From IMG/VR virus record IMGVR_UViG_3300028196_000009: DNA of 64,000 nt. The stretch is one strand, 5' to 3'. Below the pieces are notes generated by a model, which made no database searches, was not told the DNA's origin, and saw nothing but the letters and a program-made list of their open reading frames with translations. Source of the stretch: a virus. This document shows positions 1 through 64,000 of this stretch, piece after piece. The first letter of the stretch is position 1; each line of letters opens with the position of its first letter. The position numbers were made by a program, and so were the translations under genes.

Positions 1-243
1 GGTACACAGTCTATTTTCTCCGAAGGCATATCACTAAATGAATTAAGTTGTTTAGTACTAGGTACACCAGTAAATAATGAACCTTTACTCACACAGTTAG
101 TAGGTAGAGTTATACGAAAAGTAGAAGGCAAACCACAGCCTATTATTGTGGATATACATTTAAAAGGCAAAACAGCAACTCGTCAAGCAAACGCTAGAAT
201 GGGTTACTATTTAAAACAAGATTACGAGGTAAAAATACTATGA
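1..243 (+). CDS. Superfamily II DNA helicase, T5 D10-like (3' end only, not in ORF track)
   Basis: Manual frame-1 translation GTQSIFSEGISLNELSCLVLGTPVNNEPLLTQLVGRVIR... contains motif V (SEGIS) and motif VI (QLVGRVIR); position upstream of D11-D15 matches T5 order. Confidence 0.8.
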   Translation, partial: GTQSIFSEGISLNELSCLVLGTPVNNEPLLTQLVGRVIRKVEGKPQPIIVDIHLKGKTATRQANARMGYYLKQDYEVKIL

Positions 244-1136
244 AGGAAATACAATTAAATATAGAAAAAATGAGAAGGTCAAAGATATTTCTGGCAACTC
301 CTATGTATGGCGGAATGTGTCATGGCATGTATACAAGAAGTTTAGCACAGACTATTGGTACTGCTGCAAAACACGGATTACAGTTACAATTATACTATTT
401 ATTTAATGAAAGTCTCATAACAAGGGCTAGAAACTATGCAGTAGCAAACTTTTTAAAGTCAGACTCTGAGTACTTATTATTTATTGATAGTGATATATCA
501 TGGGAAGACCAGGATTTATTATATATGTTTCATTTAATGGTAGAACAGCCTGAGAAATATAGAATACTTACAGCAATGTACCCTAAAAAAGCTATAGCAT
601 GGGAGAAAGTATTGCATGCCGCTAAGTCAGGAGCATATGATAACAACCCAGCGGGGTTAGAGCAGGTAGCAGGAGATATGGTATTTAATCCTCTTCCTGG
701 CATATATGAGAATGATGAAGTTCCAGTGTACGAACCAGTACAAATTAAAGAAGCAGGTACAGGTTTTATGATGATTCATAGAAGTGTGTTTGAAGAAATG
801 GAAGCAGTAATGCCAGATAGAAAGTACACTCCTGACCATATAAGAGAAGGTATAAGCTCTGAGCAAATAACTGCTTTCTTCGATTGTGTAATTAATGAGG
901 AAAATAGATATCTAAGTGAAGATTATATGTTTTGTGCTAATGCTAGAACGTTAGGTATTAATATTTATACTCTTCCATTTATAAACTTAACTCATACAGG
1001 AAGTTATATCTATAAAGGAAATTTAATAGAAATGGCAAATGCAGGAGTTCATGCTAGTATAGACCATACAACAGCAGAAGAGCTAAGAAGAACTAAAACA
1101 TCAGGTAATAATAGACCAGAGGAAAATAGTTCTTGA
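240..1136 (+). CDS. GT-A fold glycosyltransferase-like protein
   Basis: IFLATPMYGG start, ITRARN, LLFIDSDI (DxD), LSEDY motifs typical of phage GT-A proteins. Confidence 0.75.
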   Translation: MKEIQLNIEKMRRSKIFLATPMYGGMCHGMYTRSLAQTIGTAAKHGLQLQLYYLFNESLITRARNYAVANFLKSDSEYLLFIDSDISWEDQDLLYMFHLMVEQPEKYRILTAMYPKKAIAWEKVLHAAKSGAYDNNPAGLEQVAGDMVFNPLPGIYENDEVPVYEPVQIKEAGTGFMMIHRSVFEEMEAVMPDRKYTPDHIREGISSEQITAFFDCVINEENRYLSEDYMFCANARTLGINIYTLPFINLTHTGSYIYKGNLIEMANAGVHASIDHTTAEELRRTKTSGNNRPEENSS

Positions 1137-1161
1137 CACAAGTCGGAATTTTTGTTATAAT
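1123..1161 (+). promoter_or_regulatory. Sigma70-type promoter with conserved upstream AAAATAGTTC element
   Basis: TTGACA (1133-1138), 17-nt spacer, TGn, TATAAT (1156-1161). Confidence 0.85.
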
Positions 1162-1554
1162 ATGTTACTATTTAATTGGAATAAGATAATAAAAGTAAGC
1201 AAAGGAGATATTGGTAAGATAATACAAATACTTCGTATAATTACTTATAAGATTCAACCAAAAAATTACTATGATAAAACATTTGAGTTTTATCAGCATC
1301 GCTTCGGCGGAGAGTCATATCTTCTAAATCCGAAAGATTTACTCGAAGTTGGACGTACATTTAGTGATAGAGAAGTTGCAGAGTATGCAGGTGTCGCATC
1401 TTTTCGCAATTATCACAACTATGTAAATACTAAAGACACCACACTAGAATGTCTGCTATCACCGATATCAGACGAAATTATAAAAAATAACAGACTGCTC
1501 GATATAAAGGAAGGTCGGATTACCTTTATGTTTGAGGAGACAATGGAGAAATAA
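1162..1554 (+). CDS. Conserved T5-like hypothetical protein upstream of D11
   Basis: 130-aa ORF at the syntenic position between D10 and D11. Confidence 0.55.
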   Translation: MLLFNWNKIIKVSKGDIGKIIQILRIITYKIQPKNYYDKTFEFYQHRFGGESYLLNPKDLLEVGRTFSDREVAEYAGVASFRNYHNYVNTKDTTLECLLSPISDEIIKNNRLLDIKEGRITFMFEETMEK

Positions 1555-1556
1555 TT

Positions 1557-2192
1557 ATGGCTATAGGCTTTAATACAACAAAGGGCTCTGCCCAAAAAAA
1601 TAAAATAGAAACATATAACTACGCAGGTAAAGAAGACCATCATGTAAGACTGGTGGGTGACCTATTACCTAGATATGTGTATTGGATTAAAGGGGAAAAC
1701 GGTAAAAACATTCCTATGGAGTGTCTATCTTTTGATAGAAATGCGGAAACCTTTAACAATGTAGAACATGACCATGTTCGAGACTTTTACCCTGATTTAA
1801 AATGTGGATGGAGTTATGCCGTTCAGTGCATCGACTACGCCGATAAATCTATAAAAGTTCTTAATTTAAAAAGAAAGTTATTCGACCAAGTTATAGTAGC
1901 TATGGAAGAGTTGGGAGACCCAACCGATCCAGTTACTGGTTATGACATTCATTTCAAAAGAAAGAAAACTGGTCCACAGGTGTTCAACGTAGAATATCAA
2001 CTAGCAGTTTTAAAATGTAAGCCGAGAGAATTGGAAGACTGGGAAAAAGAATTGACTTCAGGACTTAAGTCTATGGATGAAATTCTTGTAAGACCTACTG
2101 CAGATGCGCAGTTAGAATTACTTAGAAGAGTCACTAATCAAGAAGGCGGGGAAGTATCAGAAGATATATCTAGCGAGTTTGACGTTTCATGA
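1557..2192 (+). CDS. T5 D11-like ssDNA-binding/recombination protein
   Basis: Acidic C-terminus, LGDPTDPVTGYDIHFKRKKTG segment, synteny with D12/D13. Confidence 0.75.
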   Translation: MAIGFNTTKGSAQKNKIETYNYAGKEDHHVRLVGDLLPRYVYWIKGENGKNIPMECLSFDRNAETFNNVEHDHVRDFYPDLKCGWSYAVQCIDYADKSIKVLNLKRKLFDQVIVAMEELGDPTDPVTGYDIHFKRKKTGPQVFNVEYQLAVLKCKPRELEDWEKELTSGLKSMDEILVRPTADAQLELLRRVTNQEGGEVSEDISSEFDVS

Positions 2193-3142
2193 TTTTATAT
2201 ACAGCAGACTGGCATATTAAACTTGGACAGAAGAATGTACCTGTAGCGTGGGCTTGCTCTCGCTATGAGTTATTCTTTCAACAAGTACAGGAAGCTGTAG
2301 ATAATCATGACGTAACTCTTCATATCATTGGTGGGGACTTGTTTGACCGAGTCCCTTCCATGGATGAGATTACTCTGTACTTTGACTTTGTAAAAAGACA
2401 AACAGTAGAGACAATTATCTATGATGGCAACCACGAAGCCACTAGAAAGAATCAGACTTTCTTTGATAACTTAAAGAGAGTAACCAATCAACTTAACCCA
2501 CTAGTAAGTGTGGTTACAGAAACATACTATAAAGACGACTGGTGTATACTGCCTTACGCAGATTTACACAGAAAAAATAGTATAGAAAATATAGATGCAG
2601 ATTATCTATTTACCCATGTGCGTGGAGAAATACCGCCACATGTTATGCCCGAAGTAGAACTAGAAAGATTTGATAAGTTCAAGACGGTTTTTGCAGGAGA
2701 CTTACATGCTCACGAGAATACTCAACGAAACATTGTATACCCTGGAAGCCCTATGACTACATCATTTCATAGAAATATAGTTAAGACTGGATATCTAATT
2801 ATAGACGACAATTGGGACTGGACATGGCATGAATTTAACTTGCCCCAGTTACTAAGAAAGACTATTGAAGACCCAGCGGGTATGCAACAAACAGACTTCC
2901 ATCACACTATTTACGAAGTTACAGGAGATATACAGGATTTGGCCAAAGTCAAAAACTCAGAACTTCTTGATAAGAAAGTAGTAAATAGACAAGTTGATGC
3001 ACGACTAGATTTAACTGGAGACTTATCTATGTCGGACGAATTAATTAAGTATTTGCAAGAGATATTGTCTCTTGACGATGAAAAAGTAAAAAACATTATA
3101 GGAGTATTCAATGATTATTCTTCAGAAGTTGAAGTGGGATAA
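2189..3142 (+). CDS. SbcD/Mre11-like nuclease (T5 D12)
   Basis: Metallophosphoesterase motifs ADWH, GGDLFD, GNHE, GDLH. Confidence 0.9.
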   Translation: MILYTADWHIKLGQKNVPVAWACSRYELFFQQVQEAVDNHDVTLHIIGGDLFDRVPSMDEITLYFDFVKRQTVETIIYDGNHEATRKNQTFFDNLKRVTNQLNPLVSVVTETYYKDDWCILPYADLHRKNSIENIDADYLFTHVRGEIPPHVMPEVELERFDKFKTVFAGDLHAHENTQRNIVYPGSPMTTSFHRNIVKTGYLIIDDNWDWTWHEFNLPQLLRKTIEDPAGMQQTDFHHTIYEVTGDIQDLAKVKNSELLDKKVVNRQVDARLDLTGDLSMSDELIKYLQEILSLDDEKVKNIIGVFNDYSSEVEVG

Positions 3143-4925
3143 TTGTTTCTCATATGGCGAAGGCAACGAGTTAGACCTTTCCAGAGATACACTTACACAA
3201 CTAGTCGGAACAAACGGCGTAGGTAAATCTTCCATACCTTTGATATTGGAAGAAGTATTATTTAACAAGAACAGCAAGAATGTTAAAAAGGCAGATATAG
3301 CAAACAGATATGTTAACCAGGGTTATGATATTAGTCTCGACTTTACTGTCGACGATAGCTTATATAGTATTGATGTTAGTAGGCGTACTAACCTCAAATG
3401 TAAGTTAACAAAAGATGGCGAGGATATAAGTTCTCATACAGCATCAAACACTTACAAAACACTCGGGGAAATACTGGGTATTGATTTTAAGACGTTTTCG
3501 CAATTAGTGTACCAAAACACAAACGCTTCATTACAATTCTTAACAGCAACAGATACGAACCGTAAAAAGTTCTTAATTGACTTGCTAAAGTTAGATGACT
3601 ATGTAGCGTACTTTGATACATTTAAAGAGGCCGTACGTGTTGCTTCAAGTACAATTACTAGTGAGAATGCAAAAATTGCAACAATTGAGAAATGGTTAAA
3701 AGATAATATTCTCGAAGATAGTTCCATACTTGATAAAATAATTTTACCAAAAATGTCAGAAGAAGACGAACAATCTTTACGTTCTTTACAAGTAGACTTT
3801 GAAAATATCTCGGAAAAGAATAAAAAAATAAATCTGAATGAAAATCTCAAAGAACGCTTAAAAACTATAGACCTTGACAAAGCAAAAAATAACTTACAAA
3901 GGTTTCCAAAAGAACAGCCTTATATAGAGGAGTTAGGACAAGTACAAACACTTAAAGTAGAGTCTATAAATGAGGAGAGTATGGTAGCTAAATATAAAGA
4001 ACTAGCTACACAAACAGACGCTGAGTGTCCTACCTGTAGTCAGCAGATAGACAAAGAGTTTGTAACAAGTCAATTAGACAAACACAGTACTAAATTGATT
4101 AGTATAACGGAAAAGTTGATAGATCAGCAGGCCAAGACAGATAGAATAGGAAAAGAGAATGAGATTAATAAACAAGCAAGGAAAGATATTAAGCAGTGGG
4201 AGGACCTCTACAGGTCTATCGACTATTCGCTCCCAGAACAAGCAATTAATGGCGAAGAAATCGAGCAACAGATTACGGAACTTCGTGCAAAAATTACCAC
4301 TGTTAGGTCGTCTCTTCAAGAGGTCATAGATGAGAATACTAGAAGAGAAAGACATAATACGAGAATTGGAATCATTCAAGAGCAAACAGACCAATTTGAG
4401 ACAGACCTTAGCGAGTCTCAGTCTAGACTTGAGAGTGCAGAAAGCAAATTGGCGATACTTGAAACACTTAAAAAAGCTTTCTCAACAAACGGACTCCTGG
4501 CATACAAAATAGAGTCTTTAGTAAAAGAGTTAGAAATTCTTACAAACGAATATCTAGCAGAGTTTAGCGATGGCAGATTCGCCATCAATTTTGTAGTGGA
4601 GAACGATAAATTAAATGTGGAAGTCTCAGATAATGGCAATATTATTGACATTCTTGCTCTTTCTAGCGGCGAGTTAGCTAGAGTAAATATTGCAACATTA
4701 GTATCAATTAGAAAGTTAATGACTTCAATTAGTAGAAGTCAAATCAATGTTCTTTTCCTTGACGAAGTAAATCAAGCTTTAGATGAAGTTGGAAAAGAAA
4801 AAGTAGTGGAAGTATTATTAAAAGAAGAAAATCTAAATACTTATATGGTGTCACATGGTTGGACTCACCCATTACTAGAGAAAATAGAAATTACAAAAGA
4901 GGATAATATTAGTTATCTTGAATAG
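3111..4925 (+). CDS. SbcC/Rad50-like ATPase (T5 D13)
   Basis: Walker A GTNGVGKSS, zinc hook CPTC, signature LSSGE, Walker B LFLDE, coiled coils; GGAG RBS at 3101. Confidence 0.92.
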   Translation: MIILQKLKWDNCFSYGEGNELDLSRDTLTQLVGTNGVGKSSIPLILEEVLFNKNSKNVKKADIANRYVNQGYDISLDFTVDDSLYSIDVSRRTNLKCKLTKDGEDISSHTASNTYKTLGEILGIDFKTFSQLVYQNTNASLQFLTATDTNRKKFLIDLLKLDDYVAYFDTFKEAVRVASSTITSENAKIATIEKWLKDNILEDSSILDKIILPKMSEEDEQSLRSLQVDFENISEKNKKINLNENLKERLKTIDLDKAKNNLQRFPKEQPYIEELGQVQTLKVESINEESMVAKYKELATQTDAECPTCSQQIDKEFVTSQLDKHSTKLISITEKLIDQQAKTDRIGKENEINKQARKDIKQWEDLYRSIDYSLPEQAINGEEIEQQITELRAKITTVRSSLQEVIDENTRRERHNTRIGIIQEQTDQFETDLSESQSRLESAESKLAILETLKKAFSTNGLLAYKIESLVKELEILTNEYLAEFSDGRFAINFVVENDKLNVEVSDNGNIIDILALSSGELARVNIATLVSIRKLMTSISRSQINVLFLDEVNQALDEVGKEKVVEVLLKEENLNTYMVSHGWTHPLLEKIEITKEDNISYLE

Positions 4926-4942
4926 CAACACAAAAGTATATC

Positions 4943-4971
4943 TTGACACGAAACTTATTTTCTGTTATAAT
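4943..4971 (+). promoter_or_regulatory. Sigma70-type promoter
   Basis: TTGACA-N17-TATAAT with extended -10 TG. Confidence 0.85.
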
Positions 4972-4991
4972 ATATATCTTATGGAGAAAAA

Positions 4992-5219
4992 ATGAAAGTA
5001 GAAATTTATAGTATACCAAATTGTACTTATTGCAAGAAGGCTAAGTTTTTAGCTGACCATGTAGATGAAGTAACAGAGGTGTCATATAAAATGATTGGCG
5101 TAGATTTTTCTGCGTCTGACGTTAGGGAAAAGTTTCCCGAAGCAAGAACCTTCCCACAAATACTAGTAGACGATAAACATATCGGTGGCTATGTAGAGTT
5201 GGAGAAGTTAATTGGTTAA
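4992..5219 (+). CDS. grx: Glutaredoxin
   Basis: CTYC active site, TFPQI and IGGY motifs. Confidence 0.92.
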   Translation: MKVEIYSIPNCTYCKKAKFLADHVDEVTEVSYKMIGVDFSASDVREKFPEARTFPQILVDDKHIGGYVELEKLIG

Positions 5220-5700
5220 TAGCAGACAAAAAGGAAATAACGCAGAACTTAAAGTAGCAGATATGCTACACAGAATAACAGGAGAGTCTTTTGTACAAAC
5301 TCCTGGATCGGGTAGTGGTAAAATAAAGGGAGACTTGATGGTGCCACACAAAGATAATTTATTCACAATTGAGGTTAAATTCTATAGAGATATGGCATTT
5401 AATCACAAAATATTTACTCAAAAAAGTAATACCTTCGTGGGTTGGTGGGAAAAACTAGTAGTACAGGCCGAGCAAATGCAGCAAGAACCTTTACTTATAT
5501 TTAAAGAAAACCACTCACGATGGTACGTGGCAACGACAAGAAAGCCATGTTACAAAAAACATATGTATATTAGTTGGCTGGGGTGCTATGTTACCTTTGC
5601 CGAACAATTTTTAGAAACACAAAACCTGGAATTTACAAATGGCGATACAATTTATGAACCATGGAAAAGCGACCCCGAACGGGAACTTACTGATTGTTGA
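5212..5700 (+). CDS. T5 D14-like Holliday junction resolvase/PD-(D/E)xK nuclease
   Basis: SRQKG..AE, SG, GDL, IEVKFY motifs; synteny. Confidence 0.8.
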   Translation: MVNSRQKGNNAELKVADMLHRITGESFVQTPGSGSGKIKGDLMVPHKDNLFTIEVKFYRDMAFNHKIFTQKSNTFVGWWEKLVVQAEQMQQEPLLIFKENHSRWYVATTRKPCYKKHMYISWLGCYVTFAEQFLETQNLEFTNGDTIYEPWKSDPERELTDC

Positions 5701-6490
5701 TGGACTCAATCTAGCTTTTCGATGGAAACACCAAGGCACTACAGACTTCGAGCATGAATATGTAAGAACTGTACAGTCCCTTGCAAAGTCCTATAACTGT
5801 GGAGAGATAGTCGTCTTAGGCGATGGCGGTAGTAATTATCGTAAAGAAATCTATCCAGAGTACAAAGCAAATCGTAAAGAACGATATGCAGAACAAACTC
5901 CTGCTGAAGCAAAAGAATTTGAAATGTTCTTAGCAGAGTTTTCAACTACACTTAAAACTTTATCTCGTAAGGGTTATCTTACACTAAAGTATTCAGGCGT
6001 AGAGGCTGATGATATAGCCGCACTTATCACACAGAATCGAGAGCAATTAGGTCTCGATGAGATATGGATGGTGTCATCAGATAGAGACTGGGATTTACTA
6101 GTCGATGGTAACGTAAGTAGATTTTCTACAGTTACTAGAAAAGAAACAACACTCCTAAACTGGGACGAGCATTATGACTTTGACCCTGAGTACTTTTTAA
6201 CATACAAGTGCTTAACTGGAGATAAAGGAGATAACGTTCCTGGTGTTGATGGAATCGGGCCTAAGAGAGCCACACAGATTATTCAACAGTATGGAGATAT
6301 CTTTGATATTATGGCGAGTTTGCCAATGGAAGGAAAATACAAATTCATTCAGAACTTAAATGAGTTCGGAAGTGAAGGGTTAGAAGTTGGTATTAAACTC
6401 ATGGACTTAACTTATGACTTAGACGGAGCAGTCTTAGGTCATGCACAAGAAATTATAGGATTAGTAGAAGATTATGTCAGTAAAAATTGA
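5639..6490 (+). CDS. Flap endonuclease / 5'-3' exonuclease (T5 D15)
   Basis: LIVDGLNLAFR, YKANR, EADD, SDRD, GDKGDNVPGVDGIGPKRA. Confidence 0.93.
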   Translation: MAIQFMNHGKATPNGNLLIVDGLNLAFRWKHQGTTDFEHEYVRTVQSLAKSYNCGEIVVLGDGGSNYRKEIYPEYKANRKERYAEQTPAEAKEFEMFLAEFSTTLKTLSRKGYLTLKYSGVEADDIAALITQNREQLGLDEIWMVSSDRDWDLLVDGNVSRFSTVTRKETTLLNWDEHYDFDPEYFLTYKCLTGDKGDNVPGVDGIGPKRATQIIQQYGDIFDIMASLPMEGKYKFIQNLNEFGSEGLEVGIKLMDLTYDLDGAVLGHAQEIIGLVEDYVSKN

Positions 6491-8246
6491 TTTTAGTAAA
6501 GATAGTCTTTTAGATACGTTTGCATTAGCAACTCTAAAAGATAGATATATGGTAGGTGATGAAACGTCACCTCAAGAAGCTTTTGCTCGTGCTGCAATGG
6601 CTTTTGCAGATGATGACGACCACGCACAAAGGTTATATGATTATGTAAGTAATTTATGGTTTATGTTCGCTACTCCTGTACTTTCTAATGGGGGTACTCG
6701 TAGAGGCTTACCTATAAGTTGTTTCTTGAATTATGTAGATGACAGTAGAGAAGGAATAACAGACCATTTTGTAGAAAATGCGTTCTTGAGTTCCTTTGGC
6801 GGAGGTATAGGTGGCACGTGGAGTGATGTAAGATCTATGGGAAGTAAGACTTCTAAAGGTTCTGAAAGCACAGGTGTTATACCTTTCGTAAAGGTTGTAG
6901 ATGCAGAGATGTTGGCGTTTAGCCAAGGAGTAACTAGACGGGGTAGTTACGCAGGGTATCTACATATTTCCCACCCCGAAATAGAGGAGTTCTTAGATGT
7001 TAGAAAACCTACTGGCGGTGACACGAACCGTAAGTGCCTTAACCTTCACCACGGGATCGTCATATCTGATGCTTTCATGGAGCTCATACACTCAGCTTCA
7101 AAGTATCCTGATTTCGATGATAGTTGGGATTTGGTTGACCCACACTCTAATGAAGTAAAGAAAACTGTTTCAGCAAGAGCTTTATGGGTAAAGATACTAC
7201 AGAATAGAATTGAAACAGGAGAACCTTATGTAATGTATGAAGATGCAGTTCAAAATGGATTACCTGAGTTTCAAAAGAAAAAGGGATTAAAAGTTCATCA
7301 CTCTAATTTATGTAGTGAGATTACTCTTGCTACTGACGAAGAGAGAACAGCAGTATGTTGTCTTTCTAGTGTAAATCTAGAGTATTATGATGAGTGGAAA
7401 AATCATCCTTCATTCATACCTGACTTAGTTAGAATGTTAGATAATGTATTAACGTACTTTATTGACAATGCACCTAGTCAGCTTGATAAAGCTAAGTTCA
7501 GTGCTTACAGGGAGAGAAGTATTGGGCTTGGTGCTATGGGTTTCCATGCGTATTTACAACAGAACGGTGTTCCATTTGAAAGTGCTATGGCAGGTAGTAT
7601 TAATTTAGAAATGTTTGCTTACATAAAAACTTTTGCAGATGAAACCACTAGAAAATTAGCAACAGAGAGAGGAGCTTGTCCAGATGATGATTCTTGCACA
7701 GTAAGAAATGCTCATCTATTAGCTATAGCTCCTAATGCAAGTTCTAGTATTATATGTGGAAACACGAGTCCAAGTATTGAGCCGTTTAGAGCCAATGCTT
7801 ATACTCAAAAAACAAAAACAGGAAGTAACTTAGTAAAAAATAAATACTTAGACAAAATTATAAAAGAAAAAGTTACTCCTGCAATGTACGACGAAGTTTG
7901 GTCTAGCATTATTGCTAACAAAGGAAGTTGTCAACATCTAGATATACTAGATGACTGGGAAAGAGATGTATTTAAAACTGCGGTTGAAATTAATCAATCT
8001 TGGATTATAGAACATGCTTCTGTAAGACAAGAGTTTATATGTCAATCACAAAGTGTAAATTTATTTTTCCCGCCTGATGTTAACAAAGGAGAGTTACATA
8101 ACGTTCATATGTTAGCATGGGCAAAAAATTTAAAAACATTATATTACTTGAGAAGTGAAGCTATCAGTAGAGCTGATAATGTATCTAATCAAGCCAAAAG
8201 AGAGATAATTTTTGAACAATCAGATTGTCTAAGTTGCGAGGGATAA
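6474..8246 (+). CDS. nrdA: Ribonucleotide reductase class I alpha subunit (no ATP cone)
   Basis: TPVLSN, SCFL, NLCSEI, AIAPNASSS, C-terminal CLSCEG. Confidence 0.95.
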   Translation: MSVKIDFSKDSLLDTFALATLKDRYMVGDETSPQEAFARAAMAFADDDDHAQRLYDYVSNLWFMFATPVLSNGGTRRGLPISCFLNYVDDSREGITDHFVENAFLSSFGGGIGGTWSDVRSMGSKTSKGSESTGVIPFVKVVDAEMLAFSQGVTRRGSYAGYLHISHPEIEEFLDVRKPTGGDTNRKCLNLHHGIVISDAFMELIHSASKYPDFDDSWDLVDPHSNEVKKTVSARALWVKILQNRIETGEPYVMYEDAVQNGLPEFQKKKGLKVHHSNLCSEITLATDEERTAVCCLSSVNLEYYDEWKNHPSFIPDLVRMLDNVLTYFIDNAPSQLDKAKFSAYRERSIGLGAMGFHAYLQQNGVPFESAMAGSINLEMFAYIKTFADETTRKLATERGACPDDDSCTVRNAHLLAIAPNASSSIICGNTSPSIEPFRANAYTQKTKTGSNLVKNKYLDKIIKEKVTPAMYDEVWSSIIANKGSCQHLDILDDWERDVFKTAVEINQSWIIEHASVRQEFICQSQSVNLFFPPDVNKGELHNVHMLAWAKNLKTLYYLRSEAISRADNVSNQAKREIIFEQSDCLSCEG

Positions 8247-9209
8247 ATGGCAAACTTACTAGAAGAAAGAGAATATTATAAACCGTTTGATTACGGGTGG
8301 GCATTTGAAGCCTACAAAAAACAACAACAAATGCATTGGATGCCTGAAGAAGTAAGTATGGCTGATGATATTAAAGACTATAATCAAAATCTTACACCAG
8401 CAAATAGAGCATTGGTAGATAACATATTTAGATTTTTTACACAAGCAGACGTAGATGTTTGCTGTGGATATGCTAAACATTATTTACCAACTTTTAAAGC
8501 ACCAGAAGTAAGAATGATGTTAGTATCATTTGCTGCTATGGAAGCAGTGCACCAAGATGCATATTCATCTTTATTAGAAACACTTGGCAAGTCCGAGGAT
8601 ATCTATAAAGAGTTTATGGATATACAAGAGATGGTAGAGAAACATGAGTACCTATCTGACTTCAATATGAATGACCCTCATAATATTGCCAAAACTATGG
8701 CAGTGTACAGTGGGTTTACAGAAGGAGTACAGTTATTCTCATCATTCGCTATACTATTAAACTATCCTAGACATAATCTAATGAAAGGGATGGGACAGAT
8801 TGTAACATGGAGTATTCGTGATGAAACATTACATGTCGAGTCTGTGTCAAAACTATTTAGACAGTTCATCTCTGAACATCCAGAGATATGGACAGACAAA
8901 CTAAAATATGAAATCTATTGTGCTGCTGAAAGAGTAGTAGAATTAGAGGATAAGTTTATTGATATTTGCTTTGATAAAGCAGAAATACCTGACTTAACCG
9001 CCAAAGAAGTAAAAGAGTATATTCGTTATATAGCGGATAGAAGATTACTAGGTTTAGGCATGAAAAACATATTTCACAGTACAGCTAATCCTTTACCTTG
9101 GATTGATGTACAAGTAAACGCAGTTGAGCATACCAACTTTTTTGAAAACCGTGCTACCGAGTATGCTAAGGCAAGTACACAAGGAAACTGGCAGGATATA
9201 TTTAAATGA
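8247..9209 (+). CDS. nrdB: Ribonucleotide reductase class I beta subunit
   Basis: FFTQAD, EAVH..AY, EG..LFSSFA, RDETLH, NFFE. Confidence 0.95.
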   Translation: MANLLEEREYYKPFDYGWAFEAYKKQQQMHWMPEEVSMADDIKDYNQNLTPANRALVDNIFRFFTQADVDVCCGYAKHYLPTFKAPEVRMMLVSFAAMEAVHQDAYSSLLETLGKSEDIYKEFMDIQEMVEKHEYLSDFNMNDPHNIAKTMAVYSGFTEGVQLFSSFAILLNYPRHNLMKGMGQIVTWSIRDETLHVESVSKLFRQFISEHPEIWTDKLKYEIYCAAERVVELEDKFIDICFDKAEIPDLTAKEVKEYIRYIADRRLLGLGMKNIFHSTANPLPWIDVQVNAVEHTNFFENRATEYAKASTQGNWQDIFK

Positions 9210-9421
9210 GCAAAGAACAAACCATCAACATTGACGGTATTGACTATCCAATAAATGAGTTAACAGACGAGCAGAAAGCTATTGTTACTTCCATTGGACA
9301 AGGAGATATAGAGATAGAAAGATGTAAACATCTTATAGCTATTTGTCAAACAGCTAGACAGGCTTACATTAATGATTTGGGAAACCAATTAAGTGGTGAA
9401 GTCGGTGAAGAAGAAGTTTAG
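9206..9421 (+). CDS. Small hypothetical protein (DUF6447-like)
   Basis: TINIDGIDY...QTARQAY pattern. Confidence 0.55.
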   Translation: MSKEQTINIDGIDYPINELTDEQKAIVTSIGQGDIEIERCKHLIAICQTARQAYINDLGNQLSGEVGEEEV

Positions 9422-10712
9422 ATTTTACATATTAACTACTGCATCGGGCAGGTATACGGATTGGGATAATAGAGTTGCTGAAACTGATTGCAACTTCAAA
9501 AGTCTTAAAGTTCACTTTGATCCTAGGTGGTCAAACATACAATGCAAAGATGCAGTAGTAGTAGTAAACACACTAAGTTCTAGCTACAATAAAGTAGTAA
9601 AGAACTGGTGTATAAGTAAGGGAATAGAATGTCATATAACGGAATGTAACAACACTCCAGGAAAGGGCAAGAACGAATTACTTAAAGTATTTTTAGACTC
9701 CAAAGATGACTATATGGTACAAATTGACGGAGACGACATGTTAACCCCTTATGGGGTTGATTTGTATAAGAACCTAGCAAATCAAAAAGCTCCAGATAGT
9801 ATAATAATATATCATCAATGGTCTCAACAAATTACTAAGTACGGTCAGCGTTTTTTTACACGAATAATGAACAACCAAGACAGACCTGCTAATTACAAAA
9901 AAGATTTACAATTTTTCTATAAGTTTGTATCTCTTGCTGCTAAGTACCAAAAAGATTATGGTAGAAAAGTTAAAAGCATGGGCGGTGTAGACAAGGTATG
10001 CCACTTATACGCTAAGTATTCAAATGACATGCACGAGCTATGTAGAAAGTATAATGAGAAGTATTTTTCTCATGTTACTAATCAGCATATGGTAGACAAC
10101 CACTGCAGGCCTGTATGGTACTCTAGAAAAGCAGCTGAGTACAGATTTGATGAAGAGATGAGAATAGGAGAAGATACACGCCTATATCTACAACTAAAAA
10201 CAGCACACTTTAAAGGTCTGTTAAATGTGGTAAGATTAAAAGAAGTTCCCTGTAGCTATGTCTATAACAATATACATGGAGGTATAGTAGCAGAAGAATC
10301 CAATGGTATGACTAATATGGATTGGATGAAAAAATTTATGGATTTACTGGCAGAAGATGTAAAGAACGGAAAAATAGGTGAGTACCCAAATTTACCCGAA
10401 CTACAAGTCGCAATTCCAGAAGAAGTAAATGATTACTATATCACACAAGAGTTTAATATAGAAGACCTCGACCCATCTAGTGAAGAGTACAAAAATATAA
10501 AGATGTGTGATGATACTAGAAAAGAACTAAAACAAAGAATAAATTTATTAGAAGATCAAATGACTAAATTAGGAAGAAAGTTAATACTTGACATAAAACC
10601 TAGCGGAGCAACTTATGCATTTATGAAGAATCCTTATTTAAAAAATATATACTTACTGACTCCTATGGAGCATAAAATGGAACACTACTTCCAAAAAAGG
10701 ATAATACTATGA
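9405..10712 (+). CDS. GT-A (GT2-like) glycosyltransferase
   Basis: GKGKN, YMVQIDGDD (DxD), IGED; GTG start at 9405 has a GGTGA RBS (ORF track starts at 9393). Confidence 0.65.
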   Translation: MKKKFRFYILTTASGRYTDWDNRVAETDCNFKSLKVHFDPRWSNIQCKDAVVVVNTLSSSYNKVVKNWCISKGIECHITECNNTPGKGKNELLKVFLDSKDDYMVQIDGDDMLTPYGVDLYKNLANQKAPDSIIIYHQWSQQITKYGQRFFTRIMNNQDRPANYKKDLQFFYKFVSLAAKYQKDYGRKVKSMGGVDKVCHLYAKYSNDMHELCRKYNEKYFSHVTNQHMVDNHCRPVWYSRKAAEYRFDEEMRIGEDTRLYLQLKTAHFKGLLNVVRLKEVPCSYVYNNIHGGIVAEESNGMTNMDWMKKFMDLLAEDVKNGKIGEYPNLPELQVAIPEEVNDYYITQEFNIEDLDPSSEEYKNIKMCDDTRKELKQRINLLEDQMTKLGRKLILDIKPSGATYAFMKNPYLKNIYLLTPMEHKMEHYFQKRIIL

Positions 10713-11338
10713 AAATTTTTATTGGGTATGAATCAGCATACCCTGAAATGTTTGATGTATGCAAAAAAAGCATACTTCGTTACAATTCTAGTCATGAAAT
10801 CATACCACTCAAAAAATCGGAAATATCCGAATATACTCGTCCTTTTCAGAACGAGAGTACAGAGTTTGCCTTTACTCGTTTTCTAGTACCACAGCTCTGT
10901 GACTACGAAGGCGAAGCTTTATTCTGTGATGGAGATTTCTTATGGCTCTGTGACCCTGAAGAAGTTATGGATTATTTTTCCGATGAACATACAGTTCATG
11001 TGGTAAAACATCCTAATTTTCTCGTTCAAAGTAAAAAAATGAAAGGCAAGAAAAATCATAGTTACCCTAGAAAGTACTGGTCTAGTCTTATGCTTTTTAA
11101 TAATCCTAAGTGTACAGAACTTACTTATGATTATATAAACCAAGCCCCAGCGGGTGCATTGCATGAGTTACGATGGGCAGATAGTATAGGGGGAATTCCT
11201 GCGCAATATAATGCAATGGTAAATTATTACAAATTCAAGAAACCAAAAGCACTACACTTTACAGATGGTGGGCCTTGGTTAAATATAAACGAATGTTCGG
11301 AGATGACAGCAAAATGGGTAGAACTTTACAAGATTTAA
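10709..11338 (+). CDS. GT8-like phage glycosyltransferase
   Basis: KIFIGY, STEFAFTRFLVP, ALFCDGDFL, RKYWSSLMLFN, LHFTDGGPW. Confidence 0.85.
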   Translation: MKIFIGYESAYPEMFDVCKKSILRYNSSHEIIPLKKSEISEYTRPFQNESTEFAFTRFLVPQLCDYEGEALFCDGDFLWLCDPEEVMDYFSDEHTVHVVKHPNFLVQSKKMKGKKNHSYPRKYWSSLMLFNNPKCTELTYDYINQAPAGALHELRWADSIGGIPAQYNAMVNYYKFKKPKALHFTDGGPWLNINECSEMTAKWVELYKI

Positions 11339-11976
11339 CAGAAAATAAAAACATAGTACTTGTGGGAAATTCAGTCGAAATTCTACAGTATGATTTGGGA
11401 GAATACATAGAGAGTTTTGATACAGTTGTGCGATTTGGAAAAGGAGTGCCTGAAGATAAATTGCAACAACATATAGGAAAACGTACAGACATATGGGTTA
11501 CGGGCTGGTTACGAATGAACTTTCATCCTGCGTTTAAAGACGCTTATCCTCTGTTTAATCGCTGTCGTATACACCTCGACAAATACCCAGACCATAGAGG
11601 TCCGCCTCCTTGGGGACATGATAACGATATGTTTAATGATGAGGAGTTAATGAAAATATTTGAATTGGTGGGAGCAAAGAACGGAGTAGCACCTGGTGGG
11701 GGTAGACCGAGTGCAGGTTTTCTTGGTATATTGTTTTTCTTGCAGAAGTGCAAATGTAAGAGTATAACTTTGGTTGGTTTTGATTTCTTTGCTAAGAAGT
11801 TACCAATTAAAACAGGAGGAGATTATCCATCAAGTTGGCATATGCCAGTAAATTCAACAAGTAAAAGTCCTCACAATCCTAATGAAGCTAAACTAGTTAA
11901 AAAGTGGGAACAAAAAGGTAAACTACATTGGAAAATTCTTTCCGACCTAAATGACGAAATGTTAAAGTTTTCCTAA
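11314..11976 (+). CDS. GT29 (sialyltransferase-like) protein
   Basis: Sialylmotif L-like VLVGNS..GEYIESFDTVVRF..GKRTD; S-like PSAGFLGI..CKSITLVGFDFF; VS-like H...E. Confidence 0.75.
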   Translation: MGRTLQDLTENKNIVLVGNSVEILQYDLGEYIESFDTVVRFGKGVPEDKLQQHIGKRTDIWVTGWLRMNFHPAFKDAYPLFNRCRIHLDKYPDHRGPPPWGHDNDMFNDEELMKIFELVGAKNGVAPGGGRPSAGFLGILFFLQKCKCKSITLVGFDFFAKKLPIKTGGDYPSSWHMPVNSTSKSPHNPNEAKLVKKWEQKGKLHWKILSDLNDEMLKFS

Positions 11977-12882
11977 TCTATATCCAACTTCTATTAATTT
12001 TCTTGCAGTTTGTTTTTGTCTATTTGTTTTATATGATAAGTTTTCACATACTCGTGCATTCCTAAAGTTAACTGGAATTTTAGGTATAAGTTGAGCATAT
12101 AACTCCCAAGGAGTTGATAGTTGAGTTCCTGTACTTACTTTAGCATACCCATTTGATAGTGACTTTGTCGGTAGTGCTATACTCCACGATTTTCTTAGCA
12201 TCACATTATAATTTATATATTCTTTTGACGGTAGTGCATCCCATTGTATTAATAAGTCACTTTTACCATTCATATATCTAGGAAGTACTCCATGTTCTTT
12301 TTCGTGTAATTTTGTAAAGAAAAACTGATTTGTTGTAGCTAGTACTCTGCTATCATAGTCATTATAGAATCCTCTTGAATAAAATAATTCATTATCATTT
12401 AGATCTTTGAGTAAGTCGTAATTCAACATAAAAAAGTCAGTGTCCCAGTTTGCAGGCATGTCTGCTTTAGCAAAATCTAGTATTCCATAATAAGATGCAA
12501 ATTGCTTGTGTCCAACAAATACTTTCTTTCTAGATAAGTGAGATAGTTTTGTTTGGAAAAAAGATTCTTTTGGTATTTCATCTGCCCATCCACTCTTTAA
12601 AAATATTCTATTGCCACCTGCATAAAGTATTCTTTTGTGTAACCCTTTATCTTTCCAATGTAATCTAAGATGTTGAATAGCTCTAGATGCATAATCTTTT
12701 TTCCAATATGCTTCATATATCCTTACATTTGGAATATTGTCAAATATCCAATTAATTGGTAAGTCGGCATAGTGTTCTTCCTCCACATAGAGATGTAGAC
12801 GATATTCTTCGTCTTTATCAATTAAAGAAGCGATAGTAAAATAACTCCACTCTGGCTTCCATGTATGTACTAATTCAATCAT
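11962..12882 (-). CDS. Divergent GT-A (GT8-like) protein
   Basis: TIASL..RLHLYV, RILYAGG, DFFMLNYDLLK resemble the GT8 layout; canonical DxD not seen. Confidence 0.45.
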   Translation of the reverse strand: MIELVHTWKPEWSYFTIASLIDKDEEYRLHLYVEEEHYADLPINWIFDNIPNVRIYEAYWKKDYASRAIQHLRLHWKDKGLHKRILYAGGNRIFLKSGWADEIPKESFFQTKLSHLSRKKVFVGHKQFASYYGILDFAKADMPANWDTDFFMLNYDLLKDLNDNELFYSRGFYNDYDSRVLATTNQFFFTKLHEKEHGVLPRYMNGKSDLLIQWDALPSKEYINYNVMLRKSWSIALPTKSLSNGYAKVSTGTQLSTPWELYAQLIPKIPVNFRNARVCENLSYKTNRQKQTARKLIEVGYRLGKL

Positions 12883-13757
12883 TTTGTATGTTTCCTATAA
12901 TCCCAAAAATTATTTATATATAAATCTAGTCTTTGTTGTGCATCCTCATCGAATGAAAATATCATTCCTGAGTTCCTTGCTGAGAATATTTTTTCGATTG
13001 CTTTGTACCCATTTGTACTTCCACAAGCATGATAAATACTTTCATATGTTAATAAACTTTTTTCTCTTTCTTTTTTTGAGTAGCTTATCATTCTTAAGTT
13101 TTTCTTAAGTAAGAGTGCGATAAGTCCCATTTCACTATTAGGCATTGTTGCTACATTAGAACACTTCATAAGTAATTCCATGCCTCCACTTCTTTTATCT
13201 AAAACTTTATCTTTTCCGAACTTTCTTTTAAATTTAGCAACCATTAAATCAGTGGTAATTGGATGTGGTTTTATTACATACCCCTCGTCTACACATTGTT
13301 TTATTCTACCCCAATGTACACAAGTTGGTTTAGTTAGTAAGTTTGTTCCTGGAGGAAATACAACTTTATCATATTCTTCTTCAGTATATTTTAAATGATA
13401 TTTATTTCTTAAATTATTTTTAATCTTATCTATTCTAGCAGTATCTATTTCTATATCTGAATCGGCAATTACACGCATCAATTTATCATTTATGAGTACA
13501 GAATTTACTCTTAGATATATACCTGCACCCAAAAAATCTGTATATAACCAACTTCTAATAGTTCTTATTTCGTTAGTGTTAAACCACAAATCATAATCAA
13601 AATTAATACCTTCTCGTTGTTCGGGTATTAATTCTTTCTTCATTCTAGATAACTCATCTAAATCTTCTTTAGGTCTAGTGCAAGATCCTGACTTGTATAT
13701 ATGAGTACTAAAATCTCCTAACTCCTCTACATTAGAGAGAGGGACTAATTTACCCAT
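12879..13757 (-). CDS. GT-B-like, KpsS/KpsC (capsule synthesis)-related protein
   Basis: VVFPPG, YVIKPHP, NSEMGLIALL motifs. Confidence 0.55.
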   Translation of the reverse strand: MGKLVPLSNVEELGDFSTHIYKSGSCTRPKEDLDELSRMKKELIPEQREGINFDYDLWFNTNEIRTIRSWLYTDFLGAGIYLRVNSVLINDKLMRVIADSDIEIDTARIDKIKNNLRNKYHLKYTEEEYDKVVFPPGTNLLTKPTCVHWGRIKQCVDEGYVIKPHPITTDLMVAKFKRKFGKDKVLDKRSGGMELLMKCSNVATMPNSEMGLIALLLKKNLRMISYSKKEREKSLLTYESIYHACGSTNGYKAIEKIFSARNSGMIFSFDEDAQQRLDLYINNFWDYRKHTK

Positions 13758-13917
13758 TTTTTAAATCTCTAATTTGTTTTTTAAGGTCTACTATATGTAC
13801 CTCTTGTTCTTTTAATCTTTCTTCAAATTGATGTATTGAGTCAAAAAGAGCTTGTCCTAAGCTTTCTAATTTATCATTAACAAATCTAGGAGTAATATCC
13901 TTATCTTGTAATTTCAT
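13750..13917 (-). CDS. 55-aa coiled-coil protein directly after the fibre gene (not in ORF track)
   Basis: Manual translation MKLQDKDITPRFVNDKLESLGQALFDSIHQFEERLKEQEVHIVDLKKQIRDLKNG; AGGA RBS. Confidence 0.7.
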   Translation of the reverse strand: MKLQDKDITPRFVNDKLESLGQALFDSIHQFEERLKEQEVHIVDLKKQIRDLKNG

Positions 13918-13938
13918 TGTTTTTCCTTTGGTTAGTTA

Positions 13939-16900
13939 TTATTCTGTCCACTGATTACCATCCCAGTAGGACGCGCTAAACGCATCTGCACTAGATACTT
14001 CGGTGTCGAAGATTGTTCCAGCTGCTGATGCAGTAATTCTTTCAAATACTACAGTTGAAGTATCAAAAGTAGTTGTAGTTGTAGGTGTCGTTGTTCTAGT
14101 TGTATCTGATAGTCTACTTGTTTCAATCGTAGTGGTAGTAGTTCTACCTGTTGGATACGTTGTAGTTCTAGTTGTATTAAATACTGTTGAAGTTGCAAAT
14201 ACAGTAGTTCTAGTCGTGTCTGTAGTCCTTGAAGTATTGAATGTAGATGTAGTACTTCTACTAGTTTCTGTACCTCTACTTGTTAACGAAGCTCTTGATG
14301 TATTAAAGGTAGATACTGTATTCTGTGAAGTAACGGTTCCTCTACTTGTGAGGGATGCTCTAGACGTCTCAAATGTAGAGACTGTATCTCTGACTGTAAC
14401 TGTACCCCTAGTTGTTTCTGATAATCTAGAAGTATTGAATGTAGATATTGTACTTTTTGAAGTAAGTGTATTTTTACTTGTACCTGTCGTAGTATTAGTA
14501 TTGAACGTAGTTGTAGTACTTTTACTTGTACCTGTGCTTCTAGTTGTAAGAGTTCCTTGAGTAGTAGCATATGTTGTTGTAGTTGCTCTACTTGTAATAG
14601 TTGCTCTTGTTGTATCTGTTGCTCTTGTTGTATTAAATACTGTACTTGTAGCTCTACTAGTTTCTGTTGCTCTTGTTGTATCTGATACTCTGGAAGTATT
14701 AAATGTTGTGTCTGTTGCTCTGCTTGTTCCAGTTGTTCTTGTTGTATCTGATAGTCTAGTAGTATTAAATGTTGTGGTTGTACCTCTGTCTGTAACAGTT
14801 CCTCTAGCTGTGTTAAATATTGTAGTTGTAGCTCTGCTTGTACCTGTACTTCTTGAGGATAACCTAGAAGTTTGATACGCTGTTTCAAACGTAGTAGTTC
14901 TGCTAGTATTAGTAGTTTGTGACGTAGTATAACTGGTTGACTGTGCAGTATTACTTGTTCTACTTGTATTAGTACTTTGTGTAGTAGTATAACTGGTTGA
15001 CTGTGCAGTATTACTTGTTCTACTTGTATTAGTACTCTGTGTAGTAGTATAACTGGTTGACTGTGCAGTATTACTTGTTCTACTTGTATTAGTACTCTGT
15101 GTAGTAGTATAACTAGTTGATTGAGTTGTACCTGTTCCTCTACTTGTATTAGTATTTCGTGTAGTGGTAAATGATGTAGCATCTACATAAGAGGTTGTTA
15201 TACTTGTATTGGTACTTCTATTTGTAGTAAATGCTGTGGCATCTACATAAGATGTTGTTATACTCGTATTTGTACTTCTTGTTGTAGCAAATGATGTATT
15301 ATTTGTAAACCCTGTACTTATACTCGTATTGGTATTTCTTGTTGTAGCAAATGATGTATTAGCTGCAAAGGTTGTTGTTATACTTGTGTTGGTACTTCTA
15401 CTTGTAGCAAATGATGTATTAGCTGCAAAGGTTGTTGTTATACTCGTATTGGTACTTCTTGTTGTAGCAAATGATGTATTATCTACATAACCAGTTAATC
15501 TACTTGTATTTGTTGAGTTTGTAAATCCTGTACTATCTACGTATGCTGTTACTCTTGCTGTGTTAGTATTTCTTGTTGTAGCTTGAGAAGTATTATCTGT
15601 GTATGTTGATATTCTACTTGTAGCAGTATTTCTTGTTGTAGCTTGAGAGGTATTATCTGTGTATGCTGTTGTTCTCGCAGTGTTTGTATTTCTTGTTGTA
15701 CCCCTAGTTGTATTATCTGTATACGCAGTTAGTCTACTTGTAGCAGTATTATAAGCTGTACTTCTTGTTGTAGCTGCTAAATCTTCTGTTTGTCTTGTTG
15801 TATTATTTGTAAATGATGTACTTCTTGATGTATTAGTTCCAAATGAAGTTGCATTAGTAAAGCCTGTATTATCTGTGTATGCTGTTGTTCTTGCTGTGTT
15901 AGTAGCAAATGATGTACTTCTAGAAGTATTTGTACCTCTAGCTGTATTAGTAGCAAATGATGTATTATCTGTGTATGTTGTTGTTCTTGCAGTATTTGTA
16001 CTATTAGTAAACCCTGTACTTCTTGACGTATTTGTACCTCTTGCTGTGTTAGTAGCAAATGATGTACTATTTGTAAACCCTGTACTGTTTGTAAAACCAG
16101 TATTCCAACTTGTGTTTGTGTTTCTAGAAGTATTGTTCTGGAATGCTGTATCAGTATTACTTACTGGGTAAGTAGTAGACTCCGCAACTACCTGTACATA
16201 ACCACCACTATAACTAAAGTAAGTGTAGGTAAAAGCAGTTGTTGTTGTTCTTGCAGTATTTGTTAAAAAAGATGTAGAGGCAAATGAACCACTTGCTCTT
16301 ACAGTATTAGTATTTCTCGCAGTATTTGTATTTCTAGCGGTGTTATTTGTAAATCCTGTATTATCTGTGTATGCTGTTGTTCTCGCAGTGTTAGTATTAT
16401 TTGTAAATCCTGTACTTCTTGATGTATTTGTACCTCTTGTGGTATTGTTCGTAAAGCCTGTATTAGCTGCAAAGGTTGTTACTCTAGAGGTGTTATTTGT
16501 AAAGCCAGTACTTCTAGAAGTATTTGTGCCTCTAGCTGTATTAGTGTTTCTACTTGTGTTTGCAGTAAAACCTGTAGCTCTAGCTGTATTAGTAGCAAAT
16601 GAAGTTGCGTATGATGTATTTGTTCCAAACGATGTATTTCTTGTTGTGCTGTTTGTAAACGTTGATGTTCTTGATGTATTAGTAGCGAAAGCTGTATTGT
16701 AAGATGTACTATTTGTAAACCCTGTACTTCTTGATGTATTAGTAGCAAAAGCTGTATTGTAAGATGTACTATTAGTAAACCCTGTACTTCTTGACGTATT
16801 AGTAGCAAAAGCTGTATTGTAAGATGTACTATTCGTGAAGCTTGTACTTCTTGATGTATTTGTGTTTCTTACAGTATTAGTATTTACAGCTGCCAATGCA

Positions 16901-18516
16901 GTGTTTCTACTCGTATTTGTACTTTGAGTAGTAGTATATGATGTATTTACAGCAGCTAACGCAGTGTTTCTACTCGTATTTGTACTTTGAGTAGTATCAT
17001 ATGTAGTATTTACAGCGGCCAGCGCAGTGTTTCTAGAAGTATTTGTACTTTGAGTAGTATTATATGAAGTATTTACAGCAGCTAACGCAGTGTTTCTTAC
17101 AGTATTAGTACTTTGAGTAGTATCATATGAAGTATTTACAGCGGCCAGCGCAGTATTCCTACTTGTATTAGTATTTTGAGTAGTAGTATAATTAGTATTT
17201 ACAGCTGCCAATGCAGTGTTTCTACTCGTATTAGTATTTTGAGTAGTATTATAACTTGTACTTACTACGAAAGTAGATACAGTATCATACGTTGTATCTC
17301 TTGTAGTAGCAAATGATGTGTTGTCTGCATAAGCAGTAACAGTACCAAATGTTGTTGTTCTCGTTGTGGCAAATGATGTATTGTCTGCATAAGCAGTGAC
17401 AGTACCGAATGTTGTTGTTCTTGTTGTAGCAAATGAAGTGTTATCTGCATAAGCAGTAACAGTACCAAATGTTGTTGTTCTTGTTGTAGCAAAAGCTGTA
17501 TTGTTAGTAAACTCACTAAGTCTACTTGTAGATATTACTGTATCAAAGAATGTTGTAAAAGTAGTAGTAGTTTCATACGCAGTTGTTGTAGTTAAATTAG
17601 TCTCAAATGTTGTAGTAGTAGTAAAATCAGTTGTAGTCGTAAGTGTTGTATTAAACGTTGTCGTTGTACTAAAGGTAGTGGTTGTATTATACGCTGTAGT
17701 TGTACTTAAACTAGTCTCAAATACTGTTGTAGTTTCAAAAGTAGTAGTTGTATTAAATGCTGTAGTTGTGCTTTTACTTGTATTAAATGTTGTTGTTGTG
17801 GTAAAAGTAGTAGTTGTATTAAACGCTGTAGTTGTACTAGTATTAGTATCAAATGTTGTAGTTGTGGTAAAAGTAGTAGTTGTATTAAATGCTGTAGTTG
17901 TACCCTGTGTAGTATTATACGTTGTAGTAGTATTAAAAGCAGTAACAGTACTAAATACTGTAGTGGTTGCAATTGTTGTGTTAAATGTTGTGGTTGTATT
18001 AAACGCAGTGGTAGTAGTAAAATCAGTAGTTGTAGTTGTGTTTGTATTAAACGTTGTTGTTGTATTAAACTGCGTTGTAGTTGTAAAATCTGTAACAGTA
18101 GTAATTGTTGTGTTAAACGTTGTGGTTGTATTGAAAGCAGTGGTAGTAGTAAAATCAGTAGTTGTATTTACTGTTGTAGCAAAAACGGTAGTAGTTGCAA
18201 ATGTAGTTACTAAATTAGTTTCAGTACTTCTAGATGTATTAAACTCTGTTACTCTGCTTGTATTATACCCCGATACTGTAGCTACGTCTGTATCAAAAGC
18301 TGTAGTTGTATTGAATGTTGTAACAATGTCATTTGTGTTTGTAGTTCTAACAGTTGCTGTGTTTCTAGCAGTTTCATGAACCGCAGAGAATGGGCCAGCT
18401 AAATTACTGTTATCATTTACATATACTTCATTGACCCTTCGTATTGTTCCGCCATCATTGACTGCAAGGAAGGATATCTGACGTAGTGTACCACTGTCAT
18501 TAACATATATTGCCAT
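13939..18516 (-). CDS. 1525-aa Thr-rich self-complementary repeat protein, putative fold-back fibre
   Basis: Single long ORF in the tail-fibre region; YVNDxGT-type N-terminus, YWDGNQW C-terminus; mirrored repeat blocks around a central aromatic loop. Confidence 0.85.
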   Translation of the reverse strand: MAIYVNDSGTLRQISFLAVNDGGTIRRVNEVYVNDNSNLAGPFSAVHETARNTATVRTTNTNDIVTTFNTTTAFDTDVATVSGYNTSRVTEFNTSRSTETNLVTTFATTTVFATTVNTTTDFTTTTAFNTTTTFNTTITTVTDFTTTTQFNTTTTFNTNTTTTTDFTTTTAFNTTTTFNTTIATTTVFSTVTAFNTTTTYNTTQGTTTAFNTTTTFTTTTTFDTNTSTTTAFNTTTTFTTTTTFNTSKSTTTAFNTTTTFETTTVFETSLSTTTAYNTTTTFSTTTTFNTTLTTTTDFTTTTTFETNLTTTTAYETTTTFTTFFDTVISTSRLSEFTNNTAFATTRTTTFGTVTAYADNTSFATTRTTTFGTVTAYADNTSFATTRTTTFGTVTAYADNTSFATTRDTTYDTVSTFVVSTSYNTTQNTNTSRNTALAAVNTNYTTTQNTNTSRNTALAAVNTSYDTTQSTNTVRNTALAAVNTSYNTTQSTNTSRNTALAAVNTTYDTTQSTNTSRNTALAAVNTSYTTTQSTNTSRNTALAAVNTNTVRNTNTSRSTSFTNSTSYNTAFATNTSRSTGFTNSTSYNTAFATNTSRSTGFTNSTSYNTAFATNTSRTSTFTNSTTRNTSFGTNTSYATSFATNTARATGFTANTSRNTNTARGTNTSRSTGFTNNTSRVTTFAANTGFTNNTTRGTNTSRSTGFTNNTNTARTTAYTDNTGFTNNTARNTNTARNTNTVRASGSFASTSFLTNTARTTTTAFTYTYFSYSGGYVQVVAESTTYPVSNTDTAFQNNTSRNTNTSWNTGFTNSTGFTNSTSFATNTARGTNTSRSTGFTNSTNTARTTTYTDNTSFATNTARGTNTSRSTSFATNTARTTAYTDNTGFTNATSFGTNTSRSTSFTNNTTRQTEDLAATTRSTAYNTATSRLTAYTDNTTRGTTRNTNTARTTAYTDNTSQATTRNTATSRISTYTDNTSQATTRNTNTARVTAYVDSTGFTNSTNTSRLTGYVDNTSFATTRSTNTSITTTFAANTSFATSRSTNTSITTTFAANTSFATTRNTNTSISTGFTNNTSFATTRSTNTSITTSYVDATAFTTNRSTNTSITTSYVDATSFTTTRNTNTSRGTGTTQSTSYTTTQSTNTSRTSNTAQSTSYTTTQSTNTSRTSNTAQSTSYTTTQSTNTSRTSNTAQSTSYTTSQTTNTSRTTTFETAYQTSRLSSRSTGTSRATTTIFNTARGTVTDRGTTTTFNTTRLSDTTRTTGTSRATDTTFNTSRVSDTTRATETSRATSTVFNTTRATDTTRATITSRATTTTYATTQGTLTTRSTGTSKSTTTTFNTNTTTGTSKNTLTSKSTISTFNTSRLSETTRGTVTVRDTVSTFETSRASLTSRGTVTSQNTVSTFNTSRASLTSRGTETSRSTTSTFNTSRTTDTTRTTVFATSTVFNTTRTTTYPTGRTTTTTIETSRLSDTTRTTTPTTTTTFDTSTVVFERITASAAGTIFDTEVSSADAFSASYWDGNQWTE
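14242..18165 (-). repeat. Coding tandem repeats (48/60/63/66-bp units) of the Thr-rich protein
   Basis: Near-identical 60-bp units at about 14930-15120, 16680-16860 and 17310-17490; 63-bp units at about 16880-17250; degenerate 66-bp units at both ends. Confidence 0.9.
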
Positions 18517-18519
18517 ATC

Positions 18520-18741
18520 TTAACTCGAATAAACAAACCATACATGACCGTCACTCGTTCCAGTAGTATTTGTTGGTGCTGTTGTTGTTATTGTAAAAGG
18601 CAATCTAGCTTTTGCTATGATTCCTGAACCAATCTTATTTGTCGCTACTGCTCCCTCAAAGTTTCTACTAGCATCAATTACATCAGTACCATCAATTTTT
18701 AATCCTGCGTCCTCGATATTAAAGTCTAATTTTTGTCCCAT
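18520..18741 (-). CDS. Small fibre-associated/adaptor protein
   Basis: 73 aa ending TTTAPT..DGHVWFVY, a motif common in tail-fibre proteins. Confidence 0.55.
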   Translation of the reverse strand: MGQKLDFNIEDAGLKIDGTDVIDASRNFEGAVATNKIGSGIIAKARLPFTITTTAPTNTTGTSDGHVWFVYSS

Positions 18742-18742
18742 G

Positions 18743-21700
18743 TTATACCTCTATTGTTGTCCTTATAAATTTAAATGCCATACTATCTGTACTTGCTGGC
18801 GTTACTCTTAACCTTATATTACCTGATACTAAGTCTGCATCAAATGCTGCCTGTGCTCCATTTTCAAATATAGATGCGTACTGTGTTAAGTAAACATCTG
18901 AGCCATCATGGAATAATAAAATTTCTATTGCTTGAAAATCTGTGTCTGTTGTATTATGTACTTGTACTAAGTACTTAGCAGTTCTAAATGTAGCTGCTGC
19001 AAAAGTGTCTAGTGTAAATTGTGCTGTTGCTGAAGAAGTTCCTGTGCCTACATCCATACCAGCTACTTCGTCTATATGAAGTTTTTGTGGTGGATTAGTG
19101 TCTTGAATACCTACATTACCTGTTGTTGTTACTGCTGAAGGACTTATATTACCAAATGTAACACTCCCTGTCATTGTTTTACCAGATAATGCTGCACTTG
19201 ATAATTGTGTAGTAGTTACAGAGTTATTTGCAATCTCACTTGATCCAACAGCGTTTGCTGCTATTTCACTTGAACCTACATTGTTAGCGGCTATTTTAGA
19301 ACTTGTTATTGCATTGTTTGCTATTTTAGCATTTGTTACATTTAAGTTAGTGATATGAATAGTATCTACACTACTGCTTACTATCTCTGCACTATCTACA
19401 GAGTTACCTGCTAGTTCGTTTGAAGTTATTTGATTAGTGCCTATTTGTGTACTAGTAATGGAACCGTCTGCTATTTTAGCTGCTGTTACACAGTTATCAG
19501 CTAGTTCTGCTGTTCCTACAACACCGTTTTGAATTATGCCAGCTGTGACCGAGTTAAGTGCTATTTCGCTTGTTCCGACAGCATTACCAGCTATTTTACT
19601 AGAGGAAACAGAGTTTACAGCTAAATGTATTCCATCAATACTACCTGATACTAATTCACTTGAATCTACTGAGTTTGCAGCTAGTTCTGACGAACCTACT
19701 GCTCCAGTTGCTATTTTAGTAGCACTTATAGAGTTATTCGCTAAATCTGCGTTTACAATAGAGCCATTTACTATTTTTGATGAGTTTACAGAGTTTGCTG
19801 CTAATTTGCCTTCTGTTACTTGTCCGTTTCCAATATGTGCTGTATCAATACTGCCATCTACATAATGTTCTGAATCTATAGAATCATCTGCAATTTTTGA
19901 CCCGTTTACTGCGTCACCTGCTATTTGTAGGGCTGCTACAGCTCCTGTTGCTATCTCACTAGTATTTACTGCATTTGCAGTTATGTGTCTACCTACAATT
20001 GCATTCGTTATAATCTTAGTGCTATTTATATTGTTATCTGCAATGTTTGCTGTTAAGATTGTATTCGCTGCTATCTCAGCTGTTGTAATACTTCCTGCTA
20101 CAATCTTACTTGCATTTACAGTATTGTCTGCTATTGCACTTGCTGTACCTGTTAAGTTACCTGTAACATTTCCTTCTACGTTTGCTACAAGTGTTCCTGT
20201 TGCATAGCCTGTGCCTTCTGTGTTTACTACTGTGGTTGGTACAGTTTGTAAATCTTTAAATATTTTCCATTTACCTGAATCTCCAGCATCTCTGAAGAAA
20301 CCTGTATACTTATCTGTTCCGCCTACATCATACAATCCATAAAAACCTATGTCAACTGTATCTGCTGAACTATTTGTTGTCGCTAGTGCAAGAAGCGGGT
20401 CTGCTACATTGATTGTTGTAGAAGATACTGTAGTTGTTGTTCCTGATACAGTTAAGTTTCCAGATAATACAACGTTACCTGAGAAGGTTTGTCCGCCTAG
20501 TGCATCTGATTTTAATTCACTTGCACTTACACTATTCGCTGCTATTTTTGTTGCATCTATTGCGTTGTCTTGTATTTTTGCAGTTGCTACTGAATTACCT
20601 GCTAATTGTGCAGTGTTAATTAAACCGTCTGTAATAAAGTCAACACTATTAATTGCATTAGCTGCAATATGTCTTGCTACAATAGCATCGCTTACTATTT
20701 TTCCTGAAGTAACATTGTTATCAGCTATTTTAGCTGTTGTTACTTGTAATGCTCCAATATGTATAGTATCTATACTACCAGTTACTAATTCTGATGAATC
20801 TACTGAATTTGCGGCAAGTTCTGAAGAACCTACTACACCAGCTGCTATATGTGATGCATCGATAACATCTGTACCAATCTTGTTAGCATTTATTGCGTTA
20901 TTTGCAATGTTTGGGCCAGTAACTGTTAATCCTGCTATTTTAGCACCAGTAACTGCGTCATCTGCTAAGTGTATAGTATCTATACTACCAGTGACTAATT
21001 CTGCACTATCTACTGAGTTTGCTGCTATGTGTCTTGCAACTATACTGTCCGTAGCTATTTTTGTTCCGTTTATATTGTTGTCAGCAATGTTTGCTGTTAA
21101 AATTGTGTTTGCAGCTATCTTACCACTTGTTATAGCAAGGTCTGCAATGTCTGCTGTCGCGATTGTTCCATTGACTATTTTTGCTGAAGTGACAGAATTA
21201 TCTCCGAGTTTAGCAGTTGTGACAGCTCCTGCAGCAATCTTTGCAGTAGTAACCTGTAAACCTCCTAGATGTATCGTATCGATCGAGCCAGTAATTAATT
21301 CTGCGCTGTCGACACTGTTTGCTCCAAGTTGAGTGCTAGTGATACTCCCATCAGCAATATGATGAGCAGTAACGTTGTTGCCAGCAATTTTTGCAGTTGT
21401 AACTGCATTTGCCGAAATATGAATTGTGTCGATACTACCAGTGGCAATTTCGCTTGAATCGATTGAATTTTGTGCTATCTCATTTGAGGTTATTGCATTT
21501 CCAGCTATCTTCGCTGTTGTAACTTGTCCTGTTCCTAAATGTATAGTGTCTATACTGCCTGTTACTAATTCACTTGAATCTACTGAGTTTGCAGCTAAGC
21601 CTGAAGCTGTTACAGAGTTATCTGCTACTGAAGTTACAGCAGTTGACTGTAGTTCTGCAGCTCCAACAGAGTTTGTTGCTAATTCTGCAGCTGTTACAGA

Positions 21701-21811
21701 ATTTAAAGCTAACTCAGATGCTGTAATAGCATTTGCAGCAATCTTACTTGAAACTACACTATTATTACCTATTGAGTCTTGTTGTACTAAAAATTTACCT
21801 ATTAACGGCAT
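18743..21811 (-). CDS. Long repeat-rich tail fibre/virion protein
   Basis: 5/10-aa IAxNAVTxAK repeats flanking a central non-repeat domain; C-terminal FRTAKYLVQV..EILLFHDGSDVYLTQYA domain typical of marine phage virion proteins. Confidence 0.75.
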   Translation of the reverse strand: MPLIGKFLVQQDSIGNNSVVSSKIAANAITASELALNSVTAAELATNSVGAAELQSTAVTSVADNSVTASGLAANSVDSSELVTGSIDTIHLGTGQVTTAKIAGNAITSNEIAQNSIDSSEIATGSIDTIHISANAVTTAKIAGNNVTAHHIADGSITSTQLGANSVDSAELITGSIDTIHLGGLQVTTAKIAAGAVTTAKLGDNSVTSAKIVNGTIATADIADLAITSGKIAANTILTANIADNNINGTKIATDSIVARHIAANSVDSAELVTGSIDTIHLADDAVTGAKIAGLTVTGPNIANNAINANKIGTDVIDASHIAAGVVGSSELAANSVDSSELVTGSIDTIHIGALQVTTAKIADNNVTSGKIVSDAIVARHIAANAINSVDFITDGLINTAQLAGNSVATAKIQDNAIDATKIAANSVSASELKSDALGGQTFSGNVVLSGNLTVSGTTTTVSSTTINVADPLLALATTNSSADTVDIGFYGLYDVGGTDKYTGFFRDAGDSGKWKIFKDLQTVPTTVVNTEGTGYATGTLVANVEGNVTGNLTGTASAIADNTVNASKIVAGSITTAEIAANTILTANIADNNINSTKIITNAIVGRHITANAVNTSEIATGAVAALQIAGDAVNGSKIADDSIDSEHYVDGSIDTAHIGNGQVTEGKLAANSVNSSKIVNGSIVNADLANNSISATKIATGAVGSSELAANSVDSSELVSGSIDGIHLAVNSVSSSKIAGNAVGTSEIALNSVTAGIIQNGVVGTAELADNCVTAAKIADGSITSTQIGTNQITSNELAGNSVDSAEIVSSSVDTIHITNLNVTNAKIANNAITSSKIAANNVGSSEIAANAVGSSEIANNSVTTTQLSSAALSGKTMTGSVTFGNISPSAVTTTGNVGIQDTNPPQKLHIDEVAGMDVGTGTSSATAQFTLDTFAAATFRTAKYLVQVHNTTDTDFQAIEILLFHDGSDVYLTQYASIFENGAQAAFDADLVSGNIRLRVTPASTDSMAFKFIRTTIEV

Positions 21812-21812
21812 T

Positions 21813-22145
21813 TTATGTTTGCTCCAAATACGATAGAACTATGTCTATTGAACTTGTCGTGTTTGATAGACACTTTATAATGTCACCTGCTTCTAAAACG
21901 ACTTTTGCATCACCACCTATTGGAGCTAGTGTTGAACCCGCAGGTATTTCTACTCCATTTACTATTGAGGCGTGATGATTGGCACTTGCATTAAACAATT
22001 GAACAGTTGCTGTAATGTCTGCTCCTGCAACATTGCAAATATATAATCCTATAAGTGTTGTTGTTGTGCTATTTGGACAGGTATACACAGAGGTTAATCC
22101 TGTGCCTATATCTACTGCTGTTTCTGTTTTAAATGCTGATGCCAT
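21813..22145 (-). CDS. Small virion structural protein
   Basis: VYTCP..TTLIGLYICNV..KVVLEAGD pattern; tail-fibre context. Confidence 0.6.
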   Translation of the reverse strand: MASAFKTETAVDIGTGLTSVYTCPNSTTTTLIGLYICNVAGADITATVQLFNASANHHASIVNGVEIPAGSTLAPIGGDAKVVLEAGDIIKCLSNTTSSIDIVLSYLEQT

Positions 22146-22149
22146 AATA

Positions 22150-22359
22150 TTATCCTAATGCTATTGAGAAAGCTACGAGGTCGTCTGCTGTTAACGCTCC
22201 TTCTACATGACTGGCTAGTATTACTACTGTGCCATCTGCTTTCTTTGTATAAATTCTTTGGTCAGCCACATTCATAGCAATTTCATGAGTTTGTAAATCA
22301 CTTGTCTGTGGCACTGAGTTTGTTGTCTCTGACCTTTTTGGTTTAATAACTTGAGCCAT
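22150..22359 (-). CDS. Small fibre protein with Mtd_N-like N-terminus
   Basis: IKPKRS..VP..L..HEIAMNVADQRIY. Confidence 0.6.
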   Translation of the reverse strand: MAQVIKPKRSETTNSVPQTSDLQTHEIAMNVADQRIYTKKADGTVVILASHVEGALTADDLVAFSIALG

Positions 22360-22361
22360 TC

Positions 22362-23987
22362 TTAGAATGTGCCACCGTCTATGTTATTAGACCATGCTAT
22401 TGTTCCGTTTGCCCCAACTTGTAGAATTTGTCCTACTGAATTTGTTGAGTCGTATGTTCCTATTGATAAAGAAGCGAATGAACCACCTGTATTAGCACCA
22501 TATAATAGTACTCCTTCTGGTAATGCGCTTACTCCTTTTAATCTTAAAGTATCTGAAGCTATTTCAATTGTAGTATCATCAACATTTGCGGATATTGTGT
22601 TTCCTGATTTTCCAAGACCGTCTCCTGCAGTAACACTACCAGCTCCTGAGAACTGTGTAAATCCTAAACCAGTTGTACCTAGTGTTGCTGAACCTGTTAC
22701 GTTTGATAGTACAAATCCTGCATCTGCATTTACTGACCCTTCTTCGATGAAAGTAAAACAACCACCTGTCATACGTGCTGATGAATCGTTATCTGTTGCT
22801 CTTGTTAGTACAAAAACTGCTGATCCACTACCTACTGTAGTTACTGTATAAATACCATTTTGTGCTGTTGCAGTCTGATTTTTAACAAGTATTCTATCGC
22901 CAGTTGTAGGTGATACGCCATCTACAGCTATTGCTCCATTAGAGTCTCCTGTTAAAGTAGCTCCTACACCGTTTGTACCGTTGTTGTAAGCTGCTGCTAA
23001 ATTAGCTGTTGTTGTTGCTCTTACTGAATCTTTAATATCTAGTGCTTGTTTTACTGCATCTACATATCCTTTATTTGCTGCATCTGTTGTGCTTACAGGA
23101 GTTCCTACGTTTAGGATTTTGTTTCCACCTGCGTCTACAGTCTGTGACCCAGCTATTGTTAAGCCTCCATCAAAGTCTGCTGATTCTGTAAATGTTGAAG
23201 TACCAGTAACTGTTATAGTGTCTCCACTTGCGTTACCTAAAGTAACGTTTCCATTTAAAGTTGTGTTTCCATCTACGTTTAAATTGGAATCAAAGTCTAC
23301 ATTGCCTTGACCGTTAAGTGTTCCTGCTATAATTGTATTACCAGTTCCACCTACTACAGAGAACTTGTTAGTATTAACTGTTAAATTACCTGTTGCGGCT
23401 ATTGAAGTATTAGAACTTAAAGAGTTAACAGTAGCAGAACCTGATACATCTAAAGTACCATTTAAATCTACATTTTTACCAAATTGTATCTTTTCACCAC
23501 CGTTGGTAGTTACTAATTTAATGTAAGATGTTCCGCCTTCATTGATGTCTAACGCTGCTGCGTTATCATCTAAAATTGTTATTGAGTTGGCTTGAGTTGC
23601 TAGATTTAGAGTACCGCCATGTTTTAGAATTAAATCTGCCGCAGAATTTATTGTTAAGTTTCCGCTTGTTACTGTTTTTAATTCAAAAGTAGCTGAGGTA
23701 GTAGCAATAGTATTATTAGCACCTGTGATTACAGTAGAACCAGTTTTTAACTGATCAATCTTACTGTCTGAGCCTACTAATATAGCTGAACTAGCTGTTA
23801 AAGTACCTGCTGAATGGTCAAGCATTGCAACATACAAATCTCCTCCGATTGTTGTTACTGCGTTACCGACTGCCGGTGAGCCTACAAATAGCTTTTGCGA
23901 ATTAGAAGAATATGCTAATTCACCAGCACCTAATGAGGTAGGAGCAGCGGAGGAGCTACTTCTTTTGATTTTAATGGTTTGTGCCAT
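22362..23987 (-). CDS. Tail fibre protein with Mtd_N-like N-terminus
   Basis: IKIKRS..APTSLGAGELAYS; DAANKGYVD fibre motif; RILVKNQT..QNGIY. Confidence 0.75.
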   Translation of the reverse strand: MAQTIKIKRSSSSAAPTSLGAGELAYSSNSQKLFVGSPAVGNAVTTIGGDLYVAMLDHSAGTLTASSAILVGSDSKIDQLKTGSTVITGANNTIATTSATFELKTVTSGNLTINSAADLILKHGGTLNLATQANSITILDDNAAALDINEGGTSYIKLVTTNGGEKIQFGKNVDLNGTLDVSGSATVNSLSSNTSIAATGNLTVNTNKFSVVGGTGNTIIAGTLNGQGNVDFDSNLNVDGNTTLNGNVTLGNASGDTITVTGTSTFTESADFDGGLTIAGSQTVDAGGNKILNVGTPVSTTDAANKGYVDAVKQALDIKDSVRATTTANLAAAYNNGTNGVGATLTGDSNGAIAVDGVSPTTGDRILVKNQTATAQNGIYTVTTVGSGSAVFVLTRATDNDSSARMTGGCFTFIEEGSVNADAGFVLSNVTGSATLGTTGLGFTQFSGAGSVTAGDGLGKSGNTISANVDDTTIEIASDTLRLKGVSALPEGVLLYGANTGGSFASLSIGTYDSTNSVGQILQVGANGTIAWSNNIDGGTF

Positions 23988-24007
23988 GATTATTTCCTAT
24001 CGAGCTA

Positions 24008-24388
24008 TTAAAAGCTCCCTGCGTCTACCGTGTCTGAGTCCGCTGAATTGTTACCTATCATTATAGGGACAAATTCAAAGTTTCCACTTGTTATTTCTCG
24101 GTAGATCTTTAACTGATTATCATCAGTGTCATAAAATAAATCTCCTTCAGCTAAGTTTGCAAGGTCTGCTGATGGAGCCGTTGTAGCAACATGAAATTGC
24201 TCTGCTAAAAAATTTAGTGCATCTTCGACATTGTTTGTGCCTACAAGAGTACCTGACGGTGAGGAAAGAGTTATCCCCGACGCATCACTGAGTGCTGCGG
24301 CTACTGCTGAAGAAATAGTAAGGGTGGTAGTATTAGAGGTGGCAGTTATAGCGCTAGTTTTAGGAGTTATAGTTACTGTTGTTGCCAT
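24008..24388 (-). CDS. Virion structural protein
   Basis: APSA..EGDLFYDTDDNQLKIY and C-terminal DAGSF motif. Confidence 0.55.
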   Translation of the reverse strand: MATTVTITPKTSAITATSNTTTLTISSAVAAALSDASGITLSSPSGTLVGTNNVEDALNFLAEQFHVATTAPSADLANLAEGDLFYDTDDNQLKIYREITSGNFEFVPIMIGNNSADSDTVDAGSF

Positions 24389-24729
24389 TATCTTGTTACA
24401 TTTGGAGTAACTCTTGCTACCCCCTCGATTATTCTTGTAATACTATCTGCTGATGTATTTTGCAATTCTAAATCATAATAGTATTTACCTGCAGCTACGT
24501 TACTTGTAACGGCATGCCCCATAGCCATATTTAATTTGCCTTGGGATCCGCTAGTAATAGTACATGTAAATGTTGCTGTAAGAGTGCTTGATGTGGGGGT
24601 AGGTCGCAACTGTGCTGTTGCTACGTGATTGCTAGTTAAAACTATTGGACTTCCATCTTCTGCAAGTGCAATTTCAAGGGCGAAATCCGCTCCCTGGTCA
24701 ATAACTATATCATATTTTCCTGCTGCCAT
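24388..24729 (-). CDS. Baseplate/fibre-attachment (BppU/LtfC-like) protein
   Basis: YDIVIDQGADF, AGKYYYDLEL, RIIEG..VTPNVT. Confidence 0.65.
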   Translation of the reverse strand: MAAGKYDIVIDQGADFALEIALAEDGSPIVLTSNHVATAQLRPTPTSSTLTATFTCTITSGSQGKLNMAMGHAVTSNVAAGKYYYDLELQNTSADSITRIIEGVARVTPNVTR

Positions 24730-24749
24730 ATTGTACTCCTATATGCTAA

Positions 24750-24788
24750 ATTATATCAAAAACTTGAGGTGGTGTCAAGAACTATTTT
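24750..24788 (-). promoter_or_regulatory. Sigma70-type promoter with AAAATAGTTC element
   Basis: AAAATAGTTC-TTGACA-N17-TATAAT; AGGAG RBS before ATG 24729. Confidence 0.85.
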
Positions 24789-24807
24789 TGAGGGGTATAT
24801 GCTTGAC

Positions 24808-24996
24808 CTACGAGTTCGGGAATTTGTCTTTAACTGCTTTCCTAGCTAAATAAAATTGTCCAGTTTTTGCTGTATCGCCAAACTTACCAGAATCAATATC
24901 GTGGTATAGTAAGTCTAGTTGTTCTTTTATTAGTGTATAATACAATGCTCTTTTTGATTCTTTATCTGCACCTGATTTTGTTAGATTTATATTCAT
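24808..24996 (-). CDS. Small tail-fibre assembly-like protein
   Basis: EQLDLLYHDIDSG..KAVKDKFP motif. Confidence 0.55.
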   Translation of the reverse strand: MNINLTKSGADKESKRALYYTLIKEQLDLLYHDIDSGKFGDTAKTGQFYLARKAVKDKFPNS

Positions 24997-25418
24997 TCTC
25001 CATACCTCTTAATTGTTATCTTTTGAGTTTGATGTTTTTTATACCCTACTTTTAAAAATCTTATGGTATAAGTACCTGGTTCACTAGCTGTTAGTGTTAA
25101 AGTTGTATCACTCATAGTACCTGCTAAAACATTATCTATAAATACTTGAGTCCCTGTAGGTAGTCCTGTTACATTTACTACTGAGTCTATATTAGGATTC
25201 ATAGTACTAAATGTAGGATTAAATATAGATTTTTCTATTACGTCATTACCCTCACTATTTACCCAAAAATTATTACAGTCTAGTGTAGTATCAGTATCTT
25301 TTTCAAGATAAGTTAACCCTGTATCTGTTTGTTCTGTTTTTATAGCTTCTGTGATGTCTCCATTAGTACACCAAGCCATCTCTTTATCTGATTTATAAAA
25401 TACGTGCCATATTGCCAT
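24993..25418 (-). CDS. Tail-tip associated protein, beta-sandwich-like C-terminus
   Basis: VTGLPTGTQVFID..SEPGTYTIRF. Confidence 0.45.
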   Translation of the reverse strand: MAIWHVFYKSDKEMAWCTNGDITEAIKTEQTDTGLTYLEKDTDTTLDCNNFWVNSEGNDVIEKSIFNPTFSTMNPNIDSVVNVTGLPTGTQVFIDNVLAGTMSDTTLTLTASEPGTYTIRFLKVGYKKHQTQKITIKRYGE

Positions 25419-26005
25419 TAGAAACTTCCTCCGCTTCTTGTGTTTTCTTGTTTAAAAATTATATAGGCGTAACATAGTGCTGCGCTATTATTTACTGTTG
25501 TGCTACTATTAATGTTATAGTAATCTCTGTTATTATTTTCTAGTTCTATAGTACTGGTACTAGCGGCAGCGCTGAGTCCCCCACTAGAATTCGAGACTGT
25601 ATCATATTCTTCCTCATCTCCATCTTCGCCATTACTCTCATAGAATTCTTTAGAAATATAGTAAGGGGTATAAACTGCTGAGGGTACTCCACTTGATAGG
25701 TCTGAGTATCTATTCCACCTAATTGCATAAGCAGGTATGTAACCTAAATTGTGTGTAATTGTAGCACTGTCTGAAGTATAAGTTATTCCACCAAAAGTAA
25801 TACTTTGTTGTGCTGCACCACTTCCATCATTAAATGCAGTTAATATTCCTTGACCATAAGAATGTACATTTAAACTAGATGCTGCTCGTGAATCAAAAGC
25901 TAAAGGAGAGGTTAGAGAATCATCAGATACATCAACCCCACTTCTAGACACAAATAGTCCAAAGTCTGAAGAACCTCTTTTACCTATTAATACTCTATTT
26001 CCCAT
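25418..26005 (-). CDS. Tail-tip protein, paralog 3
   Basis: NRVLIG..FGLFVSRSGVDV..LAFDS N-terminus shared with two neighbours. Confidence 0.6.
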   Translation of the reverse strand: MGNRVLIGKRGSSDFGLFVSRSGVDVSDDSLTSPLAFDSRAASSLNVHSYGQGILTAFNDGSGAAQQSITFGGITYTSDSATITHNLGYIPAYAIRWNRYSDLSSGVPSAVYTPYYISKEFYESNGEDGDEEEYDTVSNSSGGLSAAASTSTIELENNNRDYYNINSSTTVNNSAALCYAYIIFKQENTRSGGSF

Positions 26006-26472
26006 TAGAATCTCGCAACATTACTAAACTTAGGTATCACTGAAAAACTTAAAGTTTCTGCTTGAGCTGAGTTATTTGTAATATTTACTCCTGAAGTAGT
26101 AAAAGAATTTATTGTCCAAGAAGCTCCTGATACTGCAGTACTACTACCAGTACCGGAAGTTGTGTAGGTGGCTCCAAATATAGGAATTATTCCAAAACTC
26201 CAGTTAAAGTTTAAAAAAGAAACTGTTGCTGTTGTTCCTGAAGCTATACTACCAGTAGTTCCAGTAGCATTAGCAACTCCAGAACTTACTGAAACTGATT
26301 GAGCTTGAAGAAACCCTTTTATATCAGAACTTCCTCCTTTATCTGTGTCCATTATTAATTCGTCGTCTGAACAAGTAAGTACATTTTTACCTGGTCTACT
26401 AACCCACATTCCAAATTTATCTGTTCCACCTCTTTGAGAGGTTCCTTTTCCTATTAGTAATCTATTTGCCAT
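26005..26472 (-). CDS. Tail-tip protein, paralog 2
   Basis: MANRLLIG..FGMWVSRPGKNV..LIMDT; start moved to ATG 26472 by alignment with paralogs. Confidence 0.6.
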   Translation of the reverse strand: MANRLLIGKGTSQRGGTDKFGMWVSRPGKNVLTCSDDELIMDTDKGGSSDIKGFLQAQSVSVSSGVANATGTTGSIASGTTATVSFLNFNWSFGIIPIFGATYTTSGTGSSTAVSGASWTINSFTTSGVNITNNSAQAETLSFSVIPKFSNVARF

Positions 26473-26477
26473 AATTA

Positions 26478-26990
26478 TTATCCAAAGTATGTATTGTTCA
26501 TATATCCAAATGCACAAGGTATTCTTAATACAAAATAGTTTACATTTATTGCATTTTCATTTATACTACTAATTCCGTCATACCCTCTTCCATCTGTAGG
26601 AAGTCCTCCTTCTAGCTGGTTTCCCGCTCCAACTCCGCCTTCTTGACAAGTAACAGGAGTTACTGTTGAAGTTGTAGTTTTCCACGAGCTTATTTCAGAA
26701 CAATATAAAGATATATCTACGTCATCAACTTCTATTTCTCCATTATTTTTCTCTGAGAATAGTACTAAGGGTATATAACCCAGGCTTGCTTTACTTCCTG
26801 TAGTTAAATAGTTATCAGCAGCGTCATTTAGTGTCAAATCTTGTCCTCCTGCATATACCATTCCTGTTCTTACTGAAGTAGAATCAAATAGCATATCTTT
26901 AGCTGCTCCAGTGAGAGCATTTACTCCAGGTTTTGAAATTCTTACTCCATATGTACTACCTAAATCTCCTAACAATACTCTATTAGCCAC
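26478..26990 (-). CDS. Tail-tip protein, paralog 1
   Basis: MANRVLLG..YGVRISKPGVNA..MLFDS; GTG start with GGAG RBS. Confidence 0.6.
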   Translation of the reverse strand: MANRVLLGDLGSTYGVRISKPGVNALTGAAKDMLFDSTSVRTGMVYAGGQDLTLNDAADNYLTTGSKASLGYIPLVLFSEKNNGEIEVDDVDISLYCSEISSWKTTTSTVTPVTCQEGGVGAGNQLEGGLPTDGRGYDGISSINENAINVNYFVLRIPCAFGYMNNTYFG

Positions 26991-27949
26991 TTAATTCTCC
27001 TTGTCGTGCTTTCCTGGTCGTAACATAAATACTGTTCACAGTACCAAGATAAAAATTTTCTATTTTTTTCCTTGCTCCACCACGATAAATCGTTTATCGC
27101 ATTTGTTAATTGTGGTAGGTGCCTTAAATCTTTTGTTATCCAATGATACTCAGGATAACCATAACTAATTATTGGAACATCATGCATCATACATTCTATT
27201 CCTGCAGTGCTATTTTCAATTATAGCTACTTTGGTTTTTGGTAGTATACCATGTATGCTTTCATATCCTTCTATAACTGTAACCCCTAAACTTTTCCACT
27301 CATCTATTGTTTTTTTGTAGTGTAACCAAGTCCCTCCTTTTTCTGATTCTGACTGTAGTGTAGGATGAATTTTTACAACTAAAGGATGTTGTTTATATAG
27401 TTTGCGAACTATTAATATAAGTTTATCCCAATGACTCCCGAAAGATTGCTTACAAACTGTCTCATCTCCTGGCATTTGTCCTATCACTAAAACATGATTA
27501 TCAGGAATATTAGGATTAGTTGCGAACATTTTTAAATCGTCTCTATCACTCCATTTGCTTTCCATATTTTCTTTAAATTTAGGAACTTTAGTATCAAAAA
27601 AATTACTTTCATACGTTTCAAAATTAGGTTTTTTGTATGTTATAGACGAGTAACTAGCATATCCTAAATCATCTATAGAAAAGTATTCAGGAGTTGGTGC
27701 AGTAGGTTTTAGAAATAATGATTGCTTACCTTTAAAAAATTGTAACTCTTCTAGTTCGTCTAAGTTACTATGATTATAGATATAGATTGCATCTGCTTCA
27801 TCGACAATTGGAGGATAGTTAAAATTCAAAAATTTACTTGTTTGAATATCTGCACCTAAAGTTTCTAGTGCATTAAGTACCATTCCGTACATTCTCATCC
27901 AATTGCCATTTATATTTCTATACTTATGTGCGCTTATTTTTACTTTCAT
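26969..27949 (-). CDS. KpsS/KpsC-like (Capsule_synth) GT-B glycosyltransferase
   Basis: HVLVIGQMPGDETV, LVVKIHP, NSTAGIECMMHDVPII.YG. Confidence 0.7.
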   Translation of the reverse strand: MKVKISAHKYRNINGNWMRMYGMVLNALETLGADIQTSKFLNFNYPPIVDEADAIYIYNHSNLDELEELQFFKGKQSLFLKPTAPTPEYFSIDDLGYASYSSITYKKPNFETYESNFFDTKVPKFKENMESKWSDRDDLKMFATNPNIPDNHVLVIGQMPGDETVCKQSFGSHWDKLILIVRKLYKQHPLVVKIHPTLQSESEKGGTWLHYKKTIDEWKSLGVTVIEGYESIHGILPKTKVAIIENSTAGIECMMHDVPIISYGYPEYHWITKDLRHLPQLTNAINDLSWWSKEKNRKFLSWYCEQYLCYDQESTTRRIKWLIEYC

Positions 27950-27974
27950 ATATTCCCAGTTGATTTATTTTCTA

Positions 27975-28013
27975 ATTATAACAAAGTCCAAACTATAAGT
28001 CAAGAACTATTTT
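27975..28013 (-). promoter_or_regulatory. Sigma70-type promoter with AAAATAGTTC element
   Basis: AAAATAGTTC-TTGACT-N17-TATAAT. Confidence 0.8.
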
Positions 28014-31000
28014 TAATCCGCTATTATTATTCTACTATTAACTCCATCAAATATTATGTTACCAGTATTTGAACCAACACCTCCGCCTGATACTACTGAA
28101 GTAATCTCGGTAAAGTCTGAGTTTGCTGTTCCAGAGCCATCATATTCAAAACTTCTTAAACTTGGTAAGTGAAAGAAAACGTCTCCTGCTATTGGGTTAT
28201 TTCCTGAGCCTCTTAAGTTACTAATTGCAGTATGCATAACACTCCCTGAAGGAACTGCCCCTGCTGCTAATCCACTAGTAGTGGAATCAAAAACAACTGC
28301 TTTACCTGCAGCACCTGCTGGACCTGTTGGTCCTACAGTACCTGTAGGGCCTGTATTACCCGCGCCGCCTGTAGGTCCTTGTACACCTTGTGGTCCTGTA
28401 TTACCTACTGGCCCAGTACCACCTACTGCTCCTGTTGGTCCTTGTAATCCTGTTGGGCCAGTATTACCTACTGCTCCTGTTGGTCCTTGACCACCTGTTG
28501 GGCCTTGTACACCCTGCCCACCTGTTATACCTCTTGGACCTGTTGGGCCTACTCCACCTGTTGGGCCTTGTACACCTTGTCCACCTGTTATACCTTGTGG
28601 TCCAGTATTACCTACTGCTCCTGTTGGGCCTTGTACACCCTGTCCGCCTGTTATACCTCTTGGACCTGTTGGACCTGCTCCACCTGTTGGTCCTTGAGGA
28701 CCTGCGCCACCTGTTGGACCTTGAGGACCTGCTCCACCTGTAGCTCCTTGTGGGCCTGTATTACCTACTGCTCCTGTCGGGCCTGCAGCACCTGTATTAC
28801 CTCTTGGACCTGTTGGACCTGGAGTAGTACCTGCTGGTCCTGTTGGGCCTCCGGGTCCTGTTGGGCCTGGGCCTCCTGTTGGTCCTGGAGTAGTACCCAC
28901 CGGTCCTGTTGGACCTGCTCCACCTGTTGGACCATTTGGTCCTTGTGGGCCTGTGTTACCTACTTGTCCTGCTGGACCTGTACCACCTGTTGGACCATTT
29001 GGTCCTTGTGGGCCTGTGTTACCTACTGGTCCTTGTGGTCCTGTATTACCTACTGGCCCTCTTGTTCCTTGTAGTCCTTGCGGGCCTGTTGCACCTGCAG
29101 CACCTGCTCCACCTGTATTACCTCTTGTTCCTTGTAGTCCTTGTGGGCCTGTACCACCAGCTGCACCTTGAGTTCCTTGTAGACCTCTTGTTCCTTGTAG
29201 TCCTTGTGGACCTGTACCACCTTGAGCACCTTGAGTTCCTTGTGGACCTCTTGTTCCTTGTATTCCTTGTGGGCCTGCTGTTCCTTGAGCACCTTGAGTT
29301 CCTTGTGGACCTCTTGTTCCTTGTATTCCTTGTGGGCCTGCTGTTCCTTGAGCACCTTGAGTTCCTTGTGGGCCTCTTGTTCCTTGTGGGCCTGTACCTC
29401 CTGTAGCTCCCTGAGGACCTGTGCCTCCTGTGGAACCTTGTGGACCTGTGCCTCCTGTGGAACCTTGTGGGCCTGTAGCACCATCTTGTACTATATGAGT
29501 TAGCATACTATAAGTACTACCACTTCTACTGATAGTTGCTAGTATACTGTCTTGAATAGAAGGTACAAAAGTTGGCTTAAATACATTTACACCACTATAG
29601 GCTCTATGTACTGACTGGTCTAAAAATAATTTTGTATTGCTTTCTATATATGATACGGATGCAAAAAATCTAGTTTCACCTGCCGCACCTATTATAATTC
29701 TATCTCCTACCGCAAATTCAGTAGTAAAGGTTGTACCACTTCCTGTAACTTCTGAATTATACTGACTTATAGTTACAGTTCCTGTTTGTTGTGTGACACC
29801 ATTATTAGATGCTCCTAGTTCTGCTACATACTCAAAATTGTAGAATATATCATCATTTCCTGATTCTACATTTGGACTTTTTGCAGCTGTATCTGTTTTT
29901 ATTTCTATTGCTTTGAAAGGATCAGATGTACTACTAAAGTCATGTACTAAAAATGCTTCTTTTCCATCTGCTAAACTTCCAAAAGCCGCTGATGTCTGGG
30001 CTGTTGTTCCTGAACTTACTTGAACTACATCTCCTAGCGTATTTGTGAAATCATAGGTTGTACTGGTAGTACTTACTAATCCCGAAGTAGAATTGATACT
30101 TATTCCCCCAGGCAGTGTACCGCCTTTTGAAATTTGACCAATTTTTGAAGTAGTACTTACTGGCACGGTTTGTGCTAGTTGGGATGTGTCTATCTCTCGT
30201 CTTATCCATTTTGAGAAATGACCAGAAGTATTTGTAAGTCTTACCAGTACTTCGCCTACTTTTTGTGCAGGATTATTTAAAATAAAAGAAGTATCTGTTG
30301 AAGGTACTATTTCTGTTCTAAATTTTCCTGTATCTCCGAAGTTATGTTTTACTTCGTAAGAATCTATAAATTCATATTTATTTTGTATTGCATTGCCGTC
30401 TTTATCTGTTCTGTTTGTGCTAGGATGTCCCCAAGTTATTGAAAGAGCTAGTCCTGATGATTCGGCTGCTTCTGTATCATTGTCTACTCTTTCTTGTTGA
30501 CTTGGAACCATTTTTATAGCTAAATCTGTAGGGAAAGGAACATCTTCGGTGTACCTAGGCATTCTTGCTACATCAGGTATTTCATCTATAACATATCCTC
30601 TATCTACTAATGCGAATTTATTTCTGTCAAACTCTACTGCTGATACAGTAAATATAGGCTCATCAGAATCTTCTTTTATATTTTGTATAATATACTCTTT
30701 TGCTGAACCATGTACTAATTGCCCGTCTGAATCTATCTCTACAATAGCCCACAAACTATGTTCTACAGGGGCACTCGTAAATGCACTATTTACAGTTATA
30801 CTACTTGAGTTATAACTTGAAACTTCTTGCTTCTCTACTCTAATATCTCCTGACCAGTACAAATCTAATGCATTACCTGCATCATCTACAGCATTAACCA
30901 TTATTTCTTCAGAAGTAACTGCAGTATTTGCTCCCGCAGGATTGTCTGCATATCTTATAAAATCGCCTTGCTTTCTCGCTTGTCCTCTTATAGTTGCTGT

Positions 31001-33427
31001 TTGCTGTTGTAAATAAGCTCCTCCTTCAGGAAACATTATTTCCATAAAATAAGTTGCTGTATTTGATAAGTCTACAGCTGAATCTATATTTATTACTGTG
31101 GTTGTAGAACTTGCTTTTGTTCTGCCCCCAAATCTTACATTATTTCTGTCTGCGTCCGCTACAGTTATAACATCTCCACTATTTAATAGAGATCCTTCTA
31201 TTCCAGTACTAAAACTAACTACATCAGTTTCTAATTGGTCAGTGAGTAAATGCCACTTACCATACCTAACTGCTTGTGCTTTACTAGTACAGCCAAAGGC
31301 TACTACGTCTTTCTTTTTAATCTTTCTAGTTTCAATTATATTGTCATAATCTTCTACTATCTCTACTGTCTTCTTATAAAAGGACTCAGGGTCATTCCAA
31401 GTTACATTTACTTGGTTGTATCTAAATCTGTTTCTTGTTGATTGGTAACTAAACTTGCCGTTTATAACATTTGACTTGTTAAAAGCTGCAATAGCATTTT
31501 TCACTCTATTCTGCTCAAATAGTATTTGACCATTTGACCAGGTCATCATACCTCTAAATATAGAAAGCATATCTTGTATAACTTTCATAGCTTCTGCTTG
31601 TTCTGTAAACCATACATTTGCTGTAAATCTAGGTTCTGAGCCGCCTTTCCCATCTGGTACAAGCTCATCGCAATATCTTGCTATTTTAAATAAAGAATAT
31701 TTATCGATATCAGTTGTATCTATATACTCTCCACAACCATATCTATTATTAGTAATTAAATCATAAAGTACCCAAGCTGGGTTATTAGAATAAACTTTTT
31801 GATGATTGGGGTGCGTAAAATCAAAAACATCTGTATCACCTCTAAAGTTACCATCCCATGCTACATAGTCTGTTCCTACTGCACCAGAAGTAATATTTCT
31901 AGTATAAGTTGCGGGCGATCCATTATAGGTTTCGTCCCCAGGGTTGTAGTTTGTAGGAACTTTAATTAATAGTCCTTTTGCATGATAGCCCCTATCAGGT
32001 ACGTTTCCGAAATCAGCTGCATTAAACATCATACTAGCATAGGCTGCTAGAGGATAATTTAAGTTATCATTTATAACCGATTCTATAGATTGCAGTCTTC
32101 CTGAATTATAGTGTGTAGTTTCTCCATGTTTTCTATTAATAGGAGTTATCGTTTGAACTTTTATTTGGAAATCTTCAAGAGGTTGATAAGGCTCTAAGTC
32201 TATATCAAATACTTCCACAAATGGATTTTTACATAGTGCTTCTACTGTTCCTGAAGATGAATAAGTCCACCCATGTACTCTTTTATTTGATTGTCTAGCT
32301 AATAATGTTGTATTAGTTGGTCCATACACTATTTCTTCTGTAAATTGTGCATCTCCAGGTTGTTTATACATTAAAATTATTCTATGTTCTACTGCTGCAG
32401 GCCACTCTCTACCATTACTAGCTTTTACAGCATACATTTGGTCATACTGGAAAGTCATCTTAAGTCTATCTACTTCTGACTTTTGAGTACTTATATTCAT
32501 TTGTGTAGAAGTAATTACTGTGTTTGCGCCACTCCAAGTAGCCGTTTCGTCTCCTTCAGTTTTATATCCATAAGCTGTATAACTATTACTTAGTCCAATA
32601 GCACTTAAATCAGTAGTACTAATAGGTTTTGCTAAATTAGATATAACAGATGCACTTCCAATGTCTGCTGGAGTTGCTAAGTGTCCTTGATTCCTTTCTC
32701 CAGTTTTAAAAGCATATTTAACATTATTAAAATTATATTCTCCATTCTGTTGGAATTTTAAATTTATAGGAGTAGTCATAAAAGAAGCAGTATTTGCTAT
32801 ATTTCTATCGACGGTTGCTTGTGTTACTGCAACATTTGCATTAGTTTTACTTACTACTTCTGTATATAAATCTATGTCACCTACAAGTCCTGAATTAGTT
32901 ATATCTGGAGCAGGAGTGATTTCTACTGAAGTTGCGCTATTATACTTTGTAATTCTACAAACATGAGTTGATTTTTCTAATCCACCCTCTTTTATTCGTA
33001 AAAACTGTTCACCATTCGGCCCTTTCATTACGTCACTAGTGTCAAAGCCTCCTGAAGAGGTTATTGTTGGGTCACCTGCTGTTAAAGAAATACCAGTTAT
33101 TTGTTTTTTGGCACCCTCGACTCTTATATAATATTCTCCATATATACTATCAAAGTTTGCAAACATACCACTACCTGTATTATCAGTTATAGTATGATTA
33201 CTCGCATTGTAGGTTACGTCAAAGCTTTCTTTTGGATTGTGTGAATCTTTGTAACTATTATTTAGAACTTGTGTAGTATCTAAGTATATAGATGACGCAC
33301 CATTTATAAGTCCATGAATAGGACCTTCAGATATTAAATCATAGACAACGACTGACTGCTCCTGATTAGGACTTCTACGTCTACTTCTTGCTACACCTAT
33401 TGGGTTACCTGCTGCTTTACTTGCCAT
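28013..33427 (-). CDS. Central tail fibre / tip attachment protein J with C-terminal collagen-like domain
   Basis: [58 protein letters not shown]; start corrected to ATG 33427. Confidence 0.9.
28298..29482 (-). repeat. Collagen-like Gly-X-Y repeat, 131 triplets with two GTTP interruptions
   Basis: 395 codons counted from DGATGPQ to GAAGKA. Confidence 0.95.
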
Positions 33428-33431
33428 AATT

Positions 33432-34169
33432 TTACCTTTGTTGTATTGCTCTTGTGCCGCCACCGCCACCTGAACCGCCGCCTGAGCCGCCACCGCCACC
33501 GGCTGCACCTCCAGAAGACCCTCCATAAGAGTAGCCTCCGACTGTTCCATTAATTTTTGTATCTTTTAATCCGTAGTTTATTGTTACTCCAGGTACTATT
33601 AGTTCGCCATAAAGTACAGGAACTGGACTACCCATTTTTACGTTTTCTTGTGCGTTACCAAATAAGTAACTATCTGGAGAGTTTCCAGGTGTTTGTGGTG
33701 TTAGATAATCTGTTAGACCCTTTAGTGCTAACATACCTCCAACTGAAGCTATAGCAAGCATTGCTGTAAGCCCTGCTCCTGTTTCTATTGCTAATGCCCA
33801 AGTATATCCTGAAGTACTTGTTAAAAATCCTAAAATTTGAGGTGCAAATATAATTAAAGCTATACCAATAATTATTTTAACTACGTCACCTAATCCCGCA
33901 CCTGCAGGGACTGGAGTAATATATACTGTATCTTTTATTACAGGAAGAAACATATCTGCTATGTCATCTTCTGTCTCTACAAGTAATTGGTCTCCGTGAA
34001 CTATCTCTAGTCCTACATTATCTTGTTCTACTAAATCTTTTAAATATTCGGCAAATCCGTCTGTTTGGGCTTCTATAAGTTTAAGAATATCTCGCATGTT
34101 GTTATCCGCAGATACCCAATCTGTTCCAAACTTCTCTCCCATTTCTCCCATTAATTTAACTTTCACCAT
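33432..34169 (-). CDS. Tail assembly protein I-like (ubiquitin-like N-domain), Gly-rich C-terminus
   Basis: [37 protein letters not shown]; start corrected to ATG 34169. Confidence 0.8.
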
Positions 34170-34473
34170 AAATACAAACCTCCTTTTCTGGGTATGATAC
34201 AATCATGTATGGAATACCGATTGCCTTACAAGACTTTTTATCTTGGTCACTTGGATTACATTTTGAGTCATAGTGACTATGGACTACATATTTTATTTTT
34301 GAAATGAGTTGATACTTTACAAAAGTCTTTGGGTCAATTTTAAACTCATTTAATTTATTCTCCGCAAAATTTTTACATTCTATAAATTCTTCATTTCCAT
34401 CTCTTTCAATAACTAAACCACACATTTCTTCAGGTGCTGCTTTTTCCGCTGCTTTATAAATAAAATCTAACAT
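34156..34473 (-). CDS. Tail assembly protein K-like JAB/MPN domain protein (no NlpC/P60 domain)
   Basis: PEEMCGL and HSH..PS.QD JAMM motif. Confidence 0.85.
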   Translation of the reverse strand: MLDFIYKAAEKAAPEEMCGLVIERDGNEEFIECKNFAENKLNEFKIDPKTFVKYQLISKIKYVVHSHYDSKCNPSDQDKKSCKAIGIPYMIVSYPEKEVCIYGES

Positions 34474-35789
34474 TAATCAAACCTCTTACTTCCTGGAAAT
34501 GCTCCAAAAGGTAAAGTTGCAGTATTAAGTTCATCTGCTTTTGGGTTTGAACTAGCACTTGAAAGATCACTAGGAGATGCATTGAATCTACGACTACAAG
34601 AACTTAATCTCTTTCCACAAATATCTCCTTTTTTCCAATAAGCACCAAAGCCTGGAGTATTTCCTGTATTAGTAGTTTTTGCCTGCCACAAACTATATCC
34701 TGTAGCTTCCCATGCTGTATTTGCACTTACATAAGTCCAATCCATAGCATAAAAAGATGCAGTAGCTCCATTACTAGGAGTACTAGGGAATCCGAGAGTG
34801 GTAGGAGGATTTACTATTTCTGTTTTTCTGACATAGTTATTATATCTATCATCTGTATAAGCATAGTAAGTTGTACTGGCATTATAGTCATCATAGACTG
34901 CTGCTCTTACAAAGTTGGAATTATTTTCTGAAGGAGTCCCTTTTGAAGCTTTAGTCCCTGAACTTCTTGCTTGCCAATAACTTGGTTGCGTTACTGATGT
35001 ATAGCTTCCATCTGCATTCATGCGCACAACTGTTTGATTATAAGAGTATAAAGTATTTATAGTTACGTTCCCAGTTAGAGAATCCCAACTAACTACGCCA
35101 CTATTAGGTAAAATGTAATGATCATCTTGATTAACATAAAGTGCAAACTTAGTTGCAGAACCTTTTCTATACTCTCCATGAGTATGCCAACTACATCCAC
35201 CTATTTTTTGACTTTCTTTTCTAGTAGGACTTGCACCTTGATATTCCCATGCACATCCGTTTCCTACAATAGTTCTCTTTGGAACCATTACTCCGTCTAA
35301 ATCAAAAGGTGCATTAAGTTCAAACTCTACACTCATGGCGTCTTCACTAGATACTTTATCTATAATCCATACTTCTCTTGAAAATTCTACTGGTGTATTA
35401 CCTGACTCAGTATCGGCACTGCCATCTTTTAAATACTTATCCATAGTAGTTCTTCTAACTATTTTTTGACCTAATAAACTATGAAAATCACTTCCTATTG
35501 CTTTTTTAAAACTTACTTCTGGGTTTGTACTGTCTGTAGATGTAGATACATTTAATTTAGGTCTTGCAATAGCACCCGCTTGATTTTTCTCAAATCCATC
35601 TGCATGAATTGGTAAAGTATAGTATGTATTTAACTGTGAGTTATCATCATAGTCATACATTTGTATAGGACTATTATTTGCATGATTATAAGAACTAAAT
35701 CGTACAATACTGCCATCTGCTTTCTCTATTTCATACATATGTACAAGAGTGCCGGGAGTTAATGTTGTAAGTGCTGCTATTAAACTCAT
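34473..35789 (-). CDS. Minor tail protein L-like, four Fe-S ligand Cys
   Basis: LPIHADGFE, RRTTMDKYL, FELNAPFDL..PKR, C-x-W-x-Y..C and C.KRLSSC..RF..LPFGAFPG. Confidence 0.85.
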   Translation of the reverse strand: MSLIAALTTLTPGTLVHMYEIEKADGSIVRFSSYNHANNSPIQMYDYDDNSQLNTYYTLPIHADGFEKNQAGAIARPKLNVSTSTDSTNPEVSFKKAIGSDFHSLLGQKIVRRTTMDKYLKDGSADTESGNTPVEFSREVWIIDKVSSEDAMSVEFELNAPFDLDGVMVPKRTIVGNGCAWEYQGASPTRKESQKIGGCSWHTHGEYRKGSATKFALYVNQDDHYILPNSGVVSWDSLTGNVTINTLYSYNQTVVRMNADGSYTSVTQPSYWQARSSGTKASKGTPSENNSNFVRAAVYDDYNASTTYYAYTDDRYNNYVRKTEIVNPPTTLGFPSTPSNGATASFYAMDWTYVSANTAWEATGYSLWQAKTTNTGNTPGFGAYWKKGDICGKRLSSCSRRFNASPSDLSSASSNPKADELNTATLPFGAFPGSKRFD

Positions 35790-36154
35790 TATTCGTAAAC
35801 TCTCACTAATTTTAATTTTAAATCGTAATAATCATCATACGCCCAAGACTGACCCCAGTCAGAGCATAAAACTTTAACTGTAGTCTCACTACCATCTTCT
35901 GAATATGTAAAGTTAAAAGAATCTATTCCGCCTTTTGTTTCTAAAAAGTTTGTTATCTGGTCTATATCTTCTTTTGTTCTATTTGCAAAACTTAGAGAAA
36001 AATTTTGGTCTAATCTATTAATACCGTTCCCAACTCTCTGCATATACCCATCGCCAAATTGCGCTATATGAACTCTTGTTGTATTTTGTCTAGTGAATCC
36101 TTTATCAGGTACTGCTTGTCCGAGGCTTCCGCCCACGCTAAATCCTATTGCCAT
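35789..36154 (-). CDS. Minor tail protein M-like (distal tail)
   Basis: AQFGDGYMQR..GIN, FLETKGGIDSF. Confidence 0.85.
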   Translation of the reverse strand: MAIGFSVGGSLGQAVPDKGFTRQNTTRVHIAQFGDGYMQRVGNGINRLDQNFSLSFANRTKEDIDQITNFLETKGGIDSFNFTYSEDGSETTVKVLCSDWGQSWAYDDYYDLKLKLVRVYE

Positions 36155-39100
36155 TAGTAGTTACTTAACAGGCCTCCTGTCCTCTGCTGTTTAACAATCT
36201 CTTGTTGTACAGCCGCTGCGATACTGCTTCCAAATGCTTTTGCCTTTTCGCCTTCCATTTTAACATCTGTTCCACCGTCGCTCATATTTATAGTAACAGC
36301 AACATTATTAGTACCGCCACCACCACTTAACATTTTTACTGGTATTTCTTTATCATTTCCTAAAGGTACGACTGCTTCTGTTCCATGTAGTGTTGCAGGA
36401 TATCCACCTTCTGGTCCATCTGCTATTCCACCACTTCTATATGAACGATAGCCTCCATTACCACCTTTTTGCATAATTCCGCCTTGTCTTGCATCAGTTC
36501 CTCCTAAGAGACCTGATAGAGCTGCTCCTGCACCTGGATTTACCATTCCTACCATTGCCATTAACATATTTAAGATAAGCTGTTTAATTATCATTTTTGT
36601 AATATCTGCTACAATAGAGATTGCCATATCTCCAAAAGCTTGTTTTAATGTTTTTGTACCTTTTGCAACATCAACTAATGCGCCTGCCATATCATTAGCA
36701 AGACCTTCTGTTAATCTTTTTGAAATGCCTTCTTGTAATTTTAACATTGCATTTACTTTTTCTATTTCTAATGCTTGTGCTGCATAGGCTTCTGTCTGTT
36801 TTCTAATCACATCTTCTTTAAATCTAGCTGCGTCTCCTTCAGAAACTCCTGCACCTAATGCTTCTTGTTCTGCTAACGCTCCTTTTGCTGTTATATCGTC
36901 TCTTTTACCTAGTACGAAGTCTCTTTGTTTATTAAAGAAAGAGTTTCCAAAACTTCCTAACTCTAGTCTTGATTGTGAATTGTCTATTCCTTCTTGACTT
37001 CTACCTAAAGCTGTCATAATTAATTCTTTTTGTATATCTAGTTCCTTTTGTGCAAGGTCTACTTTTTCTTGTGCAATATCTCTTTGTCTTATTAAATCAT
37101 CAAGTACTAATCCGTTTTGTTTTGCATAAGTTTGGTTTGCGATTAATTTTGCTGCATCTAACTCATTAGTATTTGTTGCGAGAGTATTTGCTTTTTGTGC
37201 AAGTTTAATTCTTGTTTCTTCGCCTACTTTTTCTTCTCTATTTAGTAGTATACTTGCATCTAAAGAATCCAGTTTTAATTTAAGATTACTTTTTCTTATT
37301 CTTTCTTCTTCATCTATATTTTCTACTATTTTTTTGTCTATCTCTAACAATACGTCTGCGTTTCCTATGTCTTTACCAATTTGCACTGCGTCAGCTGTTT
37401 GATCTGTACCCATTTGCGTGGTAGTATTATCAAATTTTTCTAACATAGCTGGGTTATTTAACTGTTCCCCTGCCATTCTCGCTAGTACATCTTGTACCGC
37501 TTTTTTTGTATCTTCTCTTTTATAGTTTTCCCCTTCCAGAAGGTTCTGGAAGTAAGCTTTTACTTCGTCTTCGTTTCTAAGAGAAGTTCCTAGTGCGGCA
37601 TTAATTCCATCTAAACCTAATTGAGTACCTGATGCGTTAATAAGGTCTTTTACTTGACTGTCAAGATTCAGCTGAAAATTCATATTGTCATTTGTTTTAA
37701 ATGCATTAAGAGTCGTTAAATTAGACTCTGCACCCTGTGCATACTTTTTAAATATACCTCTTTGTGCGATTGGAATTGACATTTCTGAATTTGCTTTTTC
37801 ACGAGCTGCAAATGCTCCTGTTCCCATAGAACCATCTGTAGGATCTGTAATAGTCTGTATTGATTTTTGTAAAGCGGTAAACTTACTTGTAGGAGTTCCT
37901 GATATTAACCCTTGCAGAGCTTTAGAAACTGATTGTAATTGTTCTGGCATTTGATCTAAAGCCATACCTATTGCCATAAAACTATCTGCGACTGTTAATA
38001 AGGGTTTTGCCATATCTTTATCAATTAATGTACCATCAAACATACCCATAAGTGGTTTCATTTCTGGTACAATTGCAGATAATGCCATTGCAGTTTGTCT
38101 ATATCCGTCTACTACTGATTTATCTGCTCCACCTCTTATTGCCTCATTATATTTTCCTATTAGATCTGCTATATCAGTACTTTTTAAAGCATTTGCTACT
38201 TGTGTTACTGACTCTATAGAAGTAGTTAATAATCCTAAATCAGAAACCGCTTTCATTCTAACTAATTCATCAGTTAATGTCGTCAAAAGCTTTGTTGTTT
38301 CTTCCATTTCTTCTTCAAATTTTGTTAAACCTTCATCTGTTTTTTTAAAAAATTGTCTAAAAGCATCGATTGCAATAAATATTAAACTTATCCAACCAAA
38401 AGCACCCATTAATTTTGACATAGCTTTAGTAGCAAAAGAAGCTCCTCTTGCTATAGTAGCAAACAGACTATTAAACCCAGCTTTTGATTTTTGTACATAA
38501 ACATTAGTTGCTATACCTAGTTGTTTATATTCTAACTTGGCTTTGGTCATACTACCTTTTAGTCCTAATTCTTGGTGTTTAATATATCTGTCAAATTTTG
38601 CTCTTTCTTGTGCATTAAAATTATTTAACATATGACCTTTTTGTTTTAAATGTCTTTTTAGTACTCCAAGTTCTTTTGCATTTAATTTTTTACCTGCTGC
38701 TGCTTTTTTCATAGTAGCACTTTGTCCAGCCATATCCATACCTGATAACATGCCTTGTATACCGCCTCTACCACTATCCTGAAATTGTTGCATACCTTCT
38801 GCACTTAATGAACCACCGGATTTAAGATTACCAATTAATTTTGCATCGTCTCTAAGATTTTTAGCTAGAGCTCTACTGTTTGATGCTGCTTCTCCTGCTT
38901 TTTTGGCGAAAGCATCTAAAGGCCCTGTAGGTAGTATCTGACTGACAATAGGTGCTGCTAGTAATCCAAAGACTCCAATTAAACTTAATAAATTATCTTT
39001 TAAAAAATTAACTACAGGTATAACTACTTCAATTACGTTTACTTTAATGTCTTTCATCATATCATCAAATTCTTTAGCAAATTGTCCAAGAGCAAAAGCG

Positions 39101-39852
39101 TCTGGATCCATTATTTTTGCTATAGCTCCAAATTTTCTTTCTGCTTGGTCTAGTACTTCATTTGCTACTGCTTGTGATCTTTCAAACGCATTTAATTCAT
39201 TTCTAGTTTTTCCTATAGCTAACGCATATTTTTCAGTAGCAGGTTCTAATCTTAATATGATACCTAATTCATCTAATAGTTCGGGTTCTGCTTTCGTCAC
39301 ACCTCTTATTAATCTGTTAAAGGAATCTGTTAAATCTCTACCAAGTGCTAAAGAAGCATTTTTTGCTGCTGCTCCTAATGCTGTTAACTGTCCTCTTGCA
39401 AGTCCAGACGCAATACCAATAGCTGTAGCTTGTGCAGCTTCTTTAAATGTTAGCATATTATCTGTTGCTTGTTGTACCGACATGGTTATACTACCAAAAG
39501 CTTGCCCAGTTACAGCACCAAAAGCCTTTTGGCCTTCAATCATATTTCTGGTTTCCATTGCGTCTTGTAAAAATCTAAATGCTGCTGAAACGGCGAATAC
39601 CTGTGCAGCGATTGTTGCATAAATAGGCACAAGTCCTCCACCAATAGTTTGGGCTTGTTTTGAAAATGCTTTTGTTGAGTTTGATGTTTGTTGTGATAGG
39701 GATTTTAGTCTTCTGTCGCTTTCTTGTACATTCTTTGCGACTGAACCAACGTCTTTTCCAGCCTTCTTCGCGTTTTTACCTAGATTCTTTAACGAACCAC
39801 CATCGGTAATTTTAACCTTAACTTCACCGCCATCTACTTTTTTTCCTGCCAT
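36154..39852 (-). CDS. Tape measure protein
   Basis: 1232 aa, helical Ala/Lys-rich; N-terminus of T5 pb2 type (LIRGVTKAEPELLDELGI); C-terminal GGIADGP..HGTEAVVPL. Confidence 0.9.
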   Translation of the reverse strand: MAGKKVDGGEVKVKITDGGSLKNLGKNAKKAGKDVGSVAKNVQESDRRLKSLSQQTSNSTKAFSKQAQTIGGGLVPIYATIAAQVFAVSAAFRFLQDAMETRNMIEGQKAFGAVTGQAFGSITMSVQQATDNMLTFKEAAQATAIGIASGLARGQLTALGAAAKNASLALGRDLTDSFNRLIRGVTKAEPELLDELGIILRLEPATEKYALAIGKTRNELNAFERSQAVANEVLDQAERKFGAIAKIMDPDAFALGQFAKEFDDMMKDIKVNVIEVVIPVVNFLKDNLLSLIGVFGLLAAPIVSQILPTGPLDAFAKKAGEAASNSRALAKNLRDDAKLIGNLKSGGSLSAEGMQQFQDSGRGGIQGMLSGMDMAGQSATMKKAAAGKKLNAKELGVLKRHLKQKGHMLNNFNAQERAKFDRYIKHQELGLKGSMTKAKLEYKQLGIATNVYVQKSKAGFNSLFATIARGASFATKAMSKLMGAFGWISLIFIAIDAFRQFFKKTDEGLTKFEEEMEETTKLLTTLTDELVRMKAVSDLGLLTTSIESVTQVANALKSTDIADLIGKYNEAIRGGADKSVVDGYRQTAMALSAIVPEMKPLMGMFDGTLIDKDMAKPLLTVADSFMAIGMALDQMPEQLQSVSKALQGLISGTPTSKFTALQKSIQTITDPTDGSMGTGAFAAREKANSEMSIPIAQRGIFKKYAQGAESNLTTLNAFKTNDNMNFQLNLDSQVKDLINASGTQLGLDGINAALGTSLRNEDEVKAYFQNLLEGENYKREDTKKAVQDVLARMAGEQLNNPAMLEKFDNTTTQMGTDQTADAVQIGKDIGNADVLLEIDKKIVENIDEEERIRKSNLKLKLDSLDASILLNREEKVGEETRIKLAQKANTLATNTNELDAAKLIANQTYAKQNGLVLDDLIRQRDIAQEKVDLAQKELDIQKELIMTALGRSQEGIDNSQSRLELGSFGNSFFNKQRDFVLGKRDDITAKGALAEQEALGAGVSEGDAARFKEDVIRKQTEAYAAQALEIEKVNAMLKLQEGISKRLTEGLANDMAGALVDVAKGTKTLKQAFGDMAISIVADITKMIIKQLILNMLMAMVGMVNPGAGAALSGLLGGTDARQGGIMQKGGNGGYRSYRSGGIADGPEGGYPATLHGTEAVVPLGNDKEIPVKMLSGGGGTNNVAVTINMSDGGTDVKMEGEKAKAFGSSIAAAVQQEIVKQQRTGGLLSNY

Positions 39853-40229
39853 TATTTTTTACGCTTTCTCTCTTGCATCATTCTTTCGTTTATTGAACGA
39901 CTGTTGAGAGCTTCGATGTTTTTTAGCCAAAAAACACATTGTTTCTTGTCTTCAACTTCATATATATCTATTATTGTTCCTAATGCTGATAAATCTTTTC
40001 CAAAATAAGACCCAGACATTCCATCCCATCTATCGGGAAGCATGTCATGAATTGAAAATGCTATTTGTACCTCGTATGGCAATTCGCCACGAGACGGAGG
40101 CATTTTAGCGGGATCAGGTTCCTGTCCTAATTGTTCACATACTCTTAGATACTTATCTAAGTCTATGTCATTTTTAAAAAATCTTTCTAAATCCGCAAGT
40201 AGTAATGTTACTTGCGTTCTGTAAAATTT
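39852..40229 (-). CDS. Tail assembly chaperone GT extension, reached by -1 frameshift
   Basis: The -1 frame is open from the slippery site through YRTQVTLLLADLERFFKND...MPPSRGELP; stop codon just upstream of the site. Confidence 0.75.
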   Translation of the reverse strand, partial: KFYRTQVTLLLADLERFFKNDIDLDKYLRVCEQLGQEPDPAKMPPSRGELPYEVQIAFSIHDMLPDRWDGMSGSYFGKDLSALGTIIDIYEVEDKKQCVFWLKNIEALNSRSINERMMQERKRKK

Positions 40230-40657
40230 TCTAAGTCACCAACTTGTTCAGTAACCCATGTATCGAAATCGTTTGAATTTTTCATTAGAACTTCACAATT
40301 TTCTTGTGTAAATTCTAAGCAATCATTTGTATCGACCCCTGATGTATCAACTAATAGAAGCTCTTCTAAGTATTTATACTTCAGTCCAGTCCAGTTTTTT
40401 ATAACTGCGGATATATACTGAGGTAGGAATTTATCTGCATCGAATTCTTCTTCGTATGCTCTAGTTTTCTTATTAAACTTGTTAGTTACGCATTTATTAC
40501 GTAATTTTAATAACTCTTCTCTTGCAAGATAAGTTAGTTTAACTTTGAAATCTTCCATCCCAGGATAATCAAATTCTACGGTTTTGCTAGGAGCAAGTAA
40601 GCTCTTAAGCGATATTGGTTCTTTTTTTAATTCTTGTACTACTTCTTTGTTTTCCAA
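40208..40657 (-). CDS. Tail assembly chaperone G
   Basis: Between major tail and tape measure genes; T5-like. Confidence 0.8.
   Translation of the reverse strand: MENKEVVQELKKEPISLKSLLAPSKTVEFDYPGMEDFKVKLTYLAREELLKLRNKCVTNKFNKKTRAYEEEFDADKFLPQYISAVIKNWTGLKYKYLEELLLVDTSGVDTNDCLEFTQENCEVLMKNSNDFDTWVTEQVGDLENFTERK
40223..40229 (-). other. -1 programmed ribosomal frameshift heptamer A AAU UUU
   Basis: X XXY YYZ heptamer four codons before the chaperone stop. Confidence 0.75.
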
Positions 40658-40674
40658 TTTTATTCTCCAAAAAT

Positions 40675-40706
40675 GAACGAGTGAGGATTGGATTCCTCAC
40701 TCATTC
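40675..40706 (-). terminator. Intrinsic terminator after major tail gene
   Basis: GAATGAGTGAGGA-ATCCAA-TCCTCACTCGTTC followed by ATTTTT. Confidence 0.7.
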
Positions 40707-40714
40707 TAGTTAGT

Positions 40715-41941
40715 TTATGATGTATATGTTATACTCATTTCGTTTGTTGCATCAGCTGCAGTTGATGATGATAAATCAGTTGATAAACCATGGAAAGCGA
40801 CATCTACTGAAATTACGTCTTCAATACTATGAGTTGGTAATTCCATATGCGCTTTTGGTAAAGCTACTGTACATCTAGGAGTATTACTTCCTCCGCCTAT
40901 GTTAAATGTTAAGGCAAAAGCATTAGTAATAATTCCTGTTGATTCCTGCATCTTTTCAAATAAGTCTAAAGACCCATTTGCTTCAGCGTTTAAGTAACAA
41001 GTAAAGTTACCAGAAACATTTCTAGTACCTGTTATATGACCTAACGGCTGACTAACAGTACCTAGTGTTTCGGGGGTTAGATAAGTAAGATTGTTTTCAA
41101 TACTTATACTTCCACCTGTTAAGGTTACTCCAAAAGTGATATCACTGTTGCCTAAAGCTCCAGTTGCTCCACTTACTTCAGATGCATCATATACGACTGT
41201 TAAATCTGTTAACTTCTGTCTGATAAAGTTTCCTGTTGAAGAAAGACCTTCATTAATTAAACCGAGAGTAGTTTCACCACCACCAGTTGTTACTAAAGAA
41301 GCTGTTTCTGTTATTGATTTACCGTTTCCAGACCACGCTACTTGCGCGATACCATCAATATCAAAGTCAATTGTTGCAGAACCAACTGAACAATCTGCTA
41401 ATTTATAAACGGTTACTCCGTCTGTACCTGTTGTAAATGTTGTACCTTCAGTATCCTTGGTAGCACCAAGAACAAAGAATAGGTCAAACGTTCCGATAAG
41501 TACGTTATTTGAATTTGCAAAATCAAAAGAATTAGGTTCGTGAGCTGCAGGATCAAATGTTCCTGACTCTCCAACTGCTTTCTGATAATCCTTACCACCC
41601 ATAGCAGCCCATAGTGGGCCCTCTACTGCAAACTTTTTACCGTTTCCAGCGTGTAATCCTGCATCCGCCGCAACTGAACCAGCTGCCGATGTAGTAGGTC
41701 TGATGTAAGTACTAAAGCTCCATTCAGCTGGTGCGTAAGAATCGGTGAACATTGTTCTACCTCTTTTACTATAACCACCTGTTCCGGCTGCTTCATTCAA
41801 AGTTACTTCGGTAGTATTTGTTGCCTGACTGAACGAAAATCCATCCAACACAGGAATTTCATAAAGAGCTGTATTGGCAGTTGTACTGTCAGCACTCCAC
41901 TTCATGAAAACTTTTGTATCTCTACTAAAGAAAAATGACAT
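40715..41941 (-). CDS. Major tail tube protein (T5 pb6-like)
   Basis: EIPVLDGFSFSQATN, PAEWSFSTY, GGSISIENNLTYLTPETLG. Confidence 0.88.
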   Translation of the reverse strand: MSFFFSRDTKVFMKWSADSTTANTALYEIPVLDGFSFSQATNTTEVTLNEAAGTGGYSKRGRTMFTDSYAPAEWSFSTYIRPTTSAAGSVAADAGLHAGNGKKFAVEGPLWAAMGGKDYQKAVGESGTFDPAAHEPNSFDFANSNNVLIGTFDLFFVLGATKDTEGTTFTTGTDGVTVYKLADCSVGSATIDFDIDGIAQVAWSGNGKSITETASLVTTGGGETTLGLINEGLSSTGNFIRQKLTDLTVVYDASEVSGATGALGNSDITFGVTLTGGSISIENNLTYLTPETLGTVSQPLGHITGTRNVSGNFTCYLNAEANGSLDLFEKMQESTGIITNAFALTFNIGGGSNTPRCTVALPKAHMELPTHSIEDVISVDVAFHGLSTDLSSSTAADATNEMSITYTS

Positions 41942-41955
41942 TTTTTATATCTCCA

Positions 41956-42417
41956 TTAATATCGAATCTCGCAGGTGATTTCTCCTACACCCAGAGGTTC
42001 TAATACGCCTTCATCTGTATCTACAGTAGCAATTGTAGTCTGCACTGTAGTATGAGATGTTCCTGTTGAGTCTGTGTAGGTTAAGGGATCATTATCCTCC
42101 AACACAGTTTCAACGTCTTCTAACAATTCTTCGAGAGCTTCTACGACATCATTGTCGTCAGAAACATAGCATCGAACTGTTATTGTTAAAAATCTAAATC
42201 GAAATCCACCACCATCATATTCTCTGGTTTCCGCACCTGCTCCAACATGTATAGTTGGAAATTCATTTACTTCATCCCAGAATTTAAGTCTACGCTCTAC
42301 TTTTGCTACCGAACTTCTAAATGGAGGTTGTCCATTTATTCCTTCTAGTGCTACTGCTATTGCTTCAACTATGGCTCTACGACGCGACGAATATCTTCTT
42401 GCTGTTGTTGAGTCCAT
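41956..42417 (-). CDS. Tail terminator protein
   Basis: RLKFWDEVNEFPTIHV.AG.ETREY, DEGVLEPLGVGEI. Confidence 0.8.
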   Translation of the reverse strand: MDSTTARRYSSRRRAIVEAIAVALEGINGQPPFRSSVAKVERRLKFWDEVNEFPTIHVGAGAETREYDGGGFRFRFLTITVRCYVSDDNDVVEALEELLEDVETVLEDNDPLTYTDSTGTSHTTVQTTIATVDTDEGVLEPLGVGEITCEIRY

Positions 42418-44060
42418 TATATTCTCCTGACTTTTATAAATTTATTTTGCATCTGCATAGATACTATTTCTCTAATACTTTGCCCTATTATTCTTCTTGG
42501 GTCTCTTTGTACACTACCCATTTTTCCACCTGGTTCAAATGTTCCATAAGGGTCTCTCATGTATGTATAGTCTGCTTGTAATCCCCCTCTTGGCCCTCGC
42601 ATTACTTGTGTAACTTGGGCTGAGTTTGCAAATCTTCCTGTTCTAAACTGTAATCTTGGAGCTTGCATTTTGGTAGCTACTACTTGGGGTAACATACTAT
42701 TTATTAAATTTCTCAAAGCTAAAGGATTTGTTTGAGCTTTCTTTGCTAAAGTACTTCTTGCTCTATTCCCTCTAGATACTGCTGATGTTGCGGCAGCTAT
42801 TGTTCTTCCTTTTTTACCTTGCTTTCCTTTTCTTGTAACTCTTCCACTACTACTCTTACTTAGTTTACCTTTTTTATTTTTATTTAGAGAAGCAAATAAA
42901 TCTTTATTTATTTTTAATCTCATATTAGGTTTAGCTATATGTTTAGGAAAAAGCTTTTGAATCATTAGTTTTTTTGCATGTAATGAAGACCTGTCTATAA
43001 AAGAGGGACTATCTGCCCATAAATCTTGTGCTTGTTTTAAAGGTAATCCCATTAATCTCTGCACTTCTTTTATAAATATCGCATCATTTGTTAAAAAATC
43101 TCTAAAATGATCTCTTATAGCTTTATCAAAGACTCCATCATTATTTTTTAAAATATCAGGAACCATTGTTCCTTGCATTAGCATAGTATCTGTTAGTTCT
43201 TCTTCAGTAGAAAATGAATCTACTTTTGAATCTACTTGAAATAAGTCTCTCCATTTTATAATTACTGCATCATGAAAAGTATGGTACAATTCAGAATTAG
43301 TCACACCAGCACTAACTGCCATACTATCACAAATTGCTTTTAAGATAACTTGTTCTATCTTTGTTCCTTTTGCTCCACTTACTGTTCCACCCTTTCCTGT
43401 AGCTCTTCTTTCCTTTGTATTCTTTCCATCTAAAAAAGCTTTATAATCACTTCTTTTTTGAGTTTCATAAGCTCTTGCATCTTCTGGGCTATTATAGTCT
43501 CCAAATTCAGGTTCTTGTCTTCCCGGCTCTCCATGCTCAAACTCTTGTCCTTTATTAGAACCTCGAAAAAGTCTATTTAAAACTGCTTCTTGTACTTTTT
43601 TATCTTTTTTAAGTTTTACTTTAAAAAAATTTACTGTATATCTTTTTATTGCAGCTTTTGCTTGCTCTTCTAAATTAGTTGATCCTATATGTTGTTTGTA
43701 GGGTTGTCCTCCAACAGTCTTAAGACTTCTTCTGAACTCTATAGAGCATCTTTTGTCGTCTCCTTTAAAATTTGCAAAATAAAATTTAGAGTTTGTTTTT
43801 GCACCTCCACCTCTGGGGGCGCTTTTTAGTGCTAATTTTTTAATTCCACTGCTAAAGTCTTTCCAAGGAAAAGGTGCAGGAGAAAAGTTTGCTATCTTCA
43901 TACCGAACTTTGCTTCCATAACTGTTATTTGTGATAAGTTCCATTGTTTTTGCCAATGTCTTTTATCTAATGTTATCATTCCTTTGCCAAACCAAGTTCC
44001 AGGGTCTCCTTTTCTTTCAGTAATATCGTCTAAGAGAGTTTTTCTCAGTATTTCTGACAT
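42417..44060 (-). CDS. Tail completion/neck protein with long N-terminal extension
   Basis: C-terminal RTGRFANS..YTYMRDPYGTFEPG..RDPRRIIGQSIREI; syntenic position. Confidence 0.6.
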   Translation of the reverse strand: MSEILRKTLLDDITERKGDPGTWFGKGMITLDKRHWQKQWNLSQITVMEAKFGMKIANFSPAPFPWKDFSSGIKKLALKSAPRGGGAKTNSKFYFANFKGDDKRCSIEFRRSLKTVGGQPYKQHIGSTNLEEQAKAAIKRYTVNFFKVKLKKDKKVQEAVLNRLFRGSNKGQEFEHGEPGRQEPEFGDYNSPEDARAYETQKRSDYKAFLDGKNTKERRATGKGGTVSGAKGTKIEQVILKAICDSMAVSAGVTNSELYHTFHDAVIIKWRDLFQVDSKVDSFSTEEELTDTMLMQGTMVPDILKNNDGVFDKAIRDHFRDFLTNDAIFIKEVQRLMGLPLKQAQDLWADSPSFIDRSSLHAKKLMIQKLFPKHIAKPNMRLKINKDLFASLNKNKKGKLSKSSSGRVTRKGKQGKKGRTIAAATSAVSRGNRARSTLAKKAQTNPLALRNLINSMLPQVVATKMQAPRLQFRTGRFANSAQVTQVMRGPRGGLQADYTYMRDPYGTFEPGGKMGSVQRDPRRIIGQSIREIVSMQMQNKFIKVRRI

Positions 44061-44656
44061 TAAATAACTACTTTATATAAATCAAGTACCCTTTTTATGT
44101 GGTCTGGGAAGTCAGTACTATTTCTGATTCCTGCAGTACCTTGATTCTGTTGGACAGCTCCGCCCAAACTTCTTCTTTCTTTATGCTCGTCTTTTATGTA
44201 GTAATTAATTAAGTCAAACAAAGCTAGTTGTAAATCTCTTGGTGTTGAGGCATACCCTGCTTTATATGTAATTTTTACAGCACCTACACCTCTTGCCCAA
44301 TGTATCTGATTACCACCTGCATTAGTTCTAATGATTGCATCGGCTTCTTCATCAACATAGTATTCATATTTAGGTATAGTAAGTTCTGTATAACTATCTG
44401 AATAATTCTGTCTTTCTTCTACTTTTGTTACAGAAACTATAGGGCTTTCACTCACAATTATGGTGTTAGTATAGTTATCTTCAATTGTAAAAACTTCAAC
44501 TTTATCTGTACTATAAAAATCTACGAAACTTGTTCCGCAATACTTTTTAACTAAATCAGATACCTGAGGTACTATAACAGCTAGACGATCATCATCCTTC
44601 TCCCCTCGAAGGCCTTCTGCGTCTTTATATTCGTTTACTGTTATTAAGTCTGCCAT
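44060..44656 (-). CDS. Head completion / head-tail connector
   Basis: LITVNEYK, VKITYKAGY..P.DLQLA, FPDHIKRVLDLY. Confidence 0.8.
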   Translation of the reverse strand: MADLITVNEYKDAEGLRGEKDDDRLAVIVPQVSDLVKKYCGTSFVDFYSTDKVEVFTIEDNYTNTIIVSESPIVSVTKVEERQNYSDSYTELTIPKYEYYVDEEADAIIRTNAGGNQIHWARGVGAVKITYKAGYASTPRDLQLALFDLINYYIKDEHKERRSLGGAVQQNQGTAGIRNSTDFPDHIKRVLDLYKVVI

Positions 44657-44660
44657 AGTT

Positions 44661-44689
44661 AAAAAGGGTGGGTTTTAAGGAAACCCACC
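44661..44689 (-). terminator. Intrinsic terminator after major capsid gene
   Basis: GGTGGGTTT-CCTTA-AAACCCACC followed by CTTTTT. Confidence 0.8.
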
Positions 44690-44708
44690 GAAAACCTGTA
44701 ATTAGCTA

Positions 44709-46763
44709 TTAACTAGCTGCTGCGTACTTCCATCCGTGTACTGTGTGTGCATTCTCAATCAATTCGGCAAAGCCTAATCTTTGTGAAGCTACTAGTACTC
44801 TTCTTTGGTTTGCTACTTCGTAGTCAGATTCTATTGTTACACCTCTTAGTCTAGGCATTACATAGTTTCTTGGGTATACTGCGATAGCACCAGTTTTTGA
44901 AGCTGCTTTAGAAGCGAACTCGTCACATAAGATGACTCTTGAGCCAAATACTTGTCCGATTTCACCACTTAATTTAGTAGCCATGTCACCAACTAGGTTA
45001 GCGTCTTGGAACTCTGCATCTTCAAGTAGGTTGTAGTAACCTTCTTGTGAAACAAGATAAACAACTTCTGATGGATTAACACCATATTTGCCCATATTCT
45101 TTCTTAGACCTAATAGGTCTGCTGCAGTTAAAGCATCGCCTGCTGCAAAGATTCCACCTGAACCGCCACCGACGTCTACAGTATTAAATGAACCATTACT
45201 TGCATGCTCAATCAAACCTTCAAAAGCTGCTGCTGATGTACCATATACACCTTCAGCATTGTCACCTGCTAAGATAGCATTCTCGATACCTCTTGCATGT
45301 GCTCTTACCATTGACTCTCTGATTAAAGGGAGGATAGGCATGATTGCATCTTCTTCAGTCTCGTTACCTAAGTAAGATTGTGAAATAAGCTTTTTAGTTG
45401 ATAATGTAACTTCTGTTAAGTCAACACCATCATTAGCACCTAAAGCGGCGCCTCTAGCTTCTAAGTTTCCTTTTGGATTACTTCCACCAGCTGTTTGTCC
45501 TGATGTAAATTCAGCATAACCAGCGTCTGGTAATACTGGGATAATCATATTAGCGGAATTCATTTGAATTTCTCTAAATAATGGGGCTAATACTAGCTCA
45601 TTTTGAATATCTCTTTCAATTGATGTTGATACTAACTGTTCAAAGTTAGCTGAAGATACTTCTACACCTGCTGAGACATTAACTTTTTCCATTAATCTCT
45701 TAGAGTATTCTGTATCCCAACCTTTACCAGTCGCTAAACCAGCAAATTTTGCATCCATAACATCTTGTTCAAAGTCTTTCTTCCAGTCGCCGTTACCTTG
45801 TCTATTAGCAAAAACTCTTTTAGATTCACGAATATTCATGATTTCTTCTGATTTCTCAGCGAGTTGCTTTTCTAGGCTATCGACTACTGATTTTAAGTCT
45901 TCTTGTTTTTGATTGACTCTAGTTTCTAGGTCGTTCATTAGCCTTTCAGCTCCTGTCAAACCAGCTTCCACTATAGTTTTTGTTTCCATTTCCTTTGCTT
46001 CTTGAACAGCTTTTTGTTCAGCTTCAACTTGAATTGCTTCTTGTTGTTTAGCTTCGTCTGCTGCCTTCTGTTCGGCTTGCTTCATCGCAATTTTAGTCGC
46101 AGTATCTTCTGCTACTTTTTTTGCAAATGCTTCAAGATCGATTGAAGTTTCAGGAGATTTTTTTTCTTCTGACATATCAGTCTCCGTTGATGAGGATTTC
46201 TCCTCGCTTGGCTGCTCAATTTTAACAGCATCTGCTGGTGCAGTTGAGTTAGCCTGTAATATTTGTTTTTGGTACTTTCTGTATTCTTCCATAGAATCAA
46301 AAGACTTTGCTAGTCCAAAGGTTGCCCCTTGGTTGCAAGGTACTGATACTACAGATACTTCGAAAAGTTCCGCGTCTTTTATTTTATATCCATCGGTTTC
46401 AGTCATATATTCAGAGTCCTTACATCTGAATCCAACTGAAAATGCTCCGAGGACACCATCTTTCACCAAATGAGTAATGTCACCTGCAGCTTTAGATATT
46501 TTTGCAGTTATCTCTAAACCTTTGTCTGTGACTTGTAAATCCGTTGCTCTACCGATAGGTTTGTTATAATCATGGTTAAAAAGTATAATTGGATTACCTT
46601 TAAAGTTTTCCAATCCGCCTTTCATCCATGCTTCGCTTTCGATTATATCTCCAGCTCTATCTAGTGCATTTGTACTTGCAGAACCTTTGATGTTTATTCC
46701 ACCATCTTCGGTTTCGCCTAAAGATTTAAAAGTACTCGTCCATTGATAAATTTTACTTGACAT
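44709..46763 (-). CDS. Fused HK97-type prohead protease + scaffold (delta) domain + major capsid protein
   Basis: N-terminal DRAGD, LFNHD, AFSVGF, LFEVSVVSVPCN; coiled coil; HK97-fold capsid; no internal stop. Confidence 0.92.
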   Translation of the reverse strand: MSSKIYQWTSTFKSLGETEDGGINIKGSASTNALDRAGDIIESEAWMKGGLENFKGNPIILFNHDYNKPIGRATDLQVTDKGLEITAKISKAAGDITHLVKDGVLGAFSVGFRCKDSEYMTETDGYKIKDAELFEVSVVSVPCNQGATFGLAKSFDSMEEYRKYQKQILQANSTAPADAVKIEQPSEEKSSSTETDMSEEKKSPETSIDLEAFAKKVAEDTATKIAMKQAEQKAADEAKQQEAIQVEAEQKAVQEAKEMETKTIVEAGLTGAERLMNDLETRVNQKQEDLKSVVDSLEKQLAEKSEEIMNIRESKRVFANRQGNGDWKKDFEQDVMDAKFAGLATGKGWDTEYSKRLMEKVNVSAGVEVSSANFEQLVSTSIERDIQNELVLAPLFREIQMNSANMIIPVLPDAGYAEFTSGQTAGGSNPKGNLEARGAALGANDGVDLTEVTLSTKKLISQSYLGNETEEDAIMPILPLIRESMVRAHARGIENAILAGDNAEGVYGTSAAAFEGLIEHASNGSFNTVDVGGGSGGIFAAGDALTAADLLGLRKNMGKYGVNPSEVVYLVSQEGYYNLLEDAEFQDANLVGDMATKLSGEIGQVFGSRVILCDEFASKAASKTGAIAVYPRNYVMPRLRGVTIESDYEVANQRRVLVASQRLGFAELIENAHTVHGWKYAAAS

Positions 46764-47031
46764 CTTTTTTCTCCTTCTTCACAGTTTTAGGAGCAACCTT
46801 CTTAGGTGTTACCTTCTTAGGCGCTACTTTCACTGTCTTAGGTAAAGAAACAGGATGTCTGTTTGCTACATATGATAAAATTCTATTCCAGCTACCTATT
46901 CTTCTACGTAAAACGTAGTCAAATACTGGAACATCGTTACCATATGATTTGTATTCAGCTAATGTCATTGTTTCAACGCCTTTTGACGCCATAAAGTCTG
47001 AAAAAGCCTTTACCATCATATCTTTTGTCAT
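46753..47031 (-). CDS. Small basic protein (HNH-associated-repeat-like core, H1-like tail)
   Basis: EY..P..RRRIGSWN..L; C-terminal VAPKKVTPKKVAPK. Confidence 0.5.
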   Translation of the reverse strand: MTKDMMVKAFSDFMASKGVETMTLAEYKSYGNDVPVFDYVLRRRIGSWNRILSYVANRHPVSLPKTVKVAPKKVTPKKVAPKTVKKEKKDVK

Positions 47032-47033
47032 AA

Positions 47034-48242
47034 TTATTCTTCCTCGCTTGGGGCGGCTTCTGTTGGCCTGCCACCTTCTTCTGGGTTTGCTGCTGAACCT
47101 GCGATATTCGCAGGAACTCTTGGTTTATCAAACCCTTCAATTGTTTCAAGTCGTAATGCCTCCCTTGCTTCGTTCGGTGTCATTATACCTGTATTCACAA
47201 GCGTAGCATAGTAGCCCGCTTGGTCTCTTAACTCTGGTTGTAGTGCAGGTATATCTGATACATTTTCATCAAGTTTGAAACCGAAAAATCTCTCGAAAGC
47301 ATATGCTATTTTTGTAGTAATAGGCAATATGGTTTCTAGATAAAACAAACGGTGGTTTGGTCGCAAGTTAGCGTTGTTACCACTGTCCATTAAAATCGGT
47401 GGAATACCTAAAGCTTTTAAGATAATCTTTTCATTGGAAGCAATTCCTTCCTGAAAATCTAAGTCTTTAAAACTAATTTCTGTTAAGTTTTCTACCTCAA
47501 GTCCACCGTCTAAAAACAATGGTCTTCTGCCACCAGACTGTGGATTGTATCTGGCAACCCATGCCTGTAACATTCTTTCTTTAATTTTCTCAGAAAGAGT
47601 ATTTGGTGATTTAAGTACTAATCCAGGTACTGCTCCATTTTTGAAGAAGTTATCCTGAAATCTTCTCATGCTACCTAGTAACTGCATAGTTCTAAGTGCA
47701 GGTTTTAATCTTGGTACGCCTCTATAAATAGATTTAAACGAGTTTTCTTTAATATGTATAATTTCTGAAGGTTTGTAATCTATAGTGTTATCATATGAAA
47801 ACTTTTCTATATAAGTATTATCATCACTATGTATAGTTACATGTTCCGCTGGAAGATGATACAGATGTGCACCATCAAAGTACACAAAAATATTACCGTC
47901 AATCAATAAGTCTATTAAGAGATTTCTTTTAAATGTGCTTACATCTTGAAACGGGTTAGGTTCTGTGTTTAATAGCAAGTCTACTCTACTTCTTCTAATG
48001 TTCTTAACTACAGGAGAAGCACCTAGCATTTTTTCGCCAACGTCAAAAGGTATTTCAGCAGCGTCATCCACTATCATGTTGACTGCTCTGTTTACTATCT
48101 CTAGTTGTTCGTAGGCATTTCTGTAACTATGTACTACTTCCTGTGATTGAATAGTTGTACCTTGGTCACGAGATATAACATATTGCGCAGGGTTTTCTTT
48201 AACCTCGTCGCTTCTGTTTATAAATCTATCATACCATGCCAT
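47034..48242 (-). CDS. Portal protein (HK97/T5 pb7 type)
   Basis: LLNTEPNPFQ, DGNIF, EIIHIK, FFKNGAVPG, GIPP.L, TGIMTPNEAR. Confidence 0.92.
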   Translation of the reverse strand: MAWYDRFINRSDEVKENPAQYVISRDQGTTIQSQEVVHSYRNAYEQLEIVNRAVNMIVDDAAEIPFDVGEKMLGASPVVKNIRRSRVDLLLNTEPNPFQDVSTFKRNLLIDLLIDGNIFVYFDGAHLYHLPAEHVTIHSDDNTYIEKFSYDNTIDYKPSEIIHIKENSFKSIYRGVPRLKPALRTMQLLGSMRRFQDNFFKNGAVPGLVLKSPNTLSEKIKERMLQAWVARYNPQSGGRRPLFLDGGLEVENLTEISFKDLDFQEGIASNEKIILKALGIPPILMDSGNNANLRPNHRLFYLETILPITTKIAYAFERFFGFKLDENVSDIPALQPELRDQAGYYATLVNTGIMTPNEAREALRLETIEGFDKPRVPANIAGSAANPEEGGRPTEAAPSEEE

Positions 48243-48600
48243 ATTTGTCTCTCTGTATCTCGACCCATCTTTGTTGTTTTAGGGCTGTTACTAGCTTTGG
48301 GCGTTTTCCGTATATGCCATGTAATCTTAAGTGATGACTATGACATAATGTAACAGCATGAGTATAGACTTTATCTTCGTTCTCTTTTATAAATTGTTCA
48401 CGAAGTGCTAATATTTCTTGTTCTTGAGTTATGTGTATCTTGTTTCTACGTAACCACATTTCTAATAATTCGGTTAAACCGTAGAAGTGATGGAAATCTA
48501 AGTTTTCTTGTTCTCCGCAAATATAACATTCCGCATCTTTTTTATATTTAGACTTGGCCTTGTCGCGAACATATTTTACTAAATCTCTTTTTAAATCCAT
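48229..48600 (-). CDS. HNH-type nicking endonuclease, T5-like
   Basis: CYICG..LDFHH, TLCHSHHLRLH; between terL and portal as in T5; start moved to ATG 48600. Confidence 0.75.
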   Translation of the reverse strand: MDLKRDLVKYVRDKAKSKYKKDAECYICGEQENLDFHHFYGLTELLEMWLRRNKIHITQEQEILALREQFIKENEDKVYTHAVTLCHSHHLRLHGIYGKRPKLVTALKQQRWVEIQRDKYGMV

Positions 48601-48620
48601 AACTTTACTTGTATAATAGA

Positions 48621-48659
48621 ATTTTATCAAACTTTCAAGCTAATGTCAAGAACTATTTT
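48621..48659 (-). promoter_or_regulatory. Sigma70-type promoter with AAAATAGTTC element
   Basis: AAAATAGTTC-TTGACA-N17-TAAAAT. Confidence 0.8.
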
Positions 48660-48671
48660 TTGAAGGGGTAA

Positions 48672-49970
48672 TTAAAATGTAGTGGCGCTTGTCTCGAATG
48701 AGTACAAAGCGTAGCGAAGAGCATCGGCCATGTGAGAGGCCATGTTGTGTTTAGGTTTTTCCCTCAAAAGATTAGGATTGGGATCCCATTGATACTGGTC
48801 TATTGAAGACAGGCTTTCTTTACATGCTTGATGAATTATTAGATTATCATTATCTACTATACCTGCAACGTGACCAATACCATCCAGTACTGATTTCTTA
48901 GCATTGATAGTACTAATATCATAATTTTGTGCAAAGTCAAACCTTGTTTGTTGAGCTGCGGAATCAATATAGATATAATCTATCTCCCACTTAGCTATTA
49001 GTTTTTGAATCTGCATAGCGTGTTGTTCTGTTGTTTTTTCTGCATCTAAGTATTCGTCAAGTAAGTAGTATTTCTCACTATCCCAATCATACGCTATAAC
49101 ACAGAAAGCAGTCGGGTCTCTGTACCCTACGTCCATTCCTGCAAAAACATCCATTCTAGAAGTATCTAATTCTGTCAAATCAGAGACACATTCTTCGTGA
49201 CTAAATGCCCATACTTGTCCCTCAAATACATTAAAGTCTGCCATGTATTCTTGGTTGAATTCATTCTCTGACATAGTTTTTCTTGCTTCTAGAATATCTT
49301 GTTCTGATATACGAGGGTTTTCGTGGTAAGTTGCTTTTATGCTACACCATTCTGGGAACTGGTCTGAGAATCCTCTCTGCCAGAACTCTGCAAACCAATT
49401 ATTTCTACCCCTTGGAGTAGATATAAAGAGTGCTTTTGAGTTTTCTTTATCTAGTGTGGGCCTGAGCGCAACATTGAAAGCATCCCTCCCGTCAACGAGA
49501 GCGGCCTCATCGAATATGATGAGATCATAGCTTCTACCCACAACCGAGTCCACTTGGTTAACGGAACCCATACGTATTGTAGAACCGTTTGTAAGTTCAA
49601 TAACTTTATCTTTTGCATTATCTCTTGTAACCTCCAAGTCAAAATGTTTAATCAGTCCTCTCTGTAATTCAAAAGAGATTTGTGATAGTGAGTAGTTTGG
49701 GGACATTAATAAAACATTAGAACCTGGTACTAAAGTAATTAATTGTCCAATTATATTCGCAATATAAGTTTTGCCCTGTCTACGAGAAACAGCTGCAGTA
49801 ATAAAACGATATTTGGGGTTGTTGATTGCATTTATGATTCCATGCTGTGAAGTGTTTGGCGTAATGCCAAGTAAGTCCATATATCCATCTATAGGAAGTT
49901 TAATAAATCTTCTTTCATCAAACCTCATTATGGCATCTGAAAGTATGTCTGTTCTGCTAATTTGTATCAA
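48672..49970 (-). CDS. terL: Terminase large subunit (T5-like)
   Basis: VSRRQGKT, VGRSYDLIIFDEAA, ISTPRG, GMDVGYRD, HMADALRY. Confidence 0.95.
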   Translation of the reverse strand: MIQISRTDILSDAIMRFDERRFIKLPIDGYMDLLGITPNTSQHGIINAINNPKYRFITAAVSRRQGKTYIANIIGQLITLVPGSNVLLMSPNYSLSQISFELQRGLIKHFDLEVTRDNAKDKVIELTNGSTIRMGSVNQVDSVVGRSYDLIIFDEAALVDGRDAFNVALRPTLDKENSKALFISTPRGRNNWFAEFWQRGFSDQFPEWCSIKATYHENPRISEQDILEARKTMSENEFNQEYMADFNVFEGQVWAFSHEECVSDLTELDTSRMDVFAGMDVGYRDPTAFCVIAYDWDSEKYYLLDEYLDAEKTTEQHAMQIQKLIAKWEIDYIYIDSAAQQTRFDFAQNYDISTINAKKSVLDGIGHVAGIVDNDNLIIHQACKESLSSIDQYQWDPNPNLLREKPKHNMASHMADALRYALYSFETSATTF

Positions 49971-50203
49971 TGTATTTTCTCGTTTTCAAATAAAAAGTAA
50001 CTTTCTTCTTCTTCTAGTATTCCAGAGTCTTTCGCTTTTTCATATAAGTAACAGTAAGAAGCTGCTAATTGTTTTAGTTTTTCTTCTGAGATTGTAAGGT
50101 CTCTTGTTTTTTCTTTATGTAGTACTTGTGCTAAAAATTTTCCTGCATGTACTTGTCCTTCATCTAGCCACAAAAGTCTTCCATCTTTCTCTGGTACGCT
50201 CAT
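49967..50203 (-). CDS. Hypothetical protein
   Basis: 78-aa ORF translationally coupled to terL. Confidence 0.55.
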   Translation of the reverse strand: MSVPEKDGRLLWLDEGQVHAGKFLAQVLHKEKTRDLTISEEKLKQLAASYCYLYEKAKDSGILEEEESYFLFENEKIH

Positions 50204-50917
50204 TTAGTCTCCTATATGTATTAAATCGTTTGATATATGGTCATTGTGCTTTGGTGGAAGATATGGCCACTTCATATATTCCCAGGCAACACTATACCTG
50301 TAATCTCTACTAGTATTCTTATAACATCCGTGAATTAAGTTAGGATGAAAGAATACTGCAAAAGGTTCATCTAACTCGATATCTATAATATCTACTTTAG
50401 GGTTAAGTTTAATCCAATTAAACACCCCATGGGAAGTTGCATCATGTCTAAATATACCTTTTGTATGTGACCTAGGTACTATTCTTAGACATCCGTTCTC
50501 TTTTCTTGCCCCATTTACAAAAACATCACAACTAATTAGTTTTGTGGGATTGGCTTCTATATAAAAGTTATCTTGATGCCAGTCTACCGAGAAACCAACC
50601 TTTGGAATCATCGGAAAAAACTTAGAAATGTAAGTACTTAAGCTCGTAGTTCTAAGTAATCTCTGTGCTACACTCACTAATCGCTTATGTCTGCCCAGTT
50701 TTTTAAATTCTTCAACGCAACCCATAGCTCCCTCTAGTTTACAGGGATTGTGTGGGCTGTTCATCAACCAATTACCTTGGGACTGCGCCGAAATGTGCCT
50801 TGCCTCTTCAGTCAAAGTGTTACATGTATGGTTAAGCTCTCTATGTTCATCTTTTGTAAGGAAGTTTTTAACCACTACATAGCCTTCTAAACTAAATTTT
50901 GAGACATCGTAGTTCAT
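50204..50917 (-). CDS. PhyH-family 2OG-Fe(II) dioxygenase
   Basis: WHQDNFY (HxD), NGCLRIVPRSH, FFHPNLIHG; start moved to ATG 50917. Confidence 0.85.
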   Translation of the reverse strand: MNYDVSKFSLEGYVVVKNFLTKDEHRELNHTCNTLTEEARHISAQSQGNWLMNSPHNPCKLEGAMGCVEEFKKLGRHKRLVSVAQRLLRTTSLSTYISKFFPMIPKVGFSVDWHQDNFYIEANPTKLISCDVFVNGARKENGCLRIVPRSHTKGIFRHDATSHGVFNWIKLNPKVDIIDIELDEPFAVFFHPNLIHGCYKNTSRDYRYSVAWEYMKWPYLPPKHNDHISNDLIHIGD

Positions 50918-50918
50918 T

Positions 50919-51209
50919 CTACCACTTAACTTTGTTTGCCCAGTACGCTGCAGACATTTTTCCTCTAGCAATGTTCTTTCTGTGTCTTGCCTTGAAGCTT
51001 CTACGCTTTGCTTTCATTCTAGCAGACTCGCCAGCTTTAGGTTTCCCTGCTGTCTTAGCTCCTTTCTGTCCGAAACGTATAGTTTTAATCTTACTACCTA
51101 CTTTTGCCACAACTATGTGTGATTTAGTTCTATGTCCTGGTGTTCTTTTTGGTTTATTAAATCCTCTAACACCTGCTCTTTTTAATCTTGGGTCTCTCTT
51201 CTTTGGCAT
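50919..51209 (-). CDS. Small highly basic conserved phage protein
   Basis: NKPKRTP..KSHIVVAK..IRFGQKG..RSFKARH..SAAYWA. Confidence 0.7.
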   Translation of the reverse strand: MPKKRDPRLKRAGVRGFNKPKRTPGHRTKSHIVVAKVGSKIKTIRFGQKGAKTAGKPKAGESARMKAKRRSFKARHRKNIARGKMSAAYWANKVKW

Positions 51210-51697
51210 TATGTTCTCCCCACATTGCCTGCTAGACAGTACCTCATAAATCCATTTAGATTAGGTTGAGTACTGTGTAAAACATTACTTTTAAAAATGT
51301 ATAGGTCTCCCGCTAAAGGAAACTCTGTAGTACAAAAGGTAGGGTTGTTTTTATTATGAAATAATAAAGCTCCTGTTTCTTTTATGTCATGTAAATAATA
51401 ACAAAAAGAATACTCTGGAACTTGATTTCCTTGAACGCCTCCTGATGTATGATTGTGAATACCTGTATACTCTCCTGCTGCTTGAAAAGTAGCCCACAGG
51501 TTAATAATATTATAACCTGCAGGAAACTCTTTTTCAACCTGTCTACAAAAGTCTTTAAACTCTGGTCTTTGTTGTAACAGAGTTTCGGTATGTCTAGGGT
51601 TTACCTTTGAGGCTTTGTACCCTGTGTGTTTGAGTCTTATAAGTTTGTCTCTCATGCCAAGATTATCTATGTCTAGGTTAGTCTTGGTAAAGTCCAC
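51209..51697 (-). CDS. Putative 2OG-Fe(II) oxygenase
   Basis: LWATFQAAGEYTGIHNH, GDLYIFKSNVLHST, RYCLAGN. Confidence 0.7.
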   Translation of the reverse strand: MDFTKTNLDIDNLGMRDKLIRLKHTGYKASKVNPRHTETLLQQRPEFKDFCRQVEKEFPAGYNIINLWATFQAAGEYTGIHNHTSGGVQGNQVPEYSFCYYLHDIKETGALLFHNKNNPTFCTTEFPLAGDLYIFKSNVLHSTQPNLNGFMRYCLAGNVGRT

Positions 51698-51961
51698 TTA
51701 TCTTCTCTTCTTCATTATCCTACCAACTCTTGCTTTCTTTGCAAAAGTTGCTTTTCTAGGGGATTTTGTTTTGCCGAACCTTGGTCCAACTCCTTTTGGT
51801 GCTGCACCATAGAAGCCACCAGGGCCACTCATTGGACTTTTTGTGTTAACAAAAGTTCCTGCTGCTGCATTCATATCTCTGGTAATACCTAACTTTAATC
51901 TGTGTTTACGGATTTTCTGAGTACCGTGTTTACCAGTAGGGCCGCTTAAAAATTTAGCCAT
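51698..51961 (-). CDS. Small basic protein
   Basis: 87 aa, K/R/G/P-rich. Confidence 0.55.
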   Translation of the reverse strand: MAKFLSGPTGKHGTQKIRKHRLKLGITRDMNAAAGTFVNTKSPMSGPGGFYGAAPKGVGPRFGKTKSPRKATFAKKARVGRIMKKRR

Positions 51962-52151
51962 TCTTTTCTCCTATAAGCTGTTTAATACGCTTATCTCGAA
52001 AGGTACACTTTTTCATAGTAGCGTATTCTTTCAGTTTCTTTAAATTCTTTAAATGCTTTGCTCGTTTCATAATCAAGCAAGCTGTCTGCATCTCTAAACC
52101 TTTTAGACCTACAATCATTTGTTGTTTTCTGTCTACTTGTTTAAGAGTCAT
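51954..52151 (-). CDS. Small basic protein
   Basis: 65 aa, K-rich, coupled to neighbours. Confidence 0.5.
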   Translation of the reverse strand: MTLKQVDRKQQMIVGLKGLEMQTACLIMKRAKHLKNLKKLKEYATMKKCTFRDKRIKQLIGEKNG

Positions 52152-52152
52152 T

Positions 52153-52440
52153 TTACTTTTTCCTTCTTCTAGTTGTTTTTCTTTTTCTCTTCACAAAGGT
52201 TGATACGTTTCTAGGTTTTCCTCCTGGGTTGCCTGCTTTTCTCTTTCTAGTTACTGCTGATCTTTTCTGTGCTGCAGTCATTCTTCGAGCTTTACTAGCA
52301 GGTACACACTTAGGATATCCTCCTTTTCCTTGTGCAGACTTTCTGCCACAAGGAGGGTGTCCTCCACCCTTTCTCTTACGAGATATATCTACCCAACCTT
52401 CCTTAAACCATTTTGTTAGTCCGCCTTTAGGTTTTGCCAT
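52153..52440 (-). CDS. Small basic protein (DUF5872-like)
   Basis: GLTKWFKEGWVD..PCGR..YPKCVP. Confidence 0.65.
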   Translation of the reverse strand: MAKPKGGLTKWFKEGWVDISRKRKGGGHPPCGRKSAQGKGGYPKCVPASKARRMTAAQKRSAVTRKRKAGNPGGKPRNVSTFVKRKRKTTRRRKK

Positions 52441-52646
52441 TATTTTCTCTTACGTCCAGTACCCATACGATACCTTCCGCCTTTGGCTTTGTAAGTTTTT
52501 ACTAGCCATCCATTAGCGTATGCTGATGGATATACCTTGAACTTTCTTTTTGCCTGTGCTTTAACCCTTGCATATAATGTGGGATTGGTAGGTACAGGTC
52601 TCTTTTTTGCCACCTTCCTTTTTGTTTTTGTTTTTTTAACTGCCAT
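52440..52646 (-). CDS. Small basic protein (DUF5872-like)
   Basis: PTNPTLYARVK..KFKVYPSAYANGWLVKTYKAKGG. Confidence 0.65.
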   Translation of the reverse strand: MAVKKTKTKRKVAKKRPVPTNPTLYARVKAQAKRKFKVYPSAYANGWLVKTYKAKGGRYRMGTGRKRK

Positions 52647-52707
52647 AATAAAAGTGTAGAGCTCCCCACTCATAACTGAAGAAGAGAACTCTACGTAGGG
52701 TATTAAC

Positions 52708-52884
52708 CTATTTGTCCTTGGCTTTCCACACGTTTAATGCGCACCAGTCCATAATCATGTAAACCTTTTTCATCCAACCATCATCTAATGGGGTTGGAGT
52801 AATAGCTGCTACTAACGAGCAGACAGTTACGATTACGGGAACAACAGATATCAATTTTCCAATTAACATGAAAAAATCTATCAT
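52708..52884 (-). CDS. Small membrane protein
   Basis: One TM segment then TPTP.DD..K.Y..CALN..KAK; AGGAG RBS before ATG 52884. Confidence 0.65.
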   Translation of the reverse strand: MIDFFMLIGKLISVVPVIVTVCSLVAAITPTPLDDGWMKKVYMIMDWCALNVWKAKDK

Positions 52885-52941
52885 ATTTCTCTCCTCAGTC
52901 CTTTCCGCTCTTAACGAGCAAGACTGCTTTACCACATATTT

Positions 52942-53100
52942 TTAGCCGTTGTGGTTACTACTCGGCTTGAATACGTCTGTTACTTTCTTACCGCTTTTTA
53001 TTTCGGCTGCAACAAACTTATCCTTAATGTCGACTTTACCGTCTCCATTTAAATCTTTAGGGTCTTTTCCCCTAATTATATTCCAAATTTTCTTAAACAT
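52942..53100 (-). CDS. 52-aa peptide with an EF-hand/dockerin-type Ca-binding loop (not in ORF track)
   Basis: Manual translation MFKKIWNIIRGKDPKDLNGDGKVDIKDKF...; GGAGA RBS. Confidence 0.7.
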   Translation of the reverse strand: MFKKIWNIIRGKDPKDLNGDGKVDIKDKFVAAEIKSGKKVTDVFKPSSNHNG

Positions 53101-53198
53101 TTATTTCTCCTAAAGGGCGGATTGGAGACCCCTCGATTTGTTTTCCGTGTCATGAAATTTAATCCATGCATTTACGCTTAGTATAAGGTCATCCAATC

Positions 53199-53972
53199 CT
53201 AAACTGTGTAGTTTGCATTATCCCAAGGTTCTGTGTAATCCATAGGGTTATGCATATTCAATTGTTGCACTGTAAGTAACGGACGAGTATCTACACTATT
53301 ATTATGTAGTGACCATCCTAAAGCTAGTCCTTCTCCAGAAGATACTCCTTTATAAGGGTTCTTCTCTTTTAAAGACTGCTGTCTAAACAGCGGTTCAATT
53401 TGTACTAAATCTTTTCTAATTTGTTCTGCTTTCTCTTTAGTTACTGAAAACAGAATAGCATGTTCTACTATAGGGGACCATTTATCTATGTCCTTTCCCA
53501 TTGCCTGTATTATAGGCTTCCAATAGTTTAGTCCAAATCTTAAGTCAAGATTTGTGAACACTGGTACCATCTGTGCTTTTGCACCTGGCGACCATACTGC
53601 TAGATGATAGCAAGAGTTAGGATAAACGGGTTGATTAAACAAAGCGTTTACTAAACTTACATCATCAATAAAATTCTCTACTACATGTAATCTATATGTT
53701 AATCTTCTTACATCAATTTGTAGAGTAGGTCTGCCTGTCTCTATAACTGAATCTAAAGCCCATAGTAGTTTATCAAAATAGTTAAACCGTGGTTTGTTAT
53801 ACGGTACAATTACATGGCGTTTACCTGTTAGTACCTTTCTTACTTCCTCTGGTCTATCTGTTAGTACCCAATACTTCCAATCGGGCATCTGATCTATATG
53901 TTTCTTTAAGTAACCTAAGTATTCGTCTCCGATGACACTTAATGAAATATCAGTAACTCGTGCAGTCTTCAT
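53199..53972 (-). CDS. Putative GT-A-like/nucleotide-sugar transferase
   Basis: SVIGDEY, WVLTD, FNYFDKL pattern; start uncertain (ORF-track 54209 start runs across two small genes). Confidence 0.4.
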   Translation of the reverse strand: MKTARVTDISLSVIGDEYLGYLKKHIDQMPDWKYWVLTDRPEEVRKVLTGKRHVIVPYNKPRFNYFDKLLWALDSVIETGRPTLQIDVRRLTYRLHVVENFIDDVSLVNALFNQPVYPNSCYHLAVWSPGAKAQMVPVFTNLDLRFGLNYWKPIIQAMGKDIDKWSPIVEHAILFSVTKEKAEQIRKDLVQIEPLFRQQSLKEKNPYKGVSSGEGLALGWSLHNNSVDTRPLLTVQQLNMHNPMDYTEPWDNANYTV

Positions 53973-54079
53973 GTTCTTTTTTGCATAATGCTTTATGTTG
54001 TTTCCAATTGTCCAGCAAGGTTGCTTACCAAAAACATTAGGAATGCACGAATTCTCTAGGTCAAGTGACTGGTTATAAT

Positions 54080-54157
54080 TTACCTTTTCTTCTTGCCCTT
54101 CTTTTTCTTCTTGGGTCTGCCTACCTTTGAGCCGTATGTTCCTTTGCCTTTTGGCAT
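54080..54157 (-). CDS. 25-aa highly basic peptide (not in ORF track)
   Basis: MPKGKGTYGSKVGRPKKKKKGKKKR preceded by a perfect AAGGAGGTG RBS. Confidence 0.7.
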   Translation of the reverse strand: MPKGKGTYGSKVGRPKKKKKGKKKR

Positions 54158-54169
54158 TATCACCTCCTT

Positions 54170-54328
54170 TTATGTCCACTTTGGGTCTTCCAACGGACAC
54201 TCTGCCCATCTAATCTTAGTTTTGAGGGGCATAAAACAATGACAAACTTTGCAAGTCTTCCAAAACTTATTATAGTGTGGACACTTCTTACAAATCTTTA
54301 ATCTTTCATCTGGTTTCTTCTTTGTCAT
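54170..54328 (-). CDS. 52-aa six-Cys metal-binding peptide (DUF6171-like, not in ORF track)
   Basis: RLKICKKC..CKVCHCFMPLKT..AECP..KW. Confidence 0.75.
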   Translation of the reverse strand: MTKKKPDERLKICKKCPHYNKFWKTCKVCHCFMPLKTKIRWAECPLEDPKWT

Positions 54329-54854
54329 ACTTAATGATTCCTTTGAATGACGGGAAGATTAACCAAACTTTTAGGTGTTTAGGTTTTAATCTTTTTATAG
54401 TTGCAAACCACCACTCTTCGGGTTTGCAATTTACGTGGAAGTTTGTTCCATCTGGAAAGTGTTTCTTTGCTGGGTTGCATGATATAGTGAAAAATACACT
54501 ATGTTTTGCATAGTTGAATATTTCTTCTAGTACTTTATCACACTCCTCTGGATGTATATGTTCCATTACATCTGTGCAAATTACACTATCGTATTGTCCT
54601 GTAGGTTTATGTTGAAAGCCTTCTACTGCAGGATCGTAAAGTGTAGGCATTGGTATATTAGCTGCCTCGTGCATTTTATGTTCTGAATACTGTAGTCCTT
54701 TTCCACAACCATAGTCTAAAACAGATTTAGGTTTATAAGACTTACAAAAGTTTGTAAACTCTCTGGTATGTCTACGTATAGAAGTACCTGTCATTACGCC
54801 CCATTTGGCTTGGTGTATATGTTTGTACCCTATTAATAATTCTAGTGAGTTCAC
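54306..54854 (-). CDS. Class I SAM-dependent methyltransferase
   Basis: VLDYGCGKG, YDPAV, DSVICTDVMEHI. Confidence 0.85.
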   Translation of the reverse strand: MNSLELLIGYKHIHQAKWGVMTGTSIRRHTREFTNFCKSYKPKSVLDYGCGKGLQYSEHKMHEAANIPMPTLYDPAVEGFQHKPTGQYDSVICTDVMEHIHPEECDKVLEEIFNYAKHSVFFTISCNPAKKHFPDGTNFHVNCKPEEWWFATIKRLKPKHLKVWLIFPSFKGIIKYDKEETR

Positions 54855-55000
54855 TTCCTTCTCGGTCTTAAATGATTGTGTTTACTTCTTCTTAGATTCT
54901 TTTTCTTTGCTAGTAATTGTTTTATCCTAGCACTTACTGGAGTTTCTGTTTCTTCTTTTGCTACTGCTTCTTTCAGAGCTTCTTCTATTTGTTTAGCCAT
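54851..55000 (-). CDS. 49-aa protein with basic C-terminus (not in ORF track)
   Basis: MAKQIEEALKEAVAKEETETPVSARIKQLLAKKKNLRRSKHNHLRPRRK; fills the gap with overlaps at both ends. Confidence 0.55.
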   Translation of the reverse strand: MAKQIEEALKEAVAKEETETPVSARIKQLLAKKKNLRRSKHNHLRPRRK

Positions 55001-55175
55001 TTATATGTTCCCAAGCCTCTTTCTCAGTTTTCCAGTGAGTAAGCTGCCCTAAAGCATCTCTTACGTTCCATGTACCTCTCTTAAGATACATCTCCCAACC
55101 CTCTGGTAGTACGTTTTCTACAGACTTTGTTTTTGGTGATTTTTTCAAATCTTTTTTATCGTATTTAAATTCCAT
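54993..55175 (-). CDS. Hypothetical protein
   Basis: 60 aa with GGAG RBS. Confidence 0.55.
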   Translation of the reverse strand: MEFKYDKKDLKKSPKTKSVENVLPEGWEMYLKRGTWNVRDALGQLTHWKTEKEAWEHING

Positions 55176-55185
55176 TTTATTTCTC

Positions 55186-55413
55186 CTAGTGCATAGTTAT
55201 CATTGTAACTACTACTCCTGATAAGGTTACAAGCAAGAATCCTGTAAAACCTATTAAGATAGACTCTATTCTAGTAGTCTTATCGTCGATTCTATTAAAT
55301 CTAGTATCAGACTCACCTTCTATATCTTCTATCTTGTTAAAAATTGTTTTCCAACGTTCAGCACATATAGCTTCATGCTTTGCTAACTCTGCCGCTACAT
55401 CTTTTGCTTCCAT
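55186..55413 (-). CDS. XhlA/holin-like small protein (coiled coil + C-terminal TM)
   Basis: HEAICAERW motif, hydrophobic C-terminus. Confidence 0.55.
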   Translation of the reverse strand: MEAKDVAAELAKHEAICAERWKTIFNKIEDIEGESDTRFNRIDDKTTRIESILIGFTGFLLVTLSGVVVTMITMH

Positions 55414-55459
55414 TGTTTGTTCTCCCCTTTACTCTGTGAATATTTCCACACTTATGAAA

Positions 55460-55498
55460 ATTATATCAAAATATAGAACTCATGTCAAGTACTATTTT
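55460..55498 (-). promoter_or_regulatory. Sigma70-type promoter with AAAATAGTAC element
   Basis: AAAATAGTAC-TTGACA-N17-TATAAT. Confidence 0.85.
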
Positions 55499-57276
55499 CG
55501 TATGGTATAGATTTTAACTGGTTCCGACTTGCCTTTTACAGTTACCTCGTCTAAAAACTCGTAATCATAACCATCCACCAAACTATGTTCTGATATAATT
55601 AAGTCGGCGTCATAATTCTTACAACTAGATTCTAACCTAGCTGCCAGATTAACAGCATCACCCAAAACGGAATAGTCAAAGCGAGTACTACTACCAAAGT
55701 TGCCCACCACACAGTTTCCCGTATTGATGCCAGCTCCTGTGTTAATTTGATCAAGGCCCTCTTCTCTAAGTGTTTCATTTAATTCCTCTAAGGCTATTCT
55801 CATTTCAATAGCCGCTTTTGTTGCATTCTCTATATGGTTCTCGTCAGGAAGCGGAGCTCCCCAGAAAGCCATGATGCAGTCTCCCATATACTTATCAATT
55901 GTACCTCCATGCTTGAGAATAATCTCAGTCTGATTGTCGAGAAAACGATTGATGAGGCTCGTAAGTCCTTGTGGATTTTTTTGATATTTTTCTGAAATCG
56001 GTGTAAATCCTCTGATGTCAGAAAAAAGAAAAGTTAGTTGTTCGGTCGACCCACCGAGTCTCAGTAATGTTGGGTCTTCCTGTAATTTTTTTACTAAGTC
56101 GGGACTTACGTACGTGCCAAATTGTTGTTTGATTTGAAGTTTCTGACGATACTCGGAAAGGAAACTCAGGAAAGTATGATACGCCCAATAAAGAATCGAG
56201 ACTACTACGATACCATTAAGGTTAAGTAAGTAGGAAGATTTATAGGCGTAACCCATTCCATACATAGCACCTACTATAACTAGTACTAATGTTATTATAG
56301 AAAGATAGACTCTACTAACCGTAAGAGCCAATAAGGTGAAGCTAAGTAAACCATAGGCAAGCTTAGCAGAAAAAGTCCATGACGGTGCAGACGGTGCGGT
56401 ACCTGTGATAAGATTGTGTAGTATATTTGCTTGAATTTCATGGGGGTATTTTGCTCCCGCTGGGGTCGGGACTGGATTGGTTACTCCTTCTGCTGTTGTT
56501 CCAAGTATAACAAAAGGAGCATCAATCGGTTCTTTTAAGTATTCTAATAAACTTTGTCTATAGAATGTAGTATTCCAATTCAAAAAGATACGAGCGTTCG
56601 CATCAGTATTCATCAGTGGGTAGTTTGGTATTCTAATCCACTCAATACCTTCTGGTGTTGTTTTTAGCTGGTACGAAGGATCGTTTACGGCGACTCTTAA
56701 GAGTTCCAAGGCGAAACTCGGGTAGAGTTTTGACCCTACGTTTACTACTAGGGGAATACGACGAGTAACCCCGTCTAGCTCCGGCGTAGCGGTTACTACT
56801 CCGATTCCCTTTATTTTTGACTCCAGAGTAGACTCTGTAGGTATAATTCCTGGGTATTCGTATAGCCATGGTAATGGATCCTCTCCTAATTGCGCAGTTC
56901 CTACATGAGGAGCTTTTACGTTGCGCACTTGTGTTGATGCCGCGTAGGCTAACACTGTTGGTTTTATGTCAAGTCTTCTTTCAAAGTAAGTATCTTGCAT
57001 TGGGCCTCGTAAGTCTTTGTTTGGCATTAGTACTGTAATTCCTGGTACTGCCTGGGTCTGCGTTATAGCATCTCCATAAACACTTCTTGGTAAAGGCCAA
57101 CCTCCATAAGTACTTACTGTTTCTTCGTCTATGTCTACTATAAGTATATTCTCATTCTGTACTGGTTCAGTATTCATGATTAAGTAGTCAAATGTTTTGA
57201 GTTCTAAAATTTTAAAAGGATAGGGATTCCATATAAGAAGTCCCATTGCTAGTACAATTGTAATTAGTTTATTCAT
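55492..57276 (-). CDS. CHASE2-domain class III adenylate cyclase
   Basis: IVDIDEE..GGWPLPR (CHASE2), three TM helices, FSDIRGFT, DKYMGDC, RFDYSVLGDAVNLAARLE (all catalytic and ATP-specificity residues). Confidence 0.93.
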   Translation of the reverse strand: MNKLITIVLAMGLLIWNPYPFKILELKTFDYLIMNTEPVQNENILIVDIDEETVSTYGGWPLPRSVYGDAITQTQAVPGITVLMPNKDLRGPMQDTYFERRLDIKPTVLAYAASTQVRNVKAPHVGTAQLGEDPLPWLYEYPGIIPTESTLESKIKGIGVVTATPELDGVTRRIPLVVNVGSKLYPSFALELLRVAVNDPSYQLKTTPEGIEWIRIPNYPLMNTDANARIFLNWNTTFYRQSLLEYLKEPIDAPFVILGTTAEGVTNPVPTPAGAKYPHEIQANILHNLITGTAPSAPSWTFSAKLAYGLLSFTLLALTVSRVYLSIITLVLVIVGAMYGMGYAYKSSYLLNLNGIVVVSILYWAYHTFLSFLSEYRQKLQIKQQFGTYVSPDLVKKLQEDPTLLRLGGSTEQLTFLFSDIRGFTPISEKYQKNPQGLTSLINRFLDNQTEIILKHGGTIDKYMGDCIMAFWGAPLPDENHIENATKAAIEMRIALEELNETLREEGLDQINTGAGINTGNCVVGNFGSSTRFDYSVLGDAVNLAARLESSCKNYDADLIISEHSLVDGYDYEFLDEVTVKGKSEPVKIYTIRK

Positions 57277-57446
57277 ATTAGGTCCCATCCATGGTTTGCT
57301 ATAGCGTTAAGTATAATAAAGATACAAGTTGCCATATGTGTAAACCACCAAATGGTTCGTATGATAGCTATTTTATCTGCTTGAGAATCAGTTTCTCCTA
57401 CCTTCTCTCCAAGGGACTTAGCCCATAATCTCCAGTATTTATTCAT
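57273..57446 (-). CDS. 57-aa conserved phage membrane protein (not in ORF track)
   Basis: WRLWAKSLGEK..DKIAIIRT motif; ATGA-coupled to the cyclase. Confidence 0.7.
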   Translation of the reverse strand: MNKYWRLWAKSLGEKVGETDSQADKIAIIRTIWWFTHMATCIFIILNAIANHGWDLI

Positions 57447-57867
57447 TATCTATTATTATTTTTGTGTTGTTTATTACGGCTAAAGTTACTAGAGTATTCG
57501 CAAAGAGTACAAAGCTCTCATCTTCTTCCCAAAATATTCCACCATATCTTGCCATCTCGGTCCATATTAGTTTATGTGCTATAAGTCTTGTCAAAGAAGG
57601 GTCTGCAGGAAGTAGAGGATTTGCTTCTGATGCATAACCTTGTTGTACTGCATGATAAGTAGTAAGTACGTCTAATGTATTGATTACAAGGTAGTACCTA
57701 TGACTCGGTCTGTCAAAGTCAATTCTCATAGTGAACTTACTACGTTCTATGAGTTTGCCGTCTATCTCTATTTGGTCGTAATCCCAAGGAAGATCAACCT
57801 GAAGATTGACGGATGCGAATACTGGAGTTGTCACCAGAATTAAGAATAATGTTATAGCTTTTACCAT
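57439..57867 (-). CDS. Exported/membrane protein, DUF5658-like C-terminus
   Basis: Signal peptide MVKAITLFLILVTTPVFA; LDVLTT..EANPLL. Confidence 0.55.
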   Translation of the reverse strand: MVKAITLFLILVTTPVFASVNLQVDLPWDYDQIEIDGKLIERSKFTMRIDFDRPSHRYYLVINTLDVLTTYHAVQQGYASEANPLLPADPSLTRLIAHKLIWTEMARYGGIFWEEDESFVLFANTLVTLAVINNTKIIIDNE

Positions 57868-58894
57868 CTTGTTCAATTATTATATTATAGCTTGTCTCAC
57901 CGTTGAGGTCTAGTTGTACTGATTGGACAACGCTACGGATTATTGTAATCTTTTCTGCGTCACCAAATGTTAAAATCTGTGTTGAAGGGTCTTGCCCAAA
58001 TAATGTTCCCTGTATGTCAAACTCTGAGAAAGCTTGTGCACCTCTTGATTCTTTTATTGCGAGTGCATCTAGTTCTTCGATAACTTCTAGTAAGTCTTCG
58101 AGAAAGTTTACATCTAAGTAATCTATGTCTAGTTCGTTAAAAGATAAGTCTTCTTCTAAATAATCTATATCGAGCCCATCGTAAGCGAGGTAATCGACGT
58201 CAAGAATATTATCGTTAGAGTCATCATTTCCAACTTCTCCTGCAGTTTCTTCTTCATCTTTTTTAGGTGGGCTCACAATGAGCATGTTGTTTATGATGTC
58301 AAGTGTTAAATCTAATATCATCGGAGTAGTTGGTGTACTCTCCCACATACTAGTCACTGTCGATTCATATGGTTTATTAAGTATGACCTCTCCCATGGCT
58401 GTTGCAACTACAATCTCGCCACTTGGAAGTCCCATATCGTCAGGAAGTAGAATTACTAGACTTCTTCCTAGTTCATCTACTGTGACTGTAAAATCTGTGC
58501 CACGAATGGCTATTTGCGATGTTGGTGTTTCAATCTTAATATTATTCTTATTAATCTTTCCAATACCGCCAGTAATAAAACGAGCTGTGCCACTCGCAAA
58601 CTTCATTGACATCTGCGACTTGTTAGGGTCGGGGTCAAAAATTACTTTGTCTATTATAAGTTTACTATGTTCTGTAAGTCGGACTTTACTATCGTCTATG
58701 AATGTGATACCTATTCGCCCATTAGCTGTACGCACATCATCCATTTGCTCAATGTCAAATCCTAAGTCCGTGTCGTAGGGTTGGTCTCGAAGGACTTGCC
58801 CTACTCCACGTAGTTCTGTAATGCTTCCTATATCAGCATGAAGTGGTAGTACCACCATCATTCTGAATAACACAAATATTGCTATTAGACGCAT
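57794..58894 (-). CDS. FecR-domain exported protein with acidic linker and curlin-like C-terminus
   Basis: Signal peptide; DDVRTANGRIGITFIDDSKVRL.EHS..TPTSQIAIRGTDF (FecR). Confidence 0.85.
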   Translation of the reverse strand: MRLIAIFVLFRMMVVLPLHADIGSITELRGVGQVLRDQPYDTDLGFDIEQMDDVRTANGRIGITFIDDSKVRLTEHSKLIIDKVIFDPDPNKSQMSMKFASGTARFITGGIGKINKNNIKIETPTSQIAIRGTDFTVTVDELGRSLVILLPDDMGLPSGEIVVATAMGEVILNKPYESTVTSMWESTPTTPMILDLTLDIINNMLIVSPPKKDEEETAGEVGNDDSNDNILDVDYLAYDGLDIDYLEEDLSFNELDIDYLDVNFLEDLLEVIEELDALAIKESRGAQAFSEFDIQGTLFGQDPSTQILTFGDAEKITIIRSVVQSVQLDLNGETSYNIIIEQDGKSYNIILNSGDNSSIRIRQSSG

Positions 58895-59549
58895 TAGTTT
58901 CAATTTTCAACCAGTCGGCTGCTAAAGTAGACTGCTGTTTAATAACTGCAGTATTATTACTTCCCTCTAAGTCGAGGTAGAAGTATTTAGCATCGCTTGA
59001 ACTAGCTCCATATCCAGATTGGATAAAAGTTAAGTCATTGCTGTCTCCTAGAATGTCCATATACATAGTAGCGTAATCCACATCTATGTCTACTTCTGCA
59101 TCATTACTATCGCCATCGATAATCCAATCAATGTCTAAGTAACTTGCTCCAGAAATCTCAGCAATATCCATATCTGCAATGTTGAATGAACCTGTGACAT
59201 CAATATTTATATCATTGCTGTCTGCTGTGTTTAGCCCGGTTGTGTCCATGCTAAAGTCCCATTCATTCGAGTCTCCATCATATTCAAAGAAGCCCGTAAA
59301 GTTATCACCAAATATTCCATCGGTTAAAAACTTATTGGAGCTTCCTATTTGATTGATGTCGAGTGTCATTGATAAACCATTTAGGACTGCTGCTGTCATT
59401 GTACCTGCAATTGCATCGTCACCTCCAATTATATTAGAGCCTCCGAGTTGTTCCAAGTCTATACTAGCATTGTTCCCTGTCTGGTCTATATAGATTTCGT
59501 TGTCTGCGAACAGACCAACTGATAAAAACAAGGCTATTAATATCCTCAT
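58833..59549 (-). CDS. Curlin-like acidic beta-repeat secreted protein
   Basis: Signal peptide MRILIALFLSVGLFA; repeated x-[QD]-x-G-x-[SN]-N units; GGGAGA RBS before ATG 59549. Confidence 0.7.
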   Translation of the reverse strand: MRILIALFLSVGLFADNEIYIDQTGNNASIDLEQLGGSNIIGGDDAIAGTMTAAVLNGLSMTLDINQIGSSNKFLTDGIFGDNFTGFFEYDGDSNEWDFSMDTTGLNTADSNDINIDVTGSFNIADMDIAEISGASYLDIDWIIDGDSNDAEVDIDVDYATMYMDILGDSNDLTFIQSGYGASSSDAKYFYLDLEGSNNTAVIKQQSTLAADWLKIETNASNSNICVIQNDGGTTTSC

Positions 59550-59550
59550 T

Positions 59551-60399
59551 TTAGTCTCCCAAATAGTACTTCCAGTACCCTTTCTCCTGTCCATTTTGTA
59601 CAAGCTCAACTACTGAAGTTTCAATAGCTGCCTGTAATGCAATAAACTTAGGTTCGTTCATAGAGTTTCCACTCTCAACCTCAATTAAGTCATTGTCAGT
59701 AGAGAAACGAAAGAAATCGTTACTCACTCCCACGGAGAGGATTGCTTTTGAAGTAAGGATGTCCAATAAGATTTCTCCTGTACTCACAGAAACCAACCTC
59801 ATTGATACCACCACAGTATCCTCACGATATTGCTTGGAAGTTCCTATACCTAAATAGCGGGCTCCAGCACCCCCGGTTAATACGTTTGTATTGTAATCTA
59901 CAATACCCCCTTCAATGATGACTCCAGCATACAGCAGTGGTAACTGTTTATCTTTCTCATCAAACCTTTCACGAGTAGAACGAATCAACTGACGCTCTTT
60001 TGTTAAATGGTCTAGTCCTTTTCTTTCTACTACTTTGAAGAATCCACTAGATTTCAACGCACGTATTAAATAAGCTTCTGGAGCTTGTGTCATAGCGGAC
60101 GAGAAATCTGCGATTCCGTCTCTTGATTTTCTTTGACCTGTTAAGTCTTCAAATTTGTAAATAGCAACAACGGGCGTTCTTGCTGGTAGTGGTAATTGGG
60201 TAATTTCTTTTGTAACTGGTTTTTCGAGTACAGCGGCTCCTGAGAAACACTCTGCTTTCTGTATGATATCAACAAGATATTCGTAGTCCCCATCGGGGTT
60301 GCTCATGCACGGTGATATGTAACCACTGTGCGTTGCACAACTAGAAACCAAAGTCGCCAATAGGGATAGTAATAGTAGTTGTCTCACCTGTGCTCTCAT
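59551..60399 (-). CDS. csgG: Curli secretion outer-membrane lipoprotein CsgG
   Basis: Lipobox LVSSC; F.DLTGQRK, FKVVERKGLDHLTKERQLIR, GGAGARYLGIG..QYREDTV. Confidence 0.93.
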   Translation of the reverse strand: MRAQVRQLLLLSLLATLVSSCATHSGYISPCMSNPDGDYEYLVDIIQKAECFSGAAVLEKPVTKEITQLPLPARTPVVAIYKFEDLTGQRKSRDGIADFSSAMTQAPEAYLIRALKSSGFFKVVERKGLDHLTKERQLIRSTRERFDEKDKQLPLLYAGVIIEGGIVDYNTNVLTGGAGARYLGIGTSKQYREDTVVVSMRLVSVSTGEILLDILTSKAILSVGVSNDFFRFSTDNDLIEVESGNSMNEPKFIALQAAIETSVVELVQNGQEKGYWKYYLGD

Positions 60400-60895
60400 T
60401 AAATATGGTCATTGTAATTGTAACTCCATCTGTTGTCCAAGTAATCAGATTGTCATACAATTGAAATGAGCCTTCCTCTGCAGGGTTCTCTCCAAACAAA
60501 CTATCTACTAGTTGTCGGGATAACTGTGCATATACTCTACTTTCAAAGTTCTTTATAAATCTTGCGAGAGTTGTATTATCTGCTTCTCTCTTTGCTGCGT
60601 CAGCCAAGGCTTTTATTTCTGCCTTTACTGCGTCCTTTTTTGTTTGTTCTTGTGAGTCAATCGTCAAGTAATGGGAAGATGTTCCACTGCCTGAAAATGA
60701 TGGACTCTTAAATCCGAACTTGATTTCATCTGCTGTAAGTTCCAGAATTAAGATAGGCACAATAATAAGATACCACCAATGAATAGTTCTCTCTACTTTC
60801 GTAGGTTTATTAAAGATAGCATCGTAGTTGTCACGGTAGTTATCCGTGTTCTTCTTACTTATTAATTTGTCGCCCGTTATGTCGTTTTTTGTCAT
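60341..60895 (-). CDS. csgF: Curli assembly protein CsgF-like
   Basis: Mature N-terminus DEIKFGFKSPSFSG..HYL; RFIKNFESRVYAQLSRQL; adjacent to csgG. Confidence 0.75.
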   Translation of the reverse strand: MTKNDITGDKLISKKNTDNYRDNYDAIFNKPTKVERTIHWWYLIIVPILILELTADEIKFGFKSPSFSGSGTSSHYLTIDSQEQTKKDAVKAEIKALADAAKREADNTTLARFIKNFESRVYAQLSRQLVDSLFGENPAEEGSFQLYDNLITWTTDGVTITMTIFNESTGETTTITIPIGDFGF

Positions 60896-61124
60896 TTTCT
60901 TTCATCTGTAAAACAGTGTTTACCTTTTGCTGTAAACGAATCATATCGTTATCGAGCATTCTTATCTGATCAATTAACTTTATCAAAGTCATGTGCATTT
61001 CCTTTACTGTTGGATTGATTACCTTTGTTATCTGAATCCATACGAAGTATACGAAATATCCCAAACCGACCATAGCGACAATTGGAAATCCAAATTGTTG
61101 AATTGCATCAATCACGCCTGACAT
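60855..61124 (-). CDS. YvrJ-like single-TM coiled-coil protein
   Basis: IQQFGFPIVA TM; LDNDMIRL. Confidence 0.55.
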   Translation of the reverse strand: MSGVIDAIQQFGFPIVAMVGLGYFVYFVWIQITKVINPTVKEMHMTLIKLIDQIRMLDNDMIRLQQKVNTVLQMKENDKKRHNGRQINK

Positions 61125-61401
61125 CTATTGTTCCATCCTCCACAAAGTTTTCTGCCCTTGCTATTCTATCTAAATCAGGTGTAAGGTCCAGGGCAGACGA
61201 TACACTTGTGTCTAATTTTATCATGTCATTATTTATAGTCTTGACTCTCGTAATAAGACTGGTCGTAAACATTTTTAGAGTATTTATTTGACCTACCACG
61301 CCATCCATAATTTGTCGCATAATGAGAAATATAAAACCTCCCATAACTACTGCAGCTGCAATGGGTGCTCCAACTTTTGCTATTAAGTCGAAAATATCCA
61401 T
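61108..61401 (-). CDS. Single-TM coiled-coil protein (paralog of the downstream gene)
   Basis: IAKVGAPIAAA TM; INNDMIKL; start moved to ATG 61401. Confidence 0.55.
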   Translation of the reverse strand: MDIFDLIAKVGAPIAAAVVMGGFIFLIMRQIMDGVVGQINTLKMFTTSLITRVKTINNDMIKLDTSVSSALDLTPDLDRIARAENFVEDGTIDVRRD

Positions 61402-61559
61402 TGGTTTACCTGAAAACCTCCTAACATACAGAAAAACACTGAAGCTTGAATAATGCTTGCATAAGTTATCTGACGCATGGGGTGAATTTGTGTAAGTTTT
61501 TCGATCCATGACTCGCTGGGGCTTAGGTTAACTGCTTGTAATACTTTCTTAGAATCCAA
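61383..61559 (-). CDS. Small membrane protein
   Basis: TTG start with GGAG RBS; VNLSPSESW..HPMRQITYASIIQ plus TM. Confidence 0.5.
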   Translation of the reverse strand: MDSKKVLQAVNLSPSESWIEKLTQIHPMRQITYASIIQASVFFCMLGGFQVNQWIFST

Positions 61560-61866
61560 CGCTTTCTCCACACCCACATCTGTAGGTTTCCTTTGGATTA
61601 ACAAATACAAAACCTTCGTTTAATCCTTCTATTTTATAGTCTAGTGTGAGACCTTCTATATAGGGTGCTGAATCAGGGGATATGCGAAACGCTATACGCC
61701 CCCAATCCAGTACCAAATCACTTGAATAAGTTTCACTACAATAATCAAAACTATACTCCATACCACCGCAGCCGCCCCCAGTAAGACCAAGTCTAAATAC
61801 ATGGTTCTCCTGGTGTGCCGCTTTCTGTACAAGTCTAGTATACGCTTCATGAGTGACTTCAATCAT
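61549..61866 (-). CDS. iscA: A-type Fe-S carrier (IscA/ErpA/HesB family)
   Basis: GGGCGGMEY, LDY..GF.F.NP, CGCGES. Confidence 0.92.
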   Translation of the reverse strand: MIEVTHEAYTRLVQKAAHQENHVFRLGLTGGGCGGMEYSFDYCSETYSSDLVLDWGRIAFRISPDSAPYIEGLTLDYKIEGLNEGFVFVNPKETYRCGCGESVGF

Positions 61867-61869
61867 TTC

Positions 61870-61947
61870 CTAAAGGACTTCTCGCCATACGTTTTGTATT
61901 CTGCTAGATTTCATTAGTTTGTGAATATTTTTCATTATTAGTCTCAT
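61870..61947 (-). CDS. 25-aa peptide overlapping the iscU 3' end (not in ORF track)
   Basis: AAGGAGA RBS; MRLIMKNIHKLMKSSRIQNVWREVL. Confidence 0.4.
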   Translation of the reverse strand: MRLIMKNIHKLMKSSRIQNVWREVL

Positions 61948-62341
61948 TTTTCTCCTTCCAGTTTTGGATTGCTTGTTTTATAGAATCCTCAGCTAGTACG
62001 GAGCAGTGCAATTTAATCGGAGGCAATTCTAGTGCTTCCGCTATATCTCTGTCTTTTATTTCTTTTGCTTGTGTTATTGTTTTACCCTTAAGCAACTCTA
62101 CAAATAATGTAGAAGATGCGATAGCACTACCGCATCCATAAGTCTTAAATCGGACATCCTGTATAACATCTGTATCAGGGTCGATTTTTAAGTCTAATTT
62201 CATTACATCTCCACAGGCGGGTGCTCCAGTCATTCCTGTAGCTACTGTGGGATCTTTAGGATCAAAACGTCCAACGCTAAATTGTTTAGGACTATTAAGT
62301 ACTTCGTAGAATCGGTCTGTGACCTTTTTACTGTACGCCAA
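61904..62341 (-). CDS. iscU: Fe-S cluster scaffold IscU
   Basis: (M)AYSKKV from TTG 62341; GAPACGDVM, FKTYGCGSAIASS, LPPIKLHCSVLAED. Confidence 0.95.
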   Translation of the reverse strand: MAYSKKVTDRFYEVLNSPKQFSVGRFDPKDPTVATGMTGAPACGDVMKLDLKIDPDTDVIQDVRFKTYGCGSAIASSTLFVELLKGKTITQAKEIKDRDIAEALELPPIKLHCSVLAEDSIKQAIQNWKEKNETNNEKYSQTNEI

Positions 62342-62522
62342 CTGTTTTGATTCCAAAGACATAGTTTTCGGCTGCATTTTCTGCAAACGACTCGCTATGT
62401 CCTGTATATAACTCCTCTGCTATCTTAGTATCATTTTCAAAAAACGTGGCACCATAGTGTCCGTCTTTCTTGAAAGTCTCTGCCCTAAGGTTATCCTTAG
62501 TAAAGCTAGATAAATGTATCAT
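62328..62522 (-). CDS. Small conserved phage protein
   Basis: HSESFAENAAENYVFG motif. Confidence 0.55.
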   Translation of the reverse strand: MIHLSSFTKDNLRAETFKKDGHYGATFFENDTKIAEELYTGHSESFAENAAENYVFGIKTVGVQ

Positions 62523-62989
62523 TGTGGCCCCTCCTTTAAAAGTTTTTCCATTAATTTTCCATAATTACCCTGTCCAAAAGGTAGTTCTGAATTTATCTGT
62601 ACATTAGTTTGATTTTTGATATTAGAAGCTTTCGCTTTCTCTAGGTCTGCCATGGCTTTGATTTCATCCATGCGCATCTTGTGAGCCATACCTAGTAAGT
62701 CTGCTATATCTTTATTAGTATAAATTTGAGATTCGTCTGCTTCGTCGAGCTTCTTCTCTATGATGTCGTCTAGTGTACTTGCTAGCTTAAATCTATTTCT
62801 GTAGCCTGTATCTAAGTACACTTGGTCTACGTATGCCTTTATTTCTCGCTTCCCTAGATATTCCTGAATAGTATTCTCATCTAGTTTGAGGCGTATGCAC
62901 ACGGCCTGAATGTTGCCTAACTCTAAGTAGGCATTTGCTATTTCTAGTCCTTCTGGACTCATTTTTGTTGCAATTTCATTCTTTTTCAT
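62519..62989 (-). CDS. terS: Terminase small subunit (T5-like)
   Basis: MSPEGL..AYL, GYRNR..LDDIIEKKLDE, DIADLL.MAHKMRMDE.K resemble T5 TerS. Confidence 0.85.
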   Translation of the reverse strand: MKKNEIATKMSPEGLEIANAYLELGNIQAVCIRLKLDENTIQEYLGKREIKAYVDQVYLDTGYRNRFKLASTLDDIIEKKLDEADESQIYTNKDIADLLGMAHKMRMDEIKAMADLEKAKASNIKNQTNVQINSELPFGQGNYGKLMEKLLKEGPQ

Positions 62990-62995
62990 ACTTGA

Positions 62996-63034
62996 ATTAT
63001 ATCAAAAAATATATCGTGTGTCAAGAACTATTTT
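62996..63034 (-). promoter_or_regulatory. Sigma70-type promoter with AAAATAGTTC element; predicted leaderless terS mRNA
   Basis: TTGACA-N17-TATAAT, then 6 nt, then ATG; no RBS. Confidence 0.85.
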
Positions 63035-63123
63035 CGTATGCATCGTCACGATGCTAATCTTTGCGTCTTTTTATAATTATGAAATTTTTTAAAAGTCGTA
63101 CATACGGGGGAGTAAAATACACA

Positions 63124-63151
63124 GGGGGTGGACGTAGTCCACTAACCCCCC
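63124..63151 (-). terminator. GC-rich hairpin ending the leftward small-gene operon
   Basis: GGGGGG-TTA-GTGGAC-TAC-GTCCAC-CCCC followed by TGTGTATTTT, just after the 63160 stop. Confidence 0.6.
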
Positions 63152-63159
63152 CTATATGC

Positions 63160-63315
63160 TTAGGCTAACGCGACAGCTAAAGAGCCGACCATAACCAAAA
63201 TGCTAAGACCTAATAAAAAGAATACTATCATTTCGTTTTCATTTAGGTAATTAATCACTCTTTGTTTTTGCCTTAAAAACTTTTCGTGATTTCGTTGTTG
63301 TCGTGGCGTCCTCAT
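63160..63315 (-). CDS. 51-aa membrane peptide (not in ORF track)
   Basis: Basic N-terminus plus C-terminal TM; ATGA-coupled to the upstream ORF. Confidence 0.5.
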   Translation of the reverse strand: MRTPRQQRNHEKFLRQKQRVINYLNENEMIVFFLLGLSILVMVGSLAVALA

Positions 63316-63386
63316 GATTGCAACGCTACCCATATTGCAACTGCTAAGATTAATGCACTTGCTGTTAATACTATTACTGATTCCAT
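63312..63386 (-). CDS. 24-aa hydrophobic peptide (not in ORF track)
   Basis: MESVIVLTASALILAVAIWVALQS; GGGAG RBS; coupled on both sides. Confidence 0.45.
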   Translation of the reverse strand: MESVIVLTASALILAVAIWVALQS

Positions 63387-63523
63387 TATTTTTGCTCCCA
63401 TGTTATAAGGATATTAAATCCTTTATTTCTATATGCCCATGCTCTATTTTGAATCCATGCCATTTTTCCTTTCAGAACTACAACCCCTGGATTTGTATCA
63501 CTTGTTATTGTTAATGTTGCCAT
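63386..63523 (-). CDS. 45-aa hypothetical protein (not in ORF track)
   Basis: AAGGAG RBS; TAATG-coupled. Confidence 0.5.
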   Translation of the reverse strand: MATLTITSDTNPGVVVLKGKMAWIQNRAWAYRNKGFNILITWEQK

Positions 63524-63669
63524 TATTTTACTCCTTTTAATTTAAGATTTAATCTGTGAATTCTACTAGATATATTCATATACATTTTTGAACCTACCTT
63601 GACATTTTTTCTTGCACGTTCCCATGCATTGATTTTCTTGATTAATTCTTGTTTGTTTTTCGTTTTCAT
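63523..63669 (-). CDS. 48-aa basic protein, predicted leaderless
   Basis: ATG 63669 lies 7 nt after a TATAAT box. Confidence 0.55.
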   Translation of the reverse strand: MKTKNKQELIKKINAWERARKNVKVGSKMYMNISSRIHRLNLKLKGVK

Positions 63670-63675
63670 AATTAT

Positions 63676-63704
63676 ATTATATGCTCCTGTATTTAAAATT
63701 GCAA
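63676..63704 (-). promoter_or_regulatory. Sigma70-type promoter
   Basis: TTGCAA-N17-TATAAT. Confidence 0.7.
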
Positions 63705-63735
63705 GGATTATTTTCTTTTTTTTCTTGACTAACAC

Positions 63736-63766
63736 GCCTCATAATTTATAAGATAAATTATGAGGC
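63736..63766. repeat. Perfect 14-bp inverted repeat overlapping promoter-like boxes
   Basis: GCCTCATAATTTAT-AAG-ATAAATTATGAGGC; the right arm contains the CATAAT -10 of a TTGACA-N17 promoter (63757-63785, - strand). Confidence 0.75.
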
Positions 63767-63960
63767 ATGGACGCTGTTTTGTCAACCCCTTTTCAGCATT
63801 TATTTTCGACAATTTCCTACCACGATTTCAGGGAAAAGTCAAGCGAAATCGTATCTAATTTCTATACATAATTACTCTGGAACATTCAACGATTGTTGTT
63901 GATAAACATTCTCTATTTGTTATACTAAATACATCAACAACATTTAACAAAGGAGAAAAT

Positions 63961-64000
63961 ATGTCATTGATAAATAAAAAAGAAACTAAGGTTAAATATT
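63961..64000 (+). CDS. 5' end of a rightward gene (truncated)
   Basis: AAGGAG RBS; extended -10 TGT-TATACT at 63918-63926. Confidence 0.55.
   Translation, partial: MSLINKKETKVKY

What the first reader, a model, noticed from the sequence alone, without database searches (positions are those of the whole stretch)
13939..18516. A self-complementary protein: 1525-aa fold-back beta-zipper with an aromatic-to-Arg pairing code
Seen by manual indexing. Repeat blocks mirror about the centre. N-arm: 8x22-mer (res 118-293), one 16-mer, 4x20-mer, 6x21-mer. C-arm: 6x20-mer (1016-1135), 4x20-mer, one 16-mer, 8x22-mer (1250-1425). The only non-repeat aromatic loop (FTYTYFSYSGGYVQVVAESTTYPV, res 762-785) lies in the middle. 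Folding back with i+j=1542 puts F/Y on one arm opposite R/K/Q on the other: R51/F1491, F68/R1474, Y84/R1458, R88/Y1454, F122/R1420, F128/R1414, F134/R1408, K248/F1294, R332/F1210, R346/Y1196, Y356/R1186, F416/R1126, R432/Y1110. Each 21-mer carries one extra residue (ALAA) and shifts the register by +1. After six of them the register is 1548, which holds to the tip: R550/F998, F560/R988, Y566/R982, R596/Y952, F704/R844 and R712/F836 (sharing an irregular 8-residue gap), R756/F792. Exceptions are few (Y636/D912, Y200/T1342, F745 one off from W804). Spacings are almost all even, so paired residues fall on one strand face and the other face is nearly all Thr/Ser. The arms are not DNA inverted repeats, so selection acts on the protein. 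Inference: a ~700-residue-per-arm antiparallel beta-hairpin held by cation-pi pairs (up to ~240 nm if fully extended). It may trimerise into a six-stranded needle like the much shorter out-and-back T4 gp37 tip, with a receptor-binding loop at the tip and both termini at the virion base. I know no described protein with this architecture at this scale.
Basis: partly seen in the sequence, partly recalled or inferred. Interest (0 to 1): 0.96.

Follow-up and report, generated by a model that had tools for sequence, protein, structure and literature searches.

The report
Fold-back, self-complementary phage tail fibre
A 1525-residue protein of an uncultured marine phage has two halves that match each other in reverse, aromatic residue opposite arginine, in every one of 52 relatives of very different length, so the chain almost certainly folds back on itself into a very long thin fibre of a kind I could not find described.

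Summary
The ORF is on the minus strand (13939-18516). At i+j=1542 and 1548, 72 and 70 of its 145 aromatic residues face R/K/Q. The next best sum gives 46, shuffles at most 43, a parallel control 36, and no other large ORF in the window shows any signal. Allowing six one-residue bulges gives 116 pairs.

All 52 distinct full-length homologues from marine viral contigs (807-1621 aa) peak at i+j=L+15..18 (one at L+22). Close relatives differ by mirrored indels in the two arms. Aligned terminal arms show swapped pairs, (Y,I) against (R/L/Q,F). The symmetry centre always falls on a short, hypervariable, turn-rich element, while both termini are conserved.

The face carrying F/Y/R and Thr evolves about four times more slowly than the other face. 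The gene lies in the tail-fibre module of a distantly T5-like siphovirus.

Best reading: an intramolecular antiparallel fold-back fibre with the receptor-binding tip at mid-chain and both termini at the virion. I found no homologue with a structure, no cultured phage and no paper. The scan holds an unchecked note of a similar mirror-armed protein in another genome.

The parts
13939..18516 (-). Whole ORF, 1525 aa (P0001): T 37.5%, S 11.5%, N 10.6%, F 6.4%, R 6.3%, 4 Pro, 1 His, 0 Cys
   Evidence: Against the 98%-identical copy L002, 54 synonymous and 33 non-synonymous codons differ.
18367..18516 (-). Conserved N-terminal domain, residues 1-50: three VNDxGT(L/I)R hairpin-like motifs. Proposed virion-proximal base.
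   Evidence: Alignment A2 has 68% mean column identity. Weak match to phrog_13729, function unknown.
16249..18366 (-). N arm, residues 51-756. Period-2 pattern with F/Y/R plus Thr on one face.
17638..18165 (-). N-arm array of 8 x 22-mers (residues 118-293), three Phe per unit
16876..17253 (-). N-arm array of 6 x 21-mers (residues 422-547). Each has one residue more than its C-arm partner, read as six one-residue bulges.
16144..16248 (-). Central non-repeat, aromatic-rich element (residues 757-791) at the symmetry centre (774). Proposed distal, receptor-binding tip.
   Evidence: Four of the 33 differences from L002 fall in residues 768-784.
14044..16143 (-). C arm, residues 792-1491, complementary in reverse to the N arm
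15112..15471 (-). C-arm array of 6 x 20-mers (residues 1016-1135), partner of the 21-mers
14242..14769 (-). C-arm array of 8 x 22-mers (residues 1250-1425), three Arg/Lys and one Phe per unit. Partner of the N-arm 22-mers.
13939..14043 (-). Conserved C-terminal domain (residues 1492-1525, ERITASAAGTIFDTEV...YWDGNQW) and stop codon. Proposed to sit beside the N-terminal domain.
   Evidence: Alignment A3 has 63% mean column identity.
18520..18741 (-). Conserved 73-aa ORF immediately upstream; its stop lies 3 nt before the fibre ATG. Possible partner or adaptor.
   Evidence: found in 105 related loci, 54-99% identity
18743..21811 (-). Upstream 1022-aa protein that matches tail-fibre families. Always the neighbour of the fibre gene.
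11962..13757 (-). Two downstream genes (292 aa and 306 aa), always syntenic, function unknown

Best explanation
The gene encodes a side tail fibre of an uncultured marine siphovirus with a distantly T5-like head.

The chain runs out from a conserved N-terminal domain as a roughly 700-residue beta-strand-like arm. It turns at a short hypervariable element at mid-chain and runs back antiparallel to a conserved C-terminal domain. Residue i therefore lies beside residue (L+16 or so) minus i.

Every second residue of both arms forms one conserved face. That face is mostly Thr, and every 4, 6 or 10 residues it carries one aromatic residue on one arm opposite a long side chain on the other (Arg above all, also Lys, Gln or Leu/Ile/Val). 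These pairs set and lock the register. The other face is small, polar and free to vary.

Because the arms must match, repeat units are gained or lost in mirrored pairs, and fibre length changes without loss of the zipper. The mid-chain element is the distal tip and the likely receptor-binding site; both termini sit at the virion.

Shown: the complementarity, its conservation, the mirrored indels, the covarying pairs, the two-face substitution pattern and the genomic context.

Inferred: that the pairing is within one chain, that the arms are beta-strands, and that the conserved face is buried by association of several hairpins, most likely three as in other phage fibres.
For: 1. The signal is unique and far above controls.

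2. In 52 distinct full-length homologues of 807-1621 aa, the best anti-diagonal is L+15..18 in 51 and L+22 in one. Up to 124 of 143-149 aromatics are paired in a single ungapped register.

3. Close relatives differ by mirrored indels.
- L027/L039: deletions at 379-388 and 629-638; the mirror of the first is 632-641.
- WIN/L004: four mirrored events, including a 21-mer lost against a 20-mer.
- Net change, N arm against C arm: 68/68, 250/254 and 224/221 residues in other pairs.

4. In the non-repetitive aligned terminal arms, complementarity is 232 good against 145 bad at s=1542, and at most 100 good at any other shift. Column pair 78/1464 switches between (Y,I) and (R/L/Q,F). Double loss (T,T) and double gain (F,Q) also occur.

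5. 95% of shaft Arg face F or Y.

6. The face with F/Y/R and Thr differs at 3.1% of positions between close pairs, against 12.1% for the other face. Mark spacing is 95% even.

7. The centre holds turn-rich, hypervariable elements (FDPENGT, EEEESGT, GDQSEG, and up to ~80 aa rich in Trp/Tyr). Complementarity stops there. The termini are conserved.

8. The gene lies in a tail module: tape measure, minor tail, J-like protein, fibre-like genes. Synteny is fixed across the related loci.

9. The arms are not DNA inverted repeats.
Against: There is no three-dimensional support. AlphaFold2 gave pLDDT 34 with an alignment and 35 without one, with no secondary structure assigned. The complex predictor was closed.

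No homologue has a solved structure, and no cultured phage carries the gene, so presence in the virion and oligomeric state are unknown.

Two otherwise identical pairs differ by uncompensated repeat changes: L007/L008 by 20 aa in the N arm only, and L015/L018 by -40 in the N arm and +20 in the C arm. These are either assembly errors or tolerated loop-outs.

Some members pair less than half of their aromatics with R/K/Q (L121, L106, L115, L053), so other pair types exist.

The protein carries a net charge of about +37 per chain. This is awkward if all the Arg are buried.
Confidence: 0.75

Rival explanations
1. The same antiparallel register is formed between chains, not within one. Two chains (or two sets of chains) run in opposite directions, giving a fibre with two equivalent ends and the central element in the middle.
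For: The relation i+j=constant is satisfied equally by an antiparallel homodimer. None of the sequence statistics separates pairing within a chain from pairing between chains.
Against: Complementarity breaks off at the centre. The centre is a turn-rich element of variable size, from about 10 to about 80 aa. That fits a loop or tip domain, not a zipper running through a two-fold axis. Conserved termini with a hypervariable centre match the usual pattern of a conserved virion-proximal end and a variable distal end only if the chain folds back.
Confidence: 0.1
2. The halves are parallel beta-solenoids (Thr-rich, as in antifreeze proteins) or two solenoids lying side by side. The anti-diagonal signal would then be a by-product of matched repeat periods.
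For: The protein has tandem repeats of 16-22 residues and a Thr-rich period-2 pattern. Secondary peaks at s plus or minus 6 or 22 show that periodicity contributes to the counts.
Against: Residue-exact mirroring also holds in the irregular, non-periodic stretches (residues 541-780 and the terminal arms). There alternative registers score far lower. Block shuffles that keep the repeat units reach 43 at most against 72, and the parallel control gives 36. Mirrored indels of 4-20 residues are not required by a solenoid. Stacking Arg on Arg in every coil of the C arm would be unfavourable.
Confidence: 0.05
3. It is a disordered, mucin-like Thr/Ser-rich spacer, or an artefact of assembling repeats from metagenomes.
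For: Composition is extreme (60% T+S+N). Profile searches are swamped by low-complexity hits. Short-read contigs cannot span the repeats.
Against: The protein has only 4 Pro, 9.5% aromatics at exact spacings, and alternate positions that evolve four times more slowly. Synonymous changes outnumber non-synonymous ones. The mirrored layout recurs in 52 distinct sequences, nearly all from separate metagenome contigs. Pieces of the gene occur in at least two further seawater DNA runs and in metatranscriptome libraries.
Confidence: 0.02

Closest known systems
Distal tip ('needle') of the phage T4 long tail fibre protein gp37 (crystal structure, PDB 2XGF, Bartual et al. 2010; recalled from general knowledge; needle dimensions of about 150 x 25 A from PMC3004832)
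   Same: A phage fibre in which each chain runs to the distal tip and back, so antiparallel strands from the outward and return legs lie side by side and the receptor-binding residues sit at the turn.
   Different: In gp37 only about the last 200 of 1026 residues fold back. The return leg ends far from the virion, and the core is held by His-coordinated iron. Here the whole shaft (about 2 x 700 residues) would be the fold-back, both termini are at the base, there is one His in 1525 residues, and the register is set by pairs of an aromatic with Arg, Lys, Gln or an aliphatic residue. No sequence similarity was found.
L-shaped tail fibre pb1 of phage T5 and the lateral fibres of T5-like phages (e.g. 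DT57C, PMC10713586, found but not read)
   Same: A side fibre of about 1400 residues. The head protein of this phage is 33-38% identical to those of T5-like phages.
   Different: No sequence match. No C-terminal intramolecular chaperone/peptidase domain was detected. pb1 is a unidirectional trimer whose variable receptor-binding part is C-terminal; here the variable part is at mid-chain.
Cross-strand aromatic-Arg/Lys pairs in beta-hairpins, and the Trp-Arg ladder of the WSXWS motif in cytokine receptors (general knowledge)
   Same: An aromatic ring packed against the long side chain of Arg or Lys on the neighbouring antiparallel strand, on the same sheet face.
   Different: Those are single pairs or ladders of 4-6 residues inside small domains. 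Here more than 100 such pairs per chain appear to encode the register of a structure hundreds of residues long.
Tail needle gp26 of phage P22 (trimeric coiled coil with an inverted, fold-back coiled-coil segment; general knowledge)
   Same: A phage fibre that contains a segment where the chain reverses direction.
   Different: It is alpha-helical, short, and only partly folded back.

Membership tests
Phage tail fibre (functional class) | Gene lies in the tail / host-recognition module | tested here: met
   It lies downstream of the tape measure, minor tail, tail assembly and J-like genes and next to two proteins that match tail-fibre PHROGs. This order is conserved in all related loci.
Phage tail fibre (functional class) | Conserved virion-attachment part and a hypervariable receptor-binding part | tested here: met
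   N-terminal region 68% and C-terminal region 63% mean column identity, centre 32%. Tip elements are unrelated between subfamilies.
Phage tail fibre (functional class) | Structural component of the virion; trimeric fibrous assembly | not testable with these tools
   No cultured phage carries it.
T4 gp37-type needle | Sequence homology to the gp37 C-terminal region | tested here: not met
   No PDB chain matched at E<=1. No PHROG or Pfam family matched the whole protein.
T4 gp37-type needle | HxH motifs that coordinate iron in the core | tested here: not met
   One His in 1525 residues.
T4 gp37-type needle | Out-and-back chain topology with the tip at the turn | tested here: inconclusive
   Strongly implied by sequence complementarity and covariation, but no structural model.
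T5 pb1 / L-shaped fibre family | Sequence homology and a C-terminal self-cleaving chaperone domain | tested here: not met
   No match in PHROGs, Pfam or translated phage genomes.
Parallel beta-solenoid (antifreeze-like Thr-rich repeats) | Contacts between successive coils only; no long-range antiparallel constraint | tested here: not met
   Long-range anti-diagonal complementarity is present, with mirrored indels and covariation.

The most novel reading that the evidence does not exclude
This would be a family of natural proteins whose two halves are complementary in reverse by a simple side-chain rule: an aromatic residue opposite Arg, Lys, Gln or an aliphatic residue, on a threonine background. 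The chain would zip into an intramolecular antiparallel ribbon or needle more than 100 nm long. The gene would have to keep its two arms matched in length and sequence by compensatory changes, as the two strands of an RNA stem do. Such an architecture has not been described for any fibre and would be a ready-made design rule for long beta-nanofibres of programmable length. An unchecked note of this scan (e1-5354686) hints that an unrelated protein in another genome follows the same plan.
Probability: 0.6. Interest if true: 0.92.

Novelty: new variant of a known kind. Interest (0 to 1): 0.85.

Why it matters
If the fold-back is real, this is the longest intramolecular beta-zipper known, and a rare case where the register of a fibrous protein can be read directly from its sequence.

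It shows a way for phages to tune fibre length. In this family length varies two-fold, through paired repeat gains and losses, while the anchor is kept and only a small mid-chain tip is swapped.

It gives structural biology and protein design a simple pairing rule that can be tested. It also explains why such genes defeat homology searches and structure predictors.

The phage is widespread in seawater metagenomes, so the fibre is likely to matter for host recognition in the ocean.

Tried and rejected
Structure prediction
- AlphaFold2 on residues 574-974 with a 32-sequence alignment gave pLDDT 34 and no secondary structure. MAFFT cannot keep the mirrored register in these repeats: 805 columns for 401 residues, and still gappy for tip-centred sets.
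- AlphaFold2 on residues 700-848 without an alignment gave pLDDT 35.
- No fold search was run, because neither model was usable.

Homology searches
- The search for homologous proteins found nothing at E<=0.001.
- HMMER against 1.8 billion representatives returned only N-terminal fragments and spurious leucine-rich-repeat and serine-rich hits.
- tblastn against phage genomes gave no match for the whole protein or for residues 1-70.
- There was no PDB match.
- Pfam and PHROGs gave nothing for the whole protein. Residues 1-110 alone matched phrog_13729, function unknown.
- The ESM Atlas returned only unnamed viral clusters.

Other analyses
- Mutual information between the N and C alignments was dominated by clade-defining substitutions and was uninformative.
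- Gapped complementarity alignment is too permissive on its own: a parallel control also reaches 31-93 pairs. I therefore rely on ungapped counts.
- Cys-Cys anti-diagonal pairing in the Cys-rich member L121 was not found.
- Logan contigs are too short to verify repeat copy number.
- Six literature searches found no description of this architecture.


Full report
**What is there.** The ORF at 13939-18516 is on the minus strand and encodes 1525 residues. Composition: T 37.5%, S 11.5%, N 10.6%, A 8.3%, F 6.4%, R 6.3%, four Pro, one His, no Cys. The repeat blocks are as described. The N arm has 8x22-mers (118-293), a 16-mer, 4x20-mers and 6x21-mers. The C arm has 6x20-mers (1016-1135), 4x20-mers and 8x22-mers (1250-1425).

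**Is the complementarity more than chance?**
- For each sum s=i+j I counted positions where F/Y/W faces R/K/Q. The counts are 72 at s=1542 and 70 at s=1548. The next best value is 46; the mean is 12 and the sd 10.
- No Arg/Lys/Gln faces another at s=1542.
- In 60-residue windows nearly every mark is paired: 8/8, 9/9, 13/13, 12/12 at 1542 for residues 31-450, and 10-12 of 11-12 at 1548 for residues 541-750.
- A complementarity alignment with gaps places exactly six one-residue steps, one in each 21-mer/20-mer pair. It yields 116 pairs against 34 unpaired marks, most of them at the termini and the tip.
- Shuffling residues gives a maximum of 26. Shuffling blocks of 6 to 44 residues gives at most 43. 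Reversing the C half, which tests parallel pairing, gives 36.
- Among 18 large ORFs of the window only this one departs from its shuffles: z=36 against |z|<=1.5.
- The gene has no long DNA inverted repeats, so the mirror exists only at the protein level.

**Relatives.** Two scans of IMG/VR viral contigs gave 62 and 80 loci; 244 stretches matched in the second scan. From these I extracted 52 distinct full-length proteins of 807-1621 aa. All but one have the same N terminus (MAIYVNDSGTLRQISF...); all share the C terminus (...ERITAS..GTIFDTEV...YWDG..W).
- In 51 of them the best anti-diagonal is s=L+15 to L+18. In the one member with a divergent N terminus it is L+22.
- In several members a single ungapped register pairs almost everything: L042 120 of 139 aromatics, L086 124 of 149, L123 124 of 143, L022 92 of 117.
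- The counts of aromatics in one arm and of R/K/Q in the other correlate at r=0.91 across the family. FFF and RRR triplet motifs correlate at r=0.94.

**Coupled evolution of the arms.** Pairwise alignments of close relatives show mirrored indels.
- L027/L039 (93% identical) differ by two 10-residue deletions, at 379-388 and 629-638. The mirror image of the first is 632-641.
- WIN/L004 differ by four mirrored events: 20/20, 20/20 and 16/16 residues, and a 21-mer against a 20-mer.
- L044/L032 differ by 12/12, 10/10, 4/4 and 11/10.
- Net changes, N arm against C arm, are 68/68 (L015/L016), 250/254 (L042/L030) and 224/221 (L010/L021).
- Two otherwise identical pairs are unbalanced: L007/L008, and L015/L018. 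These may be assembly errors in repeats or tolerated loop-outs.

**Covariation in homologous columns.** In the well-aligned, non-repetitive terminal arms (alignments A2 and A3), complementarity is 232 good against 145 bad at s=1542, and at most 100 good at any of 25 other shifts. Column pair 78/1464 alternates between (Y or V, I) and (R/L/Q, F). Double loss (T,T) and double gain (F,Q) also occur.

**The pairing rule.** Over 20 homologues, 95% of shaft Arg face F or Y. The partners of F are R 54%, Q 22%, K 6% and L/V/I 11%. The partner of Y is R in 73%. The rule is therefore an aromatic residue opposite a long side chain, not strictly cation-pi. Because the alignment was optimised for these pairs, I give more weight to the ungapped counts.

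**Two faces.**
- Spacings between successive F/Y/W/R are even in 211 of 223 cases here and in 2893 of 3048 in the family.
- The face that carries them is 78% Thr.
- Between 12 close pairs the marked face differs at 3.1% of positions and the other at 12.1%. Each informative pair has Fisher p between 2e-3 and 1e-21.
- Against the 98%-identical copy, 28 of 33 substitutions fall at odd positions and four fall in the tip loop.
- Synonymous codon changes outnumber non-synonymous ones, 54 to 33.
- A strict period of two with one constrained face over about 1400 residues indicates beta-strands with one buried face. I take this as indirect evidence that several ribbons pack together.

**The centre and the ends.** The symmetry centre always falls on a short non-repeat element that differs between subfamilies and is rich in turn formers or aromatics. 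Examples are FDPENGT, EEEESGT, GDQSEG, CDEQGT, YSGGYVQ, a Gly/Tyr/Trp-rich 50-mer, and an ~80-residue Trp/Tyr-rich insert in L063. Complementarity stops there: the innermost pair in the window is R756/F792. The termini are conserved (68% and 63% mean column identity), while the centre is not (32%). Conserved ends with a variable middle fit a chain that folds back, with its tip at mid-chain. They fit an antiparallel dimer less well.

**Context.**
- The window carries a siphovirus structural module on the same strand: terminase, portal, fused protease/major head protein, major tail protein, tape measure, minor tail, tail assembly, a 1845-aa J-like protein, then fibre-like genes.
- The head protein is 33-38% identical to those of T5-like phages.
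- The local order is fixed in the related loci: 541 aa, 110 aa, 1022 aa (matches tail-fibre families), a 73-aa ORF, the fold-back gene, 292 aa, 306 aa.
- The region occurs in seawater and marine metagenomes of at least 14 studies and in marine metatranscriptome libraries. Pieces from two further DNA runs and two RNA libraries cover the gene. Presence in an RNA library does not prove transcription.

**What could not be shown.** AlphaFold2 failed with and without an alignment. A failed model is not evidence against the fold: MAFFT cannot align these repeats without destroying the mirror. The complex predictor was closed. No relative has a solved structure, a family name or a cultured host. Oligomeric state, strand tilt and therefore length (roughly 130-240 nm for 700 residues per arm, by my own geometric estimate) and presence in virions remain inference.

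**Comparison with known systems.** The nearest precedent for the topology is the out-and-back needle at the tip of T4 gp37. That needle is about seven times shorter, is iron-stapled through His residues, and is not homologous. T5 pb1 is the functional analogue in the nearest known phage group, but it shares neither sequence nor layout. Six literature searches found nothing like this.

**Earlier notes of this scan.** One first-reader note on this same stretch (e1-5359729) made the coupled-length point, which I tested and confirm. Another (e1-5354686) describes a mirror-armed 1554-aa protein in another genome. I did not test it.

**Verdict.** The fold-back is strongly supported by sequence evolution, but no three-dimensional model supports it. 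The trimeric needle is plausible but untested. I class it as a new variant of a known kind (phage tail fibre with an out-and-back leg), with a good chance of being a new architectural principle.

Noticed in passing
window 18520-18741 (-): An unlisted 73-aa ORF (MGQKLDFNIEDAGLKIDG...ARLPFTITTTAPTNTTGTSDGHVWFVYSS) fills the gap between the 1022-aa fibre-like gene and the fold-back gene. Its stop lies 3 nt before the fibre ATG. It is conserved (54-99% identity) in 105 related loci and has no Pfam or PHROG match. It may be an adaptor or assembly partner.
   Followed up: partly
L121 (IMGVR_UViG_3300001450_000885), protein residues ~430-1030: This 1436-aa family member has a different central repeat set, with 28 Cys and repeated GAHTNNT and YACxF motifs (18- to 20-mers). 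The aromatic/Arg rule is weak there and no Cys-Cys mirror pairing is seen. Its tip-like non-repeat element still sits at the symmetry centre (~717-745).
   Followed up: partly
L008 and L018 against L007 and L015: Otherwise 100%-identical proteins differ by unbalanced repeat changes: one 20-mer missing in the N arm only, or -40 in the N arm and +20 in the C arm. These are either repeat mis-assembly or natural variants with a looped-out unit.
   Followed up: no
window 16876-17253 and 15112-15471 (-): Six consecutive 21-mer/20-mer pairs imply six one-residue bulges, all on the N-arm strand, about one third of the way from the tip. Such a run could bend or kink the fibre. Many relatives lack it and keep one register throughout.
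   Followed up: no
window 11962-13757 (-): The 292-aa and 306-aa genes downstream always accompany the fibre gene. The 292-aa protein has distant hypothetical-protein relatives (23-31% identity) in Caulobacter, Stenotrophomonas and Vibrio phages. Its function is unknown; it may be a fibre chaperone or accessory protein.
   Followed up: partly
P0001 residues 3-61: The conserved N-terminal domain (three VNDxGT(L/I)R motifs) weakly matches phrog_13729 (E=5e-8), a family of ~190-aa phage proteins of unknown function. These could be much shorter carriers of the same anchor.
   Followed up: no
P0001 residues 404-560: The SRNTALAAVNT 21-mers draw many weak HMMER hits (24-34% identity) to leucine-rich-repeat proteins with DVSxNTALxxL motifs. 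I judge this to be compositional or motif convergence, not homology.
   Followed up: partly

Follow-up and report, generated by a model that had tools for sequence, protein, structure and literature searches.

Wittmers et al. (2022) described genes for CsgF, CsgG, curlin, FecR and adenylate cyclase in SAR11 podophages (HTVC023P-type) and in myophages (PMC9599517); the podophage versions often lack the cyclase. The module is known from phages of SAR11 and OM43, with HTVC008M and Melnitz as carriers (PMC7029224, PMC9004378). The csgF and csgG genes of marine pelagimyophages, which an earlier sequence-only reading of the present DNA had mentioned, are therefore a real precedent (PMC7029224). In bacteria, FecR and CHASE2 genes share operons in Burkholderia and Pseudomonas (PMC5192318). 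That reading's wider point, that CHASE2 sensors have FecR-type partners, is borne out by these operons, but its Sinorhizobium example is weaker: the S. meliloti FecR-domain protein SMc02177 is a target of cAMP/Clr, and is dispensable for signal perception (PMC5498481).

The locus described here is a conserved gene cassette of the kind already published for ocean phages, this time in a long-tailed, T5-like phage. Coupling of curli genes with FecR and adenylate cyclase in phages is likewise published (PMC9599517), and is not a new system. The window, the whole 64,000-nucleotide stretch that was analysed, belongs to an uncultured T5-like marine siphophage lineage. Its terL is 50% identical to that of T5-like phages, and among its genes are those for tape measure, major tail protein and J-like fibre.

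Nine ORFs, all on the minus strand, run from position 61401 to position 55492 and overlap or abut one another. Their order is: two small membrane proteins, TMa and TMb; CsgF; CsgG; a curlin-like beta-solenoid; a secreted FecR-fold protein; a 145-residue protein; a 57-residue protein; and a CHASE2 class III adenylate cyclase. Pfam and PHROG searches support the names that the sequence-only reading had given to these parts, and the ORFs lie where it placed them. With the starts chosen here, every junction from TMa to the cyclase is either an overlap of 8-83 nt or a gap of 1 nt. Predicted locations of the products span the outer membrane, periplasm, inner membrane and cytoplasm.

The arrangement is widely shared. 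The order TMa-TMb-CsgF-CsgG-curlin-FecR, then 0 to 2.2 kb, then cyclase, is kept in all 26 related loci that have more than 6.5 kb upstream of the cyclase, so the genes are co-conserved, as had been supposed. Some related loci have FecR directly abutting the cyclase. Relatives of the cyclase occur on at least 600 viral contigs, and the module lies between terS and terL in 80/80 IMG/VR relatives fetched. HTVC008M and Melnitz have the same gene order, and the pelagiphage module as a whole is built alike: small membrane protein(s), CsgF, CsgG, a curlin-repeat protein, FecR, an optional extra gene, and the cyclase last, with no CsgE, CsgC or CsgD. The window differs in its T5-like siphophage carrier, in the position between terS and terL, and in a 145-residue DUF5658-like gene before the cyclase, where the pelagiphages have a second curlin.

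How the unit is transcribed is suggested by promoter-like sites. A motif search found a sigma-70-type site before terS (62996..63024, minus strand; TTGACA-17-TGaTATAAT, 12/12), the only strong promoter upstream, where transcription of the module's unit probably begins. A second perfect site (55460..55488, minus strand) lies 4 nt past the cyclase stop and marks where the next unit begins, a conserved 75-residue gene. The window has five sites of this identical type, against about 0.14 expected by chance, and the same motif is used by both genome arms. The module had been placed in a late transcript; with this motif, common to both arms, as its only strong upstream promoter, that timing finds no support. 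Contigs from four metatranscriptome runs span most of the stretch, though DNA carry-over is possible. The RNA-library contigs of the four runs end at 62941-62978, no more than a weak hint at the start of this unit.

The secretion genes resemble E. coli curli (CsgBAC/CsgDEFG) in three respects: a CsgG homolog; a CsgF with the N-terminal pore-binding motif; and, next, a putative secreted beta-solenoid with Q/N/G repeats. CsgG (59551..60399; PF03783, 8e-48) matches E. coli CsgG 4UV3 at 5.9e-46, and a lipobox, LVSSC, can be read at residues 17-21, as for an outer-membrane lipoprotein channel. The constriction of E. coli CsgG is formed by Tyr51, Asn55 and Phe56. In the alignment Phe56 is kept, Asp stands at Asn55, and Tyr51 is not kept. 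The CsgF homolog (60341..60895; PF10614, 3e-19) is most conserved at its mature N-terminus, FGFKSPSFSGSG, and F62, P65, F67, G69 and H75-I79 are invariant in the alignment. This stretch profile-aligns to the N-terminus of E. coli CsgF in 6L7A, at a weak E-value of 0.04. By these features, a lipoprotein CsgG and a CsgF that keeps the pore-inserting N-terminal peptide would suffice to give the infected cell an outer-membrane channel.

The acidic curlin-like protein (58833..59549; PF07012, Curlin_rpt, 1.5e-5) is encoded right after csgG; its start was set at Met21 of the listed ORF, 1 nt past the csgG stop. A signal peptide is followed by about eight strand-turn-strand repeats with periodic G-x-S-N, only one of which scores above the Pfam cut-off. 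The family alignment shows periodic invariant G/N/Q columns (G-x-x-N and Q). The AF2 model is all beta, strand-turn-strand (pLDDT 82.5, pTM 0.79), and Foldseek gave no significant match to it among solved structures or Swiss-Prot models. It is likely that this beta-solenoid is the exported subunit.

Differences from E. coli curli are equally plain: CsgE, CsgC/H and CsgD are missing, the phage subunit is very acidic, and FecR, CHASE2-cyclase and small membrane genes are added. None of these additions occurs in the closest alphaproteobacterial curli loci (0/7). The sequence-only reading had seen no csgE or csgC; indeed neither has a Pfam match among the nine ORFs, and a six-frame search of five related phage records (PF10627, PF10610; E. 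coli control positive) found none. CsgD likewise has no Pfam match among the nine ORFs.

TMa (61108..61401; phrog_18771, 2.9e-26, in an alignment that begins at residue 37 of the longer ORF) is a 97-residue bitopic membrane protein, an N-terminal transmembrane helix followed by about 60 helical residues. TMb (60855..61124; phrog_18771, 1.6e-27) is its 89-residue paralog and overlaps the TMa stop by 17 nt. The published label for this family, histidine kinase (PMC9599517), does not fit proteins of only 97 and 89 residues with no Pfam match (E up to 0.1) and, in a 16-sequence alignment, no invariant His. The nearest Atlas leads for TMb are weak: YvrJ at 0.88 and BhlA holin-like clusters at 0.82-0.85.

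Small, N-terminally anchored proteins with such a lead (and a lead only) invite a lysis-timing reading, in which the CsgG(-CsgF) channel and two holin-like proteins permeabilise the envelope while the cyclase and FecR tune the timing; Buchholz et al. put forward such a pinholin or secretin role (PMC9004378). This seems improbable. The pore-binding peptide of CsgF and a dedicated curlin-like substrate favour secretion over leakage, CsgG sits in the outer membrane, where holins do not act, and none of the ten small ORFs surrounding the module could be assigned to an endolysin, holin or spanin family.

The FecR-fold protein (57794..58903; PF04773, 3.7e-11; phrog_37870, 1.4e-73; and a structural model) is laid out as follows: a signal peptide; a beta head (residues ~23-195); an acidic linker with conserved LDxDYL motifs (~206-263); a helix; and a C-terminal beta domain (300-363). 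The linker is disordered, with residues 206-263 at pLDDT <50. The head superposes on the PupR CCSSD (6OVK chain R) with Z 16.1 and rmsd 2.4 Å over 140 residues, and thus shares the periplasmic fold of FecR/PupR anti-sigma regulators. Unlike them, the phage protein lacks both a cytoplasmic anti-sigma domain and a membrane anchor; the signal peptide leads straight into the beta head. Nor did Pfam find a FecI-type sigma factor or TonB-dependent transducer among the nine ORFs. This FecR is no iron anti-sigma factor, and the published label of iron regulator does not fit it. The model instead suggests a soluble periplasmic protein in which the disordered acidic linker separates a plug-like head from the small beta domain.

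Directly upstream, in the module's transcription unit, lie Fe-S assembly genes (NifU/IscU-like and HesB/IscA-like). Together with the Pfam family name, they are what could commend an iron-sensing role, in which FecR, as PMC9599517 suggests, would be a ferric-citrate-type regulator that ties the module, possibly along with those IscU and IscA genes, to iron uptake. Such a role is highly implausible: besides the missing domain, anchor and partner families, several related loci retain the module without the Fe-S genes, and the recurrent bacterial partner of FecR is CHASE2, not FecA.

The cyclase (55492..57288) is a 598-residue CHASE2 receptor adenylate cyclase (PF05226, 1.7e-30, over residues 12-311; PF00211, Guanylate_cyc, 1.8e-20). 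Its layout, with transmembrane segments read from the sequence, is: TM1; a periplasmic CHASE2 domain (~22-303); three transmembrane helices; and a class III domain (414-596). It matches P. aeruginosa CyaB 3R5G at 4.3e-37, and six catalytic residues align: D424, K466, D470, S540, N547 and R551, all of them invariant in an alignment of 35 viral cyclases with 54-89% identity to the window's. Presumably D424 and D470 bind metal, K466 and S540 specify adenine, and N547 and R551 stabilise the transition state. The enzyme had been called intact, and with all six residues present the domain is predicted to be an ATP-specific class III (IIIb-like) cyclase. Full-length identity is 38% with the HTVC008M cyclase and 36% with the Melnitz one; alphaproteobacterial CHASE2 class III cyclases are 31-38% identical to the window's.

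Those bacterial relatives often have FecR nearby. Among the 80 closest bacterial CHASE2 cyclases, a FecR-domain gene lies no more than 10 kb away in about 35 cases, frequently directly upstream, and none of the 80 has curli genes near it. Similarly, a secreted FecR-domain gene adjoins a periplasmic-CHASE2 membrane protein in the Burkholderia BiofilmReg operon and the P. aeruginosa PA4035/PA4036-type pair (PMC5192318), and in the S. meliloti CyaD1 neighbourhood (PMC5498481); in the alphaproteobacterial pairs the output, as here, is a class III cyclase. The FecR-headed neighbours of the bacterial cyclases are giant and RTX adhesin-like, with cadherin-like and RTX repeats; bacterial pairs carry LysM, or cadherin-like and RTX repeats, and have no curli genes nearby, unlike the phage module.

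These features suggest, tentatively and at somewhat under an even chance, a viral type VIII secretion (curli), FecR and cyclase module in which the FecR head partners CHASE2 and cAMP reports the state of the pore and fibre, or of the envelope. CsgG and CsgF would form the outer-membrane channel in the infected cell; the curlin-like beta-solenoid would be exported through it; and in the periplasm the FecR head would pair with the CHASE2 domain, on the pattern of the bacterial FecR-CHASE2 gene pairs. The cAMP level in the infected cell would then reflect either the phage-built pore and fibre or the envelope.

Patterns of variation bear on this model. FecR co-segregates with CsgG (Spearman 0.96) and curlin (0.89) much more closely than with CHASE2 (0.62), which argues against a FecR-CHASE2 partnership. 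Moreover, whole blocks of type VIII genes plus FecR have been swapped against an unchanged cyclase: recombinants such as L009 join a window-like cyclase to a foreign block. In evolution, FecR, CsgF, CsgG and curlin travel as a single block. The relay from solenoid through FecR to cyclase, which the sequence-only reading had inferred, finds no help here. Since podophage versions are often without the cyclase (PMC9599517), FecR can work without one.

The same recombination, the cyclase-free podophages and the Acinetobacter phages, which carry unrelated class III cyclases alone, could mean that the cyclase is an independent auxiliary gene beside the secretion block, with no functional link to it. 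We consider this unlikely, as the cyclase is the module's last gene in T4-like phages and in 80/80 T5-like loci, often overlapping the preceding gene, and FecR-CHASE2 pairing recurs independently in bacteria.

A different emphasis is that of Wittmers et al. and Zaragoza-Solas et al. (PMC9599517, PMC7029224): an auxiliary metabolic module whose curli-type fibres, built on the infected cell, would serve aggregation ('sibling capture') or a superinfection block, with FecR and the cyclase only regulating expression or secretion and cAMP as an input. Pore, CsgF and curlin-like subunit are all encoded; the curlin gene has by far the deepest contig coverage in the four RNA libraries (DNA carry-over is possible); and the S. 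meliloti FecR-domain gene acts downstream of cAMP. That FecR-domain protein is not needed for signal perception (PMC5498481), which counts against reading FecR as leading to cAMP. Even so, this fibre-making module is a less probable reading, on the doubtful side. Neither the module's nine ORFs (Pfam) nor five related phage records contain a transcription factor, and no cNMP-binding protein was found in the module or those records. As the genes form one tightly coupled operon, cAMP could hardly control their transcription in time. CHASE2 faces the periplasm, which suits sensing over control of expression, and Buchholz et al. observed no clumping of Melnitz-infected cells (PMC9004378). Reprogramming of host CRP regulation, another early suggestion, would depend on the host, given the lack of a cNMP-binding protein in the five records.

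A more specific form of the sensing model treats FecR as a tether threaded through the pore, a type VIII counterpart of LapA-type retention. In LapA/MpIBP-type RTX adhesins, an N-terminal retention module sits in the export pore (bioRxiv 10.1101/198937). The first ~90 residues of the FecR head superpose on the retention module 5IX9 with Z 6.7 and rmsd 2.2 Å (72/76 residues aligned, 28% identity), though Z <8 can reflect a common arrangement. Like LapA, the protein then continues in a long flexible linker. The head would stay in the periplasm at CHASE2, the LDxDYL linker would pass through CsgG-CsgF, and the C-terminal beta domain would anchor or cap the fibre outside. Unlike LapA and MpIBP, the phage FecR carries a Sec signal peptide and lacks both an RTX secretion signal and a type I system, and its pore would be CsgG, not TolC-like. 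HemolysinCabind is absent from it (Pfam), and a sequence profile search with it did not recover 5IX9. Threading through CsgG is conjecture, and the tether as a whole is a long shot. If it were true, fibre assembly, load or loss would be converted directly into cAMP inside the infected cell, and an orphan CHASE2 domain would gain a defined protein ligand.

Between FecR and the cyclase lies a variable slot. Here it holds the 145-residue protein (57439..57876), which has a signal or anchor sequence and a hydrophobic, DUF5658-like C-terminal half (PF18902 at 23.3 bits, below the cut-off of 25.2 bits). Its family occurs in about 25 related loci, and it matches Atlas viral clusters at 0.92-0.97. The 57-residue membrane protein beside it (57273..57446; phrog_1679, 6.8e-16) qualifies the claim of one tightly coupled operon: overlaps, 1-nt gaps and shared order uphold the rest, but this gene is not part of the module. 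It was found in only three related loci, and its family, phrog_1679, is widespread among phages, which marks it as a sporadic insert; its DNA is 76% identical to Prochlorococcus phage P-TIM68.

Nine ORFs on the minus strand (61401-55492) make up the module. Pfam profiles identify CsgF (3e-19), CsgG (8e-48), a curlin-like protein with a single Curlin_rpt repeat (1.5e-5), a FecR protein (3.7e-11), and a 598-aa cyclase with CHASE2 (1.7e-30) and Guanylate_cyc (1.8e-20) domains. The 145-aa gene matches DUF5658 at 23.3 bits, under the 25.2 cut-off. The first two genes, TMa and TMb, encode small membrane proteins that are paralogs within phrog_18771; PHROGs families cover seven of the nine module proteins, each labelled 'unknown function'. 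The sequence-only reading called this a tightly coupled operon, and rightly, because every junction from TMa to the cyclase is either an overlap of 8-83 nt or a 1-nt spacing. It also had TMa start at 61401, which agrees with the true start codon, Met37 in the ORF as listed. For the curlin-like gene the likeliest start is Met21 (59549), which exposes a signal peptide.

The system is already known in kind; what is new here is its T5-like carrier lineage. Pelagibacter phage HTVC008M and Methylophilales phage Melnitz are annotated with a matching gene order: two small hypothetical genes, CsgF, CsgG, curlin, FecR, one further gene, and cyclase. Zaragoza-Solas et al. 2020 reported the pelagimyophage curli cluster (PMC7029224), and Buchholz et al. 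2022 discussed that of Melnitz (PMC9004378); the cyclase and FecR go unmentioned in both. Wittmers et al. 2022 described a viral type VIII secretion (T8SS) region, present in HTVC023P-type podophages and in myophages, that comprises 'HK', CsgF, CsgG, CsgA/B, FecR, an optional second CsgA/B, and adenylate cyclase; CHASE2 is unmentioned (PMC9599517). The region was present at 65 of 65 GOV2.0 stations and also in metatranscriptomes, and viral curli proteins made up about 0.1% of assembled GOV2.0 viral proteins (PMC9599517). At least 600 IMG/VR contigs carry a relative of the cyclase. Phages of at least three morphotypes keep the module as a unit, and it belongs to the commonest accessory cassettes in ocean phages.

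The window's large terminase is 50% identical to T5-like phage counterparts. Whereas T5-like phages encode the prohead protease and major capsid protein in two adjacent genes, the window fuses them in one 684-aa ORF (44709-46763, minus strand), about 34% identical to those proteins. Also found in the window are genes for a tape-measure protein, a major tail protein, and a central fibre like lambda J; the carrier is therefore a siphophage. It differs from HTVC023P-type podophages, with their 58.8 kb and 42% G+C (PMC9599517), in having at least 64 kb and 36% G+C. Related contigs of 75 kb have completeness ratings of 72-77%. No tRNA genes were found in the window.

The best 80 of the at least 600 contigs with cyclase relatives (48-89% identity) all come from this T5-like lineage. 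In these loci the module is flanked by terS, often trailed by NifU/IscU-like and HesB/IscA-like genes, and by a conserved 75-aa gene, with terL a few kb further on. Our gene-neighbourhood survey in IMG/VR bore out the co-conservation of the module: the complete gene set, in unchanged order, is present in all 26 loci that extend beyond the cyclase by more than 6.5 kb on its upstream side. The module is a fixed part of this third, T5-like phage lineage.

Two neighbours deserve mention. In the window, the NifU/IscU-like and HesB/IscA-like Fe-S assembly genes (61549-62386, minus strand) separate terS from the module and are predicted to share its transcription unit; many relatives have them (within IMG/VR loci L004-L079), not all, and in L049, L050, L066, and L068 they are downstream of the cyclase. 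The 75-aa protein (55186-55413, minus strand), encoded 3' of the cyclase after its own promoter, has a helical N-terminal part and a C-terminal TM anchor. Its gene is kept in 76 of 80 related IMG/VR loci and missing from HTVC008M and Melnitz; the protein has no PHROG family.

Perfect TTGACA-17-TGnTATAAT sites occur five times in the window, against about 0.14 expected by chance. Three of these promoter-like sites are on the minus-strand arm with the structural genes: 63024-62996, directly 5' of terS; 55488-55460, the next on that strand, 4 nt past the cyclase stop; and 24778-24750. The other two (1133-1161 and 4943-4971, plus strand) serve the nucleotide-metabolism arm. Each of the five has TG ahead of the -10 box and a spacer with a T-rich end. 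This looks like a single strong host-type promoter class used across the whole phage, as with the T5 early promoters. Since sites stand before terS and just past the cyclase stop, the transcription unit probably consists of terS, a 64-aa ORF, the IscU-like and IscA-like genes, and then the nine module genes. Late expression is plausible from position and no firmer than that, because both arms carry the same promoter type.

Contig coverage of RNA libraries offers a hint of transcription; it can neither prove transcription nor rank genes. In four metatranscriptome runs, each from a separate study, contigs extend over 25-28 of 30 bins between 54000 and 63500. All four include a 1.2-1.4 kb contig, covering terS through the IscA-like gene, that ends at 62941-62978, beside the predicted start. 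In these runs the curlin-like gene and 3' csgG (58755-60022) have 5-20 times the contig depth of the rest of the operon, which may reflect either high curlin mRNA or the summing of related-strain contigs. The bin from the cyclase stop to the next gene (55268-55584) has zero cover in three of the four runs, which is no evidence for termination. (Minus-strand terminator-like sites within the FecR and cyclase ORFs were taken as chance.) A strain-level breakpoint lies at 55206, just 3' of the module, where RNA-library contigs from several runs diverge into common other sequence.

Judged by its residues, the receptor cyclase is intact, in line with the sequence-only reading. It matches Pseudomonas aeruginosa CyaB (4.3e-37) and keeps the full catalytic set, invariant in 35 viral sequences: both metal Asp residues, the Lys and Ser pair, and the transition-state Asn and Arg. 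In this cyclase class, the Lys and Ser pair goes with ATP. Five related phage records yielded no cNMP-binding protein, so any cAMP receptor must be the host's.

Sequence features likewise identify CsgG and CsgF as a complete pore, and the curlin-like protein as a dedicated secreted repeat protein. CsgG matches its Escherichia coli counterpart (5.9e-46) and has a lipobox. The best-conserved part of CsgF, among 25 viral sequences, is its mature N-terminus, F-x-F-K-S/N-P-S-F-S/N-G. A CsgF profile aligns this segment, weakly (E 0.04), to the E. coli CsgF N-terminal peptide as it appears in entries for the CsgG-CsgF complex; a single-sequence search of PDB gave no match. The conserved peptide speaks against the suggested loss of CsgF-CsgG pairing in phages. 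The curlin-like protein has invariant G, N, and Q columns at periodic spacing, and its predicted model consists of stacked strand-turn-strand units (pLDDT 82.5). Foldseek found no significant match for this model among PDB and Swiss-Prot AlphaFold models: weak beta-helix matches to GlmU, adhesins, and FapC all had E >0.001, and CsgA was not retrieved. The module would endow hosts lacking curli genes with a new surface structure.

TMa and TMb (97 and 89 residues) have no Pfam match and no invariant His, which, with their length, rules out the 'histidine kinase' label. Feature-based comparison gives weak leads to small holin-like peptides; no holin, endolysin, or spanin family turned up when ten small ORFs near the module were scanned against PHROGs. 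The 57-aa TM protein, counted as an operon component in the sequence-only reading, is a sporadic insert, since its gene is confined to three related loci and comes from a phage family of wide distribution. The slot between FecR and the cyclase varies from zero to 2.2 kb across related loci.

The modelled FecR protein comprises a signal peptide, a beta head (residues 23-195), an acidic stretch without confident structure (residues 206-263), a helix, and a small beta domain (residues 300-363). The acidic linker (58100-58290, minus strand) contains three to five LD(I/V)D(Y/F)L-type repeats (LDxDYL-type), with several invariant Asp and Leu columns among 35 sequences. It is non-random; a Ca-binding segment and a segment that folds on binding are both possibilities. 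The head resembles the PupR periplasmic signalling domain (6OVK, Z 16.1). PupR anti-sigma factors share this fold; however, the phage protein has neither their cytoplasmic anti-sigma domain nor their anchor, and a FecR-type iron regulator is thereby ruled out. Over its first 90 or so residues the head also superposes on 5IX9 (72 of 76 residues, Z 6.7, rmsd 2.2 A, 28% identity), although a Z below 8 can reflect a common arrangement. 5IX9, an N-terminal retention module from the Marinomonas RTX adhesin, served as the template for the LapA plug (bioRxiv 10.1101/198937). The boldest reading, in which the FecR protein is itself threaded through CsgG as a LapA-type tether, seems quite improbable. 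A FecR-family profile retrieved nothing useful from PDB sequences, and the C-terminal domain alone retrieved nothing. Curlin-like strands in the C-terminus are not supported: with hhalign, the last 75 residues against the curlin alignment scored P 0.029, equal to the FecR-head negative control.

Which parts travel together? Domain-by-domain identity to the window, compared across 29 complete loci by Spearman correlation, resolves three co-varying blocks: TMa and TMb; CsgF, CsgG, curlin, and both FecR domains (0.75-0.96); and CHASE2, the TM segment, and the cyclase domain (0.75-0.85). The FecR head correlates at 0.96 with CsgG, 0.89 with curlin, and 0.62 with CHASE2. Such co-variation is not proof of contact, because adjacent genes co-segregate through linkage alone. 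The CsgF-CsgG-curlin-FecR block has been swapped between sublineages independently of the TM pair and cyclase. For example, locus L009 (IMGVR_UViG_3300028008_002178) combines window-like TMa (91%), CHASE2 (76%), and cyclase domain (87%) with foreign CsgG (47%), curlin (29%), and FecR C-domain (20%); related loci L040 and L079 show the opposite pattern. Breakpoints fall between TMb and csgF, and within the slot ahead of the cyclase, and FecR is therefore part of the secretion block. Within a swapped block, identity is best kept in the FecR head (59% in L009), which would fit an encounter with a conserved partner.

The 80 closest bacterial cyclase homologs, most of them alphaproteobacterial, are full-length CHASE2 cyclases (31-38% identity). 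CsgG, CsgF, and curlin are absent from the 10 kb around every one of them; about 35 have a FecR-domain gene within that distance. In several Bradyrhizobium and related genomes, this gene lies directly upstream of the cyclase and encodes a protein of 1000-2500 residues, with a FecR domain at the N-terminus, cadherin-like or Big_9 domains, and RTX repeats at the C-terminus, as in a retained type I secreted adhesin. Conversely, close CsgG homologs (42-50% identity) occur in seven of 401 sampled alphaproteobacterial genomes; all seven loci have CsgF, six have a curlin-like match, and none has FecR or a cyclase within 10 kb. Because bacterial CHASE2 and curli loci stay apart, the union of curli pore and FecR-CHASE2 is, among the sampled genomes, a phage feature. 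FecR sits evolutionarily in the secretion block, yet resembles plug heads found beside bacterial CHASE2 cyclases.

These results confirm the original observation and support its interpretation in part. In the proposed mechanism, the pore (CsgG and CsgF), the fibre-like repeat protein, the periplasmic FecR-fold protein, and the receptor cyclase would act together; the FecR head would be what the CHASE2 domain sees; and cAMP would report on pore and fibre, or on the envelope. We put the chances of this at about even. The sequence-only reading envisaged a relay from FecR to cAMP. Three considerations count against a simple relay: FecR tracks the secretion block; podophage versions of the module often lack the cyclase (PMC9599517); and the Sinorhizobium meliloti FecR-domain protein SMc02177, a cAMP/Clr target, is dispensable for signal perception (PMC5498481). 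If the FecR head is indeed the CHASE2 input, the ligand of a widespread bacterial sensor domain would be settled too. Three results narrow the useful experiments: the T5-like lineage; the mistaken 'iron regulator' and 'histidine kinase' labels; and the place of FecR in the secretion block, with its likeness to plug heads.

Finally, one bacterial locus (L094), in the streamlined 1.4-Mb single-cell genome (G005) of a marine alphaproteobacterium, has a CHASE2 cyclase (106669-107679) with cNMP-binding ORFs on both sides (contig C4, 105124-109440), which looks like a compact local cAMP circuit. A 977-aa FecR and RTX protein is encoded about 6 kb from this cyclase.
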